Origin: a virus
Taxonomy: Duplodnaviria; Heunggongvirae; Uroviricota; Caudoviricetes
Reading direction: 5' to 3' (one strand)
DNA: 37,278 nucleotides
IMG/VR virus record: IMGVR_UViG_2872698443_000007
In this document: one piece after another, positions 1-37,278 of the stretch
Layout of the letters: every line of letters begins with the position of its first letter
Numbering within the stretch: position 1 is the stretch's first letter
The notes under the pieces: model-generated
Databases searched by the model: none
What the model was told of the DNA's origin: nothing
Seen by the model: the letters and a program-made list of their open reading frames with translations, nothing else
Position numbers and translations under genes: made by a program

Positions 1-9895: not shown

Positions 9896-11068
9896 TTACG
9901 CGCTGACCTGGCTGGCGAAATTCACCAGGTACTGATCGGTGATGCGCTGACGCAGCATCAGGTTTTCAAGTGGCGGCACTGGCGTGTAGTCGTAGTCGAT
10001 AGTGAGTTTCCCGGCTTTCAGAGTGTCTTTGTCGTTCACCGACTCGTCCAGCCAGCAATCACCACCAATGAGATACCCCTGACTGACCAGGCTGCGCATT
10101 TTGGCGCGGATACCTTCGATAATGTCGCGGGCCAGCGACGGATTCAGCGGTTTGTCCACTGCCCACATGTGCGCTTCTGCCATCGTGTCCATCAGTACCT
10201 GCGCCGTGCGGGTGTAGTTTTCGAAGGCAAAGAGCGGGTCATCGCTCAGACAGCGGGAACCCCAGAAGCGGAAACCGTCTTTGCGGATAAGCGTGGTAAC
10301 GTCGTTCTGGTTAAGCAGACCTGCATCGGTTGCCGGGTCCTGCAGATCCCAGAACACATCAGCAGAAATTCCGGTGACACCGTTCACGCCCACGTTGGAC
10401 AGGCTTTTGTGCCATCCGGTCTGCTCATCAATTTTGGCGCGCAGACCGAGCGCACGGGCGGTGGCATATGCCGTTGCTTCGGCATTCAGCACCGTGTCCC
10501 AGCCCGTAAAGTCAGGCCAGATCAGCATCCCTTCGCGCTGGCTGAAGTTTTCACGGTAAGTGATCGCCTCCTGTACCGTCTTGCAGCCATACGCTGACAG
10601 GTAAGCAAACCCACGCAGGCTTTGCGCCACGCTCAGCAACTCAGTCGCAACGGCTTTGTTATCGTGGCCTGGCACGCCGAGAATGCGCGGTTTAACGCCG
10701 AGCTGTGACTGGGCAGATAACAGGGCTTTCATACCTGTTTTTTTACCTTCAGCAGTCACTGCGCCGATGATATTGGTCGTGGTTTCGTCTTCCGTTTCAC
10801 CCTGCGGCACACGCACAACAACGGTCACGGGTTTTGCCTGGTCAGCGATGGCATCCAGCGAACGGGCCAGAGTACCGGACTCACCCGCTTTACCGCTGGC
10901 AGTCAGCACATCAGTGATCAGCACGGGTTTATTAAGAGGAAACATTTTTGCATCGGCATCATCGCCCGTGCAGACCATACCCACGATGGCGGTGCTCACC
11001 GTGGTAATGGATCGGGTGCCTTCGTTGACTTCAACAACGCGCACCCCGTGGTGGTAATCCTGAGCCAT
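9896..11068 (-). CDS. FI: contractile tail sheath protein FI
   Basis: 390 aa, [32 protein letters not shown]...; first gene of the FI-FII-E-T-U-D operon. Confidence 0.8.
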
Positions 11069-11194
11069 AGTGGCGAACCTCCTGATTGGATTAGGCTTCG
11101 CCCTATGTTGAAGTGATTGTGCCTGACAAACAGCTAAGCGCAGTTGTACCGTTATTCATACAAAATGACGGTATTTGTCTGCTTGCAGGGATAA

Positions 11195-11782
11195 TCAACA
11201 TAATGCTGATTCAGGGGATTCATTGCTCTTATTTGCCGGAAATTTTCTATAAATTGTGGAAACACCTACATCAAAAATCAGTGCAATACGCTGTCTTGAT
11301 TCTCCGGCCTCGAGTAAACGTCCAATCTGTGCCCACTGTTCGGTGATCAACTTAGGACGGCGTCCACCTACTCTGCCTTTGGCGCGAGCTGCAGCCAGCC
11401 CCGCCCTGGTACGTTCAACTATCAGTTCGCGCTCCATTTCAGCCAGGGCCCCCATGACATGAAAAAAGAAACGGCCCATTGGGGTACTGGTATCAATACT
11501 GTCAGTCAGGCTTCGGAAATTCACGCCGCGTTCGCGCAGTTCCTCAACCAGAATGACCAGATGCCGCATACTACGCCCCAGCCTGTCCAGCTTCCAGACT
11601 ACCAGAGTGTCACCTGCTGATAATGTTCTGAGCAGTTTTTTCAGTCCCGGTCTGTCGGACTTCGTGCCGCTGATTTTATCCTCAAAAATCCGCTCGCATC
11701 CTGCGCACTCCAGCGCGTTACGCTGCAATTCCGTGTTCTGGTCATTTGTTGACACGCGTACATAGCCAATAAGCATGAGCAT
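11195..11782 (-). CDS. serine-recombinase DNA invertase (Hin/Gin/Cin/Pin family)
   Basis: 195 aa, MLIGYVRVSTNDQNTELQ... with the resolvase-type catalytic Ser motif (YVRVSTNDQ) and a C-terminal helix-turn-helix. Lies immediately outside the invertible tail-fibre segment. Confidence 0.85.
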   Translation of the reverse strand: MLMLIGYVRVSTNDQNTELQRNALECAGCERIFEDKISGTKSDRPGLKKLLRTLSAGDTLVVWKLDRLGRSMRHLVILVEELRERGVNFRSLTDSIDTSTPMGRFFFHVMGALAEMERELIVERTRAGLAAARAKGRVGGRRPKLITEQWAQIGRLLEAGESRQRIALIFDVGVSTIYRKFPANKSNESPESALC

Positions 11783-11803
11783 CCCCCTGAATAAAAACCG
11801 GAG

Positions 11804-12319
11804 ATGATGCCAGTTGCCCGTTATCTCTGCATTTTCATAAACGTTGGTTTGGGAGAAGGTGCTCCAGCTATTGGCGTTCCGTTCTTCTGGCCCTCCGCGG
11901 CAATGCCAAATACTGTAATCGACAGCTGGTCCAGTATGGTGTTTTTGAAGTTCAACGGCGCGAAATTCTCTGCCACTGATTACCCTGTGCTGGCGAAAGT
12001 GTTTCCTTCGCTGGTATTACCTGAAGCCCGCGGTGATTTCATTCGTATCTGGGATGATGGTCGTGGTGTAGATAGTGGACGTGGATTACTTAGTACGCAG
12101 TCTGACCTGATGAAACAATTTACTTTGCAATACTACGGTCCTTCTGCTGGTACTGGAACAAGAACGGTTTTCGCCCTCCAGAGTAATGCGAACGGCATAT
12201 ATACGAGTGGTATTAGTCAGAATGATGGTAGTGGCACCGCTGCGGCTTTTAATGTACCAGGCGGCACCGAAACACGCCCACGTAACATTGCATTCAACTT
12301 TTTAGTAAGGGCTAAATAA
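11804..12319 (+). CDS. alternative tail-fibre C-terminal cassette (promoterless in this orientation)
   Basis: Open frame reading ...INVGLGEGAPAIGVPFFWPSAAMPNTV... from the crossover site; would be fused to the constant part of H after inversion. The functional part probably starts at ~11858; the ORF-track start at 11804 is not a real start. Confidence 0.6.
   Translation: MMPVARYLCIFINVGLGEGAPAIGVPFFWPSAAMPNTVIDSWSSMVFLKFNGAKFSATDYPVLAKVFPSLVLPEARGDFIRIWDDGRGVDSGRGLLSTQSDLMKQFTLQYYGPSAGTGTRTVFALQSNANGIYTSGISQNDGSGTAAAFNVPGGTETRPRNIAFNFLVRAK
11832..11857. repeat. invertase crossover site (left, hix/gix-like 26-bp site)
   Basis: TTTTCATAAACG TT GGTTTGGGAGAA. The half-site GGTTTGGGAGAA (11846-11857) is the exact reverse complement of TTCTCCCAAACC at 13689-13700. 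Confidence 0.7.
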
Positions 12320-12912
12320 TGAAACCTGTTTTTGATAAAAATGGGCTGGCTACAGTGCCGGGTGATATGCGTTGTTTTTATTATGATGCAGTAACATCTG
12401 AATATACTGGCTGGTCTGATGAATATATTAATACTGGTGTAAGTATGCCCGCCTGTTCCACTGGTATTGACCCGGGCGAATACATTCCGGGGAAAGTGGC
12501 AGTATTTACGGGTAAGGGATGGAGCCATGAAGAAGACCATCGCAATGAGACCGTTTACTCAACTGAAAATGGCGCAGCTGTTACAGTGGATTATATCGGT
12601 GCCATCAAAGACGGTTATGTCACGCTTTCACCGTTAACGCCATACGATAAATGGGATGGTGAGAAATGGGTGACAGATACTGAGGCACAACACGGTGCCG
12701 CAGTAGAAGCGGCAGAAGCACAGCGCCAGTCACTGATTGATGCTGCAATGGCTTCCATCAGTCTGATTCAGCTGAAATTACAGGCCGGGCGGAAGCTGAC
12801 GCAGGCAGAAACCACCCGACTTAACATTGTGCTGGATTACATTGACGCGGTGACGGCAACAGATACCAGCACCGCGCCGGATGTCATCTGGCCTGAACTG
12901 CCGGAGGCGTAG
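12319..12912 (+). CDS. alternative tail-fibre assembly protein (U'/G'-like)
   Basis: 197 aa; TAATG overlap with the preceding cassette; C-terminus ...LDYIDAVTATDTSTAPDVIWPELPEA typical of tail-fibre assembly chaperones. Confidence 0.7.
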   Translation: MKPVFDKNGLATVPGDMRCFYYDAVTSEYTGWSDEYINTGVSMPACSTGIDPGEYIPGKVAVFTGKGWSHEEDHRNETVYSTENGAAVTVDYIGAIKDGYVTLSPLTPYDKWDGEKWVTDTEAQHGAAVEAAEAQRQSLIDAAMASISLIQLKLQAGRKLTQAETTRLNIVLDYIDAVTATDTSTAPDVIWPELPEA

Positions 12913-13396
12913 GCCATTCAATATCTGGCGCACTGGAGGAATCAACCAGTTCCAGTGCGTCCAGATAATCAAGCCATGAATTATATTGCGCCAGTTCCTC
13001 ACCTTTCAGACGACCAATAGCAGCCTTTCCTGGCCACTGCTTACTGTTAATATATTCATTAACTCGATTTATGAGTGCCTGTTTTTTTCGTTCCGCTTCT
13101 GACAGTTGTTCTTCATGAGTTAGCGGCGGTACGTCATCCCATGCAGGATAGCCATCATCACCCGCAACTCTCACCTTCCCTGGAGGTGGGGACAGGTACT
13201 TAATAAATATATCCTCATCAACTTCAACTCCATTATGAGGCCATAACCCAGACTCCTTATACTGACTTTCCAGAGTAAATGGGTAAAACATATTAGTTTT
13301 AGCATCGTAAAGATATTTACTCATTTTATCTTCCTGTAGCAAACCAGCGGCAACCAGCGACAGTTGGAACATTGAAGGATGGATTTCCTTTATCAA
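12884..13396 (-). CDS. G: tail-fibre assembly protein (G/U-like), currently expressed orientation
   Basis: C-terminus ...LDYLDALELVDSSSAPDIEWPTPP. 3' end overlaps the convergent alternative assembly gene. The real start is probably the internal Met at ~13324 (MSKYLYDAK...), 2 nt after the H stop. Confidence 0.7.
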   Translation of the reverse strand: MIKEIHPSMFQLSLVAAGLLQEDKMSKYLYDAKTNMFYPFTLESQYKESGLWPHNGVEVDEDIFIKYLSPPPGKVRVAGDDGYPAWDDVPPLTHEEQLSEAERKKQALINRVNEYINSKQWPGKAAIGRLKGEELAQYNSWLDYLDALELVDSSSAPDIEWPTPPAVQAR

Positions 13397-14750
13397 GAGA
13401 TCCCAGGTTCTCTGCTATGACATTTGAGTTAGTCAATTTATAGAATTGCCATACTGACATTTTCCCTGCCACAGGAGCCTGGTCATGTTCATTAATAGAA
13501 ATGACGGCTGTCGGAAATGGGATAGGAAAATTAATCAAAACTTCATTTGTTGTGGCCCCAGTTAGCCCCCATTGTTCAATATAACCATCCGGGCTTCGCC
13601 TCCATCCCGTCGTTGTATCTCCCCCACACTCCCACGCTGACATATCAGGAATTTGGTTTTGCCCGTTACCCACATCCCGTTTTGCCGCTTCTCCCAAACC
13701 AAGGTATGCGAGAAGACCAGCTACATCCTTTCCACTCAAATTAGTCAGCGTATTGTCCAGCGGTTGTTTACCTACCAGCGCATTAAGCATTGTCGTGGCA
13801 AAGTTCGGATCATTCCCCAGCGCCGCCGCCAGTTCGTTCAGTGTATCCAGTGCCGCAGGTGCAGAACCCACCATTGCCGCAATCGCCGATTTCACAAAAG
13901 CCGTAGTGGCAATCTGTGTATTGTTGACCGACTGCGCCGCCGTGGGGGCTGTTGGCGTTCCGGTGAGTGCCGGACTCGACAACGGTGCTTTTAGTGCCAG
14001 CGCATTGTTAATGGTGGTACTGAAATTCGGATCATTGTTAATGGCTGCGGCTATTTCTTTCAGCGTGTCCAGCGTGGCTGGCGCACCATTAATAAGGGCC
14101 GTCAGTGCCGCCTGTACAAACGCAGTGGTCGCAACCTGCGTGGTATTATTCCCCGCCGCTGGCGTTGGCGCTTTGGGGGTTCCGGTAAATGTCGGGCTGG
14201 CTTTTGGCGCGTACTGTGAATGTGGGTCCTGTGCAGCAAGATGTTTTGCCATCAGGTCATCCACGTACACCTTCAGCTCCAGTACCTTGTCATCCACATA
14301 CTTGCGGGTTGCCAGCACTACAGCAGGGTCGATTTTCAGGGTGATATTGTCCGTACTGCTGGTAATCAGCACCATGCGCACGGTCTGGGTGCGCCCGCTG
14401 CCTTCAGCCAGTTGCGGCTTATAGCTTTCCGGGCAGTTGCCCACGGCAATCAATGCCCCGGACTCATCAAACAGGCCCACTTCACGTATCCACCAACCGC
14501 CCTCGTTTTCAGGGATCACCTGTTCAGCAATAATCTGGCTGCTATTCTGCGGGTCGATATAAAGCATATTCAGCGCAGCCCGGCGTTTCTCATTTACCAG
14601 TGCCGTCTGCTTTGCGTCCGGCGTTGGCAATACTCCGCCGCCATCGCCCACCGCCATATGGGTAATTTTTAGCGGCACACCGAGCGCGGCGGCGCTGGCA
14701 AGTTTCGCCGCGCCAATATCCGTCAGCAGGGTATAAAATTTTGTGCTCAT
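13326..14750 (-). CDS. H: tail-fibre protein H (constant N-terminal part plus currently joined variable C-terminus)
   Basis: 474 aa, MSTKFYTLLTDIGAAKLASAAALGVPLKITHMAVGDGGG... Contains two tandem ~68-aa repeats; C-terminal 120 aa lie inside the invertible segment. Confidence 0.8.
   Translation of the reverse strand: MSTKFYTLLTDIGAAKLASAAALGVPLKITHMAVGDGGGVLPTPDAKQTALVNEKRRAALNMLYIDPQNSSQIIAEQVIPENEGGWWIREVGLFDESGALIAVGNCPESYKPQLAEGSGRTQTVRMVLITSSTDNITLKIDPAVVLATRKYVDDKVLELKVYVDDLMAKHLAAQDPHSQYAPKASPTFTGTPKAPTPAAGNNTTQVATTAFVQAALTALINGAPATLDTLKEIAAAINNDPNFSTTINNALALKAPLSSPALTGTPTAPTAAQSVNNTQIATTAFVKSAIAAMVGSAPAALDTLNELAAALGNDPNFATTMLNALVGKQPLDNTLTNLSGKDVAGLLAYLGLGEAAKRDVGNGQNQIPDMSAWECGGDTTTGWRRSPDGYIEQWGLTGATTNEVLINFPIPFPTAVISINEHDQAPVAGKMSVWQFYKLTNSNVIAENLGSLDKGNPSFNVPTVAGCRWFATGR
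13689..13714. repeat. invertase crossover site (right, inverted copy)
   Basis: TTCTCCCAAACC AA GGTATGCGAGAA. Lies inside the H gene exactly at the codons for GLGE; the alternative cassette on the opposite strand begins with the same GLGE codons. Confidence 0.7.
13767..14198 (-). repeat. diverged tandem duplication (2 x ~200 bp) inside tail-fibre gene H
   Basis: Protein repeats TGTPKAPTPAAGNNTTQVATTAFVQAALTALINGAPATLDTLKEIAAAINNDPNFSTTINNALALK and TGTPTAPTAAQSVNNTQIATTAFVKSAIAAMVGSAPAALDTLNELAAALGNDPNFATTMLNALVGK. Confidence 0.75.
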
Positions 14751-15352
14751 GGATTCACTCTCATTGTGTCAATAACATGGACCGCCCCGCCTTCATGCAC
14801 GGTGCCACCGGAAATAATCGTTTCGTTGATATACGGATAGATCGTGATTTCTTCGCCAAGATAGCTGGCGGCTCCCACCCAATGCGGGCCGCTGGTCTGC
14901 AGATTGATGGACATGCCGATCATGTGGCGGCTACATGGTTTGGCATCGCTTATCAGTCGCTCAAGTTCCAGATAGGTATCTTCAGTGATGCCCTGGTCCT
15001 GCACGCCGATATCCAGGCGAAACGTGCCCGGTGCCTCTCCGGTCTGCCACCACTCAATAATGCGGATCAGAAAGCCGAACGGCTCCACCACCCGCCGCAC
15101 GGCACTGGTGGTCCCTTTATGCTGATGAATATAAAAAGCATCCTTCACCACCTGGCGCTTGACGCTTTCCGTCCAGCTCTCGTCCCAGCGATCCACAGAG
15201 AACGCCCAGGCGAGATAAGGCAGGAAACTGACCGGACAGGTCGCCGGATTCCACAAGTCACGCAGTGGCACCTGCAGATCAGAAATCCCGCTGCAGGTGT
15301 GCGCCAGTCGGCGCTCCAGTGGTGTTGAACCCGGTGGCAGCAGACTATTCAT
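14747..15352 (-). CDS. I: baseplate / tail protein I
   Basis: 201 aa; ATGA overlap with H; P2 order J-I-H. Confidence 0.7.
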   Translation of the reverse strand: MNSLLPPGSTPLERRLAHTCSGISDLQVPLRDLWNPATCPVSFLPYLAWAFSVDRWDESWTESVKRQVVKDAFYIHQHKGTTSAVRRVVEPFGFLIRIIEWWQTGEAPGTFRLDIGVQDQGITEDTYLELERLISDAKPCSRHMIGMSINLQTSGPHWVGAASYLGEEITIYPYINETIISGGTVHEGGAVHVIDTMRVNP

Positions 15353-16253
15353 CCGTTCCCCCGTTGGTCACGCTCCACTGCGTACATGATGCCGCCTGCG
15401 TTTTGTTCAGGACCACATCCGCCAGCGGGGAAGCCAGTTCCACACGCTGCACACCCTCCACATGCAGGGCGGCAAAAATGGCGCTACGGCGAATATCCCG
15501 ACCCAGCCGCGTCTGACTGGCGATGTACCTCTGCAGGCTGGCTTTTGCCGCTGCCATTACCGGCTCTGCTTCCGGCCCCGGATAGAGAAAAATGGTGGCT
15601 TCCACGCGGTACGGGATGATTTCTGCGCTGCGAACCGTCAGACGGTCAGCCACCGGGCGGACGTTCTCACTGTTCAGGGCTTTCTCCACCACATCCAGCA
15701 GGTCTTTTTCTGCAGTTCCATCGCCTTCGCGGCTAAGGACAGTCAGCACCACCTCTGCAGGTGCCGGGCTGGTTGCACTGGCATCCGCCACCCGACCGTC
15801 AGCGCTTCGTGCATGAAACTCATAAGCTGCAGTTGGCCCCGCAACTGAAAGCCCTTCAAAGGCTGCAGGCACACGCAGGCGTAACGCTTCATCACTTTCC
15901 ATCACAGCCGCAACGGGTGGCACAACGTCATTATCAGCAGGCGTCACCGTCAGGCGTTTCACGTTGTAGTTGGCAGCGATTTGGTCCAGATCGCCGCCCA
16001 TCGCGTAAGCCACCATCACCGCCTGCGCGGCTTCGTTAATGCGCTGGCGCAGAAGCAACTCACGGTAAGCGTTCTCCTGCAACAATTTGGTGACGGGTTC
16101 AGATTCCAGTTCCAGCGTGCGGATCACGGCTTCCTGCTCATCTTTCGGATGAAGCGCCACAAATTCTGCCTTGCGTTCGGCAAGCAGCGTCTCAAAGTCA
16201 GGCACATCCACAATCTGCGGCGCAGGCAACTGCGAAAGATCAATCACTGCCAT
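15345..16253 (-). CDS. J: baseplate assembly protein J
   Basis: 302 aa, MAVIDLSQLPAPQIVDVPDFETLLAERKAEF... Confidence 0.75.
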   Translation of the reverse strand: MAVIDLSQLPAPQIVDVPDFETLLAERKAEFVALHPKDEQEAVIRTLELESEPVTKLLQENAYRELLLRQRINEAAQAVMVAYAMGGDLDQIAANYNVKRLTVTPADNDVVPPVAAVMESDEALRLRVPAAFEGLSVAGPTAAYEFHARSADGRVADASATSPAPAEVVLTVLSREGDGTAEKDLLDVVEKALNSENVRPVADRLTVRSAEIIPYRVEATIFLYPGPEAEPVMAAAKASLQRYIASQTRLGRDIRRSAIFAALHVEGVQRVELASPLADVVLNKTQAASCTQWSVTNGGTDE

Positions 16254-16599
16254 TCTCTACTCCTGTTGATACGGAAAGGGAAACAGGCACACCGTTATTA
16301 CGCCGCCCGGTCAGCTCCACCACCATTGAACCGTCAAAATTGCCGTTAATGGTGATGGAATCCAGCGTCAGCCGTGGCTCCCAGCGACTCAGCGCCACAT
16401 ACACTGCCGACATGACCTGCAGGCGTAACGCCGGATTTTGTGGCTGGTCTATCAGTGCCGACAGCAGGGAACCATATTCCCGGCGGGCAATGCGGCTGCC
16501 CTGCGGTGTCAGCAGAATGTCCCGCACAGACTGGCGCAGATGATCAATATCAGTAATGACTTTGCCGCTGGTATTGTTCATCCCGCTATAAAGCGTCAT
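16240..16599 (-). CDS. W: baseplate protein W (gp25-like)
   Basis: 119 aa; position between V and J. Confidence 0.7.
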   Translation of the reverse strand: MTLYSGMNNTSGKVITDIDHLRQSVRDILLTPQGSRIARREYGSLLSALIDQPQNPALRLQVMSAVYVALSRWEPRLTLDSITINGNFDGSMVVELTGRRNNGVPVSLSVSTGVENGSD

Positions 16600-17174
16600 A
16601 CCGGGCCTCCGGTTGTATCGCCGCCTTTCAGGACGCCAGTATGCTGATGCGCATCAACCACGATCCCGTTAGAACTCATCGCTCCGCCGCCCTGGGTAAC
16701 GCCACCATTGATCACCACTTCGCTGTTAATGCGCGTGCGGTCAGCCTCCAGTACAAACTCAGTGGTTTTCATGGTGATGTTGTCAGCGGCCTCAATGACC
16801 ATTGATTTGATGCCCCTGACATACCAGCGCCCGGTGGCGGGTTCGTATTCAAACCAGCCACCGTCAGGATGTTCTGTCACGCAGGCGTCCGCCGACGTCG
16901 ACGGTGGAGCGAACTGATTCGAATAGACAGCGGGCAACGCAAAGGCGGTTTCAAGATTGCCGCCCAGACTCAGCAGCACAACCTGTTCACCTTCTGATGG
17001 TCGCCACCATGTGCGGGCATTCCCGGCACGCAGCGTCAGCCAGCTGATCCAGTTGGTTTCAAGGTCGCCCGTTTTCACCCGGCAAAGCCAGTTTTCCCGG
17101 TCCACTTCGGTGACTACACCTGTGCGGATCAGGTTGATGATAAGGCGCATGATTTCGGTTAATTGTGCGTTCAT
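16596..17174 (-). CDS. V: baseplate spike / assembly protein V
   Basis: 192 aa, MNAQLTEIMRLIINLIRTGVVTEVDREN...; preceded by a late-promoter dyad. Confidence 0.75.
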   Translation of the reverse strand: MNAQLTEIMRLIINLIRTGVVTEVDRENWLCRVKTGDLETNWISWLTLRAGNARTWWRPSEGEQVVLLSLGGNLETAFALPAVYSNQFAPPSTSADACVTEHPDGGWFEYEPATGRWYVRGIKSMVIEAADNITMKTTEFVLEADRTRINSEVVINGGVTQGGGAMSSNGIVVDAHQHTGVLKGGDTTGGPV

Positions 17175-17220
17175 AGGGAAAGGTTGCCATCAGGGGAAGA
17201 AAGCCGGCAGTGCTGCAACT

Positions 17221-17238
17221 TGTATCAGTGCTGATACA
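17221..17238 (-). promoter_or_regulatory. Ogr-type late promoter activator site (TGT-N12-ACA) upstream of V
   Basis: Perfect dyad TGTATCAGTGCTGATACA in the S-V intergenic gap, centred ~55 bp upstream of the V start codon. TGT-N12-ACA is the element I recall for P2/186 late promoters. Confidence 0.6.
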
Positions 17239-17242
17239 AAGA

Positions 17243-17689
17243 TCACCCCGCCAGCCATTGCAGAATCATGTCGCGGGTCATTGCCTCAACATCATCATTT
17301 ACACCCAGAAGGCGACGCTCTGCGTAACGGACCTCAGGTCCTTTGCGACTGACGCGATCACGTAAGCCGTAGTGATGAACGCGGGCAATACGCTGCACCT
17401 TACCTTCAAACTGTACGCTGGAAGAATCAGCGCTGGCGGCAGTTTTCAGGTATTTTGTGGTGCGCAGCTTTGCAAACATCTGACGTTTGATACGGCCTTT
17501 TTTACTGCGTGCTGTTAACCGTCGCGGTTCATAGCTGCTGCCGTCAGGATTGCGCTGCATCCTGATATTCTGCTGCTGTGTCCGGCGCAGTTCCTGCGCC
17601 AGCTGGCGCATCATACGGCTTCTTGCGGCTGGCTCCAGATTCGCCAGCAAGGCACTCAGCCAGTCGTCCACTTTCTGCAGTTCAGCCAC
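17243..17689 (-). CDS. S: tail completion protein S
   Basis: 148 aa; overlaps R; P2 order R-S-V. Confidence 0.7.
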   Translation of the reverse strand: MAELQKVDDWLSALLANLEPAARSRMMRQLAQELRRTQQQNIRMQRNPDGSSYEPRRLTARSKKGRIKRQMFAKLRTTKYLKTAASADSSSVQFEGKVQRIARVHHYGLRDRVSRKGPEVRYAERRLLGVNDDVEAMTRDMILQWLAG

Positions 17690-18134
17690 GTTTCACCGTC
17701 CACATTTCTTCAGGTTCATCAGGTTCCGTTATCGCTTCAACGCTCGACACACTGCCGTCAGTGCTGACCAGCACACGCTCCGTCAGTTGCAGGTTAAGGC
17801 TGATATCACAGATATCGTTGCGCAAAATATCCACCTCAAAGGTGAATAACTTTTCCCGTAACGCCGGATTATTGATGGCATCGGGCTGGTTATTCCGCAG
17901 CCACAGCAAAACCGGGGCCATCAGCAGATTCTGGTCGCCGCTGAAATCTTCTATCACCACGTTCAGGGTGTAACGGTACTCCCATGACATGGAGCTGGCC
18001 CCCGTGGCAACCAGCGAACCGTTATCCACAAACAGATGCAGTTTGTCCGGGTTATTACGGACATAAGGCACCGCTTTATTGAGGGTGTGGCGCAGGGATT
18101 GTGGTTTGTTCACTGTTTCGCTCCTGACACGCAA
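17682..18134 (-). CDS. R: tail completion protein R
   Basis: 150 aa. Confidence 0.7.
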   Translation of the reverse strand: MRVRSETVNKPQSLRHTLNKAVPYVRNNPDKLHLFVDNGSLVATGASSMSWEYRYTLNVVIEDFSGDQNLLMAPVLLWLRNNQPDAINNPALREKLFTFEVDILRNDICDISLNLQLTERVLVSTDGSVSSVEAITEPDEPEEMWTVKRG

Positions 18135-18366
18135 TAATCATGTCCACTTTGTCTGCACAGACCGCCCAGGCGGCTTCCGTTTCATCCAGCAACGCGTTCA
18201 GATCACCGTTAGTGCGCGGCGCTGCCTGCTCCAGCCGACACGGCGTCACTCGCGGACAACCACTGACGGTAAGCTGCACCTCCGGTGAGTACCGGACGTT
18301 CCCGCAGCCGGATAATGTCAGCAGGCAAAGGAGTATCAGCCCAGCGGCGTAAATCCTCGTTCTCAC
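18076..18366 (-). CDS. lysC: Rz1-like outer-membrane lipoprotein LysC (o-spanin), overlapping lysB out of frame
   Basis: Signal peptide MRTRIYAAGLILLCLLTLSGC with an L-S-G-C lipobox; begins inside the 3' part of lysB and extends into the start of R. Confidence 0.6.
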   Translation of the reverse strand: MRTRIYAAGLILLCLLTLSGCGNVRYSPEVQLTVSGCPRVTPCRLEQAAPRTNGDLNALLDETEAAWAVCADKVDMIIACQERNSEQTTIPAPHPQ

Positions 18367-18637
18367 GTTTCAGTTCCTCGATCCGGCGTTGTCGTTGTCT
18401 CAGCAGTGCGCTGGTCTGTTCGGCGTCGGCATAAAGCCGCGCCTGCTCCCGGTTGTTGGTTTCAGCCAGAATGGACAGGCTGATAAGCTGGCTGTTGCTC
18501 TTTGCCAGTTCCTGGCTTTTGCTCTGCAGCTCGTCTGCCTGCGTGCTGATGGTCTGGCTGGCATCAGCCAGCCGCCACGTCTGCCAGCACAGCGCCGCCA
18601 GTAATAACGCCAGCACAACCAGCAGCAACCGGTTCAT
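18209..18637 (-). CDS. lysB: Rz-like inner-membrane spanin LysB (i-spanin)
   Basis: 142 aa; N-terminal membrane anchor MNRLLLVVLALLLAALCW followed by a charged coiled-coil region. Confidence 0.7.
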   Translation of the reverse strand: MNRLLLVVLALLLAALCWQTWRLADASQTISTQADELQSKSQELAKSNSQLISLSILAETNNREQARLYADAEQTSALLRQRQRRIEELKRENEDLRRWADTPLPADIIRLRERPVLTGGAAYRQWLSASDAVSAGAGSAAH

Positions 18638-19083
18638 GCGGCTACCTGTTGCGCCATCTGGTTACGTGTGATCCAGAAGGCAATAACGGTCAGCAGATAA
18701 AAGACCAGGGTAATGGCCCACCCCGTCCAGGCGAGACTGACGACAATCAGCAATCGCATCACCCAGCTGATAAATACGTTTTCTTTTCGGGTAATGCTCT
18801 TCAGCAAAGATGCCCTCAACTCCTGCCAGAGAGGGCCGTTCTTAATTAACGCAGCCAGTGCTACCGGAATTACTGCCCATGTCAGCAGACAGGCTACCCA
18901 GACACCAGATGCTGCCAGTACCGGAAAAATCCCCTGTGGATACATCATTGTTGCGATCAACAGCCCCATCCATAACATCAGAAACAGCCCGCTGATTAAT
19001 TTCTTTTTCATTTCAGTTTGCTCCCTGTAAGCACCAGGCCATCTCCCGCGCACGGCGGTTATCCAGCCCCTGATTAAAAACAC
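18634..19083 (-). CDS. lysA: LysA-like membrane protein (lysis timing)
   Basis: Multi-pass hydrophobic protein. The ORF overlaps K by 70 nt, so the true start is probably the internal MKKK at ~19011. Confidence 0.6.
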   Translation of the reverse strand: MFLIRGWITAVRGRWPGAYREQTEMKKKLISGLFLMLWMGLLIATMMYPQGIFPVLAASGVWVACLLTWAVIPVALAALIKNGPLWQELRASLLKSITRKENVFISWVMRLLIVVSLAWTGWAITLVFYLLTVIAFWITRNQMAQQVAA

Positions 19084-19525
19084 CTTTCACATAAACCCAG
19101 CGCGGCAACTGTCGGCACGCATCCGCCCAGCGCCGCTGGTTGAGTAATTTCACCAGCGTGGAACTGCAGGCATTGCCCGTTCCCACGTTGAAGGCAAACG
19201 ACACCACCGCGTCATACACCTTCTGCGGCGGCTGTTGCTTCACACACCTTTCCAGCGCCCGCTCCACACGCAGCACGTTGGAGATCAGCCCTTCCGCTGC
19301 CTGTCGTTCCGTAATGGTTTTGCCGGGAATGACGCCCGATGTATTACCAATGCCGTCGGTCCAGACACCCGCGCTGCACTGATACGGCTGCAGACGACAG
19401 CCTTCGTAATCGGCAATCAGTTTCAGCCCCTCCACGGAGGTGTGAAGCTGCTGAAAACCCGGCAGCGTGGCAGCAATAGCCAGCACGGTCCCGACAAGGC
19501 AGCGTTTAACGATTGATGGATTCAT
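19013..19525 (-). CDS. K: endolysin (lysozyme-like, gene K)
   Basis: 170 aa with N-terminal signal-anchor-like segment; position between holin and lysA. Confidence 0.75.
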   Translation of the reverse strand: MNPSIVKRCLVGTVLAIAATLPGFQQLHTSVEGLKLIADYEGCRLQPYQCSAGVWTDGIGNTSGVIPGKTITERQAAEGLISNVLRVERALERCVKQQPPQKVYDAVVSFAFNVGTGNACSSTLVKLLNQRRWADACRQLPRWVYVKGVFNQGLDNRRAREMAWCLQGAN

Positions 19526-19721
19526 AGTCCTCCCGCGAGATCTGCCCGTCGCGCAGAAGCTGGTAGGCTTTGTGTTTGTAGTACCAGTTGATAGCCAGCA
19601 TCAGCACACCAATCATCAGGCCGCCCAGCGTTGAGGCATCCTTGATGGACAAATCGCCCAGCCAGGCCAGCACGACGGCGATGCAATACGTGATAAAGGC
19701 GCTGATTCGCTCAAGCGTCAT
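19506..19721 (-). CDS. Y: holin
   Basis: 71 aa with two hydrophobic helices and a charged C-terminus, immediately upstream of the endolysin. Confidence 0.7.
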   Translation of the reverse strand: MTLERISAFITYCIAVVLAWLGDLSIKDASTLGGLMIGVLMLAINWYYKHKAYQLLRDGQISREDYESINR

Positions 19722-19724
19722 AAT

Positions 19725-19928
19725 TCAGTCCCATAGCTGGACGGTCTGCACGGTGGTGGTGGTCGGAATGTCCGGCAGCTCCACCTGCAGCCCGTGAGGT
19801 AAAAAGGGGCCGTATTCGGCAAGCCCCGGATTTGCCTTCAGTACCTGCTCCGTGACACCCTGCGTGCGCCCGTAATGACGCCAGCAAAGCGCGTCCACCG
19901 TGTCATACTGATGCGCACGCACTTTCAT
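19725..19928 (-). CDS. X: tail protein X
   Basis: 67 aa, MKVRAHQYDTVDALCWRHYGRTQGVTEQVLKANPGL... Confidence 0.75.
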   Translation of the reverse strand: MKVRAHQYDTVDALCWRHYGRTQGVTEQVLKANPGLAEYGPFLPHGLQVELPDIPTTTTVQTVQLWD

Positions 19929-20455
19929 CAGATAAGCTCCACTGTGCAGTGCGGCGCATCCTGCACCCGGCTGATGGCCCAGCGGGCGTCACGCCACAAA
20001 TCACCGCTTGCTTCCGCCAGTTCCTCGCCCCGCTTCACACCGGACGCCGTGGCGTCATAGTCCTGGTAACGTTCGTTGAGCATGGCGCGTGCCCAGCAGT
20101 AAACCGCGTTGAAATAGTGCTGAATGCGCTCACTTTTGCCGTCCAGCTGTTCCGCCGGAACCTCTGCCAGCGAGGCATACCCCAGCATCTGCTGGCGTCT
20201 GCGAAACTCATACAGCTCTGCGTTGACCTCCGAAATTGCCGACAGCGCAACCTGCTTTAAACGCGGCTGCGTCACCGTGCCGTCAGTGCGCATCACGCTG
20301 CGAAACTCCGACAGGTCCACATCAGGCCAGAACGGCGTATTCCTGATGATTTCCGCCTGTTCCGGTGCCTGTTCTGGCGCAACAAACTTCATGCTGCTTT
20401 CTCCTGAAATAGAGGGCGGTGGACGGGGTTTTGATGTGGCAGTGCCTTTCGCCAC
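19928..20455 (-). CDS. L: head completion/stabilisation protein L
   Basis: 175-aa ORF; start may be the internal Met (MKFVAPEQ...). Confidence 0.7.
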   Translation of the reverse strand: MAKGTATSKPRPPPSISGESSMKFVAPEQAPEQAEIIRNTPFWPDVDLSEFRSVMRTDGTVTQPRLKQVALSAISEVNAELYEFRRRQQMLGYASLAEVPAEQLDGKSERIQHYFNAVYCWARAMLNERYQDYDATASGVKRGEELAEASGDLWRDARWAISRVQDAPHCTVELI

Positions 20456-20487
20456 CCCGTGCCGCCCGTGCGCGGGGGCACGTTCTG

Positions 20488-21138
20488 TCAGCGGCTGTCA
20501 TTGCGCAGTCTGCGCTCCAGCTGCTGTTTGTCTTTTTTCACGCCACAGCGGGGATCGAGCTGTAACGCATGGTTGAGATGATTAAGGGCGGAAGCCGGGT
20601 TGCTTTCACTCAGGACAGCGCCAATCGCTTTATGCAGACGCGCCCGTGACTGGTCCGGCATATCCAGACCGTCTGTCAGCTCCAGCGTCTGCAGCAACAG
20701 ATCGGCATCAAAGCCGGTGGCGGCAAGCATTGCGCTCTGCGCCGCGTCTGCCATTTCCTCTGCCAGCACGGTCTGCACGTTGCGGTTACCCAGCGGCATC
20801 ACCCAGCCATGACGCAGGGCATGACGCCCGATCTCCAGCGCCCCGGCATAATCTCCGGCATCAATGCGCCACAGCATCACGTACATCAGCACGTCATCCT
20901 GTTGAGCGCCTCCGGCAGCCAGGACGCCCTCCGCCCAGGCGGCATATTTCGGCAGCAGCTCCACCTTGATTTCCGCTTTTTTGACCGTGGACTGAACACC
21001 CTTGAGACGGCGGCGGTCTTCCGCCAGTTGCAGCAGCATCAGGTCATAGCCCGACGCGTGGCGAACACTGCCGCCCTCGCGGGCGGCCTGTTCAGCCTGA
21101 ACGCGCAGGCGATGCTGCCGTGCGGGACTCAGGCTCAT
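20488..21138 (-). CDS. M: terminase small (endonuclease) subunit M
   Basis: 216 aa; follows capsid gene N. Confidence 0.7.
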   Translation of the reverse strand: MSLSPARQHRLRVQAEQAAREGGSVRHASGYDLMLLQLAEDRRRLKGVQSTVKKAEIKVELLPKYAAWAEGVLAAGGAQQDDVLMYVMLWRIDAGDYAGALEIGRHALRHGWVMPLGNRNVQTVLAEEMADAAQSAMLAATGFDADLLLQTLELTDGLDMPDQSRARLHKAIGAVLSESNPASALNHLNHALQLDPRCGVKKDKQQLERRLRNDSR

Positions 21139-21141
21139 GAA

Positions 21142-22200
21142 TTACGCTCCGGTTTCTGCTGCAGCGGCGCTGAAATCGCCAATCTGGATGTTTTCCACCA
21201 GTGCGGCGCAGCGGTAGTCCTCAACCACATAGGCTTCGTTAACGGATTCAAAATTTTCAATCCGGTCACGTTTCGGGTTGTCGATAACTGAACGGCGACG
21301 GGTGTCTTCCTGCCAGTAGATGGACAGGTTATCCAGACGGGTGATCAGCAGTGCATTCGGCGGGAAGAATGGCGCACGCACGGCCTGCAGGCCCCCCATG
21401 CGCTTCTGACTGATGATCATATCGGCAGCCAGTTTTTCACTGTTTTCCTGCTCTTTGTTGACCAGCGGGAAATACTTGTCAGACAGCAGTTCACGCCCGC
21501 AAATCACCACCAGATCGTCATCGTCCTGGTAGACCACGTCGATAAGCTCATTGACGGCATCCATCACCACGGCGTCCAGGTTGGCATATTCGCCACCTTT
21601 CCCGACTTTCACCGCACCCGGTGTGGTTTCACCGCCCGTGGTGGTGCTGCCCATGACGTGATCCGGTGCATCCTCACGGATTTTCTGCAGCCAGCCTTTG
21701 TTCACATCCTGCAGCAGCGGGTTTTCGCTACGGTTGGAGGTTTTCGCACGCTTCACGCCGTTAAAGCCGATCATTATGCGGTCCAGTGCCTGACGTTTCA
21801 CGATGGCGTCACGGATACGCACCTGGAAATCCTGAAACTTCGCCCACAGGTCCAGCTTCGCGTAGGTCAGCACCGTGTCAAAGTTGGTCTGCTCGCATTT
21901 ATATTCCACATCGACCATCAGCGTCGCATCGACAGGCTCACGCTCTTTCGCGGAGGTATCAGTGGTTCCGGCAATGGTGCTGCCAACCCCCAATCCAAGC
22001 AACTGACCGGACTGTTCAGTCACCGGGGTGACATTAATCAGCGTCAGGAAAGCGGCGGACTGCTGGATCTGGTCTTCCAGCGTCTGCTGTACAGACGGCT
22101 CTACGGTGAATTTGCTGGACAGTTCTTCAACTGCCACACCGTTCAGACGCGCCAGCTGCTGCAGGTAAGCGTTAAAAGCAAAGCGGGTATTCTTCTTCAT
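21142..22200 (-). CDS. N: major capsid protein N
   Basis: 352 aa, MKKNTRFAFNAYLQQLARLNGVAVEELSSKF... Confidence 0.8.
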   Translation of the reverse strand: MKKNTRFAFNAYLQQLARLNGVAVEELSSKFTVEPSVQQTLEDQIQQSAAFLTLINVTPVTEQSGQLLGLGVGSTIAGTTDTSAKEREPVDATLMVDVEYKCEQTNFDTVLTYAKLDLWAKFQDFQVRIRDAIVKRQALDRIMIGFNGVKRAKTSNRSENPLLQDVNKGWLQKIREDAPDHVMGSTTTGGETTPGAVKVGKGGEYANLDAVVMDAVNELIDVVYQDDDDLVVICGRELLSDKYFPLVNKEQENSEKLAADMIISQKRMGGLQAVRAPFFPPNALLITRLDNLSIYWQEDTRRRSVIDNPKRDRIENFESVNEAYVVEDYRCAALVENIQIGDFSAAAAETGA

Positions 22201-22216
22201 CAGGTTTTGTGCTCCA

Positions 22217-23050
22217 TCAGCAATTGGTCAGAGTGTCAGCGGGGGCGTTACCGCCTGTTGCACGCTGGCGGTAGTCCTGGCGGCTGTCTTCATGGCTCAG
22301 CTTGTCCACCAGTTCGTTAAAGGCGGTCAGCTGTGCCTGCAGGGCTGTCTCCAGCTCAGACAGGCGTTCTTCCTGCTCAGACAGGGATTTTTCGGTGCGT
22401 GCGCTCAGGTTCTGCTGCTCAGTGGCGACCAGCTCCACGGCCTTATACACATCAGAGAACCGGGCGTCATCGGACTGCTCTTTTTTGGTAAACAGCGCCG
22501 TGACACGGGCAAACAGGGACGGTTTGTCGTCCTGGATTTCTTCCAGTTCGATCACCGTTTCCTCTGCAGCGGTAAAGAGATTGGCAGGATTCTGCTTGCG
22601 GTTTGCCAGTGGGTTATGGGCTGCACTGGCGCTGAATGTCAGCATTTCAGTGCCCAGACTGGCAGGGTCATCAGTGGCAGCCAGGCCGACCAGGTAGGCT
22701 TTGCCCGTATCAGCAAACTTCGGGCTGACTTCCATAGAGGTGAATAATTTCTGGCCTTTTTTCACCAGTTCCACCAGGGATTCCGTTGGCTCAACGTCGG
22801 CATACAGCGCCATCTTGCCTGCCAACGGACCTTCCGTGATTTCTTCAGCAAACAGCGCCGTCACCTTGCCGTAGCGGTTAAAGGTGCTGTCCGGCAGATA
22901 AGACTTGATGTGCTCAAGGTTAATCAGCGCGGTATACACCGCCGGGTTGTAGCTGGCTGCCATCTGTTCCAGCCATTCGCGCTGGATTTCACGTCCGTCG
23001 GTAGTGGCACCTTCCACCCCGATGCGAAAACGCTTTGCTTTCACTGTCAT
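22217..23050 (-). CDS. O: capsid scaffolding protein O
   Basis: 277 aa, acidic with coiled-coil C-terminus; first gene of O-N-M-L. Confidence 0.75.
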   Translation of the reverse strand: MTVKAKRFRIGVEGATTDGREIQREWLEQMAASYNPAVYTALINLEHIKSYLPDSTFNRYGKVTALFAEEITEGPLAGKMALYADVEPTESLVELVKKGQKLFTSMEVSPKFADTGKAYLVGLAATDDPASLGTEMLTFSASAAHNPLANRKQNPANLFTAAEETVIELEEIQDDKPSLFARVTALFTKKEQSDDARFSDVYKAVELVATEQQNLSARTEKSLSEQEERLSELETALQAQLTAFNELVDKLSHEDSRQDYRQRATGGNAPADTLTNC

Positions 23051-23128
23051 GAGCCGTGCTCCGTTAGAAAAAACTTACTGGAGCCTTATGGTTGCGGTGA
23101 TGAGGGCAGTGAAACAATGCGCGGTATT

Positions 23129-23146
23129 TGTACCGACAACCACACA
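23129..23146 (+). promoter_or_regulatory. Ogr-type late promoter element (TGT-N12-ACA) in the divergent O/P control region
   Basis: TGTACCGACAACCACACA, centred ~55 bp upstream of the P start codon, the same geometry as the V site. Confidence 0.5.
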
Positions 23147-23192
23147 AACCGCAGGCGGGGAAAGCCTTCATTCAAGACTGTAGGTTTGTGCC

Positions 23193-24959
23193 ATGAACAC
23201 CACACTGACACCCGCAGATCTCGATCCCCGTCGGCAGGCCATGCTGCTGTACTTTCAGGGATACCGCGTAGCCCGCATTGCTGAAATGCTGGGCGAGAAA
23301 GTTGCAACCGTTCACAGCTGGAAAAAACGCGACAAGTGGGGTGACTATGGGCCACTGGATCAGATGCAGCTCACCACCGCCGCACGCTACTGCCAGCTCA
23401 TTATGAAGGAGCACAAAGAAGGGAAAGATTTCAAAGAGATTGACCTGCTGGCGCGCCAGTCTGAGCGCCACGCGCGGATCGGCAAGTTTAACAATGGCGG
23501 CAACGAAGCCGACTTAAACCCTAACGTCGCCAACCGCAACAAAGGCCCGCGCCGTCAGCCGGAAAAAAATGTCTTCACCGATGAACAGATTGAGAAGCTG
23601 GAAGAAATCTTCCATTCCTCCATGTTCAACTACCAGCGCCACTGGTGGGAAGCCGGAAAAACCAACCGCATCCGCAACCTGCTGAAGTCACGCCAGATCG
23701 GCGCGACCTTTTACTTTGCCCGTGAAGCCCTGATTGACGCTCTGCTTACCGGACGTAACCAGATTTTCCTTTCCGCCAGCAAGGCACAGGCCCACGTCTT
23801 TAAGCAGTACATCATCGACTTCGCCAAAGAAGTGGAAGTGGAGCTGAAAGGCGATCCGATGGTGCTTCCCAACGGGGCCACACTGTATTTCCTCGGCACC
23901 AATGCCCGCACGGCCCAGAGTTACCACGGCAACCTGTATCTGGATGAATATTTCTGGATACCGAAATTCCAGGAGCTGCGCAAAGTGGCTTCCGGTATGG
24001 CTATTCACAAAAAATGGCGACAAACCTATTTTTCCACGCCATCCAGCCTGACACACAGTGCTTATCCGTTCTGGTCCGGTGCGCTATTCAACCGTGGGCG
24101 CAATAAAGCCGACAAGGTGGACATAGACCTGTCCCACAGCAATCTGGCTCCAGGCCTGCTGTGTGCAGACGGGCAATACCGCCAGATAGTCACCGTGGAA
24201 GATGCGGTGCGCGGCGGCTGTAACCTGTTCGACCTTGACCAGTTGCGCATGGAATACAGCCCGGACGAATACCAGAACCTGCTGATGTGTGAATTCGTGG
24301 ACGATCTCGCGTCCGTGTTCCCGCTCAGCGAGCTGCAGGCGTGCATGGTGGACAGCTGGGAAGTCTGGACCGACTTTCATGCACTGGCCCTGCGCCCGTT
24401 TGGCTGGCGCGAAGTGTGGATCGGTTATGACCCGGCAAAAGGTACGCAAAACGGCGACAGCGCCGGGTGCGTGGTGGTGGCTCCGCCAGCCGTGCCGGGC
24501 GGTAAGTTCCGCATTCTTGAGCGTCACCAGTGGCGCGGGATGGACTTCCGTGCCCAGGCGGACGCCATCAAAAAACTGACTGAACAGTACAACGTGACCT
24601 ATATCGGTATCGACTCGACAGGTGTCGGTCACGGGGTTTATGAGAACGTAAAAGCGTTCTTTCCTGCCGTCCGGGAGTTTGTCTACAACCCCAACGTTAA
24701 AAACGCCCTGGTACTCAAGGCCTACGACATTATCAGCCACCGCCGTCTGGAGTTTGACGCCGGACACACCGACATTGCGCAGTCATTCATGGCAATCCGT
24801 CGCGCAACCACCGCCAGTGGCAACCGCCCGACCTATGAAGCCAGCCGCAGCGAAGAAGCCAGCCACGCCGATCTGGCCTGGGCAACGATGCACGCACTGT
24901 TTAACGAACCGCTGCAGGGCGAGTCCGCCAATACCAGCAATATTGTGGAGATTTTTTGA
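23193..24959 (+). CDS. P: terminase large (ATPase) subunit P
   Basis: 588 aa; divergent from O; followed by the portal gene. Confidence 0.8.
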   Translation: MNTTLTPADLDPRRQAMLLYFQGYRVARIAEMLGEKVATVHSWKKRDKWGDYGPLDQMQLTTAARYCQLIMKEHKEGKDFKEIDLLARQSERHARIGKFNNGGNEADLNPNVANRNKGPRRQPEKNVFTDEQIEKLEEIFHSSMFNYQRHWWEAGKTNRIRNLLKSRQIGATFYFAREALIDALLTGRNQIFLSASKAQAHVFKQYIIDFAKEVEVELKGDPMVLPNGATLYFLGTNARTAQSYHGNLYLDEYFWIPKFQELRKVASGMAIHKKWRQTYFSTPSSLTHSAYPFWSGALFNRGRNKADKVDIDLSHSNLAPGLLCADGQYRQIVTVEDAVRGGCNLFDLDQLRMEYSPDEYQNLLMCEFVDDLASVFPLSELQACMVDSWEVWTDFHALALRPFGWREVWIGYDPAKGTQNGDSAGCVVVAPPAVPGGKFRILERHQWRGMDFRAQADAIKKLTEQYNVTYIGIDSTGVGHGVYENVKAFFPAVREFVYNPNVKNALVLKAYDIISHRRLEFDAGHTDIAQSFMAIRRATTASGNRPTYEASRSEEASHADLAWATMHALFNEPLQGESANTSNIVEIF

Positions 24960-25990
24960 TGGGAAAGAGTAAGAAAAACCGCACTGCGGCGACGAATCAG
25001 ATCCAGCATAAAAACCAAACTTCAGCCGAAGCATTCAGCTTCGGCGATCCCGTTCCTGTTCTGGACCGCCGAGAATTACTGGACTATGTGGAATGCGTAC
25101 AGATGGACCGTTGGTATGAGCCGCCCGTCAGCTTTGACGGACTGGCGCGCACCTTCCGCGCTGCCGTGCATCACAGTTCCCCGATTGCAGTAAAGTGCAA
25201 CATTCTGACCAGTACCTATATCCCTCATCCTTTGCTCAGCCAGCAGGCTTTTTCGCGTTTTGTGCAGGACTATCTGGTATTTGGCAACGCCTATCTGGAG
25301 AAACGCACGAACCGCTTCGGTGAAGTGATCGCCCTTGAACCTGCGCTGGCAAAATACACCCGACGCGGATTAGACCTGGATACCTACTGGTTTGTGCAAT
25401 ACGGTATGACAACCCAGCCGTATCAGTTCACGAAAGGCAGCATTTTTCATCTGATGGAACCGGATATTAATCAGGAGATCTACGGTCTGCCCGGCTATCT
25501 TTCTGCCATTCCGTCAGCCCTGCTCAACGAGTCCGCCACGCTGTTCCGTCGCAAGTATTACATTAACGGCAGTCATGCGGGCTTTATCATGTACATGACC
25601 GATGCCGCGCAAAACCAGGAGGATGTGAACAACCTCCGCAATGCGATGAAAAGCGCCAAAGGTCCAGGCAACTTCCGCAACCTGTTTATGTACTCGCCTA
25701 ACGGCAAAAAGGACGGGCTTCAGATCATCCCATTGTCAGAAGTCGCGGCGAAGGATGAATTTCTTAATATCAAGAACGTGAGTCGGGATGACATGATGGC
25801 AGCGCACCGCGTGCCGCCTCAGATGATGGGGATTATGCCTAATAATGTTGGGGGGTTTGGGGATGTGGAGAAGGCTAGTCGTGTTTTTGTTCGGAACGAG
25901 CTGATGCCTCTACAAAAAAGATTCCAAGAAGTAAATGAATACTTTGACGGGAACATAATCAGCTTTGAAGAATACAAACTGACCATCTAA
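24956..25990 (+). CDS. Q: portal protein Q
   Basis: 344 aa (same length as P2 Q as I recall); ATGA overlap with P. Confidence 0.8.
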   Translation: MMGKSKKNRTAATNQIQHKNQTSAEAFSFGDPVPVLDRRELLDYVECVQMDRWYEPPVSFDGLARTFRAAVHHSSPIAVKCNILTSTYIPHPLLSQQAFSRFVQDYLVFGNAYLEKRTNRFGEVIALEPALAKYTRRGLDLDTYWFVQYGMTTQPYQFTKGSIFHLMEPDINQEIYGLPGYLSAIPSALLNESATLFRRKYYINGSHAGFIMYMTDAAQNQEDVNNLRNAMKSAKGPGNFRNLFMYSPNGKKDGLQIIPLSEVAAKDEFLNIKNVSRDDMMAAHRVPPQMMGIMPNNVGGFGDVEKASRVFVRNELMPLQKRFQEVNEYFDGNIISFEEYKLTI

Positions 25991-26000
25991 AATAAATAAC

Positions 26001-26024
26001 AAAAAAGAGGGTTCCCCCTCTTTT
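26001..26024. terminator. bidirectional rho-independent terminator between Q and the cargo gene
   Basis: AAAAAA-GAGGG-TTCC-CCCTC-TTTT: hairpin flanked by A-run and T-run. Confidence 0.6.
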
Positions 26025-26029
26025 ATATA

Positions 26030-27796
26030 TTAATTATTATCGTATAACTCCTGAATTTTTGCTGGATTAGCAAAAAACCTTGCAGGATAAGCATTTGGAT
26101 AATTATCTTCGATATAATTTTCTGTCCTAGCTATTAATGCTGCTAAATTAGCAGTGATTTGTGCTGAATCAGGAGCAAGCTGAATGGTACTATTCTGTAA
26201 ATCTGACACCATATTCAACAGCACTGAAGCATAATATCTATTACCATGAGTTATTATTAAATGACGGCGACTATGCGTTGATTTATCTGTAGCTGCTAAA
26301 GTTGAGCTAATAGCACGTTCTATCACACGAAAATGGTTAACAGCATTTATTAACTTGATACCACTTAATCGCGGATTGAAAATTGTTCTATATAATGACC
26401 CTTCAAAATTTTCAAAAAACCTACCACGATTAGATTTTAAAGTTGCAACTATAGTATTATTTTTACTTAAGCAAGCTAGAGCATTCAAAGCCTCATCGAG
26501 ATCAATTACCTTGGCGTTAGACTGTAAATAATCCTCATCGGTTCGCAATAATTGGTATTGATACCCTTCAAGCACAAGCTCTCTCGCCAGTCTATGCTGA
26601 TCGGGTTGTTGTGAAGCAAAATCTCTTCCTAAAACTCTATTCTGGAAATTATTAGCTCTGGTTATTGCATTGGCATTGAGATCATTTACATCATTATTAA
26701 TTTCAATAAAACGAACAGGGACTTTAACTTGATAAATTCTATCGCCTAGCACATCCATAACACTGCCTAAACTACTCACAGTTTGCGCGCCGTTGATCAC
26801 ACTCACATCTTTAAAATCGAAAACCCCTCTTTCAGTGCCTGCAGCTGCGTTTCTTCTGTGAGGAATTAACTCGTTCACTAGTAACGTAATACCGTTATTG
26901 TAAAACCAAAACATTTCTGGATTATCAATTGCAGTTTTTTTTATTTCTTCGTTAACATCTGTCTTACCAAGCATATTTCTTATGTTTTTCGTAAAAAGGC
27001 GGGTTCCATATTGTTTCCACCAATTCCCAACCTGGTCCCCAGCTAAAGTTCCATAAAATGCTCTGTAAGGTTCATTAATAAACCCATAGCGTTCAACTTC
27101 TACGCCATCCAAATCAATTTGACCTCTTGAGCCAGTCTGCAACCAATGGACTAAATCCTCTGATGAAATCAAATGAACTTGAAACCCCCATTCTTCTTTC
27201 GGTGATTCTGTCGGGGTAAACGACGCTTCATTTAATTCACGTTGCCACTCTTGCATATCACGTAAAATATCTTCTGAGGCACCTTTTTTCCCTGTGTGAG
27301 TCATAGCGAAGATAAATTTATAATCAAATGAATTAAGAGCTGCGCTTATATCTGAACTCTTATCTTGAAGAATCTGGTCAAAAAGTTCATATCGTTCATT
27401 CTGAAGTTTTTCACAAGCATCCTTGAAGCACACAAAATCAGGTCTGCTCCAAGTACCATTTCCAGCCTGATTAAATTTGGACTGAACAACTACAACAATT
27501 TTTTCACTATGATTTATGACTATGCCATCAATGCCTCCATCCTCAGAACTGTCGCATACAGACTCACCTGCATGCTTTTCATCAACACCACCAAGTTGAT
27601 ACATCGTAAACGCCGCCAGAGCCCTACTTGCCATTTTAATATTGTAATCTTGTTGACTGGGTTGGCACTCTCGCTTATGAACATAGTCTTCAAACCTTTC
27701 TCTCAAAACACTACCAAGCCTTAGAGCTATAACTTGCGCCGTCGCCGCTGCAGCTACAGCGTTATCCTCAACTCGGAGATCTACAACGAATGCCAT
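26030..27796 (-). CDS. cargo protein with N-terminal Mrr-type PD-(D/E)xK nuclease signature; function unknown, candidate defence effector
   Basis: ~588 aa from the first ATG at 27796 (AAGGA ribosome-binding site 8 nt upstream); the ORF track extends to a TTG at 27823. Motif ...EDGGIDGIVINHSEKIVVVVQSKF... fits the restriction-endonuclease D-x(n)-Q/E-x-K pattern. No Walker A motif. AT-rich relative to flanking phage genes. Confidence 0.6.
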   Translation of the reverse strand: MAFVVDLRVEDNAVAAAATAQVIALRLGSVLRERFEDYVHKRECQPSQQDYNIKMASRALAAFTMYQLGGVDEKHAGESVCDSSEDGGIDGIVINHSEKIVVVVQSKFNQAGNGTWSRPDFVCFKDACEKLQNERYELFDQILQDKSSDISAALNSFDYKFIFAMTHTGKKGASEDILRDMQEWQRELNEASFTPTESPKEEWGFQVHLISSEDLVHWLQTGSRGQIDLDGVEVERYGFINEPYRAFYGTLAGDQVGNWWKQYGTRLFTKNIRNMLGKTDVNEEIKKTAIDNPEMFWFYNNGITLLVNELIPHRRNAAAGTERGVFDFKDVSVINGAQTVSSLGSVMDVLGDRIYQVKVPVRFIEINNDVNDLNANAITRANNFQNRVLGRDFASQQPDQHRLARELVLEGYQYQLLRTDEDYLQSNAKVIDLDEALNALACLSKNNTIVATLKSNRGRFFENFEGSLYRTIFNPRLSGIKLINAVNHFRVIERAISSTLAATDKSTHSRRHLIITHGNRYYASVLLNMVSDLQNSTIQLAPDSAQITANLAALIARTENYIEDNYPNAYPARFFANPAKIQELYDNN

Positions 27797-27976
27797 TAAT
27801 TTTTCCTTATAGAATATGTACAACGTTAGCAGTGATTAAAAGGTTACTCGTTAAGCGGAAATTGTACTACAACATTCTACTAAATATGGATATATCAATG
27901 AGTAAGAACTCATCTTTGCTAACTCACATACATTGTTAAAAATACTTAGCTTCGCTGTTCACCCCGTCGCCGCGCG

Positions 27977-27995
27977 CTCGTATCCCCGCCACGCC
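27977..27995 (-). other. putative cos site (cohesive end)
   Basis: Minus strand reads GGCGTGGCGGGGATACGAG. The first 13 nt match my recollection of the 186 cohesive end GGCGTGGCGGGGAAAGCAT (P2: GGCGAGGCGGGGAAAGCAC); overall 14 of 19 vs 186. Orientation points toward Q, as in P2. Confidence 0.5.
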
Positions 27996-28042
27996 TGCCC
28001 GCTTTATGTAGTGGTTTTCATGCGCCTGCATGACATAAGCAA

Positions 28043-28066
28043 AGGCCCGCCATTCCTAGCGGGCCT
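28043..28066 (-). terminator. hairpin downstream of the 290-aa cargo gene (possible terminator)
   Basis: Perfect 8-bp stem AGGCCCGC / GCGGGCCT with an 8-nt loop, ~100 bp past the gene stop; the following T-run is weak. Confidence 0.35.
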
Positions 28067-28167
28067 CAGCTAAAACGATCCTCAAACGATCATGCGGATT
28101 CATGCGGCATAGTCATGCACTTGTGTGGTTACGAAGGAATATAGTTGCGAAAATCGATTAAAATGCC

Positions 28168-29040
28168 TTAAGCTCTCTTAATCAACCCCTTATGCGTTGC
28201 TTTGGTAAGATAAGCTAATTCTTTAGGCCCCTTATCTCTAAAGCCCACCCATTCTGGTTGGATTTTTATAAAACTTGGAATTGCGGTTGCCAAGGCTGTA
28301 ACCATACCGGGAATAATACCGCCTGAATAACCAGCAATAGCAGCATGGTACAACGGTTTTAAAAATTCCATAACCTGCCCACCATCTACTTCTGGATTGG
28401 CTTTGACTCCCATTCTGATAGGATTTCTCCATTTCCCTTCGATAGCTTTATCAAGATTAACTACAGCCTCTTGTAATAAAGAAAAATTTTTAGCCCTCGT
28501 TAGATTAGGGTCTCTAGAATAAAGGACTTCAGTATACAGTTTTTCTAAGTACTCATGTAACGCATTAAGATCATCCTGACAATCATCTTTAAAACGTAAT
28601 ATATCTTCTATATGAGCATCTTTATCAGGAATTCTCAGAACATTAAACAACTCCAATCTCAACTGAAGGGCCGTTTTCTGTTCTTTATCATATATTAAAT
28701 TTTCCCCTGTTTGATGAAAGTGCCAATAAGTAGCAGGCTCGTTCTTCCTGAATTCATCCAATGTCTGCAACTGAAATTCCGTATATAAAAATGGAAAGTC
28801 TTGGATATTCAGCATACCATCATGTTTCATAATAGGTCTACGTAATACCCCATTATCTAATAATTCTTTTTCTTTAGGCACAATCGAGTGAATATTTTCA
28901 CTATCTAGAATAACCACATCATCCCAGTAAAAGCAGAAATAATTAATATCCTGCTCAGTTAAACCTGCCCCAAGATAGACCGTACTATTATTTCTATGAA
29001 AACTCATTTCATTAGGATTAGCTACAATGCCACGTTTCAT
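28168..29040 (-). CDS. hypothetical cargo protein, function unknown (position of P2 tin/old)
   Basis: ~290 aa from the ATG at 29040 (AAGGAG ribosome-binding site 5 nt upstream): MKRGIVANPNEMSFHRNNSTVYLGAGLTEQ... Strongly AT-rich. C-terminal hydrophobic stretch GGIIPGMVTALATAIPSFI. No recognisable catalytic motif. Confidence 0.6.
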   Translation of the reverse strand: MKRGIVANPNEMSFHRNNSTVYLGAGLTEQDINYFCFYWDDVVILDSENIHSIVPKEKELLDNGVLRRPIMKHDGMLNIQDFPFLYTEFQLQTLDEFRKNEPATYWHFHQTGENLIYDKEQKTALQLRLELFNVLRIPDKDAHIEDILRFKDDCQDDLNALHEYLEKLYTEVLYSRDPNLTRAKNFSLLQEAVVNLDKAIEGKWRNPIRMGVKANPEVDGGQVMEFLKPLYHAAIAGYSGGIIPGMVTALATAIPSFIKIQPEWVGFRDKGPKELAYLTKATHKGLIKRA

Positions 29041-29251
29041 TCTTGCTCCTTGATAAGCATACACATTTTAAGAATGACATATATTCTAATAATTTCAATA
29101 CATTATGAGTTATAACTAAAAGTGCAGCATAGGTCTCGCCCTGATAGATAATCAAGTGATTACTGTCTTTTTACTTATGGTTAACGCCTCTCAAGGCTCG
29201 CGGTTCAACCTTGCTGACGCCAGAAGCAGGTTCAGACGCCAGCAACGTTTC

Positions 29252-29485
29252 TTAATGCAGCCAGCTGTCGTCTTCCCACACCTTCTGCATAATTTTCATC
29301 ACTTGTTTTCTTTCTTCGTCCAGTTGCAATCCGGTAAGTTCCACACCGTTAGAGCTACCTTTGCGGATACGAATTACCGTTTTGGGATACAGGGGGCGCA
29401 GATTGCGGTAAAGCTCGGATTCAAGGGCGTCCAGTGTAGACTGGCTAATCTTCTGCTCTTTATCGATCATTATTTCAATGCGCAT
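29252..29485 (-). CDS. DinI-family protein
   Basis: 77 aa from the ATG at 29485 (GAGGTG ribosome-binding site): MRIEIMIDKEQKISQSTLDALESELYRNLRPLYPKTVIRIR...WEDDSWLH, resembling DinI in length and pattern (MRIE..., acidic C-terminus with W). Confidence 0.7.
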   Translation of the reverse strand: MRIEIMIDKEQKISQSTLDALESELYRNLRPLYPKTVIRIRKGSSNGVELTGLQLDEERKQVMKIMQKVWEDDSWLH

Positions 29486-29495
29486 AAAAGTCACC

Positions 29496-29684
29496 TCAGC
29501 TGATGACATCCATTGAGCGGTTGTATTCGTGGGTTCTGATTTTTGCCATGAGTTCATCTGTCAGTTCAGAAACCCACTGCAGAGCCAGCCCCTTCTCTTC
29601 ATCACTACACTCACTAGCCGCTACAAGCTTAAGAAAAAAATCAATGCGCTGGAGCTTCAAAGACTCCAAAAAATAGTCCTGCAT
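29496..29684 (-). CDS. small protein, first gene of the LexA-controlled operon; candidate Tum-like antirepressor
   Basis: 62 aa, AGGAGG ribosome-binding site; directly downstream of a LexA box and upstream of the dinI-like gene. Confidence 0.5.
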   Translation of the reverse strand: MQDYFLESLKLQRIDFFLKLVAASECSDEEKGLALQWVSELTDELMAKIRTHEYNRSMDVIS

Positions 29685-29724
29685 CTTTCCTCCTATGACA
29701 CCAAAGCAATACTGTATACATAAC

Positions 29725-29744
29725 CACTGTTTATATTTACAGTA
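29725..29744. promoter_or_regulatory. LexA operator (SOS box)
   Basis: CACTGTTTATATTTACAGTA has CTGT-N8-ACAG with an AT-rich spacer, close to the consensus TACTGTATATATATACAGTA. Lies in the promoter region of the 62-aa/DinI-like operon. Confidence 0.7.
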
Positions 29745-29836
29745 TATAATAATCTTACTGATGTAAAACGTTTTTTTACGCTCATCAGCCTGATATGCCT
29801 GGTATTATTAAGAGCACGAATTGTTAACCCGCGTAA

Positions 29837-32251
29837 TTAATACAGGTTTCGCCACTTATCATCTTCCTGCAAACGCTGGTTCCGATAGAAGATACGCAGG
29901 CCTGCTCCTGACGGAATACTGCCGCCGCGAAGGAGTAAATCGACCTCTTTCTCGCTGCCATCAAATCCCCTGGACTTCAGTTCATACACGAGCTGCAGTC
30001 GCTGATGGTCTGTAATTCGCTGTTTGTAGTCTTTACGCCGTTTCGGTTTCACCAGGCGTAACCTTGCTGCCAGTTCCCGGCGCTCTTTTTTGCTCATACT
30101 GTGCAGGTAATCGTGCAACTCCTTGTCATCCATGCGGGTGATATCCGTTCTGGTATCTCCATCAGCTGATTTGTCTTTCCCTTGTTGGTACAAATTTTCA
30201 GCAAGGGGACAGTTATTGCCACGAGTCCAAGGGGCGCAAGCGCCCTGGTCGGCTGCCGCCTCCTGAACGTCAACGGCCTTACGAACCATTTTCCACTTCA
30301 CTGCATGAGTGCAGATCTTGCCCTCTGCAATGGGTGACCAGATGCCATAAATACGAATACCGTGATCACCATAGGCGGTCGGCTCTTCGTTGATTTCATA
30401 AGCGGTTCTGATCAAGTGATATTTGCGGGGAACCAACACGCCGCCCTGCTTCATAATGTAGGTGGCAAAACAGCCAGCATCAGCAGCAGCCAGAATGGCA
30501 TCAAGACGCGGATCATCCAGTACCGGCGCACCTGCTTTTTTGTCACCCTGCTGCCTTGCCGCCTGACCAGCCAGCAATCGCAGTTCACGGTAAGCCTGAC
30601 GCCCCGGAATGCCAAAGAAGCGGAATTGCTGAACACGATGCAGAGACGCCCAGGCATTAACGTATTCAGCGTTATCACGCAGGGATTTACCCGTTTCCTT
30701 GCTGATCTCGCCAGCCAGACCACGCCCGTCAATGTTCTTACTGATGTATTTCGCGATGTAGCTTGTCGGCGTTCCTTTGCGCGGGTTAATCAGCTCAGAC
30801 TTAAAGCGTGGCCCCGTGTTATTGCCCAGTTCCTCGCGGTCTTCACGGATGGCAAACTTACGCAGTAATGCAGTGATGGCGCGGCGGTCTTTTTTACGCA
30901 TGAAGCACATGAGATGCCAGTGCACAGTACCGTCATGATGCGGCTCAGCCACCCGCACGCCATACCACCGCAATCCGGCTTTGTGCATCGCCTTACGAAA
31001 TGCAGCAAACATGCCGACCAGATAATCACTGCTTTGTCTTACCGTCGCATTTGTCCAGGTCGGGTTTGGTCTGCCGTTATTGAGCGTGGAATGGAAACGT
31101 GACGGACAGGTGATGGTGTAGAAAACGGCGCAGTCACCGCGCATTTCCGCGATAAGCTCCAGACCTTTAACGCAGGCCATCATCTCATTGCGGCGATGTG
31201 CCGGGTTGCTGCTGCTGGCGTTTACCACATCTTCCATATCCAGCGTGTCTCCGTCTTCGTTCACCAGTTCATGAGAACGGAAAAACTCCAGCGACTTGCG
31301 GCGCTGCTCACGTTTATGCGTCACTGCTTCATAGCTGACATAGGGAGATGCTTTTTTGCTGACCAGACAGACAGCACGCAACTGCTCTTCCCGCCATTCG
31401 CAACGCATCTTCCACAATTTTCGATACCACCAGTCGGCGCAAAGCATACGTGCCAGCGAACCCGGTATGAGTTCATAGGGCACAGGTTTGCGGCGGTTTC
31501 TTTTCCGACGAAGTTTCTCAAACGCAGGCGGGATAACATCCAGACGCAGGGTTTCCGCAGCCACCTTTTCCCATGTCTTGCGGATTTCTTCTGGCTTAAC
31601 GTCATCGGTGGCGTACAAATCACCACAAGCGGCCTCAAGACACATGCTCATATGCGCTGCTACCAGGGTGGACAGGCGTTTCACCTGATCCTGGCTCATT
31701 TCAGGCAGGATCAGCAGCCCCTCCAGCCCTTGATGGCTTGCCATAAAACGGAAAGAAACAGATAGCTGACTGTCACGTACACAATCCAGTCGCTCCAGGC
31801 ATGGCTTAATCGTCTCACGCAAATAGCGGGAATAAGCCTTTGGCCTGCCCAGGCTGCTGAAGTATTCGATACGTTGCATCAGCGGCTTGCTGATATGAGA
31901 AGGCTGGGCGCTGACATCTGCCAGAATGACCATGTCCGGGTTAAAACGCTGCTGCTCATGCGCCAGCTTTGCCCGGCTAATGAGCTTATCCTGCTCCATT
32001 TCGCGCTGGACAGGATCACGGGATTCATTAAAGAAATAACGCTCCCAGACCTGCTCACTCAGTGCCTCGCGGCGCAGTTGTTCCTGCTCGTTATCGGCAG
32101 CGTACAGAGTGATCAGGTTTGAAAGTGCAGACTCCGGCGCAACTTCCGCCGGATCCAGATAAGGGTTAATGGCCTTTTTCGGGCCGTTCCATGAAAATGC
32201 TGCGGCAGCCTCGTTAAAGCCGCTAGAGTTGCTCATATCGTCATGACTCAT
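29837..32251 (-). CDS. A: replication initiation endonuclease A (rolling-circle)
   Basis: 804-aa protein in the early operon downstream of dam. Confidence 0.75.
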
Positions 32252-33105
32252 ACACGCACCTCGTACACAGCAGAACTATCCACGCCACGCGAAGGATCAA
32301 ATCCCATCCAGCAGCGCGCCCCGGAAACAGCAATGATTTCTGTTGCAGATTTACTCTCGCCAGCTGACACGCCGATGCTGCGTTTTGCCTTGATGTAGTG
32401 GTGAGTGAAATTGCGATACAGCGAACGGATCAGGGATGTGTCACTGTTAGAAACAATGACCGGATGACCTTCTGATGATCGATATTCAAGAACGGATGCC
32501 AGGTGATACTGGTCATCTTCAGTGAAGCCGTCAGTGTGATAACCGGAAAACGTGCCGTCATACGGCGGATCGCAATACACCACATCCCCCGCCTTCAACA
32601 TCGCCAGCGTTTCATCAAAGCTGGCGCAGATAAACGTTGCTCGCTGGGCCTTTTCTGCAAATGCGTGAATTTCTTTTTCAGGGAAATACGGATTTTTATA
32701 ATTACCGTAGGGAATGTTGAAATGCCCGCTCTTGTTATAGCGACATAAACCACGGTAACCGTGACGATTGAGATACAGGAAATATACCGCTTTCATGAAA
32801 TCAGTAATTTCAGTTGAGTAATTAAACTCCTGCCTTATGTTGTAATAAGCTAGGTCACTGTTTGCTTCCTCAAACAAAGTTCTGGTCCGCGATATAAACG
32901 CCTCGCAATCAGCGGCAATCTTTTTATAGAGGTTGATTAAATCAGGATTAATATCCGCAACCAGATAGCTGGGGTAATCCGTCTCCATCATCACAGCACA
33001 GGAACCCGCGAAAGGTTCAACCAGTCGCGGGCCAGCAGGTAGGTATTTTTTCAGTTCGGACATAATTGCGGTTTTATTTCCCGCCCATTTCAGGATGGTG
33101 CTCAT
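32248..33105 (-). CDS. DNA N6-adenine methyltransferase (Dam-like, alpha class)
   Basis: Start at the internal [11 protein letters not shown]...; motif I PFAGSCAV and catalytic DPPY (VYCDPPY) visible. Confidence 0.8.
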
Positions 33106-33329
33106 ACAGCACCTCCGTTGTAATGTTTGCCTTTCAGCTCTGCGATTTCCTGACAGGTAATGCAAAGCTGCACTCCAGGAATGGCACGGCGGCGTGCTGG
33201 CGGAATTGGTGCTTCACATTCAATGCAAAGCACGCGAGACACGCCCGGTGTTTTGGCACGGGCAGCACGGATATGGCGCTGGCGTTCTTCTTCAACGCGC
33301 TGCTGTACGAGATCCATTGCATCAGCCAT
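33102..33329 (-). CDS. TraR/DksA-family C4 zinc-finger protein
   Basis: 75 aa; CIECEAPIP...CITCQ four-cysteine finger. Confidence 0.7.
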   Translation of the reverse strand: MADAMDLVQQRVEEERQRHIRAARAKTPGVSRVLCIECEAPIPPARRRAIPGVQLCITCQEIAELKGKHYNGGAV

Positions 33330-33568
33330 TAGTGGATCTCCTGCGCTTCGTTCTGGATTGCTTCAGCGGTCACACGCAGCAGTTCTGCTGCTTCGACGTG
33401 GTTTAGCTGGCGGGATGTGATATGACACGCCAGGCTATCAAGGCGGGCAGCCATTGCCTCAGCCCTTGCCCGACGTTCTTCAAGTCGGGCCTCTGTCAGT
33501 AAAAGATTAAGACCTGCATCATCCGGTCCGGTTTTAGTCGTGAGGGTTTCAATATTACGCATAATCAA
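33329..33568 (-). CDS. small early-region protein, unknown function
   Basis: 79-aa ORF, start/stop coupled to the neighbour (ATG overlapping the upstream stop). Confidence 0.5.
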   Translation of the reverse strand: MIMRNIETLTTKTGPDDAGLNLLLTEARLEERRARAEAMAARLDSLACHITSRQLNHVEAAELLRVTAEAIQNEAQEIH

Positions 33569-33629
33569 TTCTCCTGAATTTAGATAAAGGGATGCCCGGC
33601 GGGTTTACGCCATGAATTTTATTTATTGG

Positions 33630-33971
33630 TTAATTCGGCATGGTTAGCCGTCTGGGAAATAAGCTCACCACTGCACGAAAATGATTCATTGCTTTAATCA
33701 ACTCCCGCTTTTCGTCAGTGGTCAGCTCATTAATGCTGATGCTATGACGTTCAGCTGGAATTTTTGCCATAAAGAATATGGCAGCCAGTGCTCGTTTATT
33801 TTGTTCGTTATTGATATCCCGTGGATCACGCATATCTTTAATAAACCGCTCAAGCTCTGACTCAATATTCAGGCCAAATACTTTCGCCCTTAACTCCGCA
33901 ATGTGATTAAGTCCATTCAGGCGTTCACCGGGGCTTAATGGAACAGTCGCCGCAGCGCCATTAATTGCCAT
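33630..33971 (-). CDS. early-region protein, unknown function
   Basis: 113-aa ORF in the same orientation as the early operon. Confidence 0.5.
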   Translation of the reverse strand: MAINGAAATVPLSPGERLNGLNHIAELRAKVFGLNIESELERFIKDMRDPRDINNEQNKRALAAIFFMAKIPAERHSISINELTTDEKRELIKAMNHFRAVVSLFPRRLTMPN

Positions 33972-33993
33972 AATTCATATCCCCAAAACGCAA

Positions 33994-34218
33994 CTATCGT
34001 TCTTTGTTCTTACGGTAACGTTCAAGAGGAGATACATTTTTTCGTATCGTTTCTTTAACCTGCTCTCCCCGTAAAAACGTCCCATCCCTTAGCGTGAAAA
34101 AGTAACTGCCATCGCCCGACAACGACGGATAACAACAGAGCAAATCATCTTCAGGTACTGAATAACTCTCCCCTCTGTAACGAAACTGATAAACCACTTC
34201 ACTTTCCGCTGCATACAT
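33994..34218 (-). CDS. small early-region protein, unknown function
   Basis: 74-aa aromatic-rich ORF; overlapped out of frame by ORF 34089-34415. Confidence 0.4.
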   Translation of the reverse strand: MYAAESEVVYQFRYRGESYSVPEDDLLCCYPSLSGDGSYFFTLRDGTFLRGEQVKETIRKNVSPLERYRKNKER

Positions 34219-34392
34219 TTTGACTTTCTCCGTTTCCTCGTGGTCAATTCAGACAGCAATTCATCTTGTGAATGACATGGATGCCAGCGTTTACCATCCT
34301 CACCCATGATCCAGCCGTGACCGTAGTGCATTGCCGGGCTTTGTTTTACCAGCAGCGATGCAAATGATGGTTCTTTCGTCAGCATAAGCACC

Positions 34393-34908
34393 TCACAGCA
34401 AACCGAATGAAGCACCGAGGCCAGTCACGGTATCAACTGCACTCGCCATCGCAGGATTAGCCTGTAAACGGGCCTGCAATGAAACAGCAGCCAACGCCAT
34501 CAGTCGTGTAACAGAGTTAATGCTGCTGATCGCATCACGACGGCCTGCACTGGTTTTTACATCGCCAGATACCGCACCTGCAGCAACACGCCCGATCTCT
34601 GCGGTTGCACTCATGACGTAATGTGGCAGTTTCTCTTTTGCCACCTCATTAATCGGTACACATGGCAGACAATGAATCTGTGCCAGAAAACCATCTACCA
34701 GCGTTGAATCTTCAGTCAGATCGGTAAGCAGCCAGATTTCTGGTGCGGTTAATAAATGAGGTTGAGCTGGGTTCAGCTTGTTCCGCAGAATCTGCACATT
34801 CATGCCAGCACGTTCTGCCAGTTGCACCAGGTTGTGGCGCAATGCGAATGCACGACAGGCTTCATCAAAATGTGGATGTTTGGAAACTTGGTAATCAAAC
34901 ATGGTCAA
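34393..34908 (-). CDS. cII: CII-like transcriptional activator (lysogeny establishment)
   Basis: 171 aa, [47 protein letters not shown]... with an N-terminal helix-turn-helix. Resembles my recollection of 186 CII (169 aa), placing this phage on the 186 side of the P2/186 family. Confidence 0.6.
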
Positions 34909-34934
34909 TGCCTCTGATGTATCTCAGAATCGAA

Positions 34935-35156
34935 CTAATTAAGGTTTAGATTGCATTCTGAAAGCGCATCAACGGTCATTGCTGCTATGTTGATCATCAC
35001 TTTTTCGCGTTTTTTATCTTTGCGCAGACGGTGACGGATAAGGCGTCCATCAGCCAACATGTCATTGATGGTATCGATGGATAGCCCTGTCAGCTCGCTA
35101 TAGCGTTCAATAGTCACATGAGGCGTGGTAAGAGTGATTGAAATGTTAGGTCTCAT
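34935..35156 (-). CDS. apl: Apl/Cox-like excisionase and lytic-switch regulator
   Basis: 73-aa helix-turn-helix protein, first gene of the early lytic operon, divergent from the repressor. Confidence 0.6.
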
Positions 35157-35275
35157 GATGCAACATTCCTCGTTTAATGATGATTAATCAGGACGAATAC
35201 GGATCGTTTGTATTTTGTGAACACCATAAACATACGATCGCACAGTGAAATCGTCAAGATAAAAGTTCACTTGGA

Positions 35276-35851
35276 GTGACCATGAATTTGGAGAAAGGCG
35301 GACGAGGCGCTATAGAGCGCATGGTAGAAGCTTATGGATTCAAGACTCGACAGGCGTTGTGCGATCATTTAGGAATCTCTAAAAGTACACTCGCCACACG
35401 CTACATGCGTGACTCATTCCCAGCAGAATGGGTAATCCAGTGCGCCCTTGAAACAGGCACCTCGCTTAATTGGCTCACAACCGGGCATGGTTCAAAGCAA
35501 ACTTCAGGTAATACAAATACTATGGAAGTTGCTAAATATGTATTATCTGATGGGGCCTTGTGTGAAGACGGTTTTTATATTTTCGATAGAGAATTTCTAC
35601 CGTCGGCATTCAAGAATCTTTTTGTAATCACAGATAATAATTCTGAATTTATTTGTGATAAGGAATTTGATGATATACGTGATGGTAAATGGGTAATAAG
35701 TATTGATGGCGAAATAACGATCCGTGACATTACTCGTTTACCCGGTGGAAGAATCTTCGTCGAGGGTGGAAACAGAGCCTTCGAATGCAAGATAGAAGAC
35801 ATTGAAATAATTGGTAAAATTATAAGTTTAACAGTCAAGTATGTTAAATAG
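35276..35851 (+). CDS. cI: immunity repressor CI
   Basis: 191 aa with N-terminal helix-turn-helix (...LCDHLGISKSTLATRYMRD...); divergent from apl and upstream of int, as in 186. Confidence 0.7.
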   Translation: MTMNLEKGGRGAIERMVEAYGFKTRQALCDHLGISKSTLATRYMRDSFPAEWVIQCALETGTSLNWLTTGHGSKQTSGNTNTMEVAKYVLSDGALCEDGFYIFDREFLPSAFKNLFVITDNNSEFICDKEFDDIRDGKWVISIDGEITIRDITRLPGGRIFVEGGNRAFECKIEDIEIIGKIISLTVKYVK

Positions 35852-35866
35852 TACCGGGAGGAAATT

Positions 35867-36058
35867 ATGCTTGGTAAGGTATTTTTTGTGGTTTTGTCAT
35901 GTTCTTTGTTATTAAACCCACTAGCTACCTATGCTAGAAATTATCCCTGCTCAGGGAAAAAGGGAGGTGTTTCTCACTGTACCTCTGATGGCAAATTCGT
36001 TTGCAATGATGGAACTATTAGTAAATCCAAAAAAATCTGTACTAAAAACTCACGATAA
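35867..36058 (+). CDS. small secreted cysteine-containing protein (moron between cI and int)
   Basis: 63 aa; predicted signal peptide [23 protein letters not shown]; ~40-aa mature part with four Cys and many Lys; GGAGG ribosome-binding site upstream. Confidence 0.5.
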
Positions 36059-36246
36059 CTTTTGCTTTTATATCTGCGCCTAAAATAAAAATGAGCCACA
36101 GGTTAACCGCAAAAGTTACATGCTCACATAGCAAAAAGAATAGCCTACTTCATTATGGCTTCAGTGAGATGTATGGTCGCAGGATTTCATACATTGACAC
36201 TGGTTATACATACAGTAAAAATGCTCTCTATTGGAGGGCATTTTTT

Positions 36247-37278
36247 ATGGCTGTACGAAAACTCACCACAGGAAAATGGCTTTGCGAATGTTACCCCGCC
36301 GGACGTAGTGGGCGTCGTGTGCGTAAACAATTCGCCACCAAAGGCGAAGCACTGGCTTTTGAGCGTCACACGATGGAAGAAACCGAAGCAAAGCCCTGGC
36401 TGGGTGAATCAGTGGATCGTCGAACACTGAAAGACGTGGTTGAGCTATGGTTCAAACTACATGGTAAATCACTGACTGCTGGGCAGCATGTCTATGACAA
36501 ATTGCTGCTGATGGTTGACGCTCTGGGCAATCCCCTTGCAACTGATCTCACATCTAAAATGTTTGCCCACTATCGAGATAAACGCCTGACAGGTGAGATC
36601 TACTTCAGCGAGAAATGGAAGAAAGGAGCAAGCCCGGTCACCATTAACCTGGAGCAAAGCTATCTAAGTAGTGTTTTTAGCGAACTATCCCGCCTGGGCG
36701 AATGGTCGTATCCGAACCCACTGGAGAACATGCGAAAATTCACCATCGCAGAAAAAGAGATGGCATGGCTTACCCATGAGCAGATTGTTGAATTGCTGGC
36801 TGATTGCAAACGTCAGGACCCAATTCTGGCACTGGTAGTTAAGATATGCTTAAGCACAGGCGCACGTTGGCGTGAAGCCGTAAATCTTACCCGCTCACAG
36901 GTGACCAAATACCGAATTACCTTTGTAAGAACGAAGGGGAAGAAAAACAGAAGCATCCCTATCAGTAAAGAGCTTTACGAAGAGATCATGGCGCTTGATG
37001 GGTTCAATTTCTTTACAGACTGCTATTTTCAATTTTTATCCGTGATGGAAAAAACGTCTATCGTGCTCCCTCGCGGTCAACTGACACACGTTCTGCGCCA
37101 TACGTTTGCGGCGCACTTCATGATGTCGGGTGGAAATATCCTGGCCTTACAAAAAATTCTCGGGCATCACGATATAAAAATGACTATGCGTTACGCACAT
37201 CTGGCACCGGATCACCTGGAAACTGCATTACGGTTTAATCCGCTGGCAACACTACCAACATCAATAGCAAGTTTTTGA
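36247..37278 (+). CDS. int: tyrosine integrase
   Basis: 343 aa from MAVRKLTTGKWLCECYPAGRSG...; C-terminus has the R...HxxR...Y catalytic pattern (...VLRHTFAAHFM...MTMRYAHL). Stop at 37276-37278 is the last codon in the window. Confidence 0.85.
   Translation: MAVRKLTTGKWLCECYPAGRSGRRVRKQFATKGEALAFERHTMEETEAKPWLGESVDRRTLKDVVELWFKLHGKSLTAGQHVYDKLLLMVDALGNPLATDLTSKMFAHYRDKRLTGEIYFSEKWKKGASPVTINLEQSYLSSVFSELSRLGEWSYPNPLENMRKFTIAEKEMAWLTHEQIVELLADCKRQDPILALVVKICLSTGARWREAVNLTRSQVTKYRITFVRTKGKKNRSIPISKELYEEIMALDGFNFFTDCYFQFLSVMEKTSIVLPRGQLTHVLRHTFAAHFMMSGGNILALQKILGHHDIKMTMRYAHLAPDHLETALRFNPLATLPTSIASF

Follow-up and report, generated by a model that had tools for sequence, protein, structure and literature searches.

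The window analysed here, a stretch of 37,278 bases, comes from an E. coli P2-like prophage. RefSeq, in annotating the identical sequence in DETEC-P61, gives the gene order V-W-J-I-H-G … FI-FII-E-T-U-D-ogr, from ogr to the integrase. The P2 late and early genes are all annotated from ogr to int, and the prophage is apparently complete. An inversion module is located between the fibre chaperone and FI, in keeping with the gene order of P2-like phages (Peduoviridae) and at the place where P2 itself carries fun(Z), between G and FI. The original prediction had put an invertase between these two genes at the Z/fun locus, and both the DETEC-P61 annotation and the position of fun(Z) in P2 agree with this. 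A late promoter upstream of FI is suggested by position rather than by sequence, conservation being poor when this region is aligned with the P2 pF region. The module and the adjoining fibre gene H contain the following features:

11195..11776, minus strand: DNA invertase, a small serine recombinase (Gin/Cin/Pin/Hin family), 193 aa from MLIGYVRVSTNDQ…, 582 nt in the RefSeq call
11687..11758, minus strand: putative recombinational enhancer (two Fis sites) in the invertase 5' end, +19..+90, at a position homologous to that annotated in the P1 record
11832..11857, no strand: left 26-bp crossover site, plus-strand sequence TTTTCATAAACG TT GGTTTGGGAGAA, core TT at 11844-11845
11844..13702, no strand: invertible segment, core to core, 1859 bp, adjoining the invertase
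11846..12319, plus strand: Hv', the silent alternative fibre C-terminus, about 157 aa, GLGEGAPAIGVPFFWPS…VRAK
12319..12912, plus strand: assembly chaperone of the silent cassette, 197 aa; Pfam Caudo_TAP 5e-27, PHROG 105 'tail fiber assembly' 8e-84
12884..13324, minus strand: assembly chaperone of the expressed cassette (G-like), 146 aa; Pfam Caudo_TAP 1.8e-33, PHROG 188 4.7e-58 from residue 1
13326..13700, minus strand: Hv, the variable C-terminus of H that is now expressed, GLGEAAKRDVG…FATGR
13689..13714, no strand: right 26-bp crossover site, inside gene H, TTCTCCCAAACC AA GGTATGCGAGAA, core AA at 13701-13702
13703..14750, minus strand: Hc, the constant N-terminal part of H, about 349 aa, ending …LLAYL; Pfam Phage_tail_fib N-terminal domain 5.7e-65

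The invertase and its crossover sites

Pfam assigns a Resolvase domain to residues 5-137 of the invertase (3.5e-53) and an HTH_7 domain to residues 140-183 (1.3e-14), and PHROG 125, 'DNA invertase', matches the protein at 1.6e-100. Residues 1-185 align with the Mu Gin structures 3uj3 and 4m6f (E = 9e-92), and the catalytic Ser9 is present as the S at position 9 of MLIGYVRVS. With about 190 aa, an N-terminal resolvase domain bearing the serine nucleophile and a C-terminal HTH, the protein has the architecture of the family, and the alignment makes it a close relative of Gin and Cin. This bears out the predicted Gin/Hin-family invertase, and settles the concern that the catalytic serine might prove to be missing on alignment. 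The ATG at 11776 (MLIGY…) is the most likely start because it is aligned with residue 1 of Gin and gives the same 582-nt gene as RefSeq; an in-frame ATG at 11782 is possible but less so. An invertase arranged in this way upstream of FI is found in 663 of the 5,426 complete E. coli genomes.

The two imperfect 26-bp sites had been predicted along with their exactly inverted 12-bp half-site, and they are found as described, each with two imperfect 12-bp half-sites flanking a 2-bp core. On the reverse strand the left site reads TTCTCCCAAACC AA CGTTTATGAAAA, close to P1 cixL and cixR. The half-site TTCTCCCAAACC has exactly two copies in the 37 kb, one per strand, against a chance expectation of 0.24. 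Exact inverted identity between the sites extends over 15 nt, made up of the core together with the inner half-site and a single additional base. Within 9000-15500, no inverted repeat is longer than the one that pairs 11832-11858 with 13688-13714 (27 nt, 81% complementary). A degenerate invertase-site pattern, modelled on the hix, gix and cix sites, matches both sites and nothing else in the window, with 0 matches in 100 shuffles. Read in site orientation, the core dinucleotide is AA in both cases, and the sites are inverted relative to one another, as befits this family of enzymes. A third, shufflon-like crossover site was sought in the window at up to three mismatches, and none was found.

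The fibre gene and its two cassettes

The inner half-site of the right crossover site codes for G-L-G-E of H, immediately after …LLAYL and at the start of GLGEAAKRD…, so that the translation agrees with the predicted in-frame placement. The left site codes for an identical GLGE that leads in frame into the silent cassette (…GLGEGAPAIG…). Hc is identical in both orientation forms. In the window, H is 474 aa long; after in-silico inversion it is 507 aa long, intact and in frame, and is followed downstream by the second chaperone. Both reading frames are open and have residues 1-353 in common, through …LAYLGLGE, each one fusing the constant part to a variable end. The intact 507-aa ORF is also present in a real genome, that of DETEC-P61.

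Two convergent cassettes make up the segment, each consisting of a fibre C-terminus and a Caudo_TAP assembly chaperone. Pfam Gp53-like_C matches Hv over residues 387-474 of H (4.5e-11), as do tail-fibre and virion-structural PHROGs, and Hv' is matched by the tail-fibre profiles PHROG 523 and 3100 (1e-49). In both Hv and Hv' it is the C-terminal ends of the tail-fibre PHROG profiles that are matched. The chaperones belong to different PHROG families, 105 for the silent cassette and 188 for the expressed one, each C-terminus having a chaperone of its own. The Pfam and PHROG matches thereby uphold the prediction of two alternative C-termini, each with its chaperone, in convergent orientation. In the silent cassette, the start of the chaperone overlaps the stop of Hv' (TAATG). 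In the expressed one, the chaperone most likely starts at ATG 13324 (146 aa) and not at TTG 13396, and RefSeq calls an equal 441-nt gene in the identical DETEC-P61 sequence. The ORF called at 11804-12319 is Hv' to which a fortuitous ATG outside the segment has been prepended. A comparison of Hv' with the C-terminus of P2 H reveals no similarity (E = 4.1), and P2 thus allows no inference about the receptor.

Natural occurrence of both orientations and the proposed mechanism of inversion

When the whole window is flipped in silico at the central dinucleotides, it becomes the sequence of E. coli DETEC-P61 (NZ_CP116152.1, 2959749-2997026), at 100.000% identity (37,278 bases, 0 mismatches), the flanking grxA::IS903B included. 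The orientation of the window itself is carried by strains S163-2 and TUM9754 (100% over 11000-14800). In ZF31 and ZF34, two isolates from the same source, a related prophage has a homologous 2.29-kb segment that is inverted between flanks that are 100% identical. Both orientations thus occur naturally. The original prediction would have been refuted had nothing supported the inverted orientation, but this orientation exists in exact form in the DETEC-P61 assembly and again in the ZF31/ZF34 pair. All of these comparisons are between assembled genomes. For EPEC, sequencing has demonstrated coexisting orientations in two P2-like prophages (PMC4272514).

With a probability of about 0.9, the locus is a Gin/Cin-type site-specific inversion switch which gives the tail fibre of a P2-like prophage one or other of two receptor-binding ends. 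Invertase dimers would bind to the two 26-bp sites. By analogy with Hin, Gin and Cin, the dimers at the two sites would form a synapse at an enhancer that is occupied by Fis and lies within the 5' part of the invertase's own coding sequence. Both sites would then be cleaved at the central AA/TT via Ser9, one pair of subunits would rotate by 180 degrees, and religation would leave the 1859-bp segment flipped. During this exchange the constant part of H (to …LAYL) would remain fixed and transcribed from the late operon, while whichever cassette faces it would provide GLGE, the C-terminal tip and then, downstream, the matching assembly chaperone. Since either cassette can face H, a lysogen population would release two kinds of virions, with either a 474-aa or a 507-aa fibre. 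By analogy with Mu G and P1 C, the two tips probably bind different receptors or give different host ranges.

The enhancer in this scheme, and its Fis role, are putative and are proposed from homology and position alone. The region is identical to P1 cin +19..+90 at 56 of 72 positions, and is about 90 bp away from the left crossover site. In comparisons with Mu and P1, no excess of synonymous-site conservation is seen in +19..+90 over the rest of the gene, with third-codon-position identities of 46% vs 38% for P1 and 38% vs 43% for Mu; constraint on the coding sequence could thus be enough by itself to account for the conservation. A promoter and terminator scan of 10900-14900 yielded four promoter-like sites where 5.8 are expected, none of them usable for the invertase or the silent cassette. 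On the minus strand, a weak hairpin followed by a T-run occupies 11815-11796, a short way upstream of the invertase.

The flipping enzyme is probably the resident invertase. The local ORF is full-length, is aligned with Gin over residues 1-185, keeps Ser9, lies 68 bp from its site in an arrangement like that of Mu, and is conserved in this arrangement in the 663 genomes. All of this makes it unlikely that the segment is flipped in trans by a paralogous invertase (e14 Pin or that of another prophage), with the local gene inactive or dispensable. Gin-family invertases are nonetheless known to cross-complement. S163-2 has three to five places with related invertase or fibre loci, and pinE-like genes are about 83% identical at the DNA level. 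With such further loci in the same genomes, the flip could be catalysed in trans, in the way that PinQ, encoded by the Qin prophage, flips the e14 segment (PMC12529663).

The purpose of the switch might also be different, if it were kept mainly for the lysogen, with a fibre-derived protein from one orientation blocking the adsorption of competing phages. Such an adsorption-blocking role has been reported for PinQ/StfE2 at the e14 segment (PMC12529663). By analogy, the silent cassette may yield a fibre tip as a free protein, which would shield a receptor on the cell surface and block superinfection by other phages, although we consider this a distant prospect. In either orientation the silent cassette does join an ATG just outside the segment (here forming ORF 11804-12319), and in the flipped form RefSeq annotates this outside-ATG ORF as a gene, but the scan for promoter-like sites turned up none for this short ORF. 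Because the prophage looks complete from ogr to int, a host-range role in the virion is the simple reading, and maintenance mainly for the lysogen is quite improbable. If true, it would be a PinQ/StfE2-like function, but in an intact, inducible P2-like prophage.

It is hardly credible that the two orientations arise by RecA-dependent recombination between the inverted repeats or as an assembly artefact: although the comparison rests on assembled genomes and not on reads, perfect repeat identity covers just 15 nt, which falls short of what RecA needs to recombine efficiently, the breakpoints lie precisely inside the 26-bp cix-like sites, the flip recurs independently in the related prophage of ZF31/ZF34, an intact Gin-family invertase adjoins the segment, and an assembler that had to pick between two orientations would in itself mean that the population was mixed.

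Relation to known switches

The site-specific switch proposed here resembles several known systems. It has in common with the C segment of P1 a homologous invertase, a stretch corresponding to the enhancer annotated in the P1 record (56 of 72 positions identical), and a constant fibre N-terminus served by two convergent cassettes of C-terminus and chaperone. P1 cixR is TTCTCTTAAACC AA GGTATTGGATAA, from which the right site differs at 5 of 26 positions, the AA core being common to both. In P1, however, cin is directed toward the segment and has its 3' end overlapped by cixL, whereas here the invertase points outward from the segment and has its 5' end by the site. The C segment is also longer (4.2 kb vs 1.86 kb), and the backbone is that of P1 instead of P2-like.

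The order of elements is that of the Mu G segment and Gin: fibre gene, chaperone, inverted chaperone', inverted C-terminus', site, and an invertase reading outward. The spacing from site to invertase ATG is nearly the same (67 bp between gixR and gin, 68 bp here), with matching orientation, and crossover takes place at an equivalent fibre motif, …NLGLQE in Mu and …YLGLGE here. Mu differs in its gix core (TC vs AA), in the 3-kb length of its G segment and in its unrelated cassette sequences. The e14 P/PinE element of K-12 likewise switches a fibre C-terminus, and its invertase is a homologue (about 83% identical in DNA across two thirds of the query), but it is a defective lambdoid element, whereas the prophage here is P2-like and apparently complete.

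The closest counterparts are the invertible segments of P2-like elements, namely the EPEC E2348/69 prophages, Fels-2 Fin and the Z/fun invertases, which belong to the same phage family and occupy the same position. One EPEC E2348/69 prophage has three sites in a shufflon, compared with two in the window. Identity is 94-96% over about half of the query for annotated relatives such as Escherichia phages Cartapus and 500465-1 and Klebsiella phage KP12. The only difference from the P2-like relatives is the particular pair of cassettes, with phage records covering 52-65% of the 3.8-kb query. Invertases at the Z/fun hotspot have been reported previously (bioRxiv 10.1101/2024.10.15.618418). This class of switch is thus common at this P2-like position and already known, being of a textbook type: 663 of 5,426 genomes carry the arrangement, and both inversion in P2-like prophages and Z/fun invertases have been published.

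The feature is therefore another Gin-family fibre switch in a P2-like prophage, and is of little discovery value in itself. Comparing public assemblies with an in-silico flipped sequence has provided a zero-mismatch demonstration of inversion without reads. In the RefSeq annotation of the flipped state, the intact 507-aa fibre gene is broken into 'pseudogene' fragments. This split is a weakness of annotation, and it can mislead predictions of both prophage completeness and host range.

Two orientations of the fibre segment

To the right of the invertase, two gene pairs converge, each made of a fibre C-terminus and its chaperone. This arrangement had been proposed on first reading, and it is borne out by the open reading frames, the Caudo_TAP domains and the fibre profiles.

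Features of the switch region
11195-11776/11782, - strand: invertase ORF, 193-195 aa (Pfam Resolvase 3.5e-53, HTH_7 1.3e-14)
11832-11857: left 26-bp site, + strand sequence TTTTCATAAACG TT GGTTTGGGAGAA
11804/11846-12319, + strand: fibre C-terminus of the silent cassette (the one not joined to H)
12319-12912, + strand: Caudo_TAP chaperone of the silent cassette, 197 aa
12884-13324, - strand: second Caudo_TAP chaperone, adjoining the 3' end of H
13326-14750, - strand: H tail-fibre gene, 474 aa (Phage_tail_fib N-terminal domain 5.7e-65, Gp53-like C-terminus)
13689-13714: right 26-bp site, + strand sequence TTCTCCCAAACC AA GGTATGCGAGAA

When the segment (11844-13702) is flipped in silico, H runs through …LLAYL/GLGEGAPAIG… and terminates at 507 aa, with the 197-aa chaperone next in line. 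Outside the segment stands an ATG at 11804 (frame 11804-11845); the invertase ORF begins 22 nt away, at 11782, and diverges from it. The frame that this ATG opens (MMPVARYLCIFINV-GLGE…) enters whichever cassette is silent, giving an ORF of 171 aa in the window and of 138 aa in the flipped form, the latter named “gp53-like domain-containing protein” in RefSeq.

Whether the inverted orientation exists, as the original prediction asked, is answered by comparing genomes rather than reads from one culture. The predicted flipped junction (601-nt query) is found at 100% identity in E. coli DETEC-P61, and the native junction at 100% in S163-2 and TUM9754. In the 41 kb of DETEC-P61 that was fetched for comparison, the complete flipped window aligns at 100.000% over 37,278 bases, with 0 mismatches and 0 gaps, whereas the unflipped window falls into three blocks, the middle one on the opposite strand, whose ends overlap within the sites only. 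The identical stretch takes in the chromosomal flank with IS903B in grxA, and the two are therefore very close relatives, with the inversion as the sole difference in 37 kb. A second natural example comes from ZF31 and ZF34, isolates from the same swine-faeces source, in which a related prophage with the same proteins carries a flipped 2.29-kb segment between flanks that are 100% identical. This longer segment has two tandem 208-bp units, 97.6% identical, in the gp53-like cassette (2027-2438 in the ZF31 stretch, 4711-5122 in that of ZF34).

Crossover sites, invertase and mechanism

The longest inverted repeat within 9000-15500 is 11832-11858/13688-13714. Parsing it yields the expected pair of imperfect 26-bp sites, in which each inner half-site is the exact reverse complement of the other and the central dinucleotides agree when inverted. 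The half-site 12-mer occurs twice in the window (0.24 expected), both times at the sites, and a degenerate invertase-site pattern matches these two only, with 0 matches in 100 shuffles. In H, as predicted, and in the silent cassette alike, GLGE is read in frame from the inner half-site. The sites in the window were compared with those of phages Mu and P1, taken from their records.

Crossover sites compared
Mu gix: TTATCCAAAACC TC GGTTTACAGGAA
P1 cixR: TTCTCTTAAACC AA GGTATTGGATAA
P1 cixL: TTCTCTTAAACC AA GGTTTAGGATTG
Window left site, reverse strand: TTCTCCCAAACC AA CGTTTATGAAAA

Judged by sequence, the window sites are cix-like: both share the AA core of P1 cix, whereas Mu gix has TC. The layout is that of Mu G/gin, with the invertase reading outward from the segment and 68 bp from its ATG to the site centre (67 bp in Mu). 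The Mu Gin crystal-structure sequences 3uj3 and 4m6f align with invertase residues 1-185 (E = 9e-92), and P1 Cin is as close as Mu Gin. The nucleophile, whose loss would have counted against an active enzyme, is present as Ser9 of MLIGYVRVS; in 3uj3 the corresponding position carries an Ala mutation. Between the left site and the start codon, the invertase strand holds a weak hairpin and T-run (AACTGGCATCATCTCCGGTT TTTATTCAGG, 11796-11815, - strand), in a region conserved in part with Mu. The hairpin could reduce the transcription that runs on from the late fibre operon into the invertase gene.

In the P1 record the Cin enhancer is placed at cin +19..+90. Its homologue in the window, 11687-11758, is a putative enhancer within the invertase gene, 56/72 identical to P1 and 53/72 to Mu. 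It holds the G…C 15-mers GTGTCAACAAATGAC and GCGCAGGATGCGAGC at what we take, from the Hin and Cin literature, to be the core positions of two Fis sites. Third-codon-position identity in this stretch is no higher than elsewhere in the invertase gene, and we therefore infer the enhancer rather than consider it demonstrated.

The interpretation first proposed is thus supported, and we put at about 0.9 the probability of a Gin/Cin-type, probably Fis-enhancer-dependent, site-specific inversion at the cix-like sites, which would exchange the fibre tip together with its chaperone. It is improbable that a paralogous invertase inverts the segment in trans while the local gene is inactive: cross-action of invertases is documented (PMC12529663) and related loci are present in the same genomes, but the local gene is intact. 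Slightly less probable still is an anti-phage role of the silent cassette at the level of the lysogen. RecA recombination or an assembly artefact is very hard to credit as the source of the orientations, as identity between the repeats is only 15 nt, the breakpoints fall exactly inside the sites, and the flip is seen a second time, independently.

Prophage context and annotation

The RefSeq annotation of DETEC-P61, identical in sequence to the flipped window, describes a complete P2-type prophage. Its order is ogr, D, U, T, E/E', FII, FI, invertase, invertible module, H, I, J, W, V, followed by S, R, lysis genes, X, L, M, N, O, P, Q, accessory island, A, dam, cII-like, CI and int. The place between G and FI is occupied by fun(Z) in P2, and the invertase was rightly assigned to it. 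Every particular of the original observation stands, apart from small corrections to two start codons.

When flipped, H forms an uninterrupted ORF of 507 aa (3828-5351, - strand, in the DETEC-P61 stretch L001; about 2972975-2974498 of NZ_CP116152.1). RefSeq splits it into two pseudogene fragments, “incomplete; partial in the middle of a contig”, and does the same in ZF31 and ZF34. Such splitting seems to be an artefact of how invertible fibre genes are annotated.

Other features were placed from the same annotation (window coordinate = coordinate in the DETEC-P61 stretch L004 minus 2000). The stretch 1-1324 comprises grxA broken by IS903B (IS5-like), with the transposase at ~144-1112, and the window starts exactly at the start of grxA. 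P2's other accessory hotspot, the position of old/tin, separates portal gene Q from replication gene A and encodes two proteins:

26030-27796, - strand: AIPR-family protein
28168-29040, - strand: DUF6236 protein

AIPR is an abortive-infection-type family, and the pair is likely an anti-phage cargo island. A perfect TGT-N12-ACA dyad (TGTACCGTTATTCATACA, 11145-11162) lies in the gap that separates the invertase stop from FI, ~85 bp upstream of where FI starts. It resembles what we take to be the consensus for Ogr/Delta activator sites in P2 late promoters; the P2 pF region aligned too poorly to confirm the dyad as such a site.

Earlier descriptions and virion types

The 802-nt unit of FI-upstream region, invertase and left site is found at at least 80% coverage in 663 of 5,426 complete E. 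coli genomes. The same arrangement, annotated “DNA invertase”, appears in the records of Escherichia phages Cartapus and 500465-1 and of many Klebsiella P2-like phages. Goldberg et al. (2014, PMC4272514) showed that the orientations coexist in two EPEC prophages of the P2-like group, as a simple two-state switch in one case and a three-site shufflon in the other, and Egorov et al. is cited beside that work as an earlier description. The kind, position and behaviour of the switch are therefore already known. Through such inversion one lysogen would give rise to two virion types and, by analogy, a change of host range may follow.

Follow-up and report, generated by a model that had tools for sequence, protein, structure and literature searches.

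Gene content around the packaging site

The window analysed in this study, i.e., the entire 37,278-nucleotide stretch of DNA, retains a complete and intact P2-type gene set running from gpD to the integrase gene. Pfam matches support the terminase gene P (gpP), the portal gene Q, the replication gene A (gpA) and a DinI-like gene, and the gene order was confirmed in RefSeq relatives. An IS transposase gene was seen at the window edge, and no tRNA genes were found in the window. The interval between Q and gpA carries two intact cargo genes on the minus strand, one for a 588-aa protein assigned to the AIPR/AbiU1 family (positions 26030–27796) and the other for a 290-aa DUF6236 protein (28168–29040).

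Between the two genes, aligning the window with the cos sites annotated in P2, 186 and P4 identified a predicted 19-nt cohesive end, GGCGTGGCGGGGATACGAG (27995–27977, minus strand). As read off the alignments, 15 of its 19 nucleotides are shared with the cohesive end of 186, the closest one, and 14 with that of P2; flanking GCAT(G/T) repeats and a GCGCGC just past the 19 nt are common to the cos of the window, P2 and 186. These elements belong to a 150-bp block without strand assignment (27971–28121), at least 90% conserved by column across 70 unique relatives, which consists of GCGCGC, the 19-nt end and then, towards the right end, ~125 nt in which GCAT(G/T) motifs recur. Judging from this homology, a P2/186-type cos sits between the two cargo genes and is probably cleaved there. 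Cleavage would leave the left end starting with the AIPR gene, whose ATG (27796) is ~180 nt from the cohesive end, and the right end finishing with the DUF6236 gene, whose stop codon (28168) is ~172 nt from the cohesive end. The original prediction had placed cargo on both sides of the packaging site, at the two extremes of the linear genome and contiguous only in the circular or integrated form, and this layout agrees with our results. The cos block also contains a strong hairpin followed by UUUGCUU (28042–28067, minus strand; RNA fold −26.9 kcal/mol, z = −4.0), which is conserved in the relatives and is likely a terminator that keeps transcription of the right arm from reaching cos and the left-end slot.

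On the left, the cargo is bounded by Q (24956–25990, plus strand; Pfam Phage_portal), which is homologous to that of 80 relatives. The Q terminator proposed earlier corresponds to a hairpin at 26003–26024, which a terminator scan and RNA folding identified as a bidirectional intrinsic terminator of Q (plus strand) and the AIPR gene (minus strand), with folds of −11.8 and −14.0 kcal/mol and T-runs on both strands. Its position matches tQ of P2 and tW of 186. On the right, the DinI-like gene proposed earlier is genuine (Pfam DinI, E = 1.3e-22): a DinI/Tum-like gene of 77 aa, as annotated in the RefSeq relatives, belongs to the conserved backbone (29252–29485, minus strand). Upstream of it lies a 62-aa backbone ORF (orf62; 29496–29684, minus strand; PHROG 698, 3.6e-38), present in every relative inspected. 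The spacer between the DinI-like and DUF6236 genes (29041–29251, minus strand) is composite, as 29182–29251 is conserved backbone with a stem-loop and 29041–29181 is cassette-specific and AT-rich. The stem-loop lacks a U-tract and is therefore not called a terminator. The spacer between orf62 and gpA contains a LexA-box consensus, CTGT-N8-ACAG (29727–29742, no strand), where 186 has its SOS promoter p95; the spacer aligns in part with p95. This is the sole perfect match in the window, against 0.52 expected by chance anywhere in it, and would be a putative site of LexA regulation. The replication gene A (29837–32251, minus strand; Pfam Phage_GPA, 3.5e-128) forms the right-hand backbone limit.

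The AT-rich stretch described in the original prediction (26000–29250) is real, with a GC content of 0.381 against 0.525 in the rest of the window (z = −4.2, relative to 551 non-overlapping 3251-bp windows elsewhere with mean GC 0.534, sd 0.036 and minimum 0.44). The AIPR and DUF6236 genes have whole-gene GC contents of 0.38 and 0.36, and their GC3 values of 0.277 and 0.292 compare with 0.693, 0.603 and 0.571 for P, Q and gpA, respectively. The composition does drop sharply near the Q terminator, as proposed, but the drop begins within the final ~90 nt of Q itself (25901–25990, GC 0.344), and homology to the 80 relatives stops at 25917–25940, also inside Q. Homology restarts at 29182 (38 loci) or 29242–29254 (21 loci), close to the ~29.25 kb predicted for the return of composition. 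GC itself recovers only partly, to 0.45–0.46, at the DinI-like gene and orf62 and fully at gpA, ~29.9 kb. In the middle of the stretch, the cos block has a GC content of 0.566, normal for the backbone.

The low GC might be thought to reflect a need of the packaging region, whether structural or regulatory (for example, DNA bending near cos or silencing there by H-NS), rather than foreign cargo. AT-rich DNA on both sides of cos, including adjoining spacers of 33–39% GC, would fit such a need. Nevertheless, we regard this explanation as extremely improbable: it is chiefly the third codon positions that are low in GC, within long intact ORFs, the flanks vary among relatives whereas the cos block is conserved, P2 and 186 package with cos and the portal gene only ~170 nt apart, and relatives with an empty slot exist.

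The AIPR and DUF6236 genes

The left-end, portal-side cassette (~25920–27970) carries the AIPR gene. Its product matches Pfam PF10592 at 110.7 bits (cut-off 25), PADLOC AbiU at 5.8e-24 over residues 143–563 and PHROG 1841 at 4.5e-196. By sequence, the protein is a member of the AIPR/AbiU1 family, for which the family-level evidence for defence is strong. The N-terminus is a predicted FokI/MspJI-like PD-(D/E)xK (D..QxK) nuclease domain with conserved catalytic residues, and the remainder comprises the AIPR domain and a helical C-terminal domain. The nuclease domain shares 11–20% identity with FokI, AspBHI and MspJI over 133–151 aligned residues; unlike these enzymes, the AIPR protein has no recognisable SRA or DNA-recognition domain. 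A profile search against PDB sequences gave no match to the AIPR protein by sequence.

The window's protein resembles AbiU/AIPR (PF10592) of Lactococcus in its length and in the Pfam and PADLOC matches over most of the protein. A FokI-like nuclease fold is predicted in both; a review's AlphaFold2 analysis found lactococcal AbiU to resemble a restriction endonuclease and superimposed it on 1FOK (PMC13064643). Nevertheless, the two are distant in sequence and the window has no AbiUii partner. The documented effects of lactococcal AbiU are delayed phage transcription and weak protection only (PMC13064643). We also considered the AIPR protein as MzaE of the MZA system and rejected it: the NCBIfam match scored 52.9 bits against a cut-off of 1050, MzaA–D are absent and the AIPR gene is the only one between cos and Q. 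In the work of Rousset et al. (2022, PMC9122126), an AIPR gene from a P4 hotspot (pFR77) appears in Table S2B under 'additional tested systems', which we take to mean no protection against the eight-phage panel, although this gene is not necessarily close to the window's AIPR. The latter sequence was not found among the entries listed in the supplements of that paper.

The right-end cassette (28122 to ~29182) carries the DUF6236 gene. The protein matches PF19749 over its full length (4.4e-21; 75.8 bits, threshold 26.2) and also PHROG 23128, a family of unknown function; DUF6236 proteins form 582 clusters at 50% identity, nearly all of ~280–300 aa. There was no match in PADLOC or NCBIfam, and the DUF6236 profile found nothing among PDB sequences (best E = 1.1). 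An AlphaFold2 model built with 12 close homologues was unusable (pLDDT 48.9). Our literature search found DUF6236 in no main text covered and solely in the supplement of PMC9122126, where a protein differing by one residue from that of the window is system #125 in Table S5B, with 23 occurrences. All DUF6236 contexts inspected are in phages and near the packaging end. Distant homologues occupy the moron locus of lambdoid and HK97-like phages (from the lysis genes to cos/terminase), likewise at the packaging end, between holin–endolysin genes and terminase genes of the Nu1/gpA or Terminase_4 type, although the phage backbone and the terminase type differ from those of the window. In one relative (L094), an IS adjoins the DUF6236 gene.

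The AT-rich spacer between cos and the AIPR start (27797–27970, minus strand; GC 0.33) is the presumed promoter region. A minus-strand scan for consensus promoters upstream of the AIPR and DUF6236 genes returned none, promoter-like sites being fewer than in shuffled sequences, and reading both spacers by eye yielded weak promoter candidates only.

Independent assortment of the two cassettes

The original prediction regarded the AIPR and DUF6236 genes as parts of one island. We searched 5426 complete E. coli genomes for both cargo alleles at at least 99% identity. The AIPR allele occurred in nine genomes and the DUF6236 allele in 22, with both in three; thus, six of the nine AIPR carriers had no DUF6236 gene, and 19 of the 22 DUF6236 carriers were without the window's AIPR gene. 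The AIPR-only module matches 26000–28121 and the DUF6236-only module 27958–29250, and the cassette breakpoints coincide with the edges of the cos block (27971 and 28118–28121). For instance, strain N39 pairs the AIPR gene with a different right-end cargo, and strain 22-245 has the DUF6236 gene with an empty portal-side slot.

That a single horizontally acquired island, or a two-gene system cooperating in the circular or integrated genome, was merely split by cos might seem natural, as the two genes are equally AT-rich (GC3 0.28 and 0.29), lie on the same strand and are neighbours in the prophage. In addition, three E. coli chromosomes match the DNA of both at 100% and are annotated with an 'AIPR family protein' followed by a 'DUF6236 family protein'. 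However, the block between them is GC-normal backbone with a strong terminator-like hairpin, the breakpoints fall exactly at its edges, and DUF6236 orthologues occur alone, with the portal-side slot empty, or with other partners in some relatives. Because the AIPR and DUF6236 genes assort independently, we reject both readings, which we consider very improbable. As the modules occur separately, their adjacency in the circular form has no demonstrated functional meaning.

The same organisation was found among the 80 closest portal relatives in IMG/VR, the following frequencies holding for this lineage and not for all P2-like phages. Seventy-four of the relatives had a Q at least 93% identical and a detectable cos, and 71 of these included both flanks. 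The portal-side slot, which begins 7 nt past the cohesive end, is filled in 73 of the 74 with 532–3529 bp, compared with ~170 bp in P2/186. Of the 71, 23 have nothing in the right-end slot and the other 48 have both slots filled, so that most close relatives carry cargo flanking cos on both sides. The 71 relatives contain 74 clusters of proteins of at least 150 aa, 49 portal-side and 25 right-end, none of which is common to both slots. All 90 portal-side ORFs of at least 150 aa read from cos to Q. Portal-side domains include PIN_12, AIPR, GmrSD, RVT_1, AAA_15/21, DprA, Cap4 nuclease, SieB, TIR/ThsB, Schlafen and OLD-TOPRIM, and DarT plus Macro, HEPN_LA2681 and KAP were found in the right-end slot; by sequence, these are typical defence domains. 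The cos block is a fixed anchor between two variable slots. The variable portal-side cassette includes the last ~17–24 codons of Q (~25917–25990, GC 0.34), and across 72 loci each variant of this tail is paired with just one adjacent cargo cluster or family.

We also weighed whether the insert between cos and Q is debris marking a defective element unable to package. The IS transposase at the window edge, the IS beside the DUF6236 gene in L094 and the degraded relatives in Hafnia would be in line with decay. The full P2-type gene set and the intact cargo ORFs speak against it, as do the slot being filled in nearly all relatives and the records of vB_EcoM-813R9 and Klebsiella phage ST11-OXA48phi15.3, deposited as phage genomes, which carry cargo in the portal-side slot. 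Decay is thus a very improbable explanation.

Relation to known hotspots and possible functions

Neither cargo gene is at this position in P2 or 186 when the window is aligned to these references. Both phages lack any gene between cos and the portal gene Q/W (cos at 1–19, terminator at ~160–187 and portal stop at 187/196), and on the opposite side of cos their genes are other ones: P2 has tin and old there, and 186 has orf97. The right end of 186, p95 (LexA)–tum–t95a–orf97–t95b–cos, is nevertheless similar to that of the window in the order of gpA, SOS promoter region (in the window, the spacer with the LexA-box consensus), DinI/Tum-like gene, one accessory gene and cos. The window differs from 186 in the 62-aa ORF before the DinI-like gene, in the insert between cos and the portal gene and in the accessory gene itself, as DUF6236 shows no similarity to Orf97.

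In P2-like phages, the stretch adjoining cos between gpA and gpQ has been validated as a defence hotspot (Rousset et al. 2022, PMC9122126) and is characterised by rapid swapping (Moura de Sousa et al. 2026, PMC13586616). The region studied here corresponds to this tin–old hotspot in its location between genes A and Q with cos inside, in the hundreds of arrangements of short single- or few-gene systems that are rapidly swapped, and in its cargo, as DUF6236 is its system #125 and AIPR and AbiU are in its tables. The relatives of the window likewise have variable content between otherwise near-identical phages. On the other hand, the papers treat one hotspot 'adjacent to cos', whereas the window has two slots astride the fixed cos block; P2 itself has no portal-side slot, and neither cargo gene is among the systems validated by those authors. 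The P4 hotspot (gop-beta-cII, by cosL) is a further parallel: cargo starts a few bases past the 19-nt end and GCGCGC, to the left-end side of cos, both gop and beta point away from it as do the portal-side ORFs of the window's lineage, the GCAT repeats and 19-nt end are in common, and AIPR genes are present there too. The far anchor is however the integrase gene in P4 and the portal gene in the phage of the window. AbiU is reported from P2 as well as P4; defences are reportedly not exchanged between these two (PMC13586616).

Altogether, we regard the region, with a probability of roughly 80%, as the cos-proximal gpA–gpQ accessory hotspot of an E. coli P2/186-type prophage, carrying two independent single-gene cassettes astride the cos block. 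The phenomenon is already described, and this is not a new kind of system; the bipartite layout, the uniform cos-to-Q polarity and the portal C-terminal tails travelling with the cargo are possibly new details. On this reading, both cassettes are AT-rich foreign DNA, swapped between related phages presumably by homologous recombination anchored in the conserved backbone, namely the main part of Q, the cos block and the DinI-like gene plus its adjoining sequence. Both cargo genes would be expressed from the prophage and benefit the lysogen. The AIPR protein most likely provides a single-protein abortive-infection or restriction-like defence, in which the N-terminal D..QxK domain would cut nucleic acid after infection has been sensed by the AIPR domain and the helical C-terminal domain. 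DUF6236 is a phage-borne accessory gene located near the packaging end in several types of phage, and this location makes it a candidate defence or superinfection-exclusion gene.

Alternatively, the cargo may not serve anti-phage defence, DUF6236 acting instead in SOS or lysis–lysogeny circuitry like orf97 of 186, or in another form of lysogenic conversion. The DUF6236 gene does occupy the position of orf97, which is part of the p95 operon, under LexA control, with transcription extending to it by read-through of t95a. Moreover, orf62 and the DinI-like gene, encoded on the strand of the DUF6236 gene, are preceded by the perfect LexA box, DUF6236 has no defence-database match, and hotspots of this kind also hold cargo unrelated to defence, for example partition and toxin genes (PMC9122126). 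We nevertheless consider this alternative unlikely. The right-end slot is empty in about a third of the relatives and highly variable in content, and its cargo is therefore dispensable for the phage. DUF6236 has no detectable similarity to Orf97 or P2 Tin, the residents of the equivalent slot (hhalign probability <1%), the slot includes DarTG, HEPN and KAP NTPase genes in relatives, and the AIPR family evidence points to defence.

More tentatively, gpA–gpQ might comprise two mechanistically distinct hotspots pinned to the cos block, and DUF6236 might be a new single-gene anti-phage or exclusion protein recurring in P2-, lambda- and HK97-type prophages; we find this possible but rather doubtful. 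If the two-hotspot reading is true, the cassettes, each with its own diverged form of the last ~22 portal codons, would be long-lived alleles exchanged only among P2-type phages, and the portal tail would be a linked, hitch-hiking sequence. The recurrence of DUF6236 near the packaging end in several phage types unrelated to one another makes it a sensible candidate to test, and the window offers a cleanly delimited pair of single-gene cassettes with exact breakpoints that are directly clonable. The region is a textbook case of temperate P2-like phages holding rapidly swapped anti-phage genes beside the packaging site. The bipartite slots and the portal-tail linkage could refine the boundaries of the hotspot, as whole gpA–gpQ intervals merge two independent loci.

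Two independently exchanged cassettes flank the cos site

The window represents a P2/186-type prophage of E. coli whose orientation is opposite to that of the standard P2 map. Genes for terminase P (23193-24959) and the portal protein Q (24956-25990), both identified by Pfam, lie on the plus strand. After Q, the minus strand carries the genes for an AIPR protein (588 aa, 26030-27796; Pfam AIPR), a DUF6236 protein (290 aa, 28168-29040; Pfam DUF6236) and a DinI-family protein (29252 onward; Pfam), a 62-aa ORF (orf62) and replication gene A (gpA, 29837-32251). The sharp change in base composition claimed for 26000-29250 was confirmed, as GC is 0.381 in this interval versus 0.525 in the remainder of the window (z = -4.2) and the lowest value among other 3251-bp windows is 0.44. 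The landmarks named at its ends were also recovered: the dinI-like gene at ~29.25 kb proved to be the DinI-family gene, and near 26.0 kb the Q terminator was found as a bidirectional terminator hairpin at 26003-26024. The GC shift resides in coding sequence, GC3 being 0.277 for AIPR and 0.292 for DUF6236 versus 0.693, 0.603 and 0.571 for P, Q and gpA, respectively. The whole interval matches three complete E. coli chromosomes at 100% identity, in which RefSeq labels the two genes 'AIPR family protein' and 'DUF6236 family protein'.

Between these two genes we found a P2/186-type cos. The minus strand at 27995-27977 reads GGCGTGGCGGGGATACGAG, the corresponding cohesive end being GGCGTGGCGGGGAAAGCAT in 186 and GGCGAGGCGGGGAAAGCAC in P2 and P4, and GCGCGC comes directly after the 19-nt end in the window just as in P2, 186 and P4. 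The right-end side of cos bears an AAAACC..AAAGCGGGC motif and repeated GCAT(G/T) motifs, as in those three elements. Cleavage probably takes place at 27995-27977, judging from this homology. We regard as correct the proposed geometry, in which cargo lies on both sides of cos and would hence be at opposite ends of the linear genome. In both P2 and 186 the cohesive end occupies positions 1-19, and the stretch from cos to the portal gene is devoid of genes: P2 has its terminator tQ at 160-181 and the stop codon of Q at 187, and in 186 the terminator lies at 164-187 and the portal stop at 196. The opposite side of cos holds tin and old in P2, and tum (DinI-like) and orf97 in 186. Neither reference carries AIPR or DUF6236 at this position and, as their genes differ from those of the window, the alignment did not refute the accessory nature of the region.

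The original prediction of a single accessory island astride cos stood only in part: AT-rich cargo does lie on either side of cos, but it belongs to two independently exchanged cassettes, as (i) a conserved cos block separates them and (ii) each occurs separately. The cos block (27971-28121) is GC-normal (0.566) between two AT-rich genes and shows at least 90% column conservation across 70 non-identical relatives (IMG/VR loci chosen by portal similarity), falling away abruptly on either side. Elsewhere in E. coli, genomes with the AIPR module but no DUF6236 match 26000-28121, and those with the DUF6236 module but no AIPR match 27958-29250, both at identities of at least 99%. For instance, strain N39 carries AIPR with two different genes in the right-end slot (DinI-like gene to cos), and in strain 22-245 merely ~350 bp including cos separate DUF6236 from the portal gene. 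Among 5426 complete E. coli genomes, the AIPR allele of the window was found in 9, its DUF6236 allele in 22 and both in 3. Breakpoints between the window and 80 relatives cluster at four places: at 25917-25940 (within the 3' end of Q), at 27971, at 28118-28121 and at either 29182 or 29242-29254.

Other features of the window were recorded beside this region. A gene for a D12-class N6-adenine (Dam-like) DNA methyltransferase (32248-33165) lies directly upstream of gpA, as in many relatives, and P2 is without it at that position; it is another accessory function of the window's lineage. A probable invertible tail-fibre segment spans 11195-14750. Its minus strand carries a serine invertase gene (Pfam Resolvase and HTH_7; 11195-11782), one of two Caudo_TAP chaperone genes (12884-13396) and fibre gene H (13326-14750); its plus strand carries an alternative fibre C-terminal ORF (11804-12319) and the second, oppositely oriented chaperone gene (12319-12912). 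Inverted repeats of 27 nt at 11832-11858 and 13688-13714, similar to Gin/Cin crossover sites, delimit the segment. Near the left end of the window, a DDE_Tnp_1 IS transposase gene (144-1112) is located ~0.9 kb upstream of an Asp-Al_Ex/TrkA_C permease gene (2001-3686), which flanks the prophage.

Contents and polarity of the two slots

Within the 80 IMG/VR loci with the closest portal (93-100% identity) we mapped where Q ends, the cos core, and the DinI/gpA end; the loci sample a single lineage, and slot frequencies from them should not be generalised to P2-like phages as a whole. cos was located in 74 relatives. In one of these the interval from Q to cos is 182 bp and empty, as in P2 and 186; in the other 73 it measures 532-3529 bp. 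Both flanks were present in 71 relatives; the right-end slot is empty in 23 (218-219 bp from cos to DinI) and both slots are filled in 48. Proteins of at least 150 aa formed 49 clusters on the portal side (cos to Q) and 25 at the right end, none being shared between the slots. All 90 portal-side ORFs of at least 150 aa are oriented from cos toward Q, versus a mixed orientation (37 and 10) at the right end. Pfam domains on the portal side are those usual in defence systems (PIN_12, AIPR, GmrSD, reverse transcriptase, AAA_15/AAA_21, DprA, Cap4 nuclease, SieB, TIR/ThsB/SEFIR, Schlafen AlbA_2, OLD-type TOPRIM and KAP NTPase). At the right end we found DarT with Macro, HEPN_LA2681, KAP NTPase, IS110 transposase, DUF6694 and DUF6236.

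On the right-end side the conserved cos determinants extend over ~125 nt, but on the left-end side they stop 7 nt (GCGCGC and one base) past the cohesive end, an asymmetry seen in the window's lineage as well as in P2, 186 and P4. Because they reach only 7 nt on that side, cargo can sit immediately beside the left end. The portal-side slot corresponds in position and polarity to the P4 hotspot: in P4, gop and beta begin 247 nt from cosL and are directed away from it, and cassette DNA comes directly after cos in Rousset et al.'s P4 AIPR clone.

The last ~22 codons of Q (25917-25990) form an AT-rich (GC 0.34) stretch that is hypervariable among relatives, albeit with a retained residue pattern (..LN.W....I..F..Y.L). 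Across 72 loci including the window, each portal tail variant occurs with one adjacent cargo cluster only, and Q outside the tail is 93-100% identical among relatives. This places the cassette boundary within Q, every portal-side cassette bringing its own portal tail.

Two further observations concern DUF6236 loci. In Hafnia alvei (L087-L089, 4100-8450), a degraded P2-like remnant consists only of an integrase fragment, DUF6236, an AAA_15/AAA_21 protein, a portal fragment and ogr; the phage has decayed and both cos-flanking cargo genes are still there. This remnant adjoins a permease gene with the same two Pfam domains, Asp-Al_Ex and TrkA_C, as that flanking the window's prophage. In another locus (L094), a DDE_3 (IS630-like) transposase gene (5904-6935) directly follows DUF6236, roughly at the expected position of the cos block, and the insertion may have disrupted packaging of that prophage.

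Predicted roles and regulation of the cargo genes

The AIPR protein scored 110.7 bits against Pfam AIPR (cut-off 25), matched the PADLOC AbiU model over residues 143-563 (5.8e-24) and fell in PHROG 1841, 'Abi alpha-like abortive infection mechanism'. Identity with MzaE was rejected, as the NCBIfam score was 52.9 against a cut-off of 1050 and Mza neighbours are absent. D86, D90, Q105 and K107 are invariant in the AIPR alignment, giving a D..QxK motif, the motif type of MspJI-like enzymes, and an AlphaFold2 model built with 31 homologues reached a mean pLDDT of 79. AIPR would act as a single-protein defence, with its predicted nuclease domain released upon infection. The documented phenotypes of the AIPR/AbiU family are confined to the delayed phage transcription and weak protection of lactococcal AbiU. 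In the tables of Rousset et al. (PMC9122126), one AIPR from a P4 hotspot appears only under 'additional tested systems' (Table S2B), a placement that we read as that protein giving no protection against their phage panel.

Matches of the DUF6236 protein were confined to its Pfam DUF model and one PHROG of unknown function; PADLOC, NCBIfam, PDB sequences, 186 Orf97 and P2 Tin gave none. Its structure model was unusable (pLDDT 49). The family comprises 582 clusters at 50% identity with a uniform length of ~285 aa; an N-terminal SEC-C zinc-binding motif in a few members (distant homologues P0178 and P0266) is the sole domain fusion seen. Residues 229-262 form a hydrophobic Gly/Ala/Pro-rich stretch, a borderline membrane segment (maximum Kyte-Doolittle 19-residue mean 1.63). 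The chief clue to its role is genomic context. Orthologues of 58-72% identity stand alone in the right-end slot of P2-like prophages, and distant members lie between lysis genes and lambda-type Nu1/gpA terminase, or upstream of Terminase_4-type small terminase genes in HK97-like prophages, positions that are likewise at the packaging end. We tentatively regard DUF6236, at about one chance in three, as a phage-borne accessory gene, most likely with a single-gene exclusion or defence function and possibly acting at the membrane.

The main alternative is a role linked to the SOS operon, as for 186 orf97, which is reached via partial read-through of t95a. CTGT-N8-ACAG at 29727-29742, in the spacer between gpA and orf62, is the sole perfect LexA consensus in the window, and the LexA-controlled promoter p95 of 186 occupies the matching position, which suggests an operon of orf62 and the DinI-like gene under SOS control. 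Since DUF6236 lies downstream of the DinI-like gene on the same strand, SOS-dependent read-through into it is possible. A strong hairpin at 28042-28067 in the cos block (-26.9 kcal/mol, z = -4.0), with UUUGCUU next on the minus strand, would be a putative stop for such transcripts ahead of cos and the AIPR gene. A consensus promoter scan revealed no convincing promoter upstream of the AIPR and DUF6236 genes.

Relation to the known P2 hotspot

The region is the cos-proximal defence hotspot already described for P2-like phages, carrying catalogued cargo. Rousset et al. (2022, PMC9122126) described the gpA-gpQ region adjoining cos as a hotspot with 1650 arrangements in 18,150 E. coli loci, several systems being validated experimentally. 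'DUF6236' appears in their Table S5B as system #125 (23 occurrences), a single residue distinguishing this protein from that of the window; AIPR-containing arrangements are also present in the tables. The work of Moura de Sousa et al. (2026, PMC13586616) demonstrated rapid exchange at this hotspot and reported AbiU from P2 as well as P4. The finding is therefore one instance of a known phenomenon. In the text portions of PMC9122126 and PMC13586616 we found no two-slot split, portal-side polarity or portal-tail linkage, though a figure might show them. The asymmetric cos determinants, the P4-like position and polarity of the portal-side slot, and the linkage of cargo to the portal tail may be new details of this hotspot.

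Follow-up and report, generated by a model that had tools for sequence, protein, structure and literature searches.

The question raised by this locus is whether a 19-nt GC-rich sequence at 27977–27995 of the window (the whole 37,278-nt stretch of DNA that was analysed) is the cos cohesive end of a prophage and, if it is, whether its position some 2 kb from the portal gene matters for packaging. The preliminary description had proposed a cos site here, separated from Q by a cargo gene, and had regarded the arrangement as unusual and as one that could affect packaging.

A cohesive-end candidate in a P2-like prophage

The window is a segment of an E. coli chromosome with a P2-like prophage, and in E. 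coli S163-2 the element lies between ybjL and rcdA. The features of the prophage to which the candidate site has to be related are listed here from left to right; a Dam methylase gene comes after gpA in this gene order.

20488–21138, minus strand: terminase small (endonuclease) subunit, gpM homologue (Pfam Phage_term_smal, 2.2e-40; PGAP 'terminase endonuclease subunit')
22217–23050, minus strand: scaffold gpO
23193–24959, plus strand: terminase large (ATPase) subunit, gpP homologue (Pfam Terminase_5, Terminase_6N and Terminase_6C)
24959–25990, plus strand: portal, gpQ homologue (Pfam Phage_portal; PGAP)
25999–26026, no strand assigned: hairpin with T-runs where the convergent Q and AIPR genes are separated by 39 bp; it likely terminates transcription from both directions, as the counterpart of P2 tQ and 186 tW
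29252–29485: DinI-like gene, between gpA and the DUF6236 cargo
29496–29684: small ORF, between gpA and the DUF6236 cargo
29837–32251, minus strand: replication endonuclease, gpA homologue, A-side boundary of the hotspot discussed below (Pfam Phage_GPA, 3.5e-128; PGAP)

The plus strand at 27977–27995 reads CTCGTATCCCCGCCACGCC, and its reverse complement on the minus strand is GGCGTGGCGGGGATACGAG. A 13-nt run in common with the cohesive end of phage 186 had been noticed on the minus strand, and both the sequence and record NC_001317 bear this out, with GGCGTGGCGGGGA, bases 1–13 of the 19-mer, also opening the cohesive end of 186, GGCGTGGCGGGGAAAGCAT. Over its full length the 19-mer is identical to that of 186 at 15/19 positions and to that of P2 (GGCGAGGCGGGGAAAGCAC) at 14/19. 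Four of its last six bases differ from 186, and we infer the position of the 3' nick from spacing only. The orientation toward Q had also been read correctly; it is the same as in P2 and 186, with the portal gene on the opposite strand.

To judge how far such a resemblance could arise by chance, the sequence was compared with shuffled versions. The 19-mer is present as a single copy in the window with up to three mismatches allowed, and matches were obtained in 0/100 shuffles. When one mismatch was permitted, the 13-mer by itself matched at least once in 14 of 100 shuffles and is only moderately improbable. Since the 13-mer alone is weak against chance, the case for cos rests on the wider context, and the chance test of the 13-mer was replaced by a profile test of the whole cos region.

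Architecture and conservation of the putative cos region

The circular cos junctions of P2, 186 and P4 were rebuilt by joining the right and left ends of each record, and were then compared with the window. Using an nhmmer profile made from these three junctions (−135 to +45, with offsets here and throughout counted from the first base of the 19-mer), we found one significant match in the window, at 28120–27964 on the minus strand (E = 2e-15), the next having E = 3.4. When the sequences were anchored on the 19-mer and compared without gaps from about −30 to +25, identity was 41/56 to P2, 42/56 to 186 and 41/56 to P4. A cos core of ~55 bp in P2, P4 and 186 is credited to Ziermann & Calendar 1990 in PMC9594776, PMC5694545 and PMC3931495, and on this alignment the region 27970–28025 of the window is its apparent counterpart. 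The 13-mer falls inside this conserved core, which disposes of the concern that its match to 186 might lie outside the cos block. The features of the region are as follows.

27971–28120, minus strand: conserved cos island, 150 bp, offsets −125 to +24 (conservation, nhmmer)
28113–28118, minus strand: GCATGA box 1, offset −123 (same offset in 186, P4 and Yersinia phage YenM_201.16; −122 in P2)
28100–28105, minus strand: GCATGA box 2, offset −110 (same offset in P2, 186, P4, YenM_201.16 and pro483)
28090–28095, minus strand: GCATGA box 3, offset −100 (conservation pattern as for box 2)
28042–28067, minus strand: GC-rich 11-bp hairpin, then UUUGCUU (folding)
28018–28023, minus strand: GCATGA box 4, offset −28, start of the core (at −28 in 9/9 cos regions compared)
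27970–28025, minus strand: putative equivalent of the cos core, made up of GCAT-AAAACC, AAGCGGGCA, the 19-mer and a conserved CGCGCG (ungapped comparison)
27977–27995, minus strand: predicted 19-nt cohesive end (cosN equivalent), 5'-GGCGTGGCGGGGATACGAG (by homology, with inferred cut positions)

The most regular element of the region is the set of GCAT boxes. Their offsets in the window are −123, −110, −100 and −28, and these are the offsets in 186 and P4 as well; in P2 only the first box differs, lying at −122. All four are also found, at offsets within one base, in ENT90 (Erwinia; box 2 at −111) and YenM_201.16 (Yersinia), while pro483 (Escherichia) and YO139_2 (Ralstonia; box 2 at −109) have the boxes at −110, −100 and −28 within one base and are missing the one at −123. 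The spacer between the boxes is unrelated in sequence among the window, P2, 186 and P4. There are 22 copies of GCATGA in the 37-kb window and five of these are inside 101 bp at the cos island, where an inverted copy also occurs on the plus strand near box 4 (28028–28033). In the Aeromonas phage vB_AsaM_LPM4, the core and the −28 box are kept and the distal boxes are gone; their place is taken by three GGATC repeats ~135 bp upstream of the 19-mer of this cos, possibly a recognition array of another kind.

The GC-rich hairpin sits between the distal and proximal GCAT boxes. Its folding energy is −26.9 kcal/mol (z = −4.2), a stability equalled in 0/200 shuffles. It was found by separate folding and is not among the hits of a terminator scan of the region. 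By eye, GC-rich dyads of other sequence can be read in P4 and 186 at a similar offset. The hairpin may act as a weak intrinsic terminator against read-through from the A-side cargo, or may be a protein-binding dyad. The window has minority alleles within it, those at offsets −63, −60, −58 and −49 being common to 4–13% of relatives. For the boxes and the hairpin alike, conservation alone suggests a role in packaging.

To place the region among its relatives, IMG/VR was scanned for the exact 19-mer, which returned at least 120 loci. An alignment from −200 to +139 around the 19-mer was then assembled from these and other loci and comprised 121 sequences, 119 of them unique. Among these 119 unique sequences of the matches listed, per-position identity is mostly 0.8–1.0 within −125 to +24 and falls to ~0.1–0.5 outside the island on both flanks; on the Q side of the 19-mer the same sequences have only six conserved bases, CGCGCG. 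The limits of the cos island are sharp and the flanks are hypervariable on both sides. One locus, IMGVR_UViG_3300011853_000021, has two opposed exact copies of the 19-mer 3.2 kb apart (3447–3465, minus strand, and 6704–6722, plus strand), with a portal gene 1.2–1.5 kb past each, and could represent two neighbouring elements or a misassembly.

A 13-nt sequence identical to the P2/P4 cohesive-end core, AGGCGGGGAAAGC, also occurs elsewhere in the window, at 23153–23165 on the plus strand. The start codon of gene P is 28 bp downstream of this sequence, which comes just after a TGT-N12-ACA dyad at 23129–23146 that we take to be of the kind known from Ogr/B-activated late promoters. The sequence is kept in relatives (24 occurrences in the loci examined) and is missing from the equivalent regions of P2 and 186. 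In view of its place beside the dyad and its absence from P2 and 186, we rejected it as a packaging site, and the resemblance is probably coincidental.

Together with the 13-mer hits in shuffled sequence, this second match is what could be said for the view that the 19-mer is itself a chance GC-rich resemblance and that the true packaging site lies elsewhere, for example next to Q. Set against it are the single significant profile match, the retention of the 150-bp island in the 119 unique sequences among the matches listed, and the box offsets common to P2, 186 and P4. The match at 23153 also loses its weight through the adjoining dyad, which P2 and 186 lack there. Neither the search with up to three mismatches nor the profile search found a second cos-like site in the window, especially beside Q, and nothing resembling cos lies in the 39-bp stretch that separates Q from the AIPR gene. 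We give the chance explanation practically no weight. The region has the features of a P2-type cos, namely a 19-nt GC-rich sequence of the form GGCGNGGCGGGGA, the ~55-bp core, the box architecture on the A side, and the position and orientation relative to gpM, gpP and the portal gene; the use of the box architecture as a mark of cos is proposed here from the present comparison and has no literature source. On these similarities, 27977–27995 is very probably the cos cohesive end of the P2-like prophage.

A genuine cos could still be a relic, out of use in a prophage that is defective or never induced, and PGAP does annotate one partial tail-protein fragment, at 11840–12101. This fragment lies beside a recombinase gene (11195–11776) and two opposed tail-fibre assembly genes, and the stretch as a whole (11195–13324) suggests an invertible segment of tail-fibre genes (host range) and not decay. 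All essential P2-type genes are intact, those for both terminase subunits, portal, scaffold, capsid, tail, lysis, replication, repressor and integrase being present and open. The cos island is as in deposited phages (97.8% identity to Cartapus over 93 nt). E. coli S163-2 is 100% identical to the window from ~1169 to the window end, and the Q-to-A segment (25600–29900) has 100% identity in three complete E. coli genomes, S163-2 included; E. coli TUM9754 and DETEC-P61 are further carriers of the identical locus. The prophage measures ~33.9 kb, an approximate figure that depends on a 14-nt att-like repeat only, against 33.6 kb for P2. It is apparently complete, P2-like and of the Fels-2/SEN8/Cartapus type, and we consider it improbable that its cos is a disused one. 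At the left end of the window, 1–1168 holds an IS-type DDE transposase ORF (144–1112) where S163-2 has nfsA, ybjC and grxA.

Cargo genes on both sides of cos and the distance to Q

With the 19-mer assigned to cos in this way, we turned to its surroundings. The distance from the 19-mer to the stop codon of Q (25990) is 1986 bp, and a cargo gene does lie in between, as the preliminary description had stated; its length was given as 590 aa and is 588 aa by PGAP. A second cargo gene flanks cos on the gpA side.

26030–27796, minus strand: Q-side cargo, 588-aa AIPR-family (AbiU-like) protein (Pfam AIPR, 1.5e-31; PADLOC AbiU, 5.8e-24; PGAP 'AIPR family protein')
27797–27970, minus strand: AT-rich non-coding leader of the Q-side cargo (the homology of relatives stops at 27970)
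28168–29040, minus strand: A-side cargo, DUF6236 family (Pfam DUF6236, 4.4e-21; PGAP)

From its similarity to AbiU, the AIPR gene is predicted to be an abortive-infection defence gene. Its leader presumably holds the gene's own promoter; a scan of 27797–27970 with a consensus promoter gave no convincing sigma-70 site. The DUF6236 gene had no match among the PADLOC models and is a candidate for an uncharacterised defence or accessory gene. Copies 99% identical to it are found in the same position at two IMG/VR loci, and it occurs in E. coli genomes too. Both genes are low in GC (0.36–0.43 for AIPR and 0.34–0.38 for DUF6236, against 0.53–0.61 for the backbone), and the cargo modules, 26027–27970 and 28121–29251, total ~3.2 kb, similar to the old-tin cargo region of P2.

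The interval from gpA through cos to gpQ is the P2 defence hotspot of Rousset 2022 (PMC9122126), which appears again in PMC13586616; during the 1990s the cosL-Q position had already been suggested to be a hotspot (Dodd & Egan 1996 and Nakayama 1999, as cited in PMC5694545). Across related prophages, we found the gene content between gpA and gpQ to be hypervariable. Among 111 listed loci, comparison of the 400 bp flanking the island on each side distinguished 91 types on the Q side and 66 on the A side, which occur in 105 different pairings. In E. coli genomes there are 1275 that match, with highly diverse neighbours. In the complete genomes, this AIPR gene has HNH, TIR or HEPN genes as its partners on the opposite side of cos, and a PIN gene accompanies this DUF6236 gene. 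Both cargo genes of the window, AIPR and DUF6236, belong to the known gpA–gpQ hotspot, and ~2 kb of accessory DNA adjacent to cos is the usual and already described layout of the lineage.

The cos–Q gap, taken as the distance between the 19-mer and the stop codon of the portal gene, was measured in the 86 listed IMG/VR loci with the exact 19-mer and a downstream portal gene. It ranges from 147 to 3525 bp in these loci (quartiles 819, 1602 and 2034 bp), is at most 250 bp in nine of the 86, and exceeds 2 kb in 23. The 1986-bp gap of the window is typical among these listed relatives. Comparable gaps were seen in Fels-2 (1861 bp, with one 565-aa gene between cos and Q), RE-2010 (1892 bp, with a distantly AIPR-like 'abortive infection protein') and SopEPhi (1701 bp, with two genes), all three of which we take to be functional phages. 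SEN8 has two genes in ~2.2 kb, and Cartapus has one DUF4145 gene in ~0.8 kb. In P2, 186, pro483, ENT90 and LPM4, cos and Q are ~170–200 bp apart, and a spacing this short characterises certain genera and not the family as a whole. The view that the layout is unusual was not supported by these comparisons, with Fels-2, SopEPhi, RE-2010, SEN8 and Cartapus having it as well, the gap exceeding 250 bp in 77 of the 86 listed loci (median 1.6 kb), and the hotspot being described in PMC9122126 and PMC5694545.

It could nevertheless be argued from the gap of only ~170 bp in P2 and 186 that a genuine cos displaced 2 kb from Q would package poorly or differently. The relatives speak against this: 90% of the listed loci have a gap above 250 bp, and gaps reach 3.5 kb. 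To our knowledge, nothing that is known of terminases requires the portal gene in cis. The SEN8 genome, with its 2.2-kb gap, was sequenced from isolated virion DNA and the assembly was confirmed by restriction digest and PFGE (PMC5427200). The satellite P4, whose record has no portal gene, has a homologous cos from which the P2 terminase packages it (PMC9122126), and in phiCTX and AP3 cos adjoins the integrase gene (PMC5247547). Conservation on the Q side is limited to 6 bp among the matches listed, and the total length of the prophage is near that of P2. We regard an effect of the displacement on packaging as very unlikely, and the suggestion that separation from the portal gene is a packaging problem found no support.

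How packaging from this site would proceed can be outlined by homology. As in P2, 186 and P4, the gpM and gpP terminase would recognise the 150-bp cos island, make nicks staggered by 19 nt and package a unit-length genome, which would leave the 5' overhang GGCGTGGCGGGGATACGAG on the Q-proximal (left) genome end. Conserved cos sequence extends over ~125 bp on the gpA side of the nick versus 6 bp on the Q side, and this asymmetry suggests that the recognition determinants are probably on the A side; they would probably be the phased GCAT boxes, perhaps with the hairpin. Q-side DNA beyond +24 would be free to vary, so that the low-GC AIPR module would be tolerated between cos and the Q terminator, with the second cargo, DUF6236, sitting on the other side of cos. 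Sequence beyond +24 would be irrelevant to packaging, and total genome length would be the only constraint expected.

We put forward, tentatively, that cos in these phages is one-sided: ~125 bp on the gpA side, with phased GCAT boxes around a GC hairpin, would serve the small terminase subunit as a cosB-like platform, and the island would be the pivot of the hotspot. It is about as plausible, and likewise somewhat short of probable, that this platform has been retained across a range running from phages of E. coli to P4 satellites and phages of Ralstonia and that more than 6 bp on the Q side is unneeded. With the same reserve, the fixed 150-bp island may be what splits the gpA–gpQ hotspot into two sub-loci that are brought together in many combinations. 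Part of this, the one-sided array together with the split of the hotspot, may already be described. Two points are perhaps noteworthy, namely the sharp limits of the island with GCAT boxes in phase family-wide, and the division of the hotspot into two sub-loci that occur in many combinations. For annotation, the genome ends of the prophage would be placed at 27995/27996. The 150-bp island could serve as an anchor for parting Q-side from A-side cargo when P2-like prophages are mined for defence genes, and could be useful in the design of minimal cosmids with this type of terminase.

Comparison with known systems

The feature is already known, with the 19-mer published for SEN8, the layout found in deposited phages and the hotspot published. 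The closest systems include SEN8 (KT630647, Felsduovirus, Salmonella), which has the identical 19-mer; annotated 'putative cos site', it is the exact start of the SEN8 record, whose last base corresponds to window position 27996. Its A-side block, aligning at the record end, is 89% identical to the window over 125 nt. The genome announcement gives the cos as ggcgtggcggggatacgag (PMC5427200). In SEN8 the cargo is a hypothetical protein and an HNH-like protein, in contrast to the AIPR protein of the window. Cartapus (NC_070909, Elveevirus, Escherichia) is annotated with a 59-bp 'putative cos site, homologous to the cos of P2 phage' that includes the same 19-mer, and it is at the end of this record that the A-side block with the identity given above aligns; its cargo is the DUF4145 protein, versus AIPR in the window. 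The CGCGCG after the 19-mer is kept in both phages. A search of literature and records for a phage with the exact 19-mer and experimentally mapped ends gave 'putative' annotations only, those of SEN8 and Cartapus, which had been assigned by annotation or homology. The proposed identity of the site as cos is well supported by homology, the 19-mer being the annotated and published putative cos of SEN8 and lying within that of Cartapus.

P2, 186 and P4, the cohesive ends of which were reportedly sequenced in the 1970s, are like the window in the 19-nt GC-rich GGCGNGGCGGGGA motif, the ~55-bp core and the GCAT boxes, and P2 and 186 also in the orientation toward Q. They differ from it within the 19-mer (at five of 19 positions in P2 and at four of the last six in 186), and their spacer from −95 to −40 is unrelated to that of the window. 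In P2 and 186 only ~170 bp, terminator included, separates cos from Q, and accessory genes are on the A side only (old and tin in P2; tum and orf97 in 186), whereas the window has them on both sides. As in the gpA–gpQ hotspot described in PMC9122126, the genes beside cos in the window are variable accessory genes of low GC, many of which are defence-related in that hotspot. The accessible text of the hotspot papers treats the region as one single interval, whereas in the window and the 111 listed loci it consists of two sub-loci split by the 150-bp cos island.

What the first reader, a model, noticed from the sequence alone, without database searches (positions are those of the whole stretch)
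28168..29064. Second cargo gene at the right-end (tin/old) position: ~290-aa protein of unknown function
It sits between the putative cos and the LexA-controlled operon, exactly where P2 carries old and tin. It is strongly AT-rich (sample 60-nt lines I counted are roughly 33-38% GC, against visibly GC-rich structural genes), has its own AAGGAG ribosome-binding site, and shows no recognisable catalytic or nucleotide-binding motif. A C-terminal hydrophobic stretch (GGIIPGMVTALATAIPSFI) could be a membrane helix. It may act alone or with the 590-aa protein, which lies on the same strand 371 bp downstream.
Basis: partly seen in the sequence, partly recalled or inferred. Interest (0 to 1): 0.8.

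Follow-up and report, generated by a model that had tools for sequence, protein, structure and literature searches.

The report
Untested DUF6236 cargo gene in prophage
This is a real, intact, horizontally acquired gene of unknown function (Pfam family DUF6236) in the known defence-gene hotspot of a P2/186-like E. coli prophage; it travels alone on many phages and small plasmids, so it is a reasonable but untested candidate anti-phage gene, and a 2022 survey had already listed it.

Summary
The gene is on the minus strand and starts at the ATG at 29040 (290 aa, AAGGAG ribosome-binding site), not at the GTG at 29064. It is 36% GC against 55% for the structural genes. It fills a 1.1-kb variable slot between a LexA-controlled tum/DinI-like operon and cos.

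It belongs to Pfam DUF6236 (E 4e-21) and RefSeq already annotates it as such. Rousset et al. 2022 listed it as P2-hotspot "system #125, DUF6236, 23 occurrences" but did not test it. No paper in the searched library mentions the family in its text.

It does not depend on the neighbouring AIPR/AbiU-like gene. In 22 E. coli genomes the same gene is found alone, or across cos from AIPR, a PIN protein or an ABC-3C system. Relatives are single cargo genes in other temperate phages and the only cargo on a ~4.5-kb plasmid.

A confident AlphaFold model (pLDDT 85) has no relative in the PDB or in viral structure predictions. The gene is under purifying selection (dN/dS about 0.13).

Best guess, about 50%: a stand-alone anti-phage protein. 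Its conserved, uncharged, Gly/Ala/Ser-rich loop of about 38 residues may act on the membrane; that step is inferred only. Interest is moderate: a testable candidate of an expected kind.

The parts
28168..29040 (-). DUF6236-family protein gene, 290 aa (ATG 29040, stop TAA 28168-28170)
   Evidence: ORF. Pfam PF19749 at E 4.4e-21 and 75.8 bits against a cut-off of 26.2. PHROG 23128 at E 6.5e-32. RefSeq CDS 'DUF6236 family protein' with the same ends. Homologues start at the same codon.
29046..29051 (-). Ribosome-binding site AAGGAG, 5 nt before the ATG
   Evidence: Read from the sequence. Conserved as AAGGAG or AGG in homologous loci.
29041..29241 (-). AT-rich 5' region that travels with the gene. 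It contains a -10-like TAGAAT at 29083-29088 (TATAAT in the TUM3755 allele). The promoter is not resolved.
   Evidence: About 95 nt upstream are conserved with the 83%-identical homologue in L021. No consensus sigma-70 promoter or terminator-like site was reported in this interval, so read-through from the upstream LexA-controlled operon is possible.
28120..29241 (.). Variable cargo slot 1, between the DinI/tum-like gene and the conserved cos block (the tin/old position)
   Evidence: In about 1260 E. coli genomes the flanks match (query 2072-2220 = window 27971-28119, and query 3343 onward = window 29242 onward) while the content differs: P-loop NTPase, HEPN, CdiI/RNase A-like, DUF4145, DUF2971, HNH, or empty.
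27977..27995 (-). cos-like cohesive-end sequence GGCGTGGCGGGGATACGAG
   Evidence: Pattern match with 0 expected by chance. It resembles the cos sequences in cloned P4-like loci (GGCGAGGCGGGGAAAGCAC and GGCGTGGCGGGGAGAGCAT) printed in Rousset Table S2A. It lies in the block conserved across P2-like prophages.
28044..28066 (-). G+C-rich hairpin (AGGCCCGC / GCGGGCCT) about 100 nt after the stop codon, inside the conserved cos block. A possible transcription stop with a weak U-tract.
   Evidence: Sequence. The fold of 28030-28170 gives -41.1 kcal/mol, z -2.3. The terminator scan did not call it.
26030..27796 (-). Independent neighbour in cargo slot 2 (cos to portal gene Q): an AIPR-family / AbiU-like protein, 588 aa
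   Evidence: Pfam AIPR at E 1.5e-31. PADLOC AbiU at 5.8e-24. PHROG 1841 'Abi alpha-like' at 4.5e-196. RefSeq 'AIPR family protein'.
29252..29742 (-). Upstream conserved operon: LexA box (29727-29742), orf62 (29496-29684) and a DinI-like, tum-like gene (29252-29485)
   Evidence: Perfect CTGTN8ACAG match. Pfam DinI at E 1.3e-22. RefSeq CDSs. In phage 186, induction works through Tum expressed from the LexA-regulated p95 promoter (PMC7708051).

Best explanation
The gene is an intact, horizontally acquired, self-contained accessory gene of the DUF6236 family. It sits in the cos-proximal gpA-gpQ diversity hotspot of a 186/P2-like E. coli prophage, in the slot where P2 carries tin and old.

Shown: it is real, conserved as a protein, foreign in base composition, and swapped in and out of the slot as a single-gene cassette. 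It is independent of the AIPR gene on the other side of cos.

Inferred, about 0.5-0.55: it protects the lysogen or the mobile element against other phages, by superinfection exclusion or abortive infection, and it acts as a single protein.

More speculative, about 0.25: the protein has a soluble alpha/beta plus helical-hairpin body. The hypervariable N-terminal beta-hairpin (residues 11-30) would be the recognition surface. The conserved, charge-poor, Gly/Ala/Ser/Thr-rich loop of about 38 residues (217-256), which AlphaFold cannot place, would be a latent membrane-associating, glycine-zipper-like element. It would either anchor the protein at the inner membrane or perturb the membrane when triggered.

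Expression may come from its own AT-rich upstream region, by read-through from the LexA-controlled tum operon, or both. This is unresolved.
For: Real and constrained:
- Pfam DUF6236 hit.
- 1006 clusters at 50% identity with E<=1e-3, almost all single-domain proteins of about 285 aa.
- dN/dS 0.126 against the 83%-identical homologue at dS 0.77, and 0.14-0.16 in other informative pairs.
- 21 of 22 E. coli alleles are intact.

Cargo in the hotspot:
- GC is 36% against 55%.
- The slot is variable in about 1260 genomes.
- Rousset et al. 2022 define gpA-gpQ as a defence hotspot and list 'DUF6236, 23 occurrences' as system #125.
- The 2026 preprint 10.64898/2026.02.27.708500 found that 6 of 8 randomly chosen loci of unknown function, taken from the analogous hotspot of P4 satellites (not P2), were active.

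Stand-alone:
- It is the sole cargo between DinI and the portal gene in L016-18 and L081.
- Its cos-side neighbours vary: AIPR, PIN, ABC-3C, an AAA_15/21 ATPase.
- There is no conserved neighbour in 56 viral loci; the largest neighbour cluster is HNH in 12 of 56.
- The upstream small ORF is not conserved.

It shuttles between mobile elements as defence genes do:
- The lysis-to-terminase junction of three kinds of lambdoid prophage.
- The end of a Vibrio prophage record, after the tail-fibre genes.
- The tail-to-lysis region of a siphophage-like contig whose lysis genes look Gram-positive.
- Sole cargo of a circular Rep3/MobA plasmid of about 4.5 kb.
- 21 bp downstream of a HEPN/Abi_2-like gene on an Acinetobacter plasmid.
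- Kept, together with an ATPase gene, in a Hafnia P2 remnant that has lost nearly everything else.

Loop: across 125 homologues it is 45% G/A/S/T against 22% elsewhere, and 9% charged against 26%. [GAS]xxx[GAS]xxx[GAS] motifs number 2.2 against 0.26 expected. The hydrophobic maximum falls at the same position in nearly all of the 79 homologues in alignment A2. pLDDT is below 50 at residues 242-254 in an otherwise confident model.
Against: - There is no functional evidence at all, and no similarity to any known defence protein. PADLOC gave no hit to the DUF6236 domain; the hits in two relatives are to a fused SEC-C motif only.
- The hotspot also carries non-defence cargo, such as partition systems and cytolethal distending toxin. 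Position alone is therefore weak evidence.
- In Rousset et al., only 3 of 8 tested P2-hotspot systems scored as defence.
- The loop is only marginally hydrophobic (mean 19-residue Kyte-Doolittle maximum 1.54). Phobius predicted no transmembrane domain.
- No fold relative was found to support any mechanism.
- One E. coli allele has a premature stop.
- Being co-oriented with SOS or late operons fits a role in the phage's own lytic cycle equally well.
Confidence: 0.5

Rival explanations
1. It is a non-defence accessory or fitness gene: a lysogenic-conversion or element-maintenance function. Examples would be altering host envelope physiology or stabilising the carrier element, with benefit to the host or the mobile element but not through phage resistance.
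For: The P2 hotspot also holds partition systems and a cytolethal distending toxin. The gene is the sole cargo on a tiny plasmid and is kept in a decayed prophage; both fit any beneficial or addictive function. There is no homology to defence proteins.
Against: It has no signal peptide, lipobox or classical transmembrane helix, so it does not look like a surface or virulence factor. It occurs across very different hosts and element types. Its immediate neighbours across cos in E. coli are all defence-type genes, and it sits next to a HEPN/Abi_2-like gene on a plasmid.
Confidence: 0.25
2. It serves the phage's own lytic cycle. Expressed by read-through from the LexA-controlled tum operon (or from late operons in lambdoid phages), it would help induction, packaging or lysis timing, or counteract host defences (anti-defence).
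For: It is co-oriented with the SOS-controlled orf62 and DinI/tum-like operon, lies 211 bp downstream of it, and has no canonical terminator in between. In lambdoid prophages it is co-oriented with, and lies between, the lysis and terminase genes. In those prophages and in the P2-like ones it is next to the packaging site.
Against: It is dispensable: present in 22 of about 1260 E. coli genomes with this kind of prophage. It occurs on plasmids that have no phage genes. It is retained in prophage remnants that can no longer grow lytically. In the Vibrio and siphophage-like contexts it is not near packaging genes. At 290 aa it is larger than most known anti-defence proteins (my own knowledge).
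Confidence: 0.15
3. It is one half of a two-gene system with the 588-aa AIPR/AbiU-like protein encoded 371 bp downstream.
For: Same strand and adjacent in this window; both are AT-rich.
Against: The cos site and a block conserved in all P2-like prophages separate the two genes. Only 3 of 22 E. coli genomes with DUF6236 carry this AIPR gene, 12 carry a PIN gene instead, and others carry ABC-3C or nothing. The same AIPR protein pairs with TIR/SEFIR cargo in other loci. AIPR/AbiU is catalogued as a single-gene system.
Confidence: 0.03
4. It is a spurious or decaying ORF that makes no functional protein.
For: One allele (strain LF4-1) carries a nonsense mutation at codon 136.
Against: The family is large, dN/dS is about 0.13, the start codon and ribosome-binding site are conserved, the AlphaFold model is confident, and 21 of 22 alleles are intact.
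Confidence: 0.01

Closest known systems
P2 tin and old (phage-exclusion genes at the right end of P2)
   Same: Same genomic position, between the replication gene A region and cos. Same status as non-essential, prophage-carried cargo in the gpA-gpQ hotspot.
   Different: No sequence relationship was detected. A tblastn search of 50,697 phage genomes found only two Vibrio prophage records. There is no ATPase, TOPRIM or other recognisable domain. Its activity is unknown.
The DUF4238 single-gene system from the same P2 hotspot (Rousset et al. 2022; protects against T7)
   Same: A single protein of about 290 aa, defined only by a DUF, carried in the same hotspot. It shows that such genes can be complete defence systems.
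   Different: A different Pfam family, and the visible N-terminal sequence is unrelated. No profile comparison was run. DUF6236 was not among the systems tested.
AIPR / AbiU-like abortive-infection protein (the neighbour at 26030-27796)
   Same: AT-rich single-gene cargo next to cos in the same prophage.
   Different: An unrelated family in a separate slot, and it assorts independently.
Lambdoid 'moron' genes at the lysis-to-cos/terminase junction (for example lambda bor) and membrane-associated superinfection-exclusion proteins (SieA/SieB, Imm). Comparison from my own knowledge.
   Same: DUF6236 relatives occupy exactly this junction in three kinds of lambdoid prophage. SieB is itself listed among P2-hotspot cargo.
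   Different: DUF6236 has no lipobox, signal peptide or classical transmembrane helix. Whether it associates with the membrane is only a hypothesis.
Plasmid-borne single-gene Abi systems of lactococci. Comparison from my own knowledge.
   Same: A stand-alone gene carried as the cargo of small plasmids and prophages. Adjacent to an Abi_2/HEPN-like gene on one plasmid.
   Different: No homology to any Abi model in Pfam or PADLOC.

Membership tests
Pfam DUF6236 (PF19749) | Whole-protein HMM score above the curated gathering threshold (26.2 bits) | tested here: met
   75.8 bits, E 4.4e-21, residues 34-289. All 125 aligned relatives also match. RefSeq gives it the same name.
Cargo of the P2-like gpA-gpQ hotspot (Rousset et al. 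2022) | Located between the replication gene gpA and the portal gene gpQ, next to cos | tested here: met
   gpA at 29837-32251, portal gene at 24959-25990, cos at 27977-27995. Definition from the paper.
Cargo of the P2-like gpA-gpQ hotspot (Rousset et al. 2022) | Presence or absence, and replacement by unrelated genes, between conserved flanks in related prophages | tested here: met
   About 1260 E. coli genomes share the flanks and 22 carry this gene; the others carry different cargo or none. Listed as system #125 with 23 occurrences.
Anti-phage defence system (functional class) | Reduces phage plating or propagation when expressed | not testable with these tools
   Absent from the tables of tested systems in Rousset et al.. 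No paper in the searched library mentions DUF6236 or its accession numbers.
Anti-phage defence system (functional class) | Homology to a known or candidate defence protein (PADLOC-DB 2.0.0) | tested here: not met
   No hit for the window protein. Among 125 relatives the only hits are to a fused SEC-C motif in two proteins.
Two-gene system with AIPR/AbiU | Consistent co-occurrence and adjacency of the two genes | tested here: not met
   3 of 22 genomes. The two are separated by the conserved cos block, and both have alternative partners.
Integral membrane / Sie-type exclusion protein | At least one predicted transmembrane helix or a signal/lipoprotein sequence | tested here: inconclusive
   The best 19-residue Kyte-Doolittle mean is 1.63 (family mean 1.54; 33 of 79 reach 1.6). 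Phobius was negative in Rousset Table S5B. The loop is nevertheless conserved in composition as uncharged and rich in small residues. No dedicated topology predictor was available.

The most novel reading that the evidence does not exclude
DUF6236 is a new family of single-protein anti-phage immunity, with a fold that has no solved relative. One 290-aa polypeptide would combine a hypervariable recognition hairpin with a latent glycine-zipper-like membrane effector. The family would spread as a one-gene cassette among P2-like, lambdoid and other temperate phages and small plasmids, possibly in more than one bacterial phylum.
Probability: 0.2. Interest if true: 0.65.

Novelty: new member of a known kind. 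Interest (0 to 1): 0.42.

Why it matters
If DUF6236 proves to be a defence gene, it would add a compact, one-gene immune module with no known fold relative. It is found on prophages and plasmids of Enterobacteriaceae, Vibrio and Acinetobacter, and on a contig whose lysis genes look Gram-positive. That would bear on phage-therapy host range and on the study of how single proteins both sense and respond to infection.

Its distribution across about 1000 sequence clusters means that one experiment would annotate many genomes.

The finding does not change how the field sees P2 hotspots, which are already known to be rich in unknown defence genes. The gene's existence and position were already catalogued.

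Tried and rejected
- Sequence searches for a known function all came back with DUF6236 only or with nothing: Pfam, NCBIfam, PHROGs, PADLOC and PDB sequence profiles.
- The afdb50 library was not available.
- PADLOC hits to PDC-S12 and CBASS E2 in two relatives looked promising but map to a fused N-terminal SEC-C zinc motif, not to the DUF6236 domain.
- Scans for informative domain fusions in longer family members found none.
- A small ORF overlapping the start codon (45 aa here, 42 aa in L019/L020) was considered as a partner or antitoxin. It was rejected because the upstream regions are unrelated.
- A search for a conserved neighbour gene in 56 viral loci found none.
- The scan of one genome per species returned a single locus and added nothing. 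The third word-index protein search added few distant relatives.
- No sigma-70 consensus promoter could be assigned upstream. No Rfam family matches the region.
- The Gifsy-encoded defence protein GiPD474 was checked as a possible published homologue. It is an ATPase-domain protein, so it is unrelated.

Full report
**What is there.** The window is a P2/186-like prophage, 100% identical to one in E. coli S163-2. On the minus strand, in order, lie:
- the replication gene A (29837-32251);
- a perfect LexA box (29727-29742);
- a 62-aa ORF and a DinI-like gene (Pfam DinI, E 1e-22);
- the gene in question;
- a conserved block containing a hairpin and the cos-like sequence GGCGTGGCGGGGATACGAG (27977-27995);
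- an AIPR/AbiU-like gene (26030-27796);
- the portal gene Q, on the other strand.

The ORF listed at 28168-29064 starts at a GTG. The real start is the ATG at 29040, which gives 290 aa. It is preceded by AAGGAG at a 5-nt spacing, it matches the RefSeq CDS, and every homologue starts there. GC is 36.2% (GC3 29%), against 55.3% for the structural genes.

**It is a real protein gene.** It matches Pfam DUF6236 well above threshold and PHROG 23128, which has no known function. An exhaustive profile search found 1006 clusters at 50% identity with E <= 1e-3. Nearly all are single-domain proteins of 280-300 aa aligned end to end. dN/dS is 0.126 against an 83%-identical homologue (dS 0.77) and 0.14-0.16 in other informative pairs. 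The closest divergent pair (87% identity) gives 0.60, with the changes concentrated in residues 11-30 and 231-240. Of 22 complete E. coli genomes carrying the gene, 21 have it intact and one has a nonsense codon at position 136.

**It is cargo in a known hotspot, and it was already catalogued.** In about 1260 of 5426 complete E. coli genomes the two flanks (window 27971-28119 and 29242 onward) are conserved while the content between them varies. The slot holds P-loop NTPases, HEPN proteins, a CdiI/RNase A-like pair, DUF4145, DUF2971, HNH, or nothing.

Rousset et al. 2022 (PMC9122126) defined the gpA-gpQ interval of P2-like phages as a hotspot of anti-phage systems next to cos. The hotspot also contains non-defence cargo. 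Their Table S5B lists "system 125, DUF6236, 23 occurrences", with a protein differing from the window's at one residue. It records no signal peptide, transmembrane domain or note. The sequence is absent from their tables of tested systems. No paper in the searched library mentions DUF6236, PF19749 or the two RefSeq protein accessions in its text. The gene is known to exist; its function is not known.

**It works without the AIPR gene.** cos and its conserved block separate two independent cargo slots. Among the 22 E. coli genomes, this AIPR gene accompanies DUF6236 in 3 and a PIN-domain gene does so in 12. An ABC-three-component system does so in at least one, and in at least one the second slot is empty. 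The same AIPR protein is found with TIR/SEFIR cargo in other loci. In a P2-like prophage carrying a 60%-identical homologue, DUF6236 is the only gene between DinI and the portal gene. A small ORF overlapping the start codon is not conserved.

**Where else the family occurs.**
- Relatives of about 30% identity sit between the lysis cassette and the small terminase, Nu1-like or HNH genes. This holds in three kinds of lambdoid prophage in Klebsiella, E. coli and Citrobacter.
- In 56 IMG/VR loci, at least 28 have lysis genes among the three ORFs just upstream and 24 have packaging genes among the three just downstream. No neighbour family recurs in more than 12 loci.
- Other relatives lie at the end of a Vibrio prophage record, after the tail-fibre genes, and between the tail and lysis genes of a siphophage-like contig whose lysis genes look Gram-positive.
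- One lies 21 bp downstream of a RiboL-PSP-HEPN/Abi_2-like gene on a 16-kb Acinetobacter plasmid.
- One is the only cargo of a circular plasmid of about 4.5 kb that otherwise encodes only Rep3 and MobA.
- In Hafnia alvei, a P2 remnant has been reduced to an integrase fragment, DUF6236, an AAA_15/21 ATPase gene, a portal fragment and ogr.

A one-gene cassette that moves among unrelated mobile elements, and that survives when its carrier decays, fits a self-sufficient function useful to the host or the element. This is typical of defence genes but does not prove that role.

**What the protein looks like.** With 125 diverse homologues, AlphaFold2 gave a confident model (pLDDT 85.1, pTM 0.83).
- It has an N-terminal beta-meander and an alpha/beta region (residues 1-136), then a long helical hairpin (144-201).
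- A strand follows (209-216), then a helix (223-239) and an unplaced stretch (242-254, pLDDT below 50). Two strands (257-282) then return to the core.
- Foldseek against viral predicted structures gives no hit at E <= 1e-3, and a PDB profile search nothing below E 0.26.
- The AlphaFold-database libraries were not available, so "no known fold" applies only to solved and viral structures.
- Nearly invariant residues are R3, G4, Y38-W39-D40, W106, P138, F150-K151, Y169, D177 and Y277. They match no catalytic motif that I recognise.

**The C-terminal hydrophobic stretch.** It is not a classical transmembrane helix. Its best 19-residue Kyte-Doolittle mean is 1.63 (family mean 1.54), it contains prolines, and Phobius was negative. 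It is nevertheless a conserved feature. In 125 homologues, the roughly 38 residues between the two conserved strands have these properties:

| Property | Loop | Rest of protein |
|---|---|---|
| G/A/S/T content | 45% | 22% |
| Charged residues | 9% | 26% |
| [GAS]xxx[GAS]xxx[GAS] motifs | 2.2 | 0.26 (expected at the same density) |

The sequence itself is among the most variable in the protein. Conserved composition without conserved sequence, together with low model confidence, fits a segment that inserts into or lies on a membrane, or that changes conformation. That reading is an inference.

**Most likely mechanism, and how sure.**
- Cargo, and a real protein: about 0.95-0.99.
- Acts as a single gene: about 0.85.
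- Anti-phage function (exclusion or abortive infection): about 0.5-0.55. This rests on the hotspot, the defence-type neighbours, the shuttling between mobile elements and the retention in remnants. The 6-of-8 success rate for unknown loci comes from the analogous P4 hotspot, not from P2. Against it stand the 3-of-8 rate for tested P2 loci and the known non-defence cargo.
- Membrane-directed action through the Gly/Ala/Ser-rich loop, with the variable 11-30 hairpin as the specificity element: about 0.25.

Expression is unresolved. There is no consensus sigma-70 promoter in the 211-bp upstream region. A -10-like TAGAAT is present (TATAAT in another allele), and about 95 nt of upstream sequence travel with the gene. 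No canonical terminator separates the gene from the LexA-controlled tum-like operon. In phage 186 the corresponding promoter, p95, is derepressed by the SOS response (PMC7708051). The gene could therefore be switched on, or up, during SOS.

**Rivals.**
- A non-defence fitness or maintenance function: 0.25.
- A role in the phage's own lytic cycle or in anti-defence: 0.15. Dispensability, plasmid carriage and retention in dead prophages argue against this.
- A two-gene system with AIPR: 0.03, contradicted by the distribution.
- A spurious ORF: 0.01.

**Verdict.** The link to the AIPR gene is not supported, and the membrane-helix idea survives only in a weaker form. The gene is a sound, cheap-to-test candidate for a new single-gene defence family. 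However, it is one of many such unknowns in a hotspot that is already well described, and it had already been listed there. Interest is moderate (0.42).

Noticed in passing
window 26030-27796 (-): A second, independent cargo slot lies between cos and the portal gene Q. Here it holds an AIPR-family, AbiU-like protein (588 aa, 38% GC). In other E. coli prophages with the same DUF6236 gene this slot holds a PIN-domain gene, an ABC-three-component system, or nothing.
   Followed up: partly
window 29252-29742 (-): A perfect LexA box (CTGTTTATATTTACAG) lies upstream of a 62-aa ORF and a DinI-like gene. The arrangement resembles the LexA-regulated p95-tum antirepressor module of phage 186, so this prophage is probably SOS-inducible. 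No canonical terminator lies between this operon and the DUF6236 gene.
   Followed up: partly
L007-L009 (Hafnia alvei), gene at 6001-6876: A P2-like prophage has been reduced to about 4.3 kb: an integrase fragment, DUF6236 (69% identical), an AAA_15/AAA_21 ATPase gene, a portal fragment and ogr. Only the two hotspot cargo genes remain intact. This looks like domestication of the cargo.
   Followed up: partly
L087-L089 (metagenomic contigs), gene at about 1914-2768 of L087: A circular plasmid of about 4.5 kb (terminal overlaps of 141 and 55 nt) encodes only a Rep3 initiator, a MobA/MobL relaxase, a 34-aa ORF and a DUF6236 protein (27% identical). DUF6236 is its sole cargo.
   Followed up: partly
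L085 4934-6882 (Acinetobacter lwoffii plasmid pALWED1.3): A 345-aa protein with weak RiboL-PSP-HEPN and Abi_2 matches ends 21 bp before a DUF6236 gene on the same strand. This may be a two-gene arrangement in a distant branch of the family.
   Followed up: no
Proteins P0155 and P0261 (distant family members): Some DUF6236 proteins carry an N-terminal SEC-C zinc-binding motif. This motif alone produces PADLOC hits to PDC-S12 and to CBASS E2 models. So the same tag occurs on defence-associated proteins; its meaning is unknown.
   Followed up: partly
L083 3669-4541 (E. coli LF4-1): One of 22 E. coli alleles has a single A-to-T change that creates a stop at codon 136, so the gene is annotated as two ORFs. 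This could be real decay or an assembly error.
   Followed up: yes
Window protein residues 11-30 and 231-250 (about 28951-29010 and 28291-28350): Differences from the 87%-identical homologue P0002 cluster in the second and third beta-strands and in the hydrophobic loop, and dN/dS for this pair is 0.60. Across the family, these regions and a few others (for example residues 71-90 and 261-270) are the most variable. They may determine specificity, or they may be a recombination patch.
   Followed up: partly
L054, L058, L059, L064, L067, L069, L070, L074 and others, just downstream of the DUF6236 gene: In about 10 lambdoid viral contigs the DUF6236 gene is followed by a 485-aa protein with no Pfam match. 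In several it is followed in turn by a conserved 197-aa protein, before the terminase genes. These are further unknown cargo at the same junction.
   Followed up: no
L002 (E. coli TUM3755) 1536-2756: The P2-like prophage carrying DUF6236 and PIN in this strain is degraded: the D gene is truncated and fused to a truncated terminase gene, and the structural genes are deleted. The hotspot cargo and the early region remain intact.
   Followed up: no

What the first reader, a model, noticed from the sequence alone, without database searches (positions are those of the whole stretch)
29252..29760. LexA-box-controlled operon: small protein plus DinI-like protein (tum-like SOS induction module)
A near-consensus SOS box (CTGT-N8-ACAG, 29725-29744) overlaps the promoter of a two-gene operon encoding a 62-aa protein and a DinI homologue. 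In phage 186 the SOS-inducible tum locus encodes the antirepressor that inactivates CI, and I recall it having a DinI-like portion. Here the two parts are separate ORFs in different frames, so this may be a split or two-component variant. It implies the prophage is SOS-inducible, unlike P2.
Basis: partly seen in the sequence, partly recalled or inferred. Interest (0 to 1): 0.55.

Follow-up and report, generated by a model that had tools for sequence, protein, structure and literature searches.

The report
SOS-controlled split Tum antirepressor module
This is the DNA-damage switch of a 186/Fels-2-like prophage: a LexA-repressed promoter driving a small antirepressor (TumA) and a DinI-like protein (TumB). 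The arrangement is already described for phages PSP3 and Fels-2, so it is real but ordinary.

Summary
A 20-bp LexA box (29725-29744, 17/20 to consensus, 0 of 100 shuffles) overlaps a 186-p95-like promoter. The DinI-like protein aligns with the C-terminal half of 186 Tum (41% identity). The 62-aa protein is a profile-level homologue of the Tum N-terminal half and of PSP3 TumA. It is not new: the two proteins are 98% and 100% identical to Fels-2 STM2728 and STM2726.1. The literature already states that Fels-2 and PSP3 carry tum split in two, with the upstream half the antirepressor. The module matched in 1125 of 5426 complete E. coli genomes. Two additions: the operator is a colicin-type double overlapping SOS box (second core 29712-29727), absent from 186 and PSP3. 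Also, an identical TumA accompanies at least 40 different CI repressors whose HTH N-terminal domains stay similar while their C-terminal domains diverge. That suggests, but does not prove, that TumA targets the N-terminal domain. Biochemistry is untested here.

The parts
29762..29767 (-). -35 hexamer TTTACA of the tumAB (p95-like) promoter
   Evidence: Read from the sequence. It lies 17 nt upstream of TACTGT, the same layout as the annotated 186 p95 promoter. It is invariant in 46 distinct relatives. Its function is inferred by analogy.
29739..29744 (-). -10 hexamer TACTGT, identical to the left arm of LexA box 1
   Evidence: The 186 record annotates the same hexamer as the p95 -10 and as the start of the LexA site. 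Inferred here.
29725..29744 (-). LexA (SOS) box 1, TACTGTAAATATAAACAGTG
   Evidence: 17/20 to consensus, and 0 of 100 shuffles reach this. The CTGT-N8-ACAG core is kept upstream of tum/tumA in 234 of 241 loci of three diverged types, while the spacer varies.
29710..29729 (-). LexA-type box 2, CAGTGGTTATGTATACAGTA (core GTGG-N8-ACAG 29727->29712). It shares one base with the core of box 1, as in the colicin-type double operator.
   Evidence: Near-identical to the colicin N operator. The combined pattern is unique in the window, 0 of 100 shuffles. The arms vary in 0-2 of 46 distinct relatives, the spacer centre in 17-20 of 46. It is present in Fels-2-type loci only, not in 186 or PSP3 types.
29496..29684 (-). 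tumA: 62-aa predicted antirepressor (AGGAGG Shine-Dalgarno at 29694->29689)
   Evidence: 98.4% identical to Fels-2 STM2728. Profile-level homology to the 186 Tum N-terminal half and to PSP3 TumA. 484 database clusters. The AlphaFold2 model is a helical hairpin with pLDDT 90.
29252..29485 (-). tumB: 77-aa DinI-like protein. Its Shine-Dalgarno (GAGG) overlaps the tumA stop codon.
   Evidence: Pfam DinI 6.6e-23. Identity is 100% to Fels-2 STM2726.1, 78% to PSP3 TumB and 41% to Tum 71-145. E. coli DinI (1GHH) matches at E=2.7e-6.
29207..29249 (-). Stable RNA hairpin just after the tumB stop, with no U-tract. Possible operon end or 3' stabiliser.
   Evidence: strand folding gives -28.3 kcal/mol, z=-2.5. 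DNA homology to relatives ends near 29182. Function not established.
35276..35851 (+). cI: 186-type immunity repressor, the presumed target of TumA
   Evidence: Pfam Phage_CI_repr (2.8e-33) plus Phage_CI_C (2.7e-27). The Peptidase_S24 hit is below its cutoff. Apl-like and CII genes lie adjacent.

Best explanation
This is the SOS-induction module of a 186/Fels-2-like (Peduoviridae) prophage in its split tumA/tumB form. In the lysogen, host LexA sits on a double, overlapping operator that covers the -10 region and the start of the transcript, and keeps the promoter shut. After DNA damage, RecA-stimulated LexA self-cleavage opens the promoter. TumA, a 62-aa helical hairpin, is made and binds the phage's non-cleavable 186-type CI repressor. 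That stops CI from binding its operators, so the lytic promoter fires and the prophage is induced. The co-translated TumB, a free-standing DinI homologue, acts on RecA filaments and tunes the SOS signal rather than causing induction. Shown here: the sequence features, the homologies, the conservation of both boxes and the presence of the CI target. Inferred from 186, PSP3 and Fels-2 and from colicin operators: LexA binding, antirepressor activity, and tighter or later induction from the double box. Inferred from co-variation only: that TumA contacts the HTH N-terminal domain of CI.
For: LexA box: 17/20 to consensus and 0 of 100 shuffles; its core is conserved in 234 of 241 loci of three Tum types while the spacers vary. 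Promoter layout: identical to annotated 186 p95. Position: directly downstream of gene A on the same strand, as in 186, PSP3 and Fels-2. TumB: Pfam DinI 6.6e-23 and 41% identity to Tum 71-145. TumA: PHROG cross-hits with the Tum N-terminal half and with the PSP3 TumA family, and hhalign P=2e-4. TumA and TumB are 98.4% and 100% identical to the Fels-2 pair. Literature: Tum is a LexA-controlled antirepressor that blocks CI operator binding. Fels-2 and PSP3 have tum split in two, and in PSP3 the upstream gene carries the antirepressor activity (PMC3121763). The PSP3 record annotates tumA as 'UV induction of prophage'. The CI in the window is 186-type with no S24 protease domain above cutoff. Double box; colicin double boxes bind two LexA dimers (PMC2994835). 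Co-variation: CI N-terminal-domain clusters match Tum type in 165 of 167 distinct combinations, whereas one identical TumA spans 13 C-terminal-domain clusters.
Against: No experiment on this TumA type was accessible. The antirepressor assignment for PSP3 TumA is a personal communication cited second-hand, and Bunny et al. 2002 could not be read. TumA-Tum similarity is only about 20% identity, invisible to BLASTP, and hhalign probability is modest because the alignments are shallow. A related Salmonella prophage with a tum homologue (BTP5) produced no detectable infectious phage (PMC5322425 and PMC7067206), so having the module does not guarantee inducibility. The 80 loci were also selected for having an identical TumA.
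Confidence: 0.85

Rival explanations
1. The promoter and genes are intact, but the module does not induce this prophage. It might be a leftover, or TumA might not match this particular CI, leaving an SOS-expressed operon without effect on the switch.
For: The tumAB segment is mosaic relative to the immunity region: an identical TumA occurs with CI proteins 37-99% identical to the window's. Two of 167 combinations pair a Tum type with the 'wrong' CI N-terminal-domain type. BTP5 carries a tum homologue, yet no infectious phage was detected.
Against: The window's exact CI (99.5% identity) recurs with this TumA in at least 11 independent viral contigs. All CI partners of this TumA fall in one N-terminal-domain cluster. 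Both operator boxes are under visible constraint. The prophage gene set looks complete.
Confidence: 0.08
2. The 62-aa protein is not an antirepressor but another SOS-induced small protein. It could be a partner or modulator of the DinI-like protein or RecA, or a host-directed factor. Induction would then work some other way.
For: Pfam, NCBIfam, PADLOC and PDB give no hit. Databases call it hypothetical. Its similarity to Tum is remote.
Against: It shares position, size, operator and downstream partner with PSP3 tumA and with the Tum N-terminal half. The profile hits are reciprocal and collinear. The CI lacks an autocleavage domain, so an antirepressor is needed for SOS induction.
Confidence: 0.05
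3. The DinI-like TumB, rather than TumA, is the effector of induction.
For: It is the only part with a named family, and annotators label it 'SOS induction modulator'.
Against: The 186 record describes the DinI-like internal-start product only as modulating SOS induction, while the full-length protein inhibits CI. In Gifsy prophages, non-polar dinI deletions did not affect induction (PMC3121763). TumB is 78% identical between PSP3 and the window although their CI and TumA types differ.
Confidence: 0.02

Closest known systems
Salmonella phage Fels-2 STM2728 / STM2726.1 (split tum)
   Same: Essentially the same module. TumA is 98.4% and TumB 100% identical. The promoter and double SOS box match, as does the position after gene A.
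   Different: The CI repressor is only about 41% identical overall: 71% in the N-terminal domain and 27% in the C-terminal domain. The downstream cargo genes also differ.
Phage PSP3 tumA / tumB
   Same: Two separate ORFs, a small antirepressor followed by a DinI homologue, behind a LexA box after gene A. TumB is 78% identical.
   Different: TumA is only about 22% identical and belongs to another PHROG family. The PSP3 halves are in frame, separated by TAG plus 3 nt, whereas here they are out of frame with a 10-nt gap. PSP3 has a single LexA box and a CI with a duplicated HTH domain.
Coliphage 186 p95-tum
   Same: A LexA box overlaps the -10 TACTGT. The N-terminal antirepressor part and C-terminal DinI-like part come in the same order. 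186 also releases a free DinI-like product, from an internal GTG start.
   Different: 186 encodes one fused 146-aa protein (77 of 80 relatives are fused). It has a single LexA box and orf97 downstream instead of the cargo found here.
Colicin operon operators (e.g. colicin N, E1)
   Same: Two SOS boxes overlapping by one base, with nearly the same sequence: TACTGTATATAAAACCAGTGGTTATATGTACAGTG against TACTGTAAATATAAACAGTGGTTATGTATACAGTA.
   Different: They control a toxin and lysis operon on Col plasmids, not a phage antirepressor. Cooperative binding of two LexA dimers is documented for colicins but only inferred here.
Gifsy-1/-2/-3 dinI-gfoA/gftA operons
   Same: A LexA-repressed operon that pairs a DinI homologue with a small antirepressor acting on a non-cleavable repressor.
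   Different: The gene order is reversed (dinI first), the antirepressors and repressors are unrelated, and the phages are lambdoid.

Membership tests
186 Tum / PSP3 TumA-TumB LexA-controlled antirepressor module | LexA box overlapping the promoter directly upstream of the first gene | tested here: met
   The 20-mer matches the consensus at 17/20 with 0 of 100 shuffles. The layout equals annotated p95. The core is conserved in 234 of 241 related loci.
186 Tum / PSP3 TumA-TumB LexA-controlled antirepressor module | Located immediately downstream of replication gene A, on the same strand, in a P2/186-like genome | tested here: met
   Gene A (Pfam Phage_GPA 3.5e-128) ends at 29837, and the promoter starts about 70 nt further on. 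The arrangement is the same in 186, PSP3 and Fels-2.
186 Tum / PSP3 TumA-TumB LexA-controlled antirepressor module | First part homologous to the Tum N-terminal (antirepressor) half or to TumA | tested here: met
   Reciprocal PHROG cross-hits: 2.4e-8 and 2e-3 in one direction, 5.9e-6 in the other. hhalign gives P=2e-4 over columns 3-42. Pairwise BLASTP was negative, so the homology is remote.
186 Tum / PSP3 TumA-TumB LexA-controlled antirepressor module | Second part is DinI-like | tested here: met
   Pfam DinI scores 81.3 bits against a cutoff of 24.2. Identity is 41% to Tum 71-145 and 78% to PSP3 TumB.
186 Tum / PSP3 TumA-TumB LexA-controlled antirepressor module | A cognate 186-type CI repressor without autocleavage is present in the same element | tested here: met
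   Phage_CI_repr plus Phage_CI_C; the Peptidase_S24 hit is below its cutoff.
186 Tum / PSP3 TumA-TumB LexA-controlled antirepressor module | The protein binds CI and prevents operator binding, and is needed for SOS induction | not testable with these tools
   Known for 186 Tum, and reported second-hand for PSP3 TumA. No experiment on this protein was found.
Fused Tum (186 type) | A single ORF of about 146 aa carrying both halves | tested here: not met
   There are two ORFs, separated by a TGA stop and a 10-nt gap, in different frames.
DinI (chromosomal, NCBIfam equivalog NF007893) | Score above the equivalog cutoff | tested here: not met
   42.7 bits against a cutoff of 111. It is a DinI-family member (Pfam) but not the host DinI equivalog.
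Colicin-type double SOS operator | Two LexA-type boxes whose 16-bp cores overlap by one base | tested here: met
   CTGT-N8-ACAG and GTGG-N8-ACAG share G29727. The sequence is near-identical to the colicin N operator. The arms are conserved and the spacers variable.
Colicin-type double SOS operator | Cooperative binding of two LexA dimers, giving tight and late induction | not testable with these tools
   Documented for colicin operators; inferred here.

The most novel reading that the evidence does not exclude
One invariant 62-aa TumA may serve as a shared antirepressor for a whole set of Fels-2-like prophages. Their CI repressors differ widely in the oligomerising C-terminal domain but keep a similar HTH N-terminal domain. 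TumA would bind that N-terminal domain, so SOS in one prophage would cross-induce co-resident relatives. The colicin-type double LexA operator, absent from 186 and PSP3, would make this trigger unusually tight and late. As far as I could check, neither point has been described.
Probability: 0.35. Interest if true: 0.45.

Novelty: already known. Interest (0 to 1): 0.25.

Why it matters
The result mainly matters for annotation. The 62-aa gene is labelled 'hypothetical protein' (once 'levan regulatory protein') in phage and genome records. It has no Pfam, NCBIfam or named PHROG family. Its segment nevertheless matched in about a fifth of complete E. coli genomes, and it is probably the trigger that makes these P2-like prophages SOS-inducible. 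The two side observations, the colicin-like double operator and TumA type tracking the CI N-terminal domain, give cheap and testable predictions about induction timing and cross-talk between prophages. They are refinements of a known mechanism, not a new one.

Tried and rejected
- Pairwise BLASTP of the 62-aa protein against 186 Tum found nothing. Profile methods resolved this.
- The generic sigma-70 scan reported no promoter. I rejected that as evidence of absence, because the annotated 186 p95 -10 (TACTGT) would fail the same threshold.
- The only 'terminator' hit of that scan (29507-29490) lies inside the tumA end and tumB Shine-Dalgarno, so I disregarded it.
- Pfam, NCBIfam, PADLOC and PDB sequence searches gave nothing for TumA.
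- Bunny, Liu and Roth 2002, the primary source for the split Fels-2 tum, is not held in the library. I could therefore not check whether the double SOS box was already noted there.
- Literature searches for tumA/tumB/STM2728 and for the Tum target domain on CI returned only noise.
- I did not run a fold search on the TumA model, because a two-helix hairpin matches too many folds to be informative.
- I considered that the LexA box could be a chance AT-rich match. Shuffles and conservation rule that out.
- A global correlation of Tum identity with CI N-terminal versus C-terminal identity did not separate the two domains (Spearman 0.54 against 0.49). Only the cluster cross-tabulation did, so the claim about the N-terminal domain stays an inference.

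Full report
**What is there.**
The window is a P2/186-like prophage, and all features below read on the minus strand. Replication gene A (29837..32251; Pfam Phage_GPA 3.5e-128) is followed by a short intergenic region. That region contains TTTACA (29767->29762), 17 nt, then TACTGT (29744->29739). TACTGT is also the left arm of a 20-bp LexA box, TACTGTAAATATAAACAGTG (29744->29725).

The bare core CTGT-N8-ACAG is unique in the window, but 0.52 matches are expected by chance. The 20-mer is the stronger test: it matches the consensus at 17/20, and no shuffle of 100 reaches that.

An AGGAGG Shine-Dalgarno lies 41 nt downstream of the box, followed by a 62-aa ORF (29684->29496). Its TGA overlaps the GAGG Shine-Dalgarno of a 77-aa ORF (29485->29252). 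That second ORF starts 10 nt later, in a different frame. It is a DinI-family protein (Pfam 6.6e-23; E. coli DinI structure 1GHH at E=2.7e-6). It is not the host DinI equivalog (NCBIfam 42.7 bits against a cutoff of 111).

**Comparison with 186.**
The 186 record annotates promoter p95 with -10 TACTGT, a LexA site starting at the same base, and tum (146 aa). The notes read 'expression repressed by LexA; inhibits CI DNA binding'. The record also lists internal-start products, the shortest of which (GTG start, residues 71-146) 'modulates SOS induction'.

- The window's 77-aa protein aligns with Tum 71-145 at 41% identity without gaps.
- The 62-aa protein gave no BLASTP alignment to Tum, but profiles connect the two.
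- It belongs to phrog_698 (3.6e-38) and also hits phrog_8554 (2.4e-8) and phrog_1993 (2e-3).
- The Tum N-terminal 70 residues hit phrog_1993 (1.5e-23), phrog_8554 (3.4e-12) and phrog_698 (5.9e-6). All hits fall over the same positions, about 6-44.
- PSP3 TumA is a phrog_1993 member (2.7e-32).
- hhalign of family alignments built here gives P=2e-4 for Fels-2-type against the 186 N-terminal half (columns 3-42 on 3-42), and 2e-5 for PSP3 against 186.
- Cys26 and Ala34-Leu35 are invariant across the four reference proteins.

An AlphaFold2 model of the 62-aa protein is a confident helical hairpin (helices 2-23 and 28-61, pLDDT 90). The conserved Cys sits at the turn.

**It is already known.**
The 62-aa and 77-aa proteins are 98.4% and 100% identical to Fels-2 STM2728 ('hypothetical protein') and STM2726.1 ('DinI family protein; similar to TumB of PSP3'). 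The PSP3 record names the equivalent pair:
- tumA: 'similar to 5' end 186 tum; UV induction of prophage'.
- tumB: 'similar to dinI and 3' end of 186 tum'.

Lemire et al. 2011 (PMC3121763) make three relevant points. Tum looks like an antirepressor fused to DinI. [quoted passage not shown] 2002 and a personal communication. The 2002 paper could not be read.

The segment is common. Part of the 1.7-kb query (tumAB plus the adjacent DUF6236 cargo gene) matched in 1125 of 5426 complete E. coli genomes, and 22 genomes carry it with the same downstream cargo. The 62-aa family has 484 clusters in the large protein collection, nearly all unnamed.

**The target is present.**
The immunity region encodes three 186-type regulators:
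- A 191-aa CI with Pfam Phage_CI_repr and Phage_CI_C. It has no S24 protease domain above cutoff, so it should not self-cleave.
- A small Apl-position ORF.
- A CII protein (Phage_CP76).

The prophage gene set looks complete.

**Wider comparison.**
I fetched 80 viral contigs for each of three query types: the window's TumA, PSP3 TumA and the 186 Tum N-terminal half.

| Type | Architecture | Count |
|---|---|---|
| 186-type | Fused ORF of 146 aa | 77 of 80 |
| PSP3-type | Split, in-frame TAG plus 3 nt | 49 of 50 with a recognisable TumB |
| Fels-2-type | Split, out of frame, 10-nt gap | 80 of 81 |

A CTGT-N8-ACAG core lies within 150 nt upstream in 234 of 241 loci. The N8 spacer varies freely. 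The seven exceptions are single-base variants, one replaced upstream region and one truncated locus. This is a clear footprint of selection on the LexA box.

**A second box.**
Aligning the promoters showed that the 186/PSP3 box lines up not with box 1 of the window but with the sequence just downstream of it. That sequence, CAGTGGTTATGTATACAGTA, has a core GTGG-N8-ACAG (29727->29712) that shares one base with the core of box 1.

The whole 35-bp element is nearly identical to the operator of colicin genes:
- Colicin N plasmid: TACTGTATATAAAACCAGTGGTTATATGTACAGTG.
- Window: TACTGTAAATATAAACAGTGGTTATGTATACAGTA.

More than 1100 plasmid records, mostly mobilizable plasmids and many of them small, match this stretch at 81-93% identity. 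[quoted passage not shown]

- The combined pattern occurs once in the window, with 0 of 100 shuffles even when one mismatch is allowed.
- Among the fetched loci it occurs in 71 of the 80 Fels-2-type viral contigs, in Fels-2, in vB_EcoM-813R9 and in the colicin plasmid. It occurs in none of the 160 PSP3- or 186-type loci.
- In 46 distinct Fels-2-type upstream sequences, the GTGG and ACAG arms of box 2 vary in 0-2 sequences. The two central spacer positions vary in 17 and 20.

I infer a double LexA operator covering the -10 region and the early transcript. It probably gives tighter and later firing than the single box of 186. Neither binding nor kinetics was tested.

**TumA and its CI partners.**
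All 80 contigs retrieved with the window's TumA encode an identical TumA. That is a consequence of keeping the best 80 matches. Their CI proteins, however, range from 37% to 99.5% identity to the window's CI, with 41 distinct sequences.

- Within this set the HTH N-terminal domain (residues 8-72) stays 58-100% identical pairwise (median 77%).
- The C-terminal domain (85-185) is 23-100% identical (median 34%).
- Across all three Tum types (167 distinct Tum/NTD/CTD combinations), single-linkage clusters of the N-terminal domain at 60% identity correspond to Tum type in 165 cases.
- The C-terminal domains form 21 clusters, and the single Fels-2-type TumA spans 13 of them.

This fits TumA recognising the DNA-binding N-terminal domain, in line with Tum blocking operator binding.

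There are three caveats:
- A plain rank correlation does not separate the two domains (0.54 against 0.49).
- The N-terminal domain may be conserved for operator recognition. Its recognition helix, SKST[LMV]A[TN]RY, is nearly constant.
- Lineage effects are not controlled.

**Verdict.**
The finding is a standard, previously described module, the Fels-2/PSP3 tumA-tumB form of the 186 Tum system. The double colicin-type operator and the pairing of TumA type with CI N-terminal domain are modest additions that I could not find described.

Noticed in passing
window 26030-29064 (minus strand): Low-GC (34-43%) cargo lies between tumB and the portal and terminase genes. One gene is a 597-aa AIPR-domain protein (Pfam 1.5e-31; PADLOC AbiU 5.8e-24). 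The other is a roughly 290-aa DUF6236 protein with no PADLOC hit. This is a likely anti-phage defence island, and relatives carry other genes at this position.
   Followed up: partly
L005-L084 (CI genes about 5.5-7.5 kb upstream of tumA): An identical TumA is paired with 41 distinct CI proteins. Their N-terminal domains stay at 58% identity or more, but their C-terminal domains fall into 13 clusters at 50% identity. The reason for this C-terminal diversification is unexplained. Avoiding mixed oligomers between co-resident repressors is one possibility.
   Followed up: partly
L009, L021, L026, L041, L045, L051, L056, L060, L068, L080; L086:319-1179: Ten of the Fels-2-type loci, like PSP3 (286 aa), encode a CI with two tandem HTH N-terminal domains instead of one.
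   Followed up: no
L004:3312-3323 and 49 PSP3-type loci: In PSP3-type modules, tumA and tumB are in the same frame, separated only by TAG plus one codon. Stop-codon read-through would recreate a fused, 186-like Tum. In the window's type this is impossible, because the ORFs are out of frame.
   Followed up: no
L005:9851-10000: In one contig with an identical tumA, the promoter and LexA box 1 are replaced by unrelated GC-rich sequence. Only the right part of box 2 remains. This is probably a variant that is no longer LexA-controlled in the usual way.
   Followed up: no
window 29207-29249 (minus strand): A stable hairpin (-28 kcal/mol, z=-2.5) built on a direct repeat of CTGGCGTC follows the tumB stop, with no U-tract. 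DNA homology with relatives ends about 25 nt beyond it, at the edge of the variable cargo region.
   Followed up: partly
L088-L247 (two loci among them): Two of 167 combinations are swapped: a PSP3-type TumA with a 186-type CI, and a 186-type Tum with a PSP3-type CI. They are either natural mismatches or evidence of cross-reactivity.
   Followed up: no
window 29710-29760; L248:1195-1245: The tumA operator region shares 81-93% identity over about 47 nt with the colicin promoters of more than 1100 plasmid records. This raises the question of whether the phage acquired its double SOS box from a Col plasmid, or the reverse.
   Followed up: partly

Follow-up and report, generated by a model that had tools for sequence, protein, structure and literature searches.

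A YdcA-family gene directly behind the cI repressor of a 186-like Escherichia coli prophage encodes a strongly constrained, putatively periplasmic protein

The stretch of viral DNA analysed here (the window; 37,278 nucleotides, IMG/VR record IMGVR_UViG_2872698443_000007) ends with a repressor gene, a small open reading frame (ORF) and an integrase gene, all on the + strand. The repressor gene, cI (35282..35851, +), encodes an immunity repressor of the 186 type (Pfam Phage_CI_repr, PF07022, 2.8e-33; Phage_CI_C, PF16452, 2.7e-27), and the identical stretch of E. coli HS is annotated in RefSeq as 'phage repressor protein CI'. The ORF list also gives an alternative GTG start for cI at 35276. Divergent Apl/Cox-like and CII genes accompany this repressor upstream of the small ORF. 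The integrase gene (36247..37278, +) encodes a tyrosine integrase (Int_N, PF24624, 3e-32; Phage_integrase, PF00589, 6.8e-22; phrog_1, 8.7e-75); its stop codon ends at the last base of the window and its start is placed as in the RefSeq record of E. coli HS. Between the two lies ydcA (35867-36058, +), which, according to the ORF list and a direct reading of the sequence, has an ATG start, 63 codons and a TAA stop. Its ATG is found 15 nt past the cI stop codon (35849-35851), and a Shine-Dalgarno sequence, GGGAGG, can be read at 35856-35861 (+), 5 nt 5' of the ATG. No conserved ORF other than ydcA was found in 35852-36246.

The ydcA product begins with a predicted signal peptide (residues 1-23; 35867..35935, +), with a signal peptidase I site predicted after Ala23. 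This leader has a lysine (K4) in its n-region, then a hydrophobic core of 12 residues (mean Kyte-Doolittle value 2.86) and a c-region in which P18 is followed by T-Y-A at positions -3 to -1 (T21, A23); this is the layout of a signal peptidase I substrate (a basic n-region, an h-region of 10-15 residues, small residues at -3 and -1). The mature YdcA-family domain (residues 24-63, encoded together with the stop codon by 35936..36058, +) has 40 residues, with cysteines at positions 28, 38, 46 and 58, and nine K/R residues against two D/E residues, giving it a net charge of +7, versus a family mean of +3.5. The AF2 model of the protein contains a helix at residues 3-14 and has pLDDT values of 88-90 at residues 31-50. 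From these features, we infer that the protein would be exported to the periplasm by the Sec pathway, cut behind Ala23 and given two disulfides by oxidation. An earlier note on this DNA had described a 63-aa ORF of the secreted type with a Cys/Lys-rich mature part of about 40 residues, a description borne out by the coordinates, the leader, the four cysteines and the nine K/R residues.

A different fate has to be weighed for the same leader, in which the protein would be an outer- or inner-membrane lipoprotein, processed at VLSC (Cys12) and acting as a receptor blocker similar to Llp or Cor. The V-L-S-C sequence at residues 9-12 loosely fits a lipobox, and the UniRef entry of a Yersinia homologue is named 'Lipoprotein'. 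That homologue, however, has no cysteine in its leader, the position of Cys12 is occupied by L, F, I, V or G in other members, processing at Cys12 would give a leader of a mere 11 residues, and the invariant feature of this region is the Ala at -1 before the mature core. The lipobox check proposed in the earlier note thus fails: there is no conserved lipobox of the pattern [LVI][ASTVI][GAS]C with an invariant cysteine, Cys12 being both unconserved and too near the N-terminus. The lipoprotein reading, which retains a very slight probability, is effectively refuted.

The window protein matches the NCBIfam model NF007463 over residues 5-63 (model positions 1-58 of 58) with a score of 114.6 bits, the cutoff being 93, whereas it scores 68.5 bits against NF007462, below the cutoff of 118. 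We take NF007462, on the basis of its 57-aa length, to be presumably the type of the K-12 chromosomal YdcA. The protein also matches phrog_6000 (E 3.1e-34), and an identical protein (P0001) has a precomputed match to Pfam PF27300, 'YdcA'. A Pfam-A scan of the ORF with a model set from which PF27300 is absent gave just a sub-threshold match to GULLO2; DUF3761, of which a motif in the protein is reminiscent, had no match in the scan and was dropped. The homology search suggested in the earlier note thus leads to the YdcA family (NF007463, phrog_6000, PF27300). The window gene is a member of this catalogued family, in the NF007463 subgroup, and is already known and annotated as a sequence feature: RefSeq names the ORF 'hypothetical protein' and, in newer records, 'YdcA family protein'.

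An HMMER scan of 1.84 billion cluster representatives recovered 452 representatives of the YdcA family (clustering at 50%) at E <= 1e-3. Most members are chromosomal, outside any phage context, and the family is widespread in Proteobacteria. One stand-alone chromosomal copy, from a Moraxellaceae-like genome, has hom and cysS as its neighbours. The window protein shares with E. coli K-12 YdcA (b1419), and with the YdcA family as a whole (NF007462/NF007463/NF007464 = PRK10040), the leader, the four-cysteine core of about 35 residues and the family motif; the window gene differs from K-12 ydcA in being prophage-borne, in lying behind cI, in its NF007463 subgroup and in its more cationic product (+7). 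The representative P0184 is presumably K-12 YdcA, and its core is nearly identical to that of the prophage copy.

The ORF at 35867-36058 is a real, strongly constrained coding sequence under extreme purifying selection. When its mature core (35 codons) is compared with that of the Hafnia gene or of a 61-aa E. coli variant, 20 of about 22 synonymous sites have changed, against non-synonymous changes at three or four of 83 sites. Within the comparison set (the prophage ydcA genes of BL21(DE3), CE10 and FDAARGOS_433, the 61-aa E. coli variant and the Hafnia gene), dN/dS for the mature core is 0.024-0.035 where dS is unsaturated, dS being saturated for the two most distant genes, the 61-aa E. coli variant and the Hafnia one, and the signal-peptide codons have a dN/dS of 0.4-0.55, with hydrophobicity kept. 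The same division is seen in alignments of 30-39 homologues, in which the leader is variable in sequence and always hydrophobic, with little or no variation in the Ala at -1 (kept in at least 90% of YdcA homologues). Among 138 family representatives, the median start of the domain is residue 26, and in 133 it is preceded by a hydrophobic 9-mer and a K/R residue. The invariant or near-invariant columns include P27, C28, K32, G33, G34, C38, F44, C46, G49, S52, S54, K55 and C58, and every position of the YdcA motif (P-C-S-G-K-K-G-G-[VI]-x-x-C ... F-[VI]-C-x-D-G-x-x-S-x-S-K-x-x-C) is present in the window protein. The 34-residue core is barely altered from Haemophilus to Rhizobium.

The gene is also common. 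Many complete E. coli genomes share the 1.2 kb at 35200-36400 with 100% identity; the cI-int spacer of 395 bp containing the ORF is found in 590 of 5426 such genomes, and the cI type of the window in 648 of the 5426. In E. coli HS, ydcA lies in a prophage adjoining rcdA/ybjJ, BL21(DE3) has retained cI-ydcA-int in a decayed prophage, and CE10 has kept ydcA intact in a defective one. At least 537 viral contigs in IMG/VR encode a YdcA relative, and the best 80 of these relatives are 98-100% identical. A chance ORF, or what is left of a decaying gene in non-coding DNA separating cI and int, might well be short and AT-rich, as this one is, and the equivalent is without annotation in some records, such as those of HP2 and of Acinetobacter phages. 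This reading is, however, contradicted by a score above a curated family cutoff, by saturated dS with hardly any amino-acid change, and by intact copies in hundreds of genomes from at least five genera; it has practically no probability left and was rejected on the NF007463 score and the synonymous-biased divergence.

Phage 186 lacks ydcA, and its cI stop and int start overlap, in agreement with the earlier note, which has the 186/P2 integrase close behind the repressor. Klebsiella 4LV2017 and vB_EcoM-813R9 have other genes between cI and int, and, among 140 phage records with a 186-type cI, a YdcA homologue was found in HP2 and S2 only. The homologue in Haemophilus phage HP2 is an unannotated ORF of 60 codons (start MKKL) overlapping the cI stop. 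The gene order in a Hafnia 186-like prophage is cI-ydcA-347 aa-int, a second E. coli lineage has cI-ydcA(61 aa)-KAP NTPase-int, and the cI-ydcA pair is also present in 186-like prophages of Yersinia alsatica, Y. aldovae, Y. nurmii and Buttiauxella. In Moraxella and Acinetobacter siphophages, the YdcA homologue is instead found among the tail genes. The gene had been taken for an unusual one-off insertion, a view that does not survive the mostly chromosomal, catalogued family and the recurrent cI-ydcA pair.

Sibling prophages carry between cI and int a PD-Lambda-1 homologue (E 3e-120, PADLOC), a PDC-S20 KAP NTPase (E 1e-171, PADLOC) and also proteins of 347-349 aa of unknown kind. The cI-int interval is thus a cargo site, because siblings sharing the int-proximal sequence carry differing cargo there, and ydcA, directly after cI, is its most constant occupant, the variable genes being added downstream of ydcA. 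The KAP NTPase gene of sibling prophages replaces the stretch 36036-36158, and in CE10, ISEc53 and an adjoining ClbS gene are inserted at about 36204-36211. The GC content is 31-38% over 35500-36200, versus 44-54% in the flanks; this low stretch takes in the C-terminal half of cI as well as ydcA, which fits joint travel of the two genes. We read the window ydcA as a moron that a 186-like E. coli prophage carries immediately after its cI, and the moron-type position proposed in the earlier note is supported by the absence of the gene from 186 and by the recognised anti-phage genes in the same slot of siblings.

Classical repressor-linked morons and exclusion genes include rexAB in the cI operon of lambda, old, tin and fun of P2, Llp of T5 and Cor of phi80. 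The window ydcA resembles them in being accessory and dispensable for the phage cycle, in being placed for expression in the lysogen and in having a putatively envelope-directed product, but the protein has no sequence relationship to them, has no match in PADLOC and is neither a lipoprotein nor a membrane protein. It is, furthermore, unlike them in its extreme conservation and in its chromosomal, T6SS-linked and nuclease-fused relatives. In the searched passages of papers on P2-like phage diversity and regulation, no gene between cI and int is mentioned.

No promoter or terminator was predicted on the + strand between cI and ydcA. Given this, and a gap of just 15 nt, the ydcA product should be made in the lysogen, and the gene is probably transcribed together with cI from the lysogenic promoter. 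The region downstream of ydcA is more complex. An imperfect inverted repeat (36056..36118, +) starts from the ydcA stop codon, with 15-nt arms that are 87% complementary, a loop of 33 nt and no U-tract, and its arms pair into a stem when 36040-36270 is folded (z-score -4.2). The spacer at 36059-36158 is lineage-specific, and similarity to the regions upstream of int in other prophages resumes at 36158-36204, depending on the prophage. From there on, an int-proximal module is conserved in siblings, whatever their cargo. It contains a promoter-like TTGACA-17-AAAAAT (36194..36222, +) with 10 of 12 consensus matches and an ACTG-N10-CAGT palindrome in its spacer, and TTGAC and the palindrome are kept in eight sibling prophages with different cargo. 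Directly before the int ATG is a terminator-like hairpin followed by U6 (36217..36245, +; -14.5 kcal/mol, z-score -5.0), with the Shine-Dalgarno sequence of int, GGAGGG, in its 3' arm. Sibling hairpins keep their pairing despite changes in the stem (GCUCUC/GAGGGC, GCCCUC/GAGGGC, GUCCUC/GAGGAC), as was seen when the sequences were folded singly; RNAalifold missed the hairpin, since MAFFT misaligned the stems.

That siblings keep this hairpin ahead of int suggests an uncoupling, at least in part, of int from the transcript of cI-ydcA, in which case the 'lysogenic operon' may end after ydcA. A consensus terminator scan did not flag the hairpin (36217..36245), so the uncoupling of int remains a lead. 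The mechanism could be as follows. Read-through from cI-ydcA would be terminated at the hairpin, or int would be translationally masked there, leaving cI-ydcA as the main lysogenic message, whereas transcripts from the int-proximal promoter would start inside the 5' arm of the hairpin and thereby expose the ribosome-binding site of int. Such an uncoupling of int from the lysogenic message, unlike the arrangement in 186, could make the slot permissive for cargo. The earlier note had placed the small gene in the lysogenic operon, for which the position of ydcA 15 nt behind cI, with no promoter predicted between them, gives support; the hairpin suggests that this operon may end after ydcA.

The best PDB match of YdcA, both by sequence profile and by Foldseek, is Dis2 (Lpg0823), of the Dot/Icm apparatus of Legionella, a type IV secretion system (T4SS). 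The strength of this match depends on the query: E is 8.8e-5 for a YdcA profile including the leader, versus a marginal 0.059 for a domain-only profile, without the signal peptide, searched against PDB sequences. In Foldseek, Dis2 was the top hit, with a probability of 0.93 and 38% identity over 39 columns, at an E-value of 0.21. Alignment by hhalign of the domain-only YdcA profile with a Dis2-like ORF gave a probability of 82%, with 48% identity over 25 columns, and a Dis2-like protein has a faint match to PF27300. Tandem-domain homologues used as single-sequence PDB queries gave weak results, with E 0.037 for P0080 and no Dis2 match for P0083, and a search with a Dis2 fragment recovered just two truncated Dis2-like proteins. 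LDL-receptor class A repeats were also matched by the domain-only profile (E 0.013-0.05) and were treated as convergence on a Cys/Gly hairpin pattern rather than as homology. Nothing significant was obtained with Foldseek against the BFVD viral structures.

Dis2 consists of two similar lobes with five disulfides, adjoins the outer membrane and touches DotC, DotD and DotK, which are lipoproteins, as a non-enzymatic subunit of the outer-membrane cap; its deletion has subtle effects only (PMC8486379, PMC12716638). The same papers treat Dis2 as specific to Legionellales and do not mention YdcA (PMC8486379, PMC12716638). Dis2 and YdcA share a signal peptide, a small domain pinned by disulfides and the pattern C-x-x-x-GG-[VI]-x-x-C...G-x-[FLV]-VCN[DN]G-x-x-S. 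The YdcA domain is probably homologous to the lobes of Dis2. Dis2 differs in its two lobes, five disulfides and extra cysteine pairs, in the absence of the Lys-rich SKSKK tail and in being part of a T4SS, whereas the window YdcA has a single domain and only phage genes as neighbours, with no T4SS nearby. With its single domain and no Dot/Icm genes, the window protein does not belong to the class of two-lobed, Dis2-type T4SS subunits.

The YdcA domain stands alone in most members, but it also occurs in two or three tandem copies and, in six of 59 long members, as the N-terminal part of secreted nucleases that represent four unrelated families (Endonuclease_NS in three cases, and Endonuclea_NS_2, SNase and PLDc_2). 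It has also been found together with the PBCV basic adaptor domain. A further set of relatives lies in type VI secretion system (T6SS) clusters, where a YdcA-domain gene was found at 19-20 of 80 species-level loci, in at least 12 enterobacterial genera, in the order tssF-tssG-tssJ-tssE-(TssJ-like)-YdcA-(T5orf172 protein)-vasL, often with the T5orf172 neighbour. These Enterobacterales proteins (130-140 aa) have the same N-terminal domain and signal peptide as the window protein, but they extend into a basic tail about 70 residues long and are encoded in a secretion-system operon, whereas the window protein is the bare domain, encoded by a prophage.

Our best guess, judging from sequence features and relatives, is that the YdcA domain behaves as a non-enzymatic, exported, disulfide-stabilised and usually cationic binding module. 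The mature protein would be a small cationic binding module, not an enzyme, with an invariant K/S/H/D surface, to which K32, H37, D48, S52, S54 and K55 would belong, holding its target. That YdcA hardly varies between alpha- and gamma-proteobacteria suggests a target with universal conservation, which would then be the same in all Proteobacteria. This target could be a polyanion, with DNA favoured on account of the nuclease fusions, or lipid or LPS phosphate; alternatively, it could be an outer-membrane lipoprotein assembly at the periplasmic face of the outer membrane, as the likeness to Dis2 and the position next to tssJ would suggest. A constitutive supply of YdcA from the prophage might alter the fate of material crossing the envelope, such as phages on entry, DNA from transformation or conjugation, or trans-envelope machines, and prophage YdcA would then be a factor of the lysogenic-conversion or exclusion type. 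Three observations count against this explanation: nuclease fusions are a minority of the long YdcA members, most of the family is chromosomal with no phage nearby, and the K-12 paralogue has been linked solely to organic-acid tolerance (PMC7642389).

The explanation taken as a whole, of a YdcA-family moron behind cI with a product that binds a target in the periplasm and serves in lysogenic conversion, is tentative, and we would give it slightly less than an even chance. A more specific version is doubtful, and considerably less probable: YdcA would be a widespread and hitherto unrecognised periplasmic adaptor module (Dis2-lobe homologue, T6SS accessory and nuclease module), and its bare form, made by 186-like and HP2-like prophages along with their repressor, would serve as a novel type of periplasmic exclusion factor, binding incoming DNA or trans-envelope injection machinery on the inner side of the outer membrane. 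A PADLOC-DB scan of the ydcA product gave no family at E <= 0.001, whereas the neighbours in siblings match strongly. The extreme conservation of YdcA is, moreover, unlike that of arms-race defence proteins, and 'defence by location' is a weak argument, given that ydcA co-occurs with the defence genes of the slot rather than alternating with them. The roles listed in the earlier note (superinfection exclusion, toxin-like peptide, envelope modifier) thus gain no support from any tool result, PADLOC included.

The prophage copy could also simply do the job of chromosomal YdcA, in tolerance to acid, organic-acid or envelope stress, with no anti-phage or DNA-related role. The prophage and chromosomal cores are nearly identical (if P0184 is K-12 YdcA), the gene is intact in the defective prophages of BL21(DE3) and CE10, and a very low dN/dS fits a housekeeping-like ligand. 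Deletion of ydcA in E. coli W causes sensitivity to 300 mM 3-hydroxypropionate, and E. coli ydcA is reportedly induced at pH 5 under YdcI (PMC7642389). This K-12 phenotype comes, however, from a single growth assay, with a mechanism that was unclear to its authors (PMC7642389). Moreover, E. coli already has a chromosomal ydcA, so that a second copy needs a rationale in dosage or regulation, and the T6SS, Dis2 and nuclease associations would be left unexplained. A stress-fitness role of prophage YdcA is nevertheless a serious rival, even if, on balance, an unlikely one.

The small size, disulfide stabilisation, charge of +7 and signal peptide of the product would also suit a secreted cationic antimicrobial or toxin-like (bacteriocin-like) peptide, with which lysogens might harm their competitors. 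A 'YdcA family' gene is reportedly listed among the regions tied to antimicrobial activity in Pseudomonas protegens PBL3. Genes for immunity, processing or dedicated export are, however, absent next door, where cI upstream and int downstream are the only genes, single copies that have no partner genes are widespread on chromosomes, and Sec export alone would leave the product in the periplasm of its producer. In addition, larger proteins contain the domain as a module, and in Dis2 it has the part of a structural subunit. An antimicrobial role is thus highly improbable, and the periplasmic binding module acting in lysogenic conversion remains our preferred reading.

The literature searched contained no functional study of the prophage gene and a single report on E. 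coli ydcA (PMC7642389). The searchable literature is silent on the relationship to Dis2, the T6SS-cluster membership and the nuclease fusions of YdcA, as well as on the cI-ydcA linkage (including the unannotated HP2 gene) and the int-proximal hairpin/promoter module. Of the complete E. coli genomes, about one in nine, those of BL21(DE3) and HS among them, has this gene behind a prophage repressor. Should YdcA be merely a stress-tolerance protein, the prophage gene would be an ordinary moron. If, on the other hand, the target of YdcA is DNA or an assembly of the outer membrane, a function would be gained for ydcA, an orphan gene of K-12, Dis2, considered 'species-specific' so far, would have relatives outside the Legionellales, enterobacterial T6SSs would have a candidate accessory component, and the prophage gene would represent a new class of prophage-encoded periplasmic conversion factor.

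In sibling 186-like prophages, the slot between the repressor gene cI and the integrase gene int is a cargo site, and its contents vary from one prophage to another (loci, in local coordinates: L005, 5198-6529; L023, 4252-5583; L004, 804-2480; L003, 813-1862; L016, 5247-6290; L022, 4432-6189). This cargo includes a PDC-S20 KAP NTPase, a homologue of PD-Lambda-1 and proteins of 347-349 amino acids with no assigned identity, and the slot of CE10 contains an ISEc53 element adjoined by a ClbS/DfsB gene. No description of this slot as a hotspot was found in the literature open to search. Haemophilus phage HP2 (NC_003315, L001) has an unannotated ORF of 60 codons on the minus strand (locus positions 2944-3126, about 2486-2668 of the record), which overlaps the cI stop codon and encodes a clear YdcA-family protein; the product of HP2 orf1(S), located between this ORF and int, is a second signal-peptide protein.

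The YdcA domain is also found in other contexts. In an enterobacterial T6SS cluster, one of the conserved genes codes for a YdcA-domain protein of 130-140 amino acids; this arrangement is seen across 12 or more genera (L089, about 5-5914; L053, L066, L044 and about 16 other loci), with the gene order tssF-tssG-tssJ-tssE-(TssJ-like)-YdcA-(T5orf172/MUG113 membrane protein)-vasL. Fusions with the domain at the N-terminus, seen in P0118, P0199 and other homologues in alignment A3, join it to secreted nucleases from four Pfam families unrelated to one another (SNase, Endonuclease_NS, Endonuclea_NS_2 and PLDc_2) and to the PBCV basic adaptor domain; the domain also occurs in two or three tandem copies in P0079-P0083. 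Two UniRef entries (Enterobacteriaceae and Salmonella Typhi) for the protein identical to the 63-aa product (cluster of P0001) bear the name 'Conjugal transfer protein', a curious one given the likeness of YdcA to the Legionella T4SS subunit Dis2.

Elsewhere in the window, a 597-aa AIPR/AbiU-like protein (26030-27823, minus strand; Pfam AIPR, 1.5e-31; PADLOC AbiU, 5.8e-24) and a 298-aa DUF6236 protein (28168-29064, minus strand) are encoded in the stretch that separates the portal-side genes from the replication gene, the classical P2 old/tin cargo position; the pair is probably an abortive-infection module. A DDE transposase (IS) gene (144-1112) and an Asp-Al_Ex/TrkA_C permease gene (2001-3686), both on the plus strand at the left end, look like host or IS sequence beyond the prophage.

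A low-GC island (31-38%; window 35500-36200) spans the cI C-terminal domain, ydcA and the spacer, which suggests that cI and ydcA were acquired or exchanged together, as a single block. The module upstream from int (36189-36246) is conserved regardless of what the slot contains. It consists of a promoter-like site, TTGACA-17-AAAAAT, together with the palindrome ACTG-N10-CAGT, followed on the 3' side by a terminator-like hairpin and U6, with the int Shine-Dalgarno sequence predicted to be sequestered in the hairpin. The stem displays compensatory changes from lineage to lineage. Through this module, which phage 186 lacks, expression of int may be separated from that of cI.
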